Positions 1-31,991 of a DNA stretch of 31,991 nucleotides are shown here, piece by piece. The position numbers and the translations under genes were made by a program. How positions within the stretch are numbered: position 1 is the stretch's first letter; the number at the start of each line of letters is the position of its first letter. The notes beneath the pieces were generated by a model. That model worked only from the letters and a program-made list of their open reading frames with translations. It had not been told where the DNA came from and searched no databases. The DNA is from Acaryochloridaceae cyanobacterium VAR_48_metabat_390 (GTDB lineage Bacteria; Cyanobacteriota; Cyanobacteriia; Thermosynechococcales; Thermosynechococcaceae): the NCBI GenBank assembly GCA_031422435.1, contig JANPLU010000105.1, positions 1 through 31,991 of the forward strand. The letters are read 5' to 3'.

Positions 1-223
1 CTGAAATCAGGCGAACATGATTTCCTCGATCCGTATAAACCACGACTAGCAAGCGCCAGAGATGATCCATTCCAATCACAATAAACCGTTGTTCTCCTTG
101 AGCCATCGTATCTTCAAAGGAAAGCGCATTGGGATCAAACAAAACTGACTCTGCGTCAGAAAAGCGCACACCGTGCTTTTGCAGATTGATAGCTGCTTTG
201 TTTGGATCCCATTCAACTTCCAT
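1..223 (-). CDS. brnT: BrnT-family ribonuclease toxin (type II TA), 3' end runs off the window
   Basis: Manual translation from ATG at 223: MEVEWDPNKAAINLQKHGVRFSDAESVLFDPNALSFEDTMAQGEQRFIVIGMDHLWRLLVVVYTDRGNHVRLIS... with the BrnT-type motifs EWDxxKxxxNxxKHG, ExRF and RLIS(AR). Absent from the ORF track because it has no stop inside the window. Confidence 0.9.
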   Translation of the reverse strand, partial: MEVEWDPNKAAINLQKHGVRFSDAESVLFDPNALSFEDTMAQGEQRFIVIGMDHLWRLLVVVYTDRGNHVRLIS

Positions 224-239
224 ACATATATTATATGCA
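223..239 (-). promoter_or_regulatory. -10 box TATAAT (235..230) inside an imperfect palindrome; probable leaderless brnT promoter and autorepression operator
   Basis: Minus strand TGCATATAATATATGTA(TG): arms TGCATATA / TATATGTA; TATAAT ends 6 nt before the ATG; no Shine-Dalgarno. Confidence 0.55.
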
Positions 240-276
240 CAAGAACGGGCTTTATGCTAGATGATTGTCTAACTAG

Positions 277-363
277 ATCTAACGGTTCGGGCCAGCGGTT
301 GCCAATACCTTTGCATTTCACACAAGCGGCTTCGGTCAATCCGCTGCACCCGAATTGTTAGGT
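277..363 (-). mobile_element. attC-like integron cassette recombination site (87 bp)
   Basis: Minus strand ACCTAAC (RYYYAAC, overlapping the TGA stop of the upstream gene) ... GTTAGAT (GTTRRRY). Inner arms TTCGGGTGCAGCGG / CCGCTGGCCCGAA pair with one unpaired extra base, as expected for an attC extrahelical base. Confidence 0.8.
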
Positions 364-1310
364 CATAGCTTTTCAGGCTTCAAGATCAAAATCTTGCCGT
401 CAATGTTTGAAACATTACGTTCCTGAGTATCTAATTCACCTCCAAATTCAGAGAATAGAAAAAGGATCGCAGCCTTTATATTGCTTAAAAACATATATCG
501 CTCCACCTGCGCTACACCTGTATTAATTAACTGCTGCCCAGGTCTAGCTCTTTTTAGCTCAATTACGACACGACTACTTTTATCAGAAATAATAAAATCA
601 GCTATTGCAGAAGCTTCAGAAGGAATTTTATATTCGCTGAGAACCTCAAGATCTGTTGCTGCTGAAGCAAAGAAGCCTGCCAGTTGCCCAATAACTTGTA
701 CTTCAGTCCGTTTAGATCCATCTGTATTAAAACTCGACTGCTGATGTGAGAACTCTCGCAAAATCTGAGCAGTTCGATTTAAGAGATCACTACTTTCTAC
801 ACTTGCAAGACGCTCTTGGATTTCTACTTGCTTCGTATCAGCTTCGGTTTTGGCTTGGAGATAGGAAAGCTTTTCAGTGATTTGATCAAGTACAAGGCAG
901 GCAAAAGCCGCCACAGAAACAATGGCTAAAAAAGCTTCGCTCTCATCAAAGTCTAGCTTGTAGTCATGAGCAGAAGGGTTTCTCCACCCCGTTCGATAAT
1001 TAGTAAACTGAGCTAAAACCCGTTGACGGAAAATACTATCTTGCTCAAAAAAGTTTTCAATGTCGAAAGGTCTTTTACTTTCAGGATCTTGCTGTGCGAG
1101 AACTCGATAAGCTTCTTTGAGGCTACCTTCAAATGCTTGATTGGTGCGATAAATTGCATCCGTAAAAGCGGTTTCGTCTTCTTGTTCTTGTCCTCGTAAA
1201 AGATGGCAGGAAGCTGTTTCGATATGTAAAAGTACAGCTCGCAAACCAGGAATGTAATCACCTTCCTCAAGCACATCAATTTTGGAGCGCAATATTCTGA
1301 GGAGATCCAT
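363..1310 (-). CDS. HEPN domain + C-terminal PD-(D/E)xK nuclease fusion protein; putative defence effector in a gene cassette
   Basis: QAFEGSLK helix and R110-NPSA-H115 (Rx4H) HEPN motif; C-terminal E226...D238...E251-L-K253 plus Q268-xxx-Y272 restriction-endonuclease-fold motif; AT-rich; stop abuts attC. Confidence 0.7.
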   Translation of the reverse strand: MDLLRILRSKIDVLEEGDYIPGLRAVLLHIETASCHLLRGQEQEDETAFTDAIYRTNQAFEGSLKEAYRVLAQQDPESKRPFDIENFFEQDSIFRQRVLAQFTNYRTGWRNPSAHDYKLDFDESEAFLAIVSVAAFACLVLDQITEKLSYLQAKTEADTKQVEIQERLASVESSDLLNRTAQILREFSHQQSSFNTDGSKRTEVQVIGQLAGFFASAATDLEVLSEYKIPSEASAIADFIISDKSSRVVIELKRARPGQQLINTGVAQVERYMFLSNIKAAILFLFSEFGGELDTQERNVSNIDGKILILKPEKL

Positions 1311-1424
1311 TTGAAACCATAAAAATATATTGAACCAGGTTACTCATCAACAAGTCCTAGCACGTTAAGTTCGTAGCCGCCACTTATGCGAATCTCAAAT
1401 CATATTTTAGGCAGGACTTAAGTG

Positions 1425-1446
1425 ACATAACAACAGATGAGCGGAT
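1425..1446. mobile_element. Truncated attC arm marking the cassette-array boundary
   Basis: Plus strand ACATAACAACAGATGAGCGGAT resembles the attC arm ACCTAACAATTCGGGTGCAGCGGAT; reads GTTATGT (core-site-like) on the minus strand; no partner arm before the stop at 1461. Confidence 0.4.
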
Positions 1447-1460
1447 GCGAATCAGGCGTT

Positions 1461-2684
1461 TTAAGCGATATCCATCTCAATCGTCATCCCTGCTTGGCGC
1501 AGTCTTTTAGATAAAACGTCACCAAGTCCCGTGGCTGGGGTTAAGATTCCGCCGCGCTGCTCCCCACCTGGCAGCTCAGCGGCGTTTAAGGCTAAGCTAA
1601 GTGCTGATTCGCAGAGAAACTTGACGGTTGCTCGGTTTCCAGGGTCGCCCTGGTCATAAATCAATCCTTTTACTTTGCGTTCATCGCTGGCGACGCCCAA
1701 AAGCTCACAGCGGAACCAACCTTCATTCATGGTCTGCTCCGAAGGGCCAGTACCCGGTTGGGGAAGCAATGGCTGTAGCAGACGACGCAGCGGTGGCTGC
1801 TGCATTATGCCGCCAAACAAAGCCATACCTGCGGTAATGCCTGCGGCCTGTAACCATGCCAGCGGCGGGTTGAATTTGAGATATTCCTGATAGGTGAAGC
1901 CTGAACCATAAGTCTGCTGCCACTGCTCAAGCAGGGCGCAACTGCGGCGCACAATGCGCGTATTGACAGGACTCATGAAAAAAGGAGCGACCCAAGTTTT
2001 AATATCCGTATCGTAGTTCGGCTGTTGGGGGTCTTGATTGTGTGCGATCGCCGCTGCCGTAGGTTCGCCCGATGGATTGAGCAAAAAGGGGTTGCCCACC
2101 TGATCGGCTTGACCGGAATCATAAAGATTGAGTCCAGAGGCCAAGGTGCCGCCATTAAAGCCGCCCACCATCTGGAAATAGGCTTTAATAGCTTGGCAAG
2201 ATACGCCTAACTCTTGCTGCATATAGCGAACCAACAGATAGACACCCAAATCTGAAGGCACAGAATCAAACCCACAGCAGGGGATAATGCGGGTGCCATC
2301 TAAAGCCGCCTGCCCATGATAGCGATCGCACAGTTCCCTAACCCAGGGCGTTTCCCCCGTAATATCGACGTAATGGGTCTTAAAGCGAACGCAGGCATCC
2401 ACCAGCGGGGTGCCATAGAGCGCAAAGGGGCCAGCGGTACTGAGGATGACGCGAGTTTGGGCTACGATTGCGTCGATCGCTGCCTGATCTTGGCTATCGG
2501 CAACGAGAATGTCTACTTCAGCGCCAAGGGTTGCCTTAACAGATTCGAGCTTGGCAGGGTTTCGACCTGCGATCGCCCAACGCAACTGACTAGCCTGTGC
2601 AGAACGGGCAAAATATTGCGCCGTCTGCTGACCCACAAATCCTGTAGCGCCATAAAGCACAAAATCGTAACAGCGATCGGTCAT
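1461..2684 (-). CDS. Saccharopine dehydrogenase-family NAD(P)-binding oxidoreductase
   Basis: YGATGFVG Rossmann motif, IAGRN, TAGPF, YVDITGE, CGFDSVPSD, GDPG and GGILTPA motifs. Confidence 0.9.
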   Translation of the reverse strand: MTDRCYDFVLYGATGFVGQQTAQYFARSAQASQLRWAIAGRNPAKLESVKATLGAEVDILVADSQDQAAIDAIVAQTRVILSTAGPFALYGTPLVDACVRFKTHYVDITGETPWVRELCDRYHGQAALDGTRIIPCCGFDSVPSDLGVYLLVRYMQQELGVSCQAIKAYFQMVGGFNGGTLASGLNLYDSGQADQVGNPFLLNPSGEPTAAAIAHNQDPQQPNYDTDIKTWVAPFFMSPVNTRIVRRSCALLEQWQQTYGSGFTYQEYLKFNPPLAWLQAAGITAGMALFGGIMQQPPLRRLLQPLLPQPGTGPSEQTMNEGWFRCELLGVASDERKVKGLIYDQGDPGNRATVKFLCESALSLALNAAELPGGEQRGGILTPATGLGDVLSKRLRQAGMTIEMDIA

Positions 2685-2713
2685 TCAATGCTCCCGTAAA
2701 TTTTCTTCAGGCA

Positions 2714-4036
2714 CTAAGCGGGGGACTGCCGCCGTCGTTGTCTACCAGTCGTCGCTTTCTGAGGCGCAGAAGCAGCGCCTCCGCCCTGACCTTGAGCGGC
2801 TCTCGGCGATCGATCTTGAGACCGCCCAGAAGATCTTCCCCTAGAGCGCGATTTGCGGTTGTCCTGTTCGGGGGCAGGGGTTTCGGAGGTAACGGTTGGC
2901 TCAAAGCCAGGGATGATCTCTTGGGGCAGCGATCGCCGAATTAACTTCTCAATATCGGCTAAATACTTAAACTCATCCGCACAGACCAAAGAGAGCGCCT
3001 CGCCTTCTGTTCCTGCACGTCCAGTACGACCAATGCGATGCACATAGTCTTCGGGAACGTTAGGCAGGTCAAAATTGACAACCTGGGGTAGTTCGCTAAT
3101 GTCGATGCCCCGTGCCGCAATGTCAGTGGCAACCAGCACCTGAAGGCTACCATCCTTAAACTGCGCCAAGGTTCGGGTTCGCACCATTTGGCTTTTATTG
3201 CCGTGGATAGCCAAGGCCGGAATGCCCACCTGGTTAAGCTGTTTAGAAAGCCGATCTGCGCCGTGTTTGGTGCGGGTAAAAACCAAGACCTGAAACCAGT
3301 TATGCTGCTTAATAAGGTGGGTCAGCAAAAATGGCTTTTGGGCGCGATCTACGCGGTAGATCTTTTGCTCAATCAGTTCAGCTTTGGGATGACGCGCCTC
3401 CACCTCAATCAGTACGGGCTGGTTCAGCATCTTCTGGGCGAGGGCTTTAATCTCATTTGAGAACGTGGCGGAAAACAGCAGATTTTGTCGCTGTTGCGGC
3501 AGCAGCGCTAAAACGCGGCGGATATCTGGCAGAAAGCCCATATCCAGCATTCGATCTGCTTCATCTAGAACCAGAATCTCGATCTGAGAAAGATCCACCG
3601 TGCGCTGCTGGACGTGATCTAACAGGCGACCAGGAGTCGCCACCAAAATATCGACACGGCCTCTCAACTGCCTAATTTGAGGGTTAATACTAACCCCGCC
3701 AAACACCGTCATTGAGTTGAGATTAAGGTGTTTGCCGTACTCTCTCACGCTTTCTTCAACCTGAGCCGCAAGCTCACGGGTGGGGGTAAGAATCAGTGCG
3801 CGGACAGGGGGGCGACGGGTGGGTAAATCCTGCACTTTTTTGGCAGAAAGCCGCTGCAAAATCGGCAGCGTAAAGCCAGCGGTTTTACCCGTTCCCGTTT
3901 GGGCACCTGCGAGTAAATCTTGACCCGATAAAACGACAGGAATCGCCTGCAGTTGAATGGGCGTAGGTTCTGTATATCCTCGTGCGGTTACGGCACGGAC
4001 AATTTCATCAGACAGACCGAGTTTAGAAAAAGACAT
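2714..4036 (-). CDS. rhlE: DEAD-box ATP-dependent RNA helicase, RhlE/CrhC-like
   Basis: Q motif (PTPIQ), [41 protein letters not shown] and a basic C-terminal tail. Start moved to ATG 4036 (MSFSKLGL) behind GGAG. Confidence 0.92.
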
Positions 4037-4390
4037 GAAACTCCAGAAGTAAAATCGGTCTGTCGCCGTAAACGGCACCAGTCTAAGGCAGACGGATAGG
4101 AATATAAAACGCTGAGATGAGACGCGGTCAGAAGACTGGCAGGCAGTTGCGCTTTAGCATTCTAGCAAAGCGTCAAGTACTGCTATTTTATTCCAGCACA
4201 TTGTTGAGCGGCACAGGTCATTCTAAACTCCTTAAATTTTCAGATCTTGCTGAAATTTAACGGTGTGCGATCGTCCAGATCGCCCTGCAACGGCAGGCTG
4301 ATAGTGGCAAAATTGAATCTTTAGGATCTCGCCCTGAAGGATCGCTCAAACAGGGAACTCAAGTTTTTGCCCAGGGGTATCGGGCAGAAA

Positions 4391-6184
4391 CTAAAGGCTA
4401 TTCGCCTTAGCCAAGGGGCTATGCTTTGCTGCCGCAATTTGGCGCAGTAGGCAAGCCGACTCTAGCAGTGCCGTATCGCTGGCGTTAATTACGGTGCAGG
4501 ACTCTATCAGTGGCTGAAGGGCAGGTATAGTGCCTCGCTCAAGCGATCGCCGTGCCTCTTCTGCCTGAGGCTGATACTGAAGCAGCCACGCGTTCCCCTG
4601 CTTAGATAGGTAGGCTGGCGTAAACGCATTGCGATCAACCAGCCAATAGTCAATACCATAGGTCTGAATGGCGGTTTGAATTGCCTTGGGGTCGTCAGAA
4701 TACTGCGCTTCTAAAACCTTAACAATGCGCGCCTTCATTTGGGCATAGAGCTTCATGTGAAACGGAATTGCCATCTCACGAGAAAACAAAACCGACCGCA
4801 GCGTAAATGCAGGCAGATTGCTGACCTCTTCACCAAGCCCGGCAATGAGCGTATTTTTAGGCTGCTGGGCAATGAAGCGATATAGCGTTGGCGAAGACCC
4901 GTGAATCCATCCCTGAAACCCCAGAAAGATGGATGGAACCAAAGGCAAGAGCAGCATGACTGCCATAAACCCTATAGACAAAATAGCCAGTGATTTCCGC
5001 AGCAGATCAGGCACAAGCGAACCTCGCAGTCGTTGCTGCACCCAAGAAATCCAAAGCGTTAGCACAATCCCCGCGCCAATTGAAAACAGAAAGGGAAAGG
5101 TATGGTATGGGTATCGACTGGGCCAGTACAGCTTAAAAAGCAAGAGGTGTGCCGCAAAAAACAGTACGAGTGCTGCCACGCCCATCTGCACCAAAATTGC
5201 GGTATCAACTCTATGGGAATCAATGCTGCCAACCATAGGGGGACGTTTGACTGCCTTACGCTTCAGGACAAAGGGCAGCAAATAGGCCAGCCAGATCGCG
5301 TAGGGATAAACGGGTGTATTGAGTCCACTCGTACCGCTAAACCAAAATTCAAGGGGGTCATTAATAAAAAAAGGTGTCCTGCCGTTGCGCGCAAACTCAG
5401 GCATCGAGAGCATTTGCTGCCGCGTTACCAGCTCTCCATAGTCACTAACTCCACTATGGTTCAGGATAGGTGCAAGCAAAACGATGACGACAACAAAGCT
5501 GGCGATCGCCCAAATATAGGGCTGTCTGCGCTGGCTCAAGGGGAACGGCCGTGCCGACCCGTCCAGACAGCGAAGCCCCAGCATACAGAGATGCACTAGC
5601 ACGAGCGGCGCATAAAAAATCGTCTGTAGAGCGGTGAGTAAAAGTCCTAGCCGCAAGTGCTTGCGGCCTAAGCAATACAAAAAACCTGCAAAAATCGGAA
5701 ATAAAAAGGCACGGGGCGTCGCGGAGGTGATGTCGTCATTCATCCAAGTGTTTTGGCTCAAAATGACGGTTGATAGAAAGGCACAAAGCCCCGATGGAAA
5801 GACAGTGAGACAAAATCTAAAGTAAAAGATGCTGGTCAGCAGCCCTAAAAACAGCGGCAGAATTTTCGCCAGCACCATCGGGTGGAGACCTGCAAACACC
5901 CCTAATTCATACACCCACTTCACACCAGGCGAATTGTTCCACTGGGCTTGGGCGTAGTTGGCAAAGTAGTCTCCTGGAAATAAACTCCCATCCACCCATC
6001 GCTCTACCCAGACGGTGCCTTGTCTCACATCATCCTGCACAATATACTCACCGCTGAAGGCATAGAGGCAAGAAGTAAGACCTAGATAAACTGAAATCGC
6101 CAGCGCCAGATAAAAATATCCAGATGATGGTGCCTGATATGAAACATTGACAGATCGAAACCTAGAAAGAAAATGCATAGCCAA
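4391..6184 (-). CDS. Multi-pass membrane protein, GT-C-fold glycosyltransferase-like
   Basis: Many hydrophobic segments, acidic QDD after the first TM helix, PR and PSRY motifs, C-terminal soluble domain. ATG at 6178 is an alternative start. Confidence 0.5.
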   Translation of the reverse strand: MAMHFLSRFRSVNVSYQAPSSGYFYLALAISVYLGLTSCLYAFSGEYIVQDDVRQGTVWVERWVDGSLFPGDYFANYAQAQWNNSPGVKWVYELGVFAGLHPMVLAKILPLFLGLLTSIFYFRFCLTVFPSGLCAFLSTVILSQNTWMNDDITSATPRAFLFPIFAGFLYCLGRKHLRLGLLLTALQTIFYAPLVLVHLCMLGLRCLDGSARPFPLSQRRQPYIWAIASFVVVIVLLAPILNHSGVSDYGELVTRQQMLSMPEFARNGRTPFFINDPLEFWFSGTSGLNTPVYPYAIWLAYLLPFVLKRKAVKRPPMVGSIDSHRVDTAILVQMGVAALVLFFAAHLLLFKLYWPSRYPYHTFPFLFSIGAGIVLTLWISWVQQRLRGSLVPDLLRKSLAILSIGFMAVMLLLPLVPSIFLGFQGWIHGSSPTLYRFIAQQPKNTLIAGLGEEVSNLPAFTLRSVLFSREMAIPFHMKLYAQMKARIVKVLEAQYSDDPKAIQTAIQTYGIDYWLVDRNAFTPAYLSKQGNAWLLQYQPQAEEARRSLERGTIPALQPLIESCTVINASDTALLESACLLRQIAAAKHSPLAKANSL

Positions 6185-6213
6185 CCAACATCAGCAATCA
6201 CAGTATAAAGTGC

Positions 6214-6246
6214 GGCATAACGTCCCCTATAAAGACGGGCTATGCC
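6214..6246. repeat. Imperfect hairpin between the pilin cluster and the membrane-protein gene
   Basis: GGCATAACGTC-CCCTATAAA-GACGGGCTATGCC; no clear U tract. Confidence 0.35.
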
Positions 6247-6338
6247 CTTGCAGAAATATGTTGGCTGACAAAGGTTAATTCTCGTAAAGGATGGGCATCA
6301 CAATAGGTGAATGCCTTGAACAGAGTACAAAGTCTGAA

Positions 6339-7613
6339 CTAGCTAACGGTGACCAGTATCACTAAATCCTGCTGATCGAACGCACTTGAAGTTGGATCAG
6401 TCGCCCCTAATTCAAACAAAATAATGTACTGTGTGCCAGGGCTAGGCAGTTTTACTTTGTCGGAACTGTCCACATAACTGCTCATGAAGCCTTTGACAGA
6501 TGTGGAGCCATCAAAGCCCTTTACATCAGGCACCGGATCTCCATGCTTTAAGATTTTGACTTGAACTGGGCTAGCAACAGAATTGAAACCTGAAGTTCCA
6601 TTGGGGATAGATCCGCTACAGGTGTTGTTGAGATTGTTGAGCGTAGGCACAGAACCAGTGAAATCGAATATTGTCCCGGCAGGTTGGTTATTGAGAGGAA
6701 TGGTGGGCAATGCCAGTGCAGGATTAACGTTAGCGGTCGGCAAAGAAATTTTAGTGCCAGTGCCTGACGGTTTATAGCTAACGGTAAAAGCGGTATTCAT
6801 GGGAGTCGCCCCTGGCCCGCACTGAATAGCACTACCCAATACCTGAAAGCTCGTATTGCTGACGTCAAGGTTAGTAACCGTATTATCGGTATTGATTACA
6901 AAGGGTAGAGTGGTTGAGGTGTTGGTGGAACGAGCAAAAGCTTGAGATGAGGCCAGGTAAGGGGCAGTTTGCCCTAAGACTTTGGTGATGCGACCTTTGT
7001 TAAAAATCTGAGCAACTCTGTTGTTGGGATCAATACATGCATAAAATCCGGTAGCTCCGCTGGCGGGGGAAGCCGTCCAAGACGTTGGGCAAGTCACGCT
7101 GGTCGTTGCTGAACTATCGATCGCATCCACAAGGGGCTGATGAGTCCAGGTACTGGGCGTTGATTTATCGGCACCGTAAGCGCCTGTACTGGTGAAGGAT
7201 GGCCCCCATCTATAAATCACCTGCGGACCACGCCAAGCTGTATTAGATGTCGCTGTCGTTGCCACATAGTAAATGACCGGTTTTGTTAATCCCTCTACTC
7301 TCAGCCTGAGTACATCTTTCACGGTGGTTGTATCGACCTCTGATGAGGAGGGAGAAAATTCGCCGGGCTTAGCGTCTGAGTTAATTTGTGCAGATTGCCT
7401 AATTTCGGAAGCCATAAAGTCAAGCGATCGATTAAGCTCTACCCGCCGCTCGTTTTGTGAGCCACTGGTCTTACTGGAGGTAATCATGGTGGCGACTGCC
7501 CAACCCCCTATCCCTAACGATCCGATGGTGATAAATGCGGCAATCATTAACTCGGTAAGGGTAATGCCGCTCTGTTGAGAGTTGGGTAGCTTTTTAGGGA
7601 AGGGACGCATCAT
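6339..7613 (-). CDS. Minor type IV pilin, PilW-like, with large Ser/Thr-rich C-terminal region
   Basis: Prepilin cleavage motif G|ITLTELMIA (E5) followed by a hydrophobic helix; C-terminal FELG...FDQQDLVILV acidic motif. Confidence 0.8.
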   Translation of the reverse strand: MMRPFPKKLPNSQQSGITLTELMIAAFITIGSLGIGGWAVATMITSSKTSGSQNERRVELNRSLDFMASEIRQSAQINSDAKPGEFSPSSSEVDTTTVKDVLRLRVEGLTKPVIYYVATTATSNTAWRGPQVIYRWGPSFTSTGAYGADKSTPSTWTHQPLVDAIDSSATTSVTCPTSWTASPASGATGFYACIDPNNRVAQIFNKGRITKVLGQTAPYLASSQAFARSTNTSTTLPFVINTDNTVTNLDVSNTSFQVLGSAIQCGPGATPMNTAFTVSYKPSGTGTKISLPTANVNPALALPTIPLNNQPAGTIFDFTGSVPTLNNLNNTCSGSIPNGTSGFNSVASPVQVKILKHGDPVPDVKGFDGSTSVKGFMSSYVDSSDKVKLPSPGTQYIILFELGATDPTSSAFDQQDLVILVTVS

Positions 7614-7706
7614 GGCTCGTAGGCTTTAGGTAGGGTAATAATACGTTGCCGGTGGGTACAAAAGAGATTCAATTAATTACAATCAAATTTCTTTTTAGAA
7701 AATACT

Positions 7707-8297
7707 TTAAGAGATATTGGTACGACAGCTATTGACGACGGGTGCTGCTGGAGTAGCGCCCGTATAGGTACCGGATCGAACAATGCCAATACCGCTCGCA
7801 ATAACAATACAGCGCATCTTGCGACTAGCCGCACCGCTCGCCTGGTAAATGGTAATGATGCCCGTACCCCCGCTCATAGTAGGAATCGTACCTTTATAGG
7901 TAAAGTTAATGACTGCTGGAGTCCCCAGATTGGCGGTGCTAATGGAGATTCCTGAAGCATTATTATTGGGATTGCTATTAGGATCGGTACCCACTGTTGC
8001 CATCCCTAACTTTCTGAGATCACGCTCTCCTGAAGTGAGGCAGTTGGCCGGAGCGCTTGTAATGGTTACGCCAATAGTAAGGGTACAAGCCTGACTTTTC
8101 TTAATGGATTCTAACTGTGATTCTTTAATCGCACCTTCAACTTGCGCGGTGACGTCCTCAACTTTTTTGTTGTTGAGCCAGGTCAAAAAACTAGGGGTTG
8201 CAATCATCCCCAAGATGCCCATAACCACAATGGTAATTAGGCTTTCGATGAGGGTAAATCCGCGCTGAGATTTTTGTCGATAATGGTGAGGTGACAT
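7707..8297 (-). CDS. Minor type IV pilin, FimT/FimU-like
   Basis: RG|FTLIESLITIVVMGILGMIATPSF prepilin motif; four Cys; C-terminal RCIVI...GIVRSG. Confidence 0.88.
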   Translation of the reverse strand: MSPHHYRQKSQRGFTLIESLITIVVMGILGMIATPSFLTWLNNKKVEDVTAQVEGAIKESQLESIKKSQACTLTIGVTITSAPANCLTSGERDLRKLGMATVGTDPNSNPNNNASGISISTANLGTPAVINFTYKGTIPTMSGGTGIITIYQASGAASRKMRCIVIASGIGIVRSGTYTGATPAAPVVNSCRTNIS

Positions 8298-8339
8298 AGA
8301 ACGTAATTTCAGGCGAAAAGTTAGAAAGGTATTAAGAAA

Positions 8340-8870
8340 CTAGGGACACTGAAAAGCTTTGTCCGGAATAACTTCGGCGTACATTTGCGATAAAGATTGA
8401 GAGGCATTACTAGGGGAAGGAACGTTATAACTCACTTCCATCACAACATAGGGCGAAGCATTTTTAAGATTAATGGTGCGGTTGACGGTGTAAGGTCTGT
8501 TGCCCAGCGCGCTGGTTTTTGAGGTTGCTGTGGTGTTGGTTGTACTGGCGCTGGCTCCGGCAATAACGTCACGCAGTGCGTCTGCATAGCCCGCTGTGGC
8601 ACTTGTGGCACCACAAAGAGCTGTATTGGCTGGCAGTTGACTGGCTTGGTAGCGAATCATCTCAATATCTTGCTGAATCCAGGCTGTGGCTTCGCTGCGT
8701 TCTTGCGCTTTAACTTTTATAGCAGCGGAGGCGACCAAGGTCTGCATAGCCGCCGCCACAAACCCAAACAGGAGTAACATGCCTACCATCACTTCAACCA
8801 AGCTGAAGCCCTGATTCGTCTTAGGCTTTCTATCAAATCGAGTTAAAAAATGAAGAAGTTGGAGATTCAT
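8340..8870 (-). CDS. Minor type IV pilin, PilV-like
   Basis: QG|FSLVEVMVGMLLL prepilin motif; C-terminal YAEVIP...QCP typical of cyanobacterial PilV-like pilins. Confidence 0.85.
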   Translation of the reverse strand: MNLQLLHFLTRFDRKPKTNQGFSLVEVMVGMLLLFGFVAAAMQTLVASAAIKVKAQERSEATAWIQQDIEMIRYQASQLPANTALCGATSATAGYADALRDVIAGASASTTNTTATSKTSALGNRPYTVNRTINLKNASPYVVMEVSYNVPSPSNASQSLSQMYAEVIPDKAFQCP

Positions 8871-8988
8871 CAGACTAAGCCTGTTTTGAGGATAATAAGT
8901 AATTGCTAGAAGACCTTATAATCTCCCGATCTACTGAAAATTAAAAAATTAAAGCCACCTTGTGAGAAACGTTTGGCATAAGGCTGCT

Positions 8989-10359
8989 TTAATAACTGAC
9001 CTCCTGCCGATCCCAGGCTGTAATAGAAGATAACGTGGGTCGATCAAGCGAATTCTCAAAGTCATAATCACCATAGTTTCCGACAGAATCGACTTTGACC
9101 TTGGAATTACCAGAGTTTGCAGCCCAGTCTTTAATCCAGAGAGAGCCTTGAAAGTTACCGTTTGTATTGCCGCCCCCATTCACGCTGCCCGTTGCCGCGG
9201 GAGCATAGACAAAGGCATTCATAGTTCCGGTTCCATTAAAGTGGGCTTTGCTGGTAGGGCAGGTAACCCCCGCAGCGCAACCATACTTATAGGTAGAGCC
9301 GCTCACCAATTCATTCCCAAAAATACGGAGTTGGCTAGAGCTGCCGCTGGGATTAATATCTGGGTTGCCACTTAACTCGATATCACCCTGCACAAACAAA
9401 TCTACCCTGACAGTGTTGCTGGCAAGGGTAATCACACTGTTTCCCTTTGGGTTGATGAGGTCTTTCACAAGGTAGGCATACCGCACCCTCCCTTTGAAAT
9501 CGGTATAGGTTACATCCCCAGCACGGGGTAGGCTGATCCAAGGGGTTAGCGTACCTGTCGTAAGATTGTTGTAGGAGGCGGGCAGAGACGGCGTACCTGG
9601 AAAGTTTCGCCGAACCGCCTTGATGCTATAGGTGGTAGAGTCCGATAAATTATCTGTTGTTGGTGGCTTAGTCAGACTCGATAAAACGCAGGTATTGACA
9701 ACAATATTGCCCTTAATTTTATCGCTTTTCATATCAGTTCCAGATCCATTGCCAATCCAAAGCGCTGGCATGTTGGCACTGTCACTAGGATCTGCTACCG
9801 GAATTTTGACCTGAAGGCGTGAGGTGGATGTTCTGGAATTAGAGGTGGCTGTGGAGCCAGAGCCATTTTGATTGATGCGCCCTTCTACCGTGAGCGTTCC
9901 TTGCGGGGCAGCATAGGTATAGTCAATGAAGCGATACTGTCCTTTTTCTGGATTGCTCGAATCGACATCTTTCCAAGCGCGGTCTGGAATACTCGAAATA
10001 TCTAAGGCAGTTGGATCCCCCGTGCAGCCAGTGACCAAATTAGTAATATTTGTCGCGTTTTTCCAGGATAGAGCTGTACTAGACGTTTCGGTGCAGCTAC
10101 CATTTGTTGCGTAGGTACCGCTACTGCAAGCAGGGTATGCAGCAATGACGCGCGCTAGATTAATCTTCTCCTGAATTCGTCCAATGCCTGTTTCTGCTGC
10201 ACTCAACCCCCGCGCGGCGGCTTTTTGGGTGCTGGCTGTGGCGCTGTCGGCCTGTGACCTTACCACCATAGACACGCTAATAAGAAGCACCATTAATCCA
10301 AAACCCATTGCAATAGGTATTGCAAACCCTTGTTGATGTCTATGTCGCATTACAGTCAT
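8989..10359 (-). CDS. PilX-like minor pilin with large C-terminal beta-rich domain
   Basis: QG|FAIPIAMG (lacks E5, a PilX/GspK hallmark), AAETG motif, and FVYAPAAT / FQGSLW motifs. Confidence 0.8.
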   Translation of the reverse strand: MTVMRHRHQQGFAIPIAMGFGLMVLLISVSMVVRSQADSATASTQKAAARGLSAAETGIGRIQEKINLARVIAAYPACSSGTYATNGSCTETSSTALSWKNATNITNLVTGCTGDPTALDISSIPDRAWKDVDSSNPEKGQYRFIDYTYAAPQGTLTVEGRINQNGSGSTATSNSRTSTSRLQVKIPVADPSDSANMPALWIGNGSGTDMKSDKIKGNIVVNTCVLSSLTKPPTTDNLSDSTTYSIKAVRRNFPGTPSLPASYNNLTTGTLTPWISLPRAGDVTYTDFKGRVRYAYLVKDLINPKGNSVITLASNTVRVDLFVQGDIELSGNPDINPSGSSSQLRIFGNELVSGSTYKYGCAAGVTCPTSKAHFNGTGTMNAFVYAPAATGSVNGGGNTNGNFQGSLWIKDWAANSGNSKVKVDSVGNYGDYDFENSLDRPTLSSITAWDRQEVSY

Positions 10360-10741
10360 TTTTTAATTCTCCCTCTCTCTTAAAGTTTGCCCTCATGGGT
10401 GGGCTAATGAGTTCAGCAAAAATACCGAATTTTGCTTTGCCGTAGAAAAATAGCCAAAGCCGCACCTAGCAAAAACCTTAGGTTTTCTAACGCAACATTG
10501 GCTGAAGGCTCAATCGTACTGTGATAGCTAGGATATGTCTCAAAGTCGGTCAGTGCCCCGCAGTTTTCGCCAACTCTAAAACATCCATAAGTTGGATGGT
10601 CGTTTAACACTCTGCATCACCCTTCTTAATCTCTATAGCCTTAATCTTGGTAGGTTTATGGGCGTGGGCTACAATTTTTGAGGAGATTCATTCAGCAAAA
10701 GGCTTTTGACTCTCTCTTGTCCACCATAGAGATATTAAACC

Positions 10742-12343
10742 TTGAGCTATGCCATTGATTTTGGGACGAGTAATACGGTTATTGCTCGATGGAACCCCAT
10801 AACTGAAAAATCTGAAACCCTATCATTGCAGGGAATTAGCGTTAGGCAAGGCCAAAATCCAGATCTGATTCCGAGTGTGCTTTATGTAGAAAATGCCCCT
10901 CAAAATCAGGTTTTGGTGGGTCAACAGGTGCGCGATCGCGGTCTTGATATCCAAAGTGATCCTCGCTTTTTCCGTGGCTTTAAGCGGGGCATTGGCAACG
11001 CAGTTCAGGGTTTTTTGCCAGAAGTAGACGGTCAACTGATTCGGTTTGAGCAGGTGGGGCAGTGGTTTTTATCGAGCTTGCTCACTCAGCTTAAGACAGG
11101 CTATCCCGATGCGGGTGATGCACTGGTATTGACGGTGCCAGTCGATAGTTTTGAACCCTATCGCCAGTGGCTGAGTCAGGTGTGCCACAGCCTTGAGGTG
11201 GAGCAGGTGCGAATCCTCGATGAACCCACTGCTGCTGCCCTAGGTTACGGTAAAGCAGACGCTGACGTAGTGTTGGTGGTAGATTTTGGCGGCGGTACCC
11301 TAGACCTAGCCCTGGTGCAGCTTGAGCACAGTCGCATAGCCCAAGCCAAACCCACAGGGTTCATCCTCAAGTGGGGAGACAAAAATATGGCGGAGCAGTC
11401 CGCTCAACGCGCCAAGACAGCACGGGTTTTGGCAAAGGCAGGCCAAAATCTAGGCGGGACAGATTTAGACAATTGGCTATTAGACCACTTTGTTAAAGTC
11501 CAAGACTTACCTAAAACACCCCTGACGCAGCGCCTAGCAGAACGGCTCAAAATCCAGCTTTCGCTTCAGACTAAAGCCACAGAAGTCTATTTTAATGAAG
11601 CGACGTTTGAGAGCTATGAGCTGTCTCTAGACCGAGCTGAATTTGATGCCATTCTGACCGAGCGAAAGTTTTTTGAGCGCTTAGATGACAGCATGACTCA
11701 GGTACTTCAGCAGGCGAGACGGCAGGGTATTACAGCAGAAAATATTGATGCGGTGCTGCTGGTGGGTGGCACTAGCCTGATTCCAGCAGTGCAGACTTGG
11801 GTACAGCAGTATTTTGAGGCGGCTAAAATTTTGAGCAGCAAGCCTTTTGAGGCGATCGCCCAGGGTGCGCTGCAAATTTTTCAGGACACTGACGTGAAGG
11901 ACTTTCTCTATCACAGCTACGGCATCCGCTACTGGGATCGTCGGCTCAATGCTCACAACTGGCATACCCTTATCCCAACGGGTCAGCCTTACCCTATGGC
12001 GGAACCTGTGGAGCTGATTTTGGGTGCCTCTGCGGAAAGACAGCCCAGCATTGAGCTAGTAATTGGGGAGCTAGGTCAAGCATCAGGTGGCACAGAGGTG
12101 TACTTTGATGGCGATCGCCTCATCACCCGCGCGCTTTCTGCCAACCAAGGTCAGATCCAGGCGCTAAATGATCGTGAAGGCGCCCGCAGTATTGCAAAAC
12201 TAGATCCGCCAGGGTTTCCGGGCAGCGATCGCATTAAGGTACTGTTTCGCGTGGATGAAGGGCGATCGCTACGCATCACCGTAGAAGACCTGTTAACTCA
12301 AGAAATTTTGTTAACCGATCAGGTGGTTGCTCAACTCAGCTAG
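10742..12343 (+). CDS. Hsp70-family protein (atypical DnaK-like)
   Basis: AIDFGTSNT, LDEPTAAALGY, VDFGGGTLD and LLVGGTSLIP actin-like ATPase motifs; shortened substrate-binding region; TTG start. Confidence 0.9.
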   Translation: MSYAIDFGTSNTVIARWNPITEKSETLSLQGISVRQGQNPDLIPSVLYVENAPQNQVLVGQQVRDRGLDIQSDPRFFRGFKRGIGNAVQGFLPEVDGQLIRFEQVGQWFLSSLLTQLKTGYPDAGDALVLTVPVDSFEPYRQWLSQVCHSLEVEQVRILDEPTAAALGYGKADADVVLVVDFGGGTLDLALVQLEHSRIAQAKPTGFILKWGDKNMAEQSAQRAKTARVLAKAGQNLGGTDLDNWLLDHFVKVQDLPKTPLTQRLAERLKIQLSLQTKATEVYFNEATFESYELSLDRAEFDAILTERKFFERLDDSMTQVLQQARRQGITAENIDAVLLVGGTSLIPAVQTWVQQYFEAAKILSSKPFEAIAQGALQIFQDTDVKDFLYHSYGIRYWDRRLNAHNWHTLIPTGQPYPMAEPVELILGASAERQPSIELVIGELGQASGGTEVYFDGDRLITRALSANQGQIQALNDREGARSIAKLDPPGFPGSDRIKVLFRVDEGRSLRITVEDLLTQEILLTDQVVAQLS

Positions 12344-12362
12344 CAAAAAATGAACGCTGCCG

Positions 12363-13733
12363 CTAACGACGCTGAAACCCTTTATTGACCTTGCTGCCAT
12401 CTTTAGGCTTTTGGGTCTGGGTTTTATGCACTTCTAGCACCGCCTCTTGAAACAGGCTATGCAAATGAACCGGCACACTCGCCGTTTCAGGAAGCGTGGG
12501 CTTGGGCCGTTTACCGTAAGACTGCAGCAGTGAGTCAAGCCCCTCAACCAAATCAAACGCTGGCTGCTCTAAAACATCTTGCAGCAGCCGTTCTAGCGGG
12601 ACAGGATACTGCTGTGCTAAACGATGCCAGAGGTAAGCATTCATTTCAGGTGCGTCAAAGGCTTGACGCACTATTTTTTTGTCTTTCTCTGTGGGCGCAG
12701 TTTTTTGCGCCAGCAGCGCTTTGATTTGAGGATAGCTTGATAAATAAACCTGCCCCCACTGGGGATGGGTTAGCAAGGTAACCTGCTCTGCCTTTTTGAG
12801 AGCATCCGGTAGGCTAAATTGCGGTTGAACCATGGCGGATTTAGGAGAAGCCTCAGCCGACGGCTGGCGCAAGGGTTCAACCGTCTTTAAATCCTGGTGC
12901 ATTTCAGCGCTATCTTCTTCAGAGACACCCTGCTGTTTCAGCAAATCGGAAAGCGACTGGTTGCTGTCTAGGCCTGCTGCGGTTAGACGACGCTGTGTCA
13001 GATGCTCCTGAAAAAGCTGGAGCTGTTGATTCGCTTGATACCCTGGCAACGTCACTTCTTCACTGCCAAAAAAATCGAGCCATTCTTGATGAGATTGCTC
13101 AACGGAGCGCCAAGCTTCTTCGAGCAGTTCTGGGGCATCTCCGTAGAGATCTTCGGGGTAGCATTTTTTGAAATTTCCAACTGCGACAGCAAGCTTGGGT
13201 TTGCCCAGTTTCCCCAGTAGCGTGAAGGGGCTAAAAAATATCCACTCTGCCTCGGCAATCGGTGCAAGGCGGGTGATCACAATTTCATTTGGCTGTAGGC
13301 GAGCAATTTGTTCGGGGGGCTGCAAACCCACTGCTCTGACAAAATAGCGTTTCTCTGTGAGCCAATTCTGGAGTTCAAACCCATCGGTAAGCGTTTGGGT
13401 TACCGTAAATAACCCTGTAAAGCTCTGAGTCCATCGTGCAAGTAGCTCACGATCTGGCTGGCTAAGATCTGCATGAGCCGCCAAGAATAGGTCTAGTGGA
13501 GTCTTATTTCCCACGCGGCCTTGGGTTAAAAAACAGTCAACCGCTAGATCCGTTTGGATGCTGCTCTGGGACTGAGATTTGGAGGAACGGTTAAGATGCT
13601 CCGCAATGAAGGCTTCTAGGGCGATCGCCAAATCTCCTTCAGCGTCTAAAACAAACGCCACAAGAGACTGCTTGAGCTGTTTTGCACGTTCGTCAATGGT
13701 GTTCACAGGCATCCTTTCTGCAAAAAGCGTCAA
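12363..13733 (-). CDS. Hypothetical protein (456 aa)
   Basis: Long ORF with plausible composition and a KGF C-terminal tail common in cyanobacterial proteins; no motif recognised; start uncertain. Confidence 0.75.
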   Translation of the reverse strand: MTLFAERMPVNTIDERAKQLKQSLVAFVLDAEGDLAIALEAFIAEHLNRSSKSQSQSSIQTDLAVDCFLTQGRVGNKTPLDLFLAAHADLSQPDRELLARWTQSFTGLFTVTQTLTDGFELQNWLTEKRYFVRAVGLQPPEQIARLQPNEIVITRLAPIAEAEWIFFSPFTLLGKLGKPKLAVAVGNFKKCYPEDLYGDAPELLEEAWRSVEQSHQEWLDFFGSEEVTLPGYQANQQLQLFQEHLTQRRLTAAGLDSNQSLSDLLKQQGVSEEDSAEMHQDLKTVEPLRQPSAEASPKSAMVQPQFSLPDALKKAEQVTLLTHPQWGQVYLSSYPQIKALLAQKTAPTEKDKKIVRQAFDAPEMNAYLWHRLAQQYPVPLERLLQDVLEQPAFDLVEGLDSLLQSYGKRPKPTLPETASVPVHLHSLFQEAVLEVHKTQTQKPKDGSKVNKGFQRR

Positions 13734-13841
13734 ACTTCGATAGGTTAGAGTTATACCCAGTAAACTACGCCTTTAGATAGTCTTAAAAGAACCTAATTTC
13801 GGTAGACTGTTGTGCTTAAAAAATCGTCTAAATGGAGGATT

Positions 13842-14351
13842 TTAATTTTTTTTAGGCGCTCTACCTTCAGGCAGCGACCGAGCATTCACCTGCTGAAGTT
13901 CGCCATGCAGCCTTCTGTTTTCGGTTTGGAGTGACTGAAACTTAGACTTAACTGCATCGAGACGATCCGCAAACTTTTGGCGGTACACTTCCGGTAGTTC
14001 TTGGATGATGCGCTCTAACATCTGGTTGCGATCGCTCAACACCTGGCAAGACTTCTGCAAACGACCCACTTCCTGGTCGCGCTTATCAATCTGAGACTGG
14101 TAAAATTCAATTTGCTCCTCCAGCCGTTTCAGATCATCCCGTAAAGCCGCTTCCGGCGTTTGTGGTGTCAAAGCCAAGGCAGAAGAAGTAGAGGAACGCG
14201 CTGGAGGTAATGCAGGCGGGTGTGTTTTGACCATCCGAAACAGCTCTGTAGACAACTGCTCTACAAGCTGCTCGCGTAGCTGAAGCTGGCGACGAAGTTG
14301 AGCTATCTCTTGCTCAACCGCATTAGAAAAATTTGCGTCGCTAGGGTTCAC
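13842..14351 (-). CDS. Coiled-coil protein, Npun_F5560-like
   Basis: LRRQLQLREQLVEQLSTELFRMVK and ELPEVYRQKF segments resemble this cyanobacterial family (from recall). Confidence 0.65.
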   Translation of the reverse strand: MNPSDANFSNAVEQEIAQLRRQLQLREQLVEQLSTELFRMVKTHPPALPPARSSTSSALALTPQTPEAALRDDLKRLEEQIEFYQSQIDKRDQEVGRLQKSCQVLSDRNQMLERIIQELPEVYRQKFADRLDAVKSKFQSLQTENRRLHGELQQVNARSLPEGRAPKKN

Positions 14352-14476
14352 GCTTACATTACTCCAGTACCACTGCCGTTAATTTACCATTTCACCGCAA
14401 AGCCCGGCAGCATTACAGCTAAACCGAGCCTTGTGGTGAAATGGTGTATTGCGCTTATAGTCAGCGAGACAAAATT

Positions 14477-14803
14477 CTAGACGGCTTCTGCTGTCGCTTC
14501 TTCTTCGACTGGAGCAATCTCTTCTGGCTTAATGGTCAAGTAGCGAATGACATCTTCTCCAATTCGCATGGCTCGCTCCATTACAGCAATTGCAGTGCCA
14601 GCAGCTTCATAGTTCATCTGCACATAGATTCCTTCGCGGAATTTACGAATATCGTAGGCAAGGCGGCGGCGGCCTCGGTGCTGAACCTCAATATTCTCAG
14701 CGCCTTGATCTTTAAGCAAGGTTTGGTACTTTATAATGGCTTGATCGACCAGCTCTTCGCCCAAGTCGGGGCGCAAGATATAGATCGTTTCGTAAGTGGT
14801 CAT
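14477..14803 (-). CDS. rpsF: 30S ribosomal protein S6
   Basis: [24 protein letters not shown] and VIRYL motifs; start at ATG 14803 downstream of AAGGA. Confidence 0.97.
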
Positions 14804-14813
14804 GAATTTGGAT

Positions 14814-14905
14814 TTCCTTATGGACAATACGGCTTTTGAGCGCTGTTTTTCATTACATCAAGCGTTCCATTCAGCCGATGAATGAGGCAGCGTTAAAAGC
14901 AAGGC
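14814..14905 (-). promoter_or_regulatory. S6:S18 (rpsF) ribosomal protein leader RNA
   Basis: Minus strand CCTT-GCTTTT...AAAAGC-CG-TATTGTCCA-TAAGG: outer CCTT/AAGG stem sequestering the RBS, inner GCTTTT/AAAAGC stem, conserved CCG; TAAAAT -10 box at 14917..14912. Confidence 0.75.
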
Positions 14906-15015
14906 TTTACAATTTTAGACCACAGGAGAGACATTCTGCCGCTACCGCGTTGAAGATCTCTGGCCAAATTCGATATTGAAGCCCTTCAGAGGCTAAGAAG
15001 GTTCTCACCACATCC

Positions 15016-15495
15016 CTAGCGAACCTGCATGTAAGCAGCTTCCGACAGAGTTGGAATTTCTGCATACAGTCCCCGCAGCGACTGCACGATGGAGAAAATC
15101 ACAATCGCCAATACTCCGATAAATACTGTGCTAGATAAAGCAACCACCACAAGGTTAGAGCTATCCACACGACCTAAAATCGGGAGAACAAGGCCAAAAA
15201 CAACCATCAAGATATCTACTAAAAGCGCCTGCATCGTATTAAAGCGAATCATGTGCGGTACTTTTTCATTGCGCACGACCAGCAAAAATAGGCCAAAAAA
15301 GATGATCAGACTCGCGAAAGGTAGCGTTCTGTAAAGCCACAGCACGGGCAACAGTAAAGGAGCGAGCACGGTTCCCAGAGTCGGAATCTCCTGTAACACC
15401 GCACTTGAAAACCCAATGCTGCTTGTCAACGGCAATAGGTAAGGCAAACTTGAAAAAATCCGATCTTGGATCGTTATTGAGCCGCGCCAAGACAT
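15016..15495 (-). CDS. Tic20-family membrane protein
   Basis: DRIFSSLPYLLPL, IRFNTMQA and YAEIPTLSEAAYMQVR motifs; start MSWRGS at 15495 behind AGGAG. Confidence 0.9.
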   Translation of the reverse strand: MSWRGSITIQDRIFSSLPYLLPLTSSIGFSSAVLQEIPTLGTVLAPLLLPVLWLYRTLPFASLIIFFGLFLLVVRNEKVPHMIRFNTMQALLVDILMVVFGLVLPILGRVDSSNLVVVALSSTVFIGVLAIVIFSIVQSLRGLYAEIPTLSEAAYMQVR

Positions 15496-15796
15496 GGCTA
15501 TTTCTCCTGAACTGAAGTGGATAGAGAGCTGATTTCTGAGATTGATCACTATGTTAGTTGGATTTTTGGAGCTTGCAGCAAAAAGGGTAAGGTCTTGCCC
15601 CTTTGAATGCCTAAGATAATCTTCAAAAGCCTTGCTAGAAAGCCATCATGACTTTCTCTAAGGAGTAAGCTATGATACTGGAATGTGGCGTTTGGATGCC
15701 TAAATCAGCCCAAACTCACCCCTTCAGCGAACCAACCCTAAGCCCCAAGGTTGTACAGCGCTACGGACGTATTGATTGAGTAAAGAGGATTTTTCC

Positions 15797-17080
15797 GTGA
15801 CGAAGACCAACCTTGACTTTTTGGCTGAAGCAGACCCGAAGGTTGCAGAGATTCTACAGCAGGAGCTACAGCGCCAGCGCGATCATCTAGAGCTAATCGC
15901 TAGCGAAAATTTCACGTCGGCAGCAGTGATGGCTGCACAGGGTTCAACGCTCACCAATAAGTATGCCGAAGGTTTACCAGGGAAACGCTACTACGGTGGC
16001 TGCGAATACGTAGACAGGGTAGAGCAGATCGCGATTGACCGCGCTAAAGAGCTGTTTGGTGCTGCCCATGCCAATGTTCAGCCTCACTCCGGCGCACAGG
16101 CTAACTTTGCCGTCTTTTTGTCGCTACTTCAGCCCGGAGACACCATTCTGGGCATGGATTTATCCCACGGCGGACATCTGACCCACGGGTCGCCTGTTAA
16201 CGTCTCAGGCAAATGGTTCAAGGTTGCTCAGTATGGTGTAGACCCAGAAACAGAGCAGTTGAACTATGAGAGTATCCGTCAGATTGCCCTAGAGCATCGC
16301 CCTAAGCTGATCATCTGTGGCTACTCAGCCTATCCCCGCACCATCCATTTTGATAAGTTCCGCGAAATCGCAGATGAAGTGGGCGCGTACTTACTGGCAG
16401 ATATTGCCCACATCGCTGGACTGGTTGCCACAGGTCTACACCCTAACCCACTCCCCTTTTGTGATGTCGTCACCACAACTACCCACAAAACCCTGCGCGG
16501 ACCACGGGGCGGACTGATTTTGACCCGCGATGCAGAGTTAGGCAAAAAGCTAGACAAGGCCGTCTTTCCTGGAACCCAAGGTGGTCCTCTAGAACACGTC
16601 ATTGCCGGCAAAGCCGTTGCATTTGGCGAAGCGCTTCAGCCCGCTTTTAAAACTTATTGCGCTCAGGTTATTAAAAACGCCCAAACTTTAGCTGCACAGC
16701 TTCAGCAGCGGGGGCTAAAAATCGTCTCTGACGGCACCGATAACCATCTGCTGCTGGTAGACCTTCGCTCCATTGGGATGACGGGTAAAATTGCGGATCA
16801 GCTTGTGAGCCAGGCCAACATTACCGCCAACAAAAATACCGTGCCCTTTGACCCAGAATCGCCTTTTGTCACTAGCGGATTGCGATTGGGTTCGGCGGCG
16901 ATGACCACACGTGGCATGGGAGCCACCGAATTTACTGAAATTGCCAACATTATTGCGGATTGTCTGTTAAATCCCGATGATGATGCTGTGAAGCGTGAGT
17001 GCCGTCAGCGTGTTGCGACATTGTGTGAGCGTTTTCCGCTGTACCCACACTTGAATGCGCCTGTGCCTTCACTGGTCTAA
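15797..17080 (+). CDS. glyA: Serine hydroxymethyltransferase
   Basis: LIASENF, NKYAEG, GGHLTHG and [14 protein letters not shown] (PLP lysine); GTG start at 15797 behind GAGG. Confidence 0.98.
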
Positions 17081-17095
17081 ATTTTCGCTTGATAC

Positions 17096-17128
17096 AATCC
17101 CTCTTGAATTAACTTCAAGAGGGATTTT
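17096..17128 (+). terminator. Intrinsic terminator after glyA
   Basis: Perfect 13-bp stem AATCCCTCTTGAA-TTAAC-TTCAAGAGGGATT ending in a T run. Confidence 0.8.
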
Positions 17129-17371
17129 GTACGTTTTCAGAGATGTTTTGAGAGGAGCGCTAAATTTGTAGGTGGCGATCGCCCCAAACCATAAGCATCT
17201 AATGATAATGTTGTTGGTTGTGGCAATTTGATCATTACAAATCGCCAATCATACTTGCAGCCTAGGGCTGAACCTCTAACGTGATGACCTTAACCGACCG
17301 TCGGTTGAGGTTGTGCTCAAAGGTTTTTAGACTTGTCACTATAGAAATGCCGTCGCTGCAATCTGCTAACT

Positions 17372-18952
17372 ATGCCTAAGGTTCTTGTCTCAGATCCCAT
17401 TGACCAAGCTGGTCTTCTCTTGCTAGAGCAGGTCGCACAGGTGGATGTGCGCACCGATCTATCACCCGAAGAATTGATTCAGGTGATTCCAGACTACGAT
17501 GCCCTCATGATTCGCTCTGGTACTCGCGTTACGAAAGACGTGATTGAGGCAGGATCTAAGCTCAAAATTATTGGTCGTGCTGGCGTTGGTGTAGATAATG
17601 TAGATGTACCCGCCGCAACCCGTAAAGGCATTGTGGTGGTCAACTCACCTGAGGGCAACACCATTGCAGCGGCAGAGCATACCCTAGCGCTGTTAATGGC
17701 GCTCTCTCGCCATATCCCCGATGCCAATCATTCTGTTAAAGCAGGCAAGTGGGAGCGCAAAAAGTTTACTGGGGTTGAGCTGTACAAGAAAACCCTTGGT
17801 ATTGTGGGCTTAGGCAAAATTGGCTCCCATGTTGCGGCTGTTGCACGGGCAATGGGCATGAAGCTTTTGGCTTACGATCCCTACCTCTCTAACGAACGGG
17901 CGGAGCAAATTGGCTGCCGCTTGGTAGAACTAGACTTTTTATTCACAGAGTCTGACTATATTACCCTTCACCTGCCTAAAACCCCTGAAACTCAGCATCT
18001 CATCAATGCCAAAACCCTGGCTAAAATGAAGCCCACGGCTCGTATTGTCAACTGTGCGCGGGGCGGCATTATTGACGAAGTGGCGATCTCCGAAGCCATC
18101 CAAAATGGCGTAATTGCTGGGGCAGCACTAGACGTATTTGAAAACGAACCCTTGGGGGAATCACCTTTACTGCACGTCGAAGGGGATCTTATTCTGACCC
18201 CTCACCTAGGCGCTTCGACTGAAGAAGCCCAAACCAACGTGGCGATCGACGTGGCGGAGCAAATCCGAGACGTGTTGCTGGGTCTAACGGCTCGCTCTGC
18301 GGTTAATATCCCTGGGTTGCGGCCTGAGGTGATGGAGCAGCTTAAGCCCTCGCTCATGCTGGCTGAAACCCTAGGGAACCTCGTGGGGCAGCTTGCAGGC
18401 GGACGTATTGAATCTTTAGAGATTCGGCTTCAGGGCGAAGTAGCTTCTTTTGATGCCCAGCCCATCGTGATTGCAGCGCTAAAGGGTTTGCTTACACCTG
18501 CGCTGCAAGAGCGCGTGAACTACGTTAATGCCGCCATTGAAGCCAAAGATCGCGGGATTCGGGTGATTGAAACGCGAGATGCTTCGATTCGGGACTATTC
18601 GGGTTCTATTCACCTAACGGCAAAAAGCCCCCGAGAAACGCGAACGGTGACAGGCGCACTCCTGAACCATGAGGAGCTACGCATTACCAACATTGATGAT
18701 TTCCCTATTAACGTACCGCCGACACGTCACATGCTGATTACGCAGCATCGGGACATGCCTGGGATCATTGGTCAAATTGGGTCGCTGCTAGGGCAATTTA
18801 ACGTCAATATTGCCAGTATGCAGGTGGGTCGCAAGCTCGTCCGTGGCAACGCAGTGATGGTTTTGAGCCTAGATGATCCTCTGCCAGAAGGGGTGCTGGC
18901 TGAAATTGTGAAGGTTAACGGCATTACTGATGCCTATATTGTGAATCTATAG
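17372..18952 (+). CDS. serA: D-3-phosphoglycerate dehydrogenase (ASB + ACT domains)
   Basis: GRAGVGVDNVD, GLGKIG, NCARGG, TPHLGASTEEAQ and a C-terminal ACT domain (DMPGIIG...NIASMQVGR). Confidence 0.97.
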   Translation: MPKVLVSDPIDQAGLLLLEQVAQVDVRTDLSPEELIQVIPDYDALMIRSGTRVTKDVIEAGSKLKIIGRAGVGVDNVDVPAATRKGIVVVNSPEGNTIAAAEHTLALLMALSRHIPDANHSVKAGKWERKKFTGVELYKKTLGIVGLGKIGSHVAAVARAMGMKLLAYDPYLSNERAEQIGCRLVELDFLFTESDYITLHLPKTPETQHLINAKTLAKMKPTARIVNCARGGIIDEVAISEAIQNGVIAGAALDVFENEPLGESPLLHVEGDLILTPHLGASTEEAQTNVAIDVAEQIRDVLLGLTARSAVNIPGLRPEVMEQLKPSLMLAETLGNLVGQLAGGRIESLEIRLQGEVASFDAQPIVIAALKGLLTPALQERVNYVNAAIEAKDRGIRVIETRDASIRDYSGSIHLTAKSPRETRTVTGALLNHEELRITNIDDFPINVPPTRHMLITQHRDMPGIIGQIGSLLGQFNVNIASMQVGRKLVRGNAVMVLSLDDPLPEGVLAEIVKVNGITDAYIVNL

Positions 18953-18996
18953 GGCGTAATTCCTCGCCCACGGGGGCAGCTCATCAATCGCCTCTA

Positions 18997-19100
18997 TCTC
19001 CTATCGGAGAGGCTTCGCCAAGGGGAGGGGCAGGGGTCGGTTAGTCGTGGTGCTACTGACGAACCCACCCCGCCCTACGGGCACCCCTCCTAGGAGAGGG
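18997..19100. repeat. GC-rich cyanobacterial small dispersed (REP-like) inverted repeat pair with a probable nested short element
   Basis: GGAGGGGCAGGGGTCGGTT ... AACCCACCCCGCCCTACGGGCACCCCTCCTAGGAGAGGG; left copy carries CTCCTATCGGAGAGGCTTCGCCAA. Confidence 0.65.
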
Positions 19101-19198
19101 TTTTCTCGGGTTTTTGGTGGGTATACAGTAGCGCTTTAGGGGGGTTGGCCTAGGCTAAACCCCTCTATTTATGGAACCAGTTTTAATGAGGTTAACAG

Positions 19199-20095
19199 AT
19201 GGCAAACAGTCAATGGTGGGAGCTATGGGTATTAGCGGAACCAGCCTTAGATGAGCTGCTGTCTTGGGAGATTCAGTCGATGGGCTGTCAGGGCACTTCT
19301 AGCCAAATCAAGGACGGTCAGCTCCGTATTTGCGGGTATTTTGCTCAAAGTCAGGTTTCTGAGACGACACTGACTCAAATGGCAGATCGGCTCCGACTTT
19401 TGGCTCCGACGGCAAATTTAGGCAGTATTGAAGTGGGCTGGAATGTCATTCAAGAAGAGGACTGGGCCAGTAGCTGGAAAGATTATTGGCACCCCACGGA
19501 AGTGGGCGATCGCCTTCTCATCCACCCTGACTGGCTCCCTGTACCTATAACCGACCGAATTGTATTGCGACTGAACCCTGGAGTTGCCTTTGGCACAGGT
19601 GCCCACGCTACTACTCAGCTCTGTTTAGTGGCTCTAGAACAGCAGTTTGCAAAATCTACGGCATCCCCCTGTGTTGTTGCCGATATTGGCTGCGGCACCG
19701 GAATTTTGGCGATCGCCGCGCTTCAGTTTGGTGCAGGCCGCGCATTTGCCGTCGATACCGACCCCCTCGCGGTGCAGGCTGCCCAGGAGTGTCGAGATCT
19801 CAACGCCATAGAGCCGAGCCGTATGGTTGTAGAAGAAGGCAGCATTGAAACGGCGATCGCCTTGGCAAAAACGCCCGTAGATGGGTTCTGCTGCAATATT
19901 TTGGCTCATATTATTATTGAGCTGGTACCCCAGATGAAGCAGTTGGCGAAGCCGAAGGGCTGGGGCATTCTTAGCGGCATTTTACAAAAGCAGGTGCCGG
20001 ACGTGGTTGAAGCGTTGACGGCAAATGGTTGGAACGTAGAGGAACACTGGCAACAGGCCGACTGGGCTTGTTTAAAAATTATCTGTCCTGATTAG
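19199..20095 (+). CDS. prmA: Ribosomal protein L11 methyltransferase
   Basis: EDWASSWKDYWHP, PGVAFGTGAHATT, DIGCGTGILAI, NILA and LSGIL motifs. Confidence 0.96.
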   Translation: MANSQWWELWVLAEPALDELLSWEIQSMGCQGTSSQIKDGQLRICGYFAQSQVSETTLTQMADRLRLLAPTANLGSIEVGWNVIQEEDWASSWKDYWHPTEVGDRLLIHPDWLPVPITDRIVLRLNPGVAFGTGAHATTQLCLVALEQQFAKSTASPCVVADIGCGTGILAIAALQFGAGRAFAVDTDPLAVQAAQECRDLNAIEPSRMVVEEGSIETAIALAKTPVDGFCCNILAHIIIELVPQMKQLAKPKGWGILSGILQKQVPDVVEALTANGWNVEEHWQQADWACLKIICPD

Positions 20096-20109
20096 CTTTG
20101 ATTAATCTA

Positions 20110-20139
20110 GGGTAGCGACCTCGGGTCAGATCGCCACCT
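20110..20139. terminator. Hairpin between prmA and the riboswitch; possible terminator for either direction
   Basis: Minus strand GGTGGCGATCT-GACCCG-AGGTCGCTACC pairs fully using G-U pairs, so it is more stable on the minus-strand RNA; weak U tract. Confidence 0.5.
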
Positions 20140-20153
20140 ACATCAATAAGGAA

Positions 20154-20255
20154 AGTCCCTTCGGCACTAGCAGCATCCATACCCACAATGCTTTTTGGCT
20201 TTAGGCCTGCTAATTTGCGCCTTGTCCTTTCGGACAAGTAGCCGTTTCGGGGACT
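20154..20255 (-). ncRNA. c-di-GMP-I (GEMM) riboswitch aptamer
   Basis: Minus strand: P1 AGTCCC/GGGACT; GGC; P2 CTTGTCC-GAAA-GGACAAG; junction GCGCAAA; P3 TTAGCAG/CTGCTAG with tetraloop receptor CCTAAA...TATGG; 3' TGCCGAA. By-eye alignment to Vc2 gives G20/A47/C92. Confidence 0.85.
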
Positions 20256-20976
20256 ACGTGGGCTGTGCGGGGGGTATGACAGCCCAATCAATGTATTCAT
20301 ATAAACATATTTGTGAAGGGGGGCTAAAGCGAGAATTTACGGAACTTGAATTAAATTAATTTGTTTCGCCTCAGTAGTCTCACATCTGTAAATATACGGA
20401 TATTTCGGACAAAACCTCTAAGCGTTCAACGCTAGTGCACAAGACAGGAGGTAAAAGAGCCACCCTATGAAGGTTTCAATGATGTCAGGCTTCCATGATA
20501 TCGAATCAGGATTTCATGACACACTCAGCATTATCTACTCACTGTCTGAGAGTTCATCTCCCCGCAAGCCTCGAATGCCCCAATTGATTTTGGGTGTTTC
20601 AATGAGCGTAGTCTCTAAATCTAGAGGGAAATTTTAAGTTCTAGCTCAAATCGCTCAAACAGCAACCGAATGAGCTGCCGTTTGGTTGTGGCGGTGCGGC
20701 CTTCAAATATCAAAATTTCTAAGATGGTGTAGTTTTCAGTGCGATCGCCAGGATAGATAAATGTCTCTGGTTCTATAGAGAGTCGTATCGGTGTCTTATC
20801 ACAGATTTTGGGGTTGATGTTTTCCTCTACGAAGATTCCATAGCATCACAGGATTATCCTGACTTCAGCCATTGAGCCGCTGAGCGCGCACTGTTTCCTC
20901 GGCTGCTAGATAGGTTAAGACCCGCTACAATTAGGGATATAGCAAAATGTAAAGAAACATTGCGTCTTGCGGCTTT

Positions 20977-22463
20977 ATGAATCCCCTCTCTTCCAATTCA
21001 ATGTTACGAGCTGTTCCCTTAAAGAGTCAGATGGCGGCGAATGCGCAGCATCCAGCATCTGCTCTTCAGGTTGATAACACTCTTCTAGAAGCACTGACCG
21101 CAGGTGGCTCTGACCCCCAGCGGTTTGATTGGGCTGAGGCATGGTACCCCATTTACCTGGTTGAAGATTTAGACCCCAGCAAGCCGACGCCTTTCACGCT
21201 TTTGGATCAGGATTTAGTGATTTGGTGGGAGCCTACGCTCCAACATTGGCGAGTCGTAGAAGACAAATGCCCTCATCGGCTGGCGCGGCTGTCTGAAGGT
21301 CGTATTTCTGAATCAGGTCATTTGGAATGTCCCTATCATGGCTGGGCATTTTCTGGTAGTGGACAGTGTGAAAGGATTCCGCAGTTGCCGGAGAACTCCC
21401 AAGCGCTACAGTCGCCGAGAGCCTGTATCCAATCCTTGCCCACAGCTATCCACCAAGGGCTACTTTTTGTCTATCCTGGCAAGTCTGAGAATGCTCACAA
21501 AACCGCAGTTCCTATCATTGAGCCAATAGAAGCAGATCCTGAGAAGTGGGTCTGCCTCAACATTGTCCGCGATCTTCCCTACGATGCCCTCACGCTGCTT
21601 GAGAACGTATTAGATGCCAGCCATGTGCCCTACACCCACCATCGCACCGTGGGCAACCGTGCCAATGCTGCCCCCGTATCGCTAGAGATGCTTGAGGCCA
21701 GTAAACAAGGATTCACAGGCAAATGGGAGGAAGGGCCACGACGGGGAACCCTTGGTCAGCAAGACACGCGGTTTATTGCGCCAAATTTGATGTGGCATGA
21801 TTTAACCTCCAAACAATTTGGCAGGACGCTGACGGTTGTTATGCGGTTCCCATTCGCAAGGGCGAGTGTCGATTAATTGCACGGTTTCCGTTTAAGTTTT
21901 CATCGCCGTGGCCAGGTTTGTTTATTCGGCTTACGCCCACTTGGTATTCTCACATTGGGCAAAATGCCATCCTAGAAGACGACCAGATTTTTCTGCACCA
22001 TCAAGAACGCGCTTTGGCGGCAGCAGGGGGTAGTCAGCGCCTTTCTAAAGCGTTCTACTTACCCACCACCGCAGACTTATTTGTATCTAAGCTCCATCAG
22101 TGGCTAAAAGACTATCAGGCCGATCCGTTTGCTGGGCAGTCTCTTCCTGCGGCAGTGCGGACAAAGGCTGAGCTACTGGATCGCTATCATTCCCATACAG
22201 TTCACTGCGCAAGCTGTAGTGGGGCACTCGCCAATCTAAAGCGAGTGCGGTTAAGCGTGGCGGTAATGGGGGCGATCGCCTGGGTCACAACGCCTCTTCT
22301 AATGGCATTAGGGCAAACGGTACCTTTAGGATTCACCGCAGGGATGGGGCTATTTGCATTAGTTAGCCTTGGTGGTTGGGCATTATTGAAGCGCCTTGAG
22401 CGACGGTTTTATGAAGGTCGTGAAATCCCGCCTCGCAATCTTCCTGAAAAACTTAAAAAGTAA
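20977..22463 (+). pseudogene. Rieske 2Fe-2S oxygenase, pheophorbide a oxygenase (PaO)-like, split by a 1-nt frameshift at ~21840
   Basis: CPHR...CPYHGW Rieske motif, ENVLDASHVPYTHH iron site, EDD, HTVHCASC and C-terminal TM pair. Adding one T at GTTGTT^ATGCG restores LTVVYAVPIRKGECRLIARFPFKF and joins the two ORFs. Confidence 0.85.
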
Positions 22464-22668
22464 GCAAACAAACCAATCAAGGCGCGGCTGTTCTCGTTAG
22501 CTCTTTCAGCCCATCTTTGTGATATTTGCCCTCTTTAAGTTTCTATGTCTCAAGACATATTTACCCACAGCAACAAAGATAACTTAAGGTCTGGTTAGTT
22601 TTTTTTCAAGCCTTCACCCCTGACAGATCGCCCCAGCACTTTGTATATGGAGGTGAGACCGTCCTCAA

Positions 22669-23274
22669 TTATGCAGAAGCAGAGGGATCGCCTTGACCCA
22701 ATGTTGAAGGAGGCGTAGAAGGAGGAATTGAAGAAGGCTTCAGCGAGAGCATTAAACGTGAAACTCCGGTTGACACAATGCTGGCTCCAAGAAGCGTTCC
22801 AATCAGCCAAGGTGCGTCAGAGGGCCACTGAAACCAAACTAATCCGCCTAAACCTAAAGTAACAATTCCATCGGCTAAGACCCAGACCCAATTCTGTTGA
22901 GGACGGAGTCGGAATGCCAAGAATAGCTCAAAAACCCCTTCCGTTAACAAAAAGCTTCCTAAAAGGAGTGTCAGGGTTAGTATTCCTTGCAGAGGATAAA
23001 TAAATAAATATACGCCTGTAGCAATATACAGAACACTTAACAGCAGCTTCAAAACAAAACCGCCCTCTTGACGACTTTGAAATGCATAAATGAGCTTTGC
23101 AATGCCAGAAGAGGCCAATATTAGAGAGATCCAAGTTTCCGCCACAATTGTTGAAACTGAAGGCAGAAAAATGGCAACAATGCCAAAGATAATTAGAAAA
23201 ATGCTAGTCAACAAAGATGCGTTGAATTTTTTGGAGCCTATATCTGCGTTAGTAGAACTGGTATTTACCGTCAT
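22669..23274 (-). CDS. HdeD/DUF308-family membrane protein
   Basis: Six hydrophobic segments in two repeats; WPSDAPWLIGTLLG motif. Confidence 0.85.
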   Translation of the reverse strand: MTVNTSSTNADIGSKKFNASLLTSIFLIIFGIVAIFLPSVSTIVAETWISLILASSGIAKLIYAFQSRQEGGFVLKLLLSVLYIATGVYLFIYPLQGILTLTLLLGSFLLTEGVFELFLAFRLRPQQNWVWVLADGIVTLGLGGLVWFQWPSDAPWLIGTLLGASIVSTGVSRLMLSLKPSSIPPSTPPSTLGQGDPSASA

Positions 23275-23550
23275 TTTTTACCTTTACTCAATTGCTAGGC
23301 TGTCCTACTCAGACTAAGGAATTTCTCCGGTGCCTGGATAGCTACTTAAGACATAGCATTAGGTAAATCTTGGCATCAAAAGTTAAGGGTGTATGGCAGA
23401 AAAAAGGCTTGATTTTCTAACTTTAGCTTGATTCGTAACTCTATATCTGGGTAGAGAAATGCATCCTAAACCGTCCTCTACTTTATTATAATCCCTCGCT
23501 CAAACGCATGGATAAAGGTGCGGCGAGGATCAATGAAGCGATTTCTCTCT

Positions 23551-23835
23551 TCAAAGTGGAATACAGCAGGGAATGACAATACATCCTCCTTGGCTTTGCA
23601 GCCGTAGCGCTTGAGCGGCTATGGTACAACTTTGCAAACGCTTCACAGACATCTGAACTACTGAGCTAAGATTTTGCTTCAGTAATAAATGTTTTATATG
23701 TTCAGAACAGGATTGCCCTCCATACAAAATTCTATGAGGGCAAGAAAAACCTTTTCGAGGCGAAAGATGCAGCTGATAAAGTTGAATGGAGTGGATCGCC
23801 GTCTGCCGCGTGAATGTGTCTAATCCGCTGTTCAT
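23551..23835 (-). CDS. Membrane protein insertion efficiency factor YidD-like protein
   Basis: YQLHLSPRKGFSCPHR...SCSE motif; Cys-rich tail. Confidence 0.75.
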   Translation of the reverse strand: MNSGLDTFTRQTAIHSIQLYQLHLSPRKGFSCPHRILYGGQSCSEHIKHLLLKQNLSSVVQMSVKRLQSCTIAAQALRLQSQGGCIVIPCCIPL

Positions 23836-24058
23836 AATCTTAAAGCTTTGAATAATTGGGATTAAGGCATGTTTAGCAAGAAAAACAGCTTTTTCTCTCT
23901 ATCAGAGGAATGAAACTACGGTTGAAAATCCCTTAAGCCCTCACTGCCAACAAATCATCACCCCACGCTGTCGTCCACCGCTGCGATCGCCTCCTTCAGT
24001 CCCCGCCGCTCCGTCACAGGTCGTCTAAAAAAGCGAGACACAGTTTGCAGTAAGACGA

Positions 24059-24250
24059 TCAAGCAGCACTTTGAACTTCACTATGCTGAGACTGTGGCAA
24101 ATAAACCCATGCCTTTTCTGGAAAGATGCTTTTTGCCCCTTCAATCGTTAGTTGACCTTGAGTAATCAGCCTCCATGCATCATCGAGGGTCATCACCCCT
24201 ACAGAACACTCTGGATGAGACTCAAAACGTGGCAATTCGATAACAGACAT
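24059..24250 (-). CDS. Small hypothetical protein (63 aa)
   Basis: Good RBS (AGGAG) upstream of the ATG; co-oriented downstream of the VOC gene. Confidence 0.65.
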   Translation of the reverse strand: MSVIELPRFESHPECSVGVMTLDDAWRLITQGQLTIEGAKSIFPEKAWVYLPQSQHSEVQSAA

Positions 24251-24306
24251 AACTACTCCTAGTGAAGAATTTTCAGATAGACCTTTTTCGCTTAAAACTC
24301 ATCGTC

Positions 24307-24696
24307 TCAGTCACGTTTGAGATAGGAAATCACTGAGATCACAGCCCCTTGGGGATCTTGGACAACCGCAAACCTTCCTACGTCCGGTATGTCGTGAGGT
24401 GACACACAAATTTTGCCGCCCAATCGTTCAGCTTGTTTTATCGTTTCATCCACATCGTCTACCGTGACGTAGGTTCCCCAATGAGGAGGTGTTTGCGTGA
24501 GGTGTTCTGGCAACGTCATCAAACCGCCAATTTCGTGACCACCCGCTGAGATCACTGTGTAGTCAACCCCCTGGACAGGCCCATCTTTAAGTTCCCAGCC
24601 GAATAGTTGTCCGTAAAAGGCTTTGGCTCCTTCTGCGTCAGTGGTCATCAACTCAAACCAGCTAAATGCACCGTGCTGTTGAAAAGGATTCATCAT
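24307..24696 (-). CDS. VOC (glyoxalase/bleomycin-resistance) family protein
   Basis: FSWFELMTTD...FYGQLFGW, YVTVDDVD and GRFAVVQDPQGA motifs; AGGAG RBS. Confidence 0.9.
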   Translation of the reverse strand: MMNPFQQHGAFSWFELMTTDAEGAKAFYGQLFGWELKDGPVQGVDYTVISAGGHEIGGLMTLPEHLTQTPPHWGTYVTVDDVDETIKQAERLGGKICVSPHDIPDVGRFAVVQDPQGAVISVISYLKRD

Positions 24697-24761
24697 GACG
24701 ATTCTCCTAAAACTTGATTGAGAAAGAACAAGTTCCTTTGAAGCCTAGAATAGCCTCATTT

Positions 24762-24783
24762 TTGATTTATGTACAGCTTTCAA
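24762..24783. promoter_or_regulatory. Palindromic operator candidate, copy 1 (upstream of VOC gene)
   Basis: TTGA-TTTA-TGTACA-GCTT-TCAA. Confidence 0.6.
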
Positions 24784-24802
24784 AGATTAACTTTTGCCTA
24801 CA

Positions 24803-25363
24803 TCAAACGGGATGAATGACATTTGTGACCACGCCCCAAACCTGAAGATCCATGCCCTCATTCACGGCGATCACTGGATAGTCTGAGTTTTCTGGCATGA
24901 GATAGACTCGTTTTTGTTCATAGCGAATGCGCTTAACGGTCAATTCTCCATTGAGTACCGCAATCACGATTCTGTCCTGAGTGGGTTCGAGTGATCTGTC
25001 AACAACCAATACGTCTCCAGAATGAATTCCAGCGCCAATCATGGATTCCCCCGTTGCTCTTACCAGAAAAGTCGTGCCTGGATTTTTAACGAGATGCTGA
25101 TTGAGATCAATTTTGTCCTCAATGTAATCGTCGGCGACAGATGGCAAACCTGCTGAAACAGCCACCATGTATAGCGGTAAGGCCACTTCAGTCATAAGCA
25201 GTGGCTGATTTACTTCAGTCACGGATGGCTCCTGCGCTCGCTGCTGCATCTTTTCAATCTGTGCAATCAGACTTTCTGGCAATCGGATGGCGCGGGTCGC
25301 TTCACCAAACTTACCGCTTCCTTTGGGACGACCTGAACCTGAACGTTTTCCCCCACTTGGCAT
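24803..25363 (-). CDS. umuD: UmuD-like S24 peptidase with N-terminal basic (putative DNA-binding) extension
   Basis: A71-G72 autocleavage site (VSAGLPS), catalytic S107 (GESM) and K144 (TVKR), C-terminal WGVVT; N-terminus GGKRSGSGRPKG...TRAIRLPESL. Confidence 0.85.
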   Translation of the reverse strand: MPSGGKRSGSGRPKGSGKFGEATRAIRLPESLIAQIEKMQQRAQEPSVTEVNQPLLMTEVALPLYMVAVSAGLPSVADDYIEDKIDLNQHLVKNPGTTFLVRATGESMIGAGIHSGDVLVVDRSLEPTQDRIVIAVLNGELTVKRIRYEQKRVYLMPENSDYPVIAVNEGMDLQVWGVVTNVIHPV

Positions 25364-25373
25364 ACAGATTTAT

Positions 25374-25395
25374 TTGATATCAGTACATAAATCAA
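25374..25395. promoter_or_regulatory. Palindromic operator candidate, copy 2 (10 bp upstream of umuD-like ATG)
   Basis: Minus strand TTGA-TTTA-TGTACT-GATA-TCAA; first 13 nt identical to copy 1. Confidence 0.6.
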
Positions 25396-25479
25396 TGTAT
25401 GCGATAAGTCATGGAAAAGCTACAAAAAACCATTGTTGTGCTTAAACAACAGAATCGTCTATCTAGTCGCCTTCTGGGT

Positions 25480-25746
25480 TTAGGCAGTCCTAGTGAATCG
25501 CGGGTGCTTTGCGAGCAGCTCCTGACGATCAGCTGTTGTTAGATATCTTGCGCTATTTCGTATCAGCTGGTCATTGTAATAAGCACCACCAACGGATACG
25601 CAATTTTCGGTGACTTCAGCAAAGTTAGGGCAAGGGATCACGGCTGACCCAAGTGGGAAAATCCTGTATACGGGATACTCATCGCTTAAGCTGCCGCTAA
25701 AGAGCTAGCAGCATTTACACTCAGTCCAGCGTCGGATCTTAATCAT
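25480..25746 (-). pseudogene. Degraded DUF6464-like small Cys-rich gene
   Basis: Manual translation MIKIRRWTECKCC*LFSGSLSDEYPVYRIFPLGSAVIPCPNFAEVTENCVSVGGAYYNDQLIRNSARYLTTADRQELLAKHPRFTRTA* with in-frame TAG at 25707..25705; CPxF, YYN and ELL..HPxFT recall this cyanobacterial family. Confidence 0.45.
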
Positions 25747-25857
25747 GGCTCAGTGTTCAAATATCCCTATGGAGCGATTGGACTATGGCTTACATCCGAT
25801 AGATTAAGTTCAAACTCTCCTGGCTAAACCGTCCTTACCGCACTCCAGCGTCTTTAA

Positions 25858-26334
25858 ATGGAAAAATTTAACTACTCATTGGACTATAAATCGATCAACT
25901 TTCGTCAACAGCCCGAACTCTATCGTATCGGTCGAGGTGAGCAGGGAGTTTTGCTGGTGGAGCCTTATAAAAGTGAAATCCTCCCTTTCTGGAAATTTAA
26001 AACACCAGAGTTAGCAGCCCAATCCGCAGAGAAGATTTACCGTCTGTTTCTTGATTACAAACAGAACCAGGATTTTGTGGGCATGGACATGGCGCGTAAA
26101 TTTCTACAAATGGGATACACGCGCGCCCGTCGTTACGCCAACCATAAGTCAGGACGCAAGTATGCTCAAGAATCTAAAACCGTTTTGCCTCGCCAAGAAG
26201 ATCTTACTAAGGCAAAATCTGCAAGCATCTTCTACGAAAAATGGAAGTTGGCTAGAAACGATATAGAGTATCGTCAGTTCGCTGATATTCATAGAGAAAA
26301 GTACAAAATCGACACAGAAAAAGCAAGCTCTTAA
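25858..26334 (+). CDS. DUF4385-family protein
   Basis: YRIGRGEQGVLLVEPYKSEILPFWKFKTP and DFVGMDMARKFLQMGYTRARRYANHKSGRKY motifs. Confidence 0.85.
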   Translation: MEKFNYSLDYKSINFRQQPELYRIGRGEQGVLLVEPYKSEILPFWKFKTPELAAQSAEKIYRLFLDYKQNQDFVGMDMARKFLQMGYTRARRYANHKSGRKYAQESKTVLPRQEDLTKAKSASIFYEKWKLARNDIEYRQFADIHREKYKIDTEKASS

Positions 26335-26439
26335 GCAACCCACTGCTACAGTCGCGTGGGATTCAGCTTTATCAGTCAGATTGCCGCTACTGGACACCAT
26401 TACCTTGCGATCTTAAAAGTTCAGGTTTAGTGTGTCGGA

Positions 26440-26700
26440 TCATGGCTTGGGCAGTGGCTCAATACATTGAACATCATCTACTGTTGCAGAGTTGATTCTT
26501 GTGCTGACAGCGTTGGTCTGCATTTGTTCAGTATCAAATGGCTCCAGTAGCTCTGTAAGCTTTCGGGTACCGTGATTGGTTGTGTCTAGCCAGTAGTCGT
26601 ATCGCTTTTCAGAAAGGATGACTGGCATCCGGTCGTGGATAGGCTGCATCAGAGCGTTAGATGCTGTGGTTAGAATAGTGCAGGTTTCAATGGATGTACA
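26440..26700 (-). pseudogene. C-terminal remnant of SOS response-associated peptidase (SRAP/YedK family)
   Basis: TCTILTTASNALMQPIHDRMPVIL...WLD...VSTRINS; the catalytic N-terminal MCGR half is absent and upstream ORF sequence looks unrelated. Confidence 0.75.
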
Positions 26701-26961
26701 GGTGCTGTGCCCAATGAGCAGAGGTGACATCGGCACCCGCAACCTGAACTTGGTCTTACAAGCGCTTGTTAACCCGCCTGACTCCAATAAAAGCAAATTT
26801 GGGGGGCATATTGAGCGTGGGCGATCGCATGATTCAGCAAGTGAGTGACTATAACCGAGAGGTCTTTGATGGCGACTTAGGGGGTGTTGAATTCATTACC
26901 CTTAGGGTAGCGAGTATCCAGTCGTAATCATGCCAATCTTCATGCAGCACTTTATGATGCT

Positions 26962-27009
26962 TAGCCGAAAGGCGAGACTGAAATAAACGGGACAGTTCCC
27001 AGTAGGCTA
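26962..27009 (+). ncRNA. Candidate compact structured RNA / 5' leader
   Basis: TAGCC...GGCTA closing stem, alternative GCC-GAAA-GGC hairpin, ACTG/CAGT and GGGA-CAGT-TCCC; TATGAT -10-like box at 26953-26958. Confidence 0.35.
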
Positions 27010-27043
27010 GAAAAGCTGATTCTATACCGAAGGGCTTACTGCT

Positions 27044-27535
27044 ATGTCAAAAACAAACGCTTTTGCCCTGTTAGCTCCAGTGCCAGAAGAGCATTTGATT
27101 TCTGGATTGGAAGCGATCGCCGCTCAGTTAGACTCGGACGAGCTACCCGCGGGTCATTTACCCAAAGTTGCGTTTGGGAGTATGAGTTTTGAAGTGCTGG
27201 CAGAGGTTGAAAAATTGCGTGGGGGTAAGTCGGTTGAGGTTTTAATCTATGCCTCTCATACGAAGGGAGAACAGCCCCTGAATCCAGAAGTGACTTGGCG
27301 AGGGCTTTATGTGGGCTGTATTCAATCACGTCGAGGCCGCTACCCTGGGAAGTCTATTTTCCGCCCCACGTCCACGACAAGCGATCGCCCAACTTGGGCC
27401 GTGTTTTGGGAAGTGCAGGAGCTAGAGCGGCTCAAGACGTCAATTCCCATTGGAAAATTGACTGGGCGTAGTAAAAAGACCAATTATCAACCTCGGTTTG
27501 TGCCTGAAGGCCCTGTGCTTATTGAATATCCGTAG
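27044..27535 (+). CDS. Hypothetical protein (163 aa)
   Basis: Intact ORF with globular composition and two HIP1 sites; no family recognised. Confidence 0.75.
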   Translation: MSKTNAFALLAPVPEEHLISGLEAIAAQLDSDELPAGHLPKVAFGSMSFEVLAEVEKLRGGKSVEVLIYASHTKGEQPLNPEVTWRGLYVGCIQSRRGRYPGKSIFRPTSTTSDRPTWAVFWEVQELERLKTSIPIGKLTGRSKKTNYQPRFVPEGPVLIEYP

Positions 27536-27634
27536 TCATTACAATTTCTAGCCTCGATTGCGCTCCAAAAATTTAGCCTGACCGTCGAAGCATAAAGTTT
27601 GCCAAGATAGTGATAAAGCTGGGCATAGAAAACG

Positions 27635-28150
27635 ATGAGGATTTTTGAGCAATGGGGCTGGAGCTGGACAAACTGGCGTAAGGGAGAGCGTGGGGAATAT
27701 TGGTTCTTAGGACAGGTTGCTATCCTCATAATCTTTGCTCTGCTGCCCATTCACCCAATTTTAGAGAAAACGGTTTTAAGTTCAACAGCTCAAGCTGGGT
27801 TGCTTGTAATCGTTGGAATCCTTGAGATGGGAGCCTTCGCGTTGGTGAGTAAGGGGCTGTTTGATTTGGGTCGAAGCTTAACCCCGCTGCCCTATCCACG
27901 AGAAGATGGAGAGCTGGTGACGACGGGTGTTTATGGCATCGTGCGCCATGCCTTATATGGTGGGATTATCCTGGGGGCTATAGGCTGGGTGGTGTTCACA
28001 TTGAGCTGGCCTCATTTGCTGGGGTTGTTGTCTATTATTTTGTTGCTAGACCACAAAGCCACTTTAGAGGAGCAGTGGTTAGAGCAGAAATATCCTGACT
28101 ATGGTGTCTATCGAAGTCAGGTCAAGAAGCTCATCCCGTGGATTTGGTAG
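27635..28150 (+). CDS. Isoprenylcysteine carboxylmethyltransferase/PEMT-family membrane protein
   Basis: LVTTGVYGIVRHALYGG and EEQWLEQKYPDYGVY...LIPW motifs. Confidence 0.9.
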   Translation: MRIFEQWGWSWTNWRKGERGEYWFLGQVAILIIFALLPIHPILEKTVLSSTAQAGLLVIVGILEMGAFALVSKGLFDLGRSLTPLPYPREDGELVTTGVYGIVRHALYGGIILGAIGWVVFTLSWPHLLGLLSIILLLDHKATLEEQWLEQKYPDYGVYRSQVKKLIPWIW

Positions 28151-28176
28151 GGGTCCCGAATGATGGAGTGTTTCTG

Positions 28177-28635
28177 TTGCAGCGCAAAATCGTTGGATTC
28201 CATCAAGATGACGAGTCTCATTGGGTAGCAGAGCTAGATTGTGGACATGCTCAACATACCCGTCATAATCCCCCCTTCTTCCCGCGACCTTGGGTCTTGA
28301 CGGAAGAGGGAAGATTGAGTTGGATTGGCACGAGTCTAGATTGTCTTCGCTGCGATCGCCAAGAAATGCCCAAGGGCCACGTCGCCTATCGCCGTACCCC
28401 AGAATTTACGGCTCAGACAATTCCGCCTAAATTAAGGAAGCATCATGGGACTAAAGCGGGTGTGTGGGGAGTGATTCATGTGTTGAGGGGACAGGTACGA
28501 TATCAAATCCATCGGCCTTATCATTTTGATGTGTTGCTTGATAAAGATGCAAAGGGTATCGTGATTCCTGAAGTAGAACACGAAGTAGAACCGCTAAGAG
28601 ATGCAGCATTTTATGTTGAGTTCTGGCATGGATAG
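28177..28635 (+). CDS. DUF3565 + DUF1971 (TehB/YeaR-like cupin) fusion protein
   Basis: GFHQDDESHWVAELDCGHAQHTRHNPP...LDCLRC followed by TPEFT...HGTKAGVWG...HEVEP...FYVEF; TTG start at 28177 behind GGAG. Confidence 0.75.
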   Translation: MQRKIVGFHQDDESHWVAELDCGHAQHTRHNPPFFPRPWVLTEEGRLSWIGTSLDCLRCDRQEMPKGHVAYRRTPEFTAQTIPPKLRKHHGTKAGVWGVIHVLRGQVRYQIHRPYHFDVLLDKDAKGIVIPEVEHEVEPLRDAAFYVEFWHG

Positions 28636-28790
28636 AGGTTTATCGCCAAGGCATTTACTCTAGGGTTGAGAGAGATCTCCGGATGGTTACCCTATCATTT
28701 TCATAAAACCTTTGGTGCCACTCGTTTATAAGAGAGTTCAAGCACAGCTTGTCCTGATCTGCCCCGCGTACTGAACAATAGATTGTTAGA

Positions 28791-31700
28791 CTACCAAACC
28801 AGGTGGGATGTAATCAGAGCTTTTGCAGCTTTGTAATTTAAGGGTTTAGAGAAAAAATACCCCTGACCATATTCACAGCCCAGTCGTCTGAGTTGAGCCA
28901 GCTGAGATGCTGTTTCGATGCCTTCCGCCACAACCTCCATATTAAGGGTATGAGATAGCGTCAAAATCGCCTGAACGATTTCGGCATTCTCGCCTGCTTG
29001 CCCCATGGCGTTTACAAAAGAACGATCAATTTTAAGGGTGTCGATGGGGAACTGATGCAGGCGACTGAGAGAAGAGTATCCGGTGCCAAAATCGTCAATA
29101 CAGAGCTGTACGCCCAGAGACTTAAGTTTCTGAAGCAGGGTTGCAGCGTAATCGGAATGCTCCATAATTTCGCTCTCGGTAATTTCCAATTTAAGCCGAT
29201 CAGGAGCCAATCCGGTTTGCTGTAAAACTTGGCTGATCTGCTGAATGAGGTTGGGCTGAGAGAGAAGCCTACTGGAAAGATTGACGTTGATGCTCAAACA
29301 CTGATGGGCTGGACACTGCATCTGCCACTTCCGAAGCTGTTGGCAGGCCGTCCACATTACCCACTGATCTATTTGGATAATTAAGCCAGTTTCTTCCGCT
29401 ACGGGCATAAACTCAGCCGGAGAAATGAGACCTCTGTCTGGATGCAGCCAGCGCACCAGCGCCTCAAACCCAGTAACACACCCTGTGGATAGAGAAATAA
29501 TGGGTTGGTAAAACACCCGTAGCTCATGGCGTGTGATGGCCCAGCGGAGATCAGTTTCTAGCTTCAGCAGAGCAACCGCTTGCTCAAACATCTCTGCATT
29601 GAAGATCGCATAACGGTTTTTGCCGAGGGCTTTGGCTCGGTACAGGGCTGTATCGGCATTTCGCAGTAGGACTTCTGCTGGGTCAGCACTCGCCTGATTG
29701 AGAACGATGCCAATACTGCTCGTAATGAAAACCTCCTGTTCTTTGAGGTAAAGAGGTGCACGCAGGGACTGCTGAATTCGCTCAGCGATGCCAACGACGT
29801 CTTCAGGGTTTTGAATGGAATTGAGCAGCACTGTAAATTCATCGCCCCCTAAACGGGCAACTGTATCGCCAGGACGGAGGCAGGCTTGGAGGCGCTGGGC
29901 GATCGCCACCAAAAGTTGGTCCCCCACTAAATGACCCAGACTATCGTTGATGACCTTGAAGCGATCCAGATCTAGAAAGAGAACTGCAAACTGCTCATGA
30001 GGAGAGCGCTGGAGGCGATCTAGGGTTTGCTGAAGCCGATCCATAAACAGAAGTCGATTAGGTAATCCCGTCAAGGCATCATGAAAAGCATCATGAATTA
30101 ACTGCTCTTCAATACGCTTGCGATCTGAAATATCAACCACCTGATCAAGGGTGTGAAGCGGATTGCCATCGGCATCGCGGATTAGCGTTGACTGGAGCAG
30201 CGCATTAACAATGTGGCCATCTTTGGCAAGATACCGCTTTTCAATCTGATAGTAGGACAGTTCACCTCGGAGTAGCTTTTGAGTGTAAATCAGATCGGCT
30301 GCGAGGTCATCGGCATGGGTGATATCTGCAAAAGTGAGGTTGACTAGCTCAGTGGAGGTGTACCCTAACGCACGGCAAAAAGCCTGATTCACCTTTAGAA
30401 AACGTCCATCTAAGGTGTTGAGCGCCATGCCAATGGGAGCAAGCTCAAAGATGATACGAAAAAGTGCTTCACTCTTTTGAAGATCTTCTTCAGCCTTTTT
30501 ACTCTTTGTGATATCGGTGGCAATGCCATCCAAGCGAATTGACCTGCCGCTACTATCGAAGATCACCCGACCACGATCTCTAAGCCATCGCACCTGTCCA
30601 TTGGGTTGAATAATTCGATACTCTAAATCTTTACTCCCGTTCTCTAAGGTAGCCTGCAACTCGGTTCGCACTCGGTCTTGATCATCAGGGTGAACGGTCT
30701 CCAGCCAAAGGTTGGGGTTGTCGAAAAACTCTGCAACTGAACGACCATAGACCTTCTCAGCGGCGGGGTTTAGATAGTAAATATGAGAACCATCAATGGA
30801 GGTAGACCACACGATATCTTCGAGGTCTTTGAGAATGCTGCTCAGCCGATGCTCACTTTCTTGGAGTGCAGCCTCAACCCGTTTGCGGGCTGTGATGTCG
30901 GTAATCATGCCTAACGCTCCGGCATAATTCCTCTGGTTATCAAAAAACGGAGCCGTTGAGACAATGGCCCAGAGGTCACTCCCATTCTTACGGCGAAACT
31001 TGAAGTCGTGGGCTTCGCTGATGCCTGCATGGCGGTGCTCTAAACCGATGTTGGCGATCGCAATCCCTTCTTCATCCATAAAAGAGAACAGGGTTTCGCC
31101 CATCATTTCATCAATGGAGTAGCCCAGCATAGCGGCCATTTGGGAGTTGACAAATCTAGTTTGATTCTCTTGGTCTAGCACCCAAATTCCTTCGACGGCG
31201 GTTTCAACAATCCGGCGATACTGTTCTTCCTGTTGACGGAGGGCTTCTTCTGCTTGGATGCGCTGGGTAATATCGGTTTGAATTCCGACAAAGTGGGTGA
31301 GATCCCCTTTCTCGTCAAATACGGGCGCAACATACAAATCGTTCCAGAAGAGGGTGCCGTCTTTACGGTAGTTGCGCAGAGTAACGTGGCATTCTTGATG
31401 GTTTTCTAAAGCCGCTCGTAGTTCCGGAAGAGCAGCTTGCCCTGTATCTGTGCCCTGTAAAAACCGACAGTTCCGCCCTATCACTTCAGCATTGGTATAG
31501 CCCGTCATTGTCTCAAAGGCTGGGTTGACATAGATGATGGGGTTATCGAGTTGGTGGGCGTCCGTCAAAACAATGCCGTTACTGCTGGCGGCGATCGCCC
31601 GCTCCATCAGGCGCAGTTGAGATTGCGCCTGTTTTTGCTCAATGGCTGTGGCTAAGAAATTGGCGATTGCCTGGAGAAAATACACATCCTCCTGGGTAAA

Positions 31701-31991
31701 GGCCTGAGGCGACGTCGTATAGCCCCATAGTACGCCAAAGGGCTGTTCTTGCCCTGGAATAACCACATTGATGCTGCTCACCACTCGATGATTATGGAGT
31801 AGGGGTGGCCCGCCGAAGTGTGGGTCAATGCGAAAGTCTTCTACAATCACGGGGGTTTGAGTCTGGAGGGTGTAGCCAATTTGAGAATTGTGCTGGCTGC
31901 TCACCCGTGCTGTACCCACGAGACCGTGATTCCAACCCACCCCCGCCTTGAGCTGTAGGGCATTTCCCCCTGGTAGTCGTTCTAAAATGGC
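28791..31991 (-). CDS. GAF-LOV-PAS-PAS-PAS-GGDEF-EAL protein (diguanylate cyclase/phosphodiesterase), 5' end outside the window
   Basis: Frame open to the window edge; [12 protein letters not shown] signature; three further PAS/PAC repeats; RPGD I-site plus [20 protein letters not shown] and EGIE. Confidence 0.95.

Follow-up and report, generated by a model that had tools for sequence, protein, structure and literature searches.

The window, i.e., the whole stretch of 31,991 nt analysed here (contig JANPLU010000105.1 of an Acaryochloridaceae cyanobacterium), carries a c-di-GMP-I riboswitch aptamer on the minus strand next to the 3′ end of prmA. An earlier note, made from the letters of the sequence, had described a complete GEMM-type aptamer at this place and proposed a covariance-model search against Rfam. 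This search (cmscan) confirmed the assignment: the RF01051 model was matched over its full length at 20253->20160 (minus strand) with 48.2 bits against a gathering score of 35 (E 1.2e-6), and this was the sole gathering-level Rfam match in the window. The aptamer span of 20255->20154 in the note is exact, with P1 pairing 20255-20250 with 20159-20154, and the convergent prmA indeed ends at 20095 on the plus strand. The features of the locus are as follows.

19199..20095, plus strand: prmA (TIGR00406, 224.9 bits, cut-off 183.15), a convergent neighbour, not part of the RNA
20101..20147, minus strand: 3′ hairpin, from folding energy, specific to the prmA locus
20154..20159, minus strand: 3′ strand of P1, followed by a pyrimidine/U-rich tract at 20153-20145
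20160..20253, minus strand: c-di-GMP-I aptamer core (RF01051) with GAAA tetraloop and receptor
20164, 20216 and 20243, minus strand: pocket nucleotides of the window copy, equivalent to C92, A47 and G20, respectively
20250..20255, minus strand: 5′ strand of P1, pairing with 20159-20154
20259..20286, minus strand: 5′ hairpin H0, from the fold, with an 8-bp stem and a 12-nt loop bearing a run of six C at 20274-20269
20290..20317, minus strand: candidate sigma70-type promoter TTCACA-16-TACATT, from a pattern scan
20386..20399, no strand assigned: imperfect palindrome CCGTA-N4-TAC(A/G)G, a candidate operator, with a second half-site at 20334-20344

The window copy bears all the elements of the aptamer fold, namely P2 with a GNRA tetraloop, P3 with the receptor, and a three-way junction closed by P1; the first A that is usual in the internal loop of P2 is replaced by U. 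The hairpin noticed earlier upstream of the aptamer does exist at 20286-20259, while its C6 loop and its membership in the RNA had been missed, as had the promoter-like site at 20317-20290. The latter is weak when taken alone (3 sites found vs. 2.1 expected); the transcription start is predicted near 20284-20288. The core letters of the palindrome are invariant in all six orthologues of the prmA locus, and a palindrome of this type lies upstream of 9/73 members of the RNA family described below vs. 1/266 control windows; we infer that it is a transcription-factor site or operator. The host genome contains eight perfect copies of CCGTA-N4-TACGG, and the copies at loci L002, L021 and L177 are placed at about −55.

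On the 3′ side, the hairpin reported in the note is stabilised by G-U pairs in the direction of the aptamer, as claimed, and is longer than was stated (20147-20101). The minus strand folds here with −23.6 kcal/mol (z −5.7), the plus strand with −10.7 kcal/mol (z −1.1). In the six orthologues of the prmA locus the stem is kept and the loop is variable, and prmA itself is kept as the neighbour in six genomes. The hairpin is likely the end of a long form of the RNA and/or a terminator common with prmA. An ATG-TAG follows the aptamer at 20143-20138, just as described. The alternative GTAGTC/GGCTAC stem, which had been proposed to disrupt P1, is present in the sequence at 20257-20238, one base away from the coordinates given for it, but it does not hold as a conserved switch: it is absent from the MFE fold and occurs in only 2/74 family members, both of which are prmA-locus copies. 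The note had also missed a 73-codon ORF that runs across the element (20300->20079, minus strand). We rejected this ORF as a coding gene: its six orthologues comprise 73, 82+, 59, 77 and 44 codons and one without an ATG, the aptamer lengths fall in all three frames, and it has no NCBIfam match.

Elsewhere in the window, two successive ORFs occupy positions 20977-22463, one of 299 aa for a Rieske oxygenase and one of 181 aa which, by eye, resembles the C-terminal part of the former; the pair looks like a single gene with a frameshift near 21840, due to a sequence error or in a pseudogene. A large PAS/LOV-like GGDEF-EAL protein (28791-31991, minus strand; best match the Tlr1612 family, below the cut-off) and a cluster of pilin-like genes (6339-8870, minus strand) lie 8-11 kb from the RNA, which is proximity alone.

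The comparison with relatives revealed a conserved RNA gene, ~135-185 nt long, in which the aptamer makes up the 3′ half; the gene is composed of a −10 box, a 5′ hairpin with a C5-8 loop, a P1 of 6 bp, the aptamer, and a U-rich tail. A custom covariance model was built from 74 non-redundant members. Covariation was counted on a model-fitted alignment of 78 matches, where the fitting favours the model and kin are not independent: 93.7% of cells are paired, and changes on both sides were seen in 31 of the 34 pairs. Values this high were reached by none of 500 shuffles, and in slid controls 35-44% of cells are paired. In H0, both-sided (compensatory) changes affect 7/7 pairs; in P1, 6/6 pairs, with 98.7% of cells paired, and the P1 pattern was also found on an unfitted MAFFT alignment. 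An alignment-free listing showed several different stem sequences around the C-run, such that the stem of H0 varies freely and the loop keeps its C's. The run measures 5-8 nt in all 74 members, though C4 or more was a selection criterion. Among RF01051 hits of the host's family, which were not selected for the hairpin (72 hits, 71 retrieved, 69 with enough upstream sequence), H0 was detected in 63/69 by an automatic test and in five more by eye; the hit that lacks it, L004 (80.8 bits), is a conventional riboswitch with a same-strand ORF 47 nt downstream. In 61/74 members vs. 70/367 control windows, H0 is preceded by a TANNNT box that ends 3-11 nt upstream, and at least five U within 8 nt stand at the end of P1 in 51/74. 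The aptamer is one module of a covarying two-module RNA gene with its own −10 box, independent of neighbouring genes.

Some traits are confined to parts of the family. A 3′ tail motif A(A/C)YYRAAU(A/C), a possible nuclease or protein site, is found at a fixed distance of ~13-16 nt after P1 in 21/74 members vs. 0/218 control windows; it occurs in both lineages that carry the RNA (L007, L036, L050, L151 and others) and is absent from the window copy. Pairing of the H0 loop with its own aptamer averages −9.63 kcal/mol vs. −9.26 kcal/mol for permuted combinations (19/2000); we rejected it as a family-wide feature, since one subgroup drives the signal and the members are not independent. Only in one loop subgroup is the pairing of the loop with P3 strong.

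As to the ligand, the Vc2 numbers G20, A47 and C92 were transferred to the Rfam consensus by a mapping that we take to be correct. The GEMM-Ib riboswitch for 3′3′-cGAMP has an A at position 20. This mark is absent from our family, where G stands at this position in 74/74 members; the A47 junction keeps its three A's without exception, and C92 is retained in 71/74. Given the roles of these three nucleotides in the pocket, as described in the accessible part of PMC5888326, the ligand of the window copy is predicted from its sequence to be c-di-GMP rather than cGAMP. Alternatively, the fold could be kept for another ligand or for none, the product being a structural or protein-binding RNA. The U for the first A of the P2 internal loop in the window copy is in line with that, as are the U found at the C92 position in 3/74 members and the 45-nt insertions in P2 of some copies; the near-perfect retention of G20, A47 and C92 and the presence of about 19 GGDEF/EAL genes in the host genome make this very unlikely. 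The members with U at the C92 equivalent are L048, L169 and L178 (also L157), where affinity or ligand may have been altered among paralogues; the insertions of ~45 nt form hairpins in the 5′ strand of P2 (L183, L184, L186).

We then consider where the RNA occurs. In the host's family, RF01051 is matched in 21 of 24 further genomes; outside this family, 0/16 genomes gave a match. With the custom model, 46/48 genomes of the host's family gave 1-12 matches each, counts that include a few weak matches to partial or ordinary aptamers; the two genomes without a match are 82% and 90% complete. The model matched in 5/5 genomes reached through named loci, in 0/148 genomes of other families in a sample of the phylum, and in 20/151 genomes of a second, class-wide sample without family labels. 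Some copies that it found had been missed by the Rfam model (G016, G024). A pattern scan of GTDB that required CCCC gave at least 118 stretches; the matches listed, from which a few ordinary riboswitches of non-cyanobacterial origin that lack the hairpin were left out, belong mostly to Thermosynechococcaceae, Acaryochloris, Altericista, Thermosynechococcus, Pseudanabaena and Tumidithrix. The RNA is kept in two cyanobacterial lineages, the host's family and Pseudanabaena/Tumidithrix. One contig labelled Rhizobium (L071) also carries a typical member and is probably a mis-binned cyanobacterial contig.

Many genomes have a single copy; the host genome has three, all with a CCCCCC-loop 5′ hairpin and the longer P1. 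Tandem copies 300-520 nt apart were observed on G020:C117, G194:C5 and G196:C103, and one copy is plasmid-borne (NZ_CP064924.1:151162-151305). Several copies at unrelated sites, one of them on a plasmid, would suit a functionless small mobile repeat or a relic of a lost gene, the latter having been among the suggestions of the note. We regard this reading as extremely improbable and largely refuted: compensatory changes are found in all helices, 46/48 genomes of the host's family have the RNA, its positions are conserved within genera, the promoter box is kept, and a search of viral contigs gave 0 matches.

To describe the downstream context, we took 112 elements, removed four non-cyanobacterial ones, and scored 83 of the 108 left, 25 being without a scoreable downstream gene; ORFs were called mechanically. 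A convergent gene follows in 59/83 cases and a same-strand one in 24/83, of which 18 lie within 300 nt. These neighbours form 49 groups, 29 convergent and 20 same-strand, mostly housekeeping. Among the 20 same-strand groups, eight are without a Pfam hit, and the others, which include EamA, SMC-like ATPase, IGPS, peptide deformylase, cytochrome b and a glycosyltransferase, are unrelated in function. Within genera, both neighbours and positions are conserved. In the host genome, the genes opposite the three copies are prmA, a PhoH-like and a LysR gene, all convergent, and a same-strand ORF of at least 70 aa directly downstream was found for 0/3 of them. Of ordinary GEMM motifs, 297/309 are in a 5′ position relative to a gene, according to the accessible text of PMC1950547. 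The survey of cyanobacterial homologues that the note had recommended thus revealed no consistent downstream gene. A shared small ORF was sought as well and rejected: 58 ATG ORFs of 10-70 aa are present downstream in 38/74 members, and by eye none is common beyond close kin.

Furthermore, no conserved expression platform competing with the aptamer was found among the alternative stem, anti-P1 hairpins and terminators examined: anti-P1 hairpins reach −2.40 kcal/mol vs. −2.27 kcal/mol for shuffled tails, and terminator-like hairpins are not enriched family-wide (16/73 vs. 30/138 controls). The conserved structure, the varying neighbours and the three host copies facing different convergent genes argue against two proposals of the note, namely a switch for transcription antisense to prmA as the general function (49 neighbour groups; the two paralogues face the PhoH-like and LysR genes) and a relic of a deleted gene (compensatory changes across two lineages; no shared gene or small ORF seen downstream).

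A broader cis reading is a riboswitch-gated promoter cassette, similar to an actuaton (a concept put forward in PMC6596454, as far as its accessible text goes), with read-through into downstream sequence in sense or antisense; at the present locus this would be antisense into prmA. The U-rich tract after P1 (51/74), the same-strand ORFs within 300 nt (18/83) and the neighbours kept within genera, e.g., prmA in six genomes, fit such a cassette, as does one RNA contig of Acaryochloris marina that continues into the downstream gene (see below). Nevertheless, we consider it unlikely in view of the 49 unrelated and mostly housekeeping neighbour groups, the strong hairpin between the aptamer and prmA, and the lack of a conserved switchable terminator; the C-loop would also be left unexplained.

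Expression data come from A. marina MBIC11017 (NC_009925.1), where a copy of the RNA at 1721643->1721508 contains AM1_NC123. In the accessible part of PMC5295598 (Table S3), AM1_NC123 is an unannotated transcript at 1721537-1721635 with expression values of 566/592/260 and no strand assignment, and a separate start is annotated for the following gene at 1721105, at a distance of 430 nt. The second A. marina copy is absent from the differential-expression table of that study, in so far as the table is accessible; sigF and a small hypothetical gene precede it in the same orientation (4797608-4799515; L124, L223).

Four RNA runs (X6-X9) were inspected at the A. marina locus as contigs only, which give no strand, ends or level; here the element occupies 1442-1577. 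Run X6 shows an island, 1455-1648, that overlaps the element and is possibly not independent of the published data. In X9, a biofilm metatranscriptome, a contig from a relative covers the element from adapter to adapter (1557 and about 1422), which is weak evidence. The X7 contig extends without a break from within the aptamer to the gene beyond, so there may be read-through into that gene; X7 leaves the 5′ part of the element uncovered and X8 all of it, gaps that carry no information. The evidence from these runs is weak and mixed.

Short structured RNAs are under-sampled by standard RNA-seq. The level of the transcript bears on another explanation, in which the RNA is a reservoir, or sponge, that buffers or localises c-di-GMP and the C-loop serves as a protein handle or stability element. 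A free-standing gene with an intact pocket is just what such a reservoir would need, up to 12 copies and tandem copies would raise its capacity, and a similar role has been proposed for the Bdellovibrio merRNA (PMC3627812, accessible part). At the same time, a sponge does not need a conserved C-run, and the A. marina copy, at 566 units vs. 8.9 million for tmRNA, is far below the top-50 list (PMC5295598, as available), whereas merRNA exceeds tmRNA, a comparison drawn from one organism and a library biased against short RNA. We hold the reservoir to be possible, at well under even odds.

Taken together, the conservation, the covariation, the own −10 box, the absence of a consistent downstream gene and the A. 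marina transcript support the idea, already raised by the note, of a stand-alone c-di-GMP-binding RNA, to which we assign a probability of about 0.85. The conserved C-rich loop, not recognised earlier, favours a function in trans, the loop being a candidate seed or protein handle. A more specific form, a trans regulator with its own promoter, encoded by a stand-alone gene and acting through a gated C-loop, we would put at an even chance. In this regulator, the binding of c-di-GMP would close and lock P1 at the 3′ end of the RNA; the closed P1 may protect it from 3′ trimming or fix its 3′ end at the U-rich tract, such that the amount or form of the RNA would track c-di-GMP. The exposed C-loop would act in trans by pairing with single-stranded G-rich stretches, of which ribosome-binding regions are the most likely, and so alter how target mRNAs are translated or decay. 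For the subgroup to which the window copy belongs, the loop can also pair with the GGGUAUG strand of the aptamer, and ligand-bound folding would free it.

The search for targets of this regulator gave mixed results. The genome-wide target test found none, which fits the reservoir as well. In the host genome, G5 runs in the 20 nt before the start occur in 7/62 receiver-domain genes vs. 24/3088 others (p 1.5e-6), this test being post hoc and one among several. In the controls, no signal was seen in the flanking zones, Shine-Dalgarno motifs were 1.3-fold, and C5 runs gave none. The G5-bearing receiver genes include a CheA (Hpt, CheW and receiver domains) from a PilH-I-J-L-like operon and a PatA-like regulator with DUF4388; the Pil and PatA names of these chemosensory genes are our presumption. 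The CheA orthologue has at least G5 in 15/30 scored carriers of the RNA vs. 1/17 non-carriers, a count from which two carriers without a start in reach and four further carriers and four non-carriers were left out, and the PatA-like orthologue has G5 in 8/8 members of the genus (by eye). One genome, G022, has G5 at both the CheA and PatA-like genes, yet no RNA was found in it. Receiver genes in other genomes, covered for genes starting within the 30 best loci per genome, had G5 in 0/81 cases in three carriers (G208, G016, G209) vs. 2/81 in three non-carriers (G040, G086, G365). The enrichment is thus not reproduced in the other carriers, and we set it aside as a general target signature. At the GGDEF/EAL genes of the host genome, G5 runs were found in 0/19 cases. 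The G-runs may simply be strong Shine-Dalgarno sites, perhaps a habit of the lineage. We consider it a tentative and rather doubtful proposal that the aptamer of a dedicated two-module riboregulator directly gates the C-loop, which would base-pair in trans with G-rich ribosome-binding sites at chemosensory/pilus genes (PilL-like CheA, PatA-like regulator).

Both a gene-less riboswitch RNA and a C-loop sRNA have precedents, and they help to place the family. With the ordinary c-di-GMP-I riboswitch (RF01051) it shares the aptamer fold, the tetraloop and receptor, and G20/A47/C92; beyond it, this RNA adds the 5′ C-loop hairpin and its own −10 box and has no conserved expression platform. A same-strand gene follows in 24/83 cases here, the genes being unrelated, vs. 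the 5′ placement of nearly all GEMM motifs surveyed in the accessible text of PMC1950547. This RNA resembles merRNA of Bdellovibrio in being non-coding, in containing a c-di-GMP riboswitch and in lacking a conserved ORF downstream; merRNA, as far as PMC3627812 is accessible, is 445 nt long, massively expressed, not found outside Bdellovibrio, and only speculatively a sponge, whereas the present RNA measures ~135-185 nt, is often multicopy, has a conserved C-loop, and is moderately expressed in one data set. In the P1-Vc2 sRNAs of Vibrio cholerae, a c-di-GMP-I aptamer also occupies the 3′ end of a small RNA and stabilises it (bioRxiv 10.1101/617340, accessible part), and the ligand-dependent closing of P1 proposed above is borrowed from this model; Vc2 at the same time switches tfoY in cis, the sRNAs are fragments of the leader, and the accessible text of that preprint does not describe a conserved 5′ effector hairpin. 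The actinobacterial 6C sRNA has C-rich hairpin loops that can bind G-rich mRNA sites without chaperones such as Hfq or ProQ (PMC6486639, accessible part), though it bears two or more such loops and lacks an aptamer. This is a functional analogy, not homology: no Rfam match to 6C was found in the window down to E 10.

A 2023 review citing Romling 2013 states that no c-di-GMP riboswitches have been identified in cyanobacteria (PMC10124867, accessible part). A C-loop aptamer family was not found described in titles and abstracts, a coverage that takes in few subscription papers. Neither the C-loop module nor a lineage-wide, multicopy family of this kind in cyanobacteria appears to have been described; the supplements of Sudarsan 2008 or Romling 2013, or the Rfam full alignment, may list some copies as ordinary riboswitches.

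Gene-less riboswitch RNAs have been known as single cases only. Here, we describe a lineage-wide family with a second conserved module, which makes the choice between a sponge and a trans regulator directly testable. The effector of the c-di-GMP-dependent reversal of phototaxis in Thermosynechococcus vulcanus is given as unknown in the same review (PMC10124867, accessible part). If the doubtful proposal of a two-module riboregulator of chemosensory/pilus genes is true, c-di-GMP would have an RNA effector in cyanobacteria, which would also be a candidate effector of phototaxis reversal in Thermosynechococcus.
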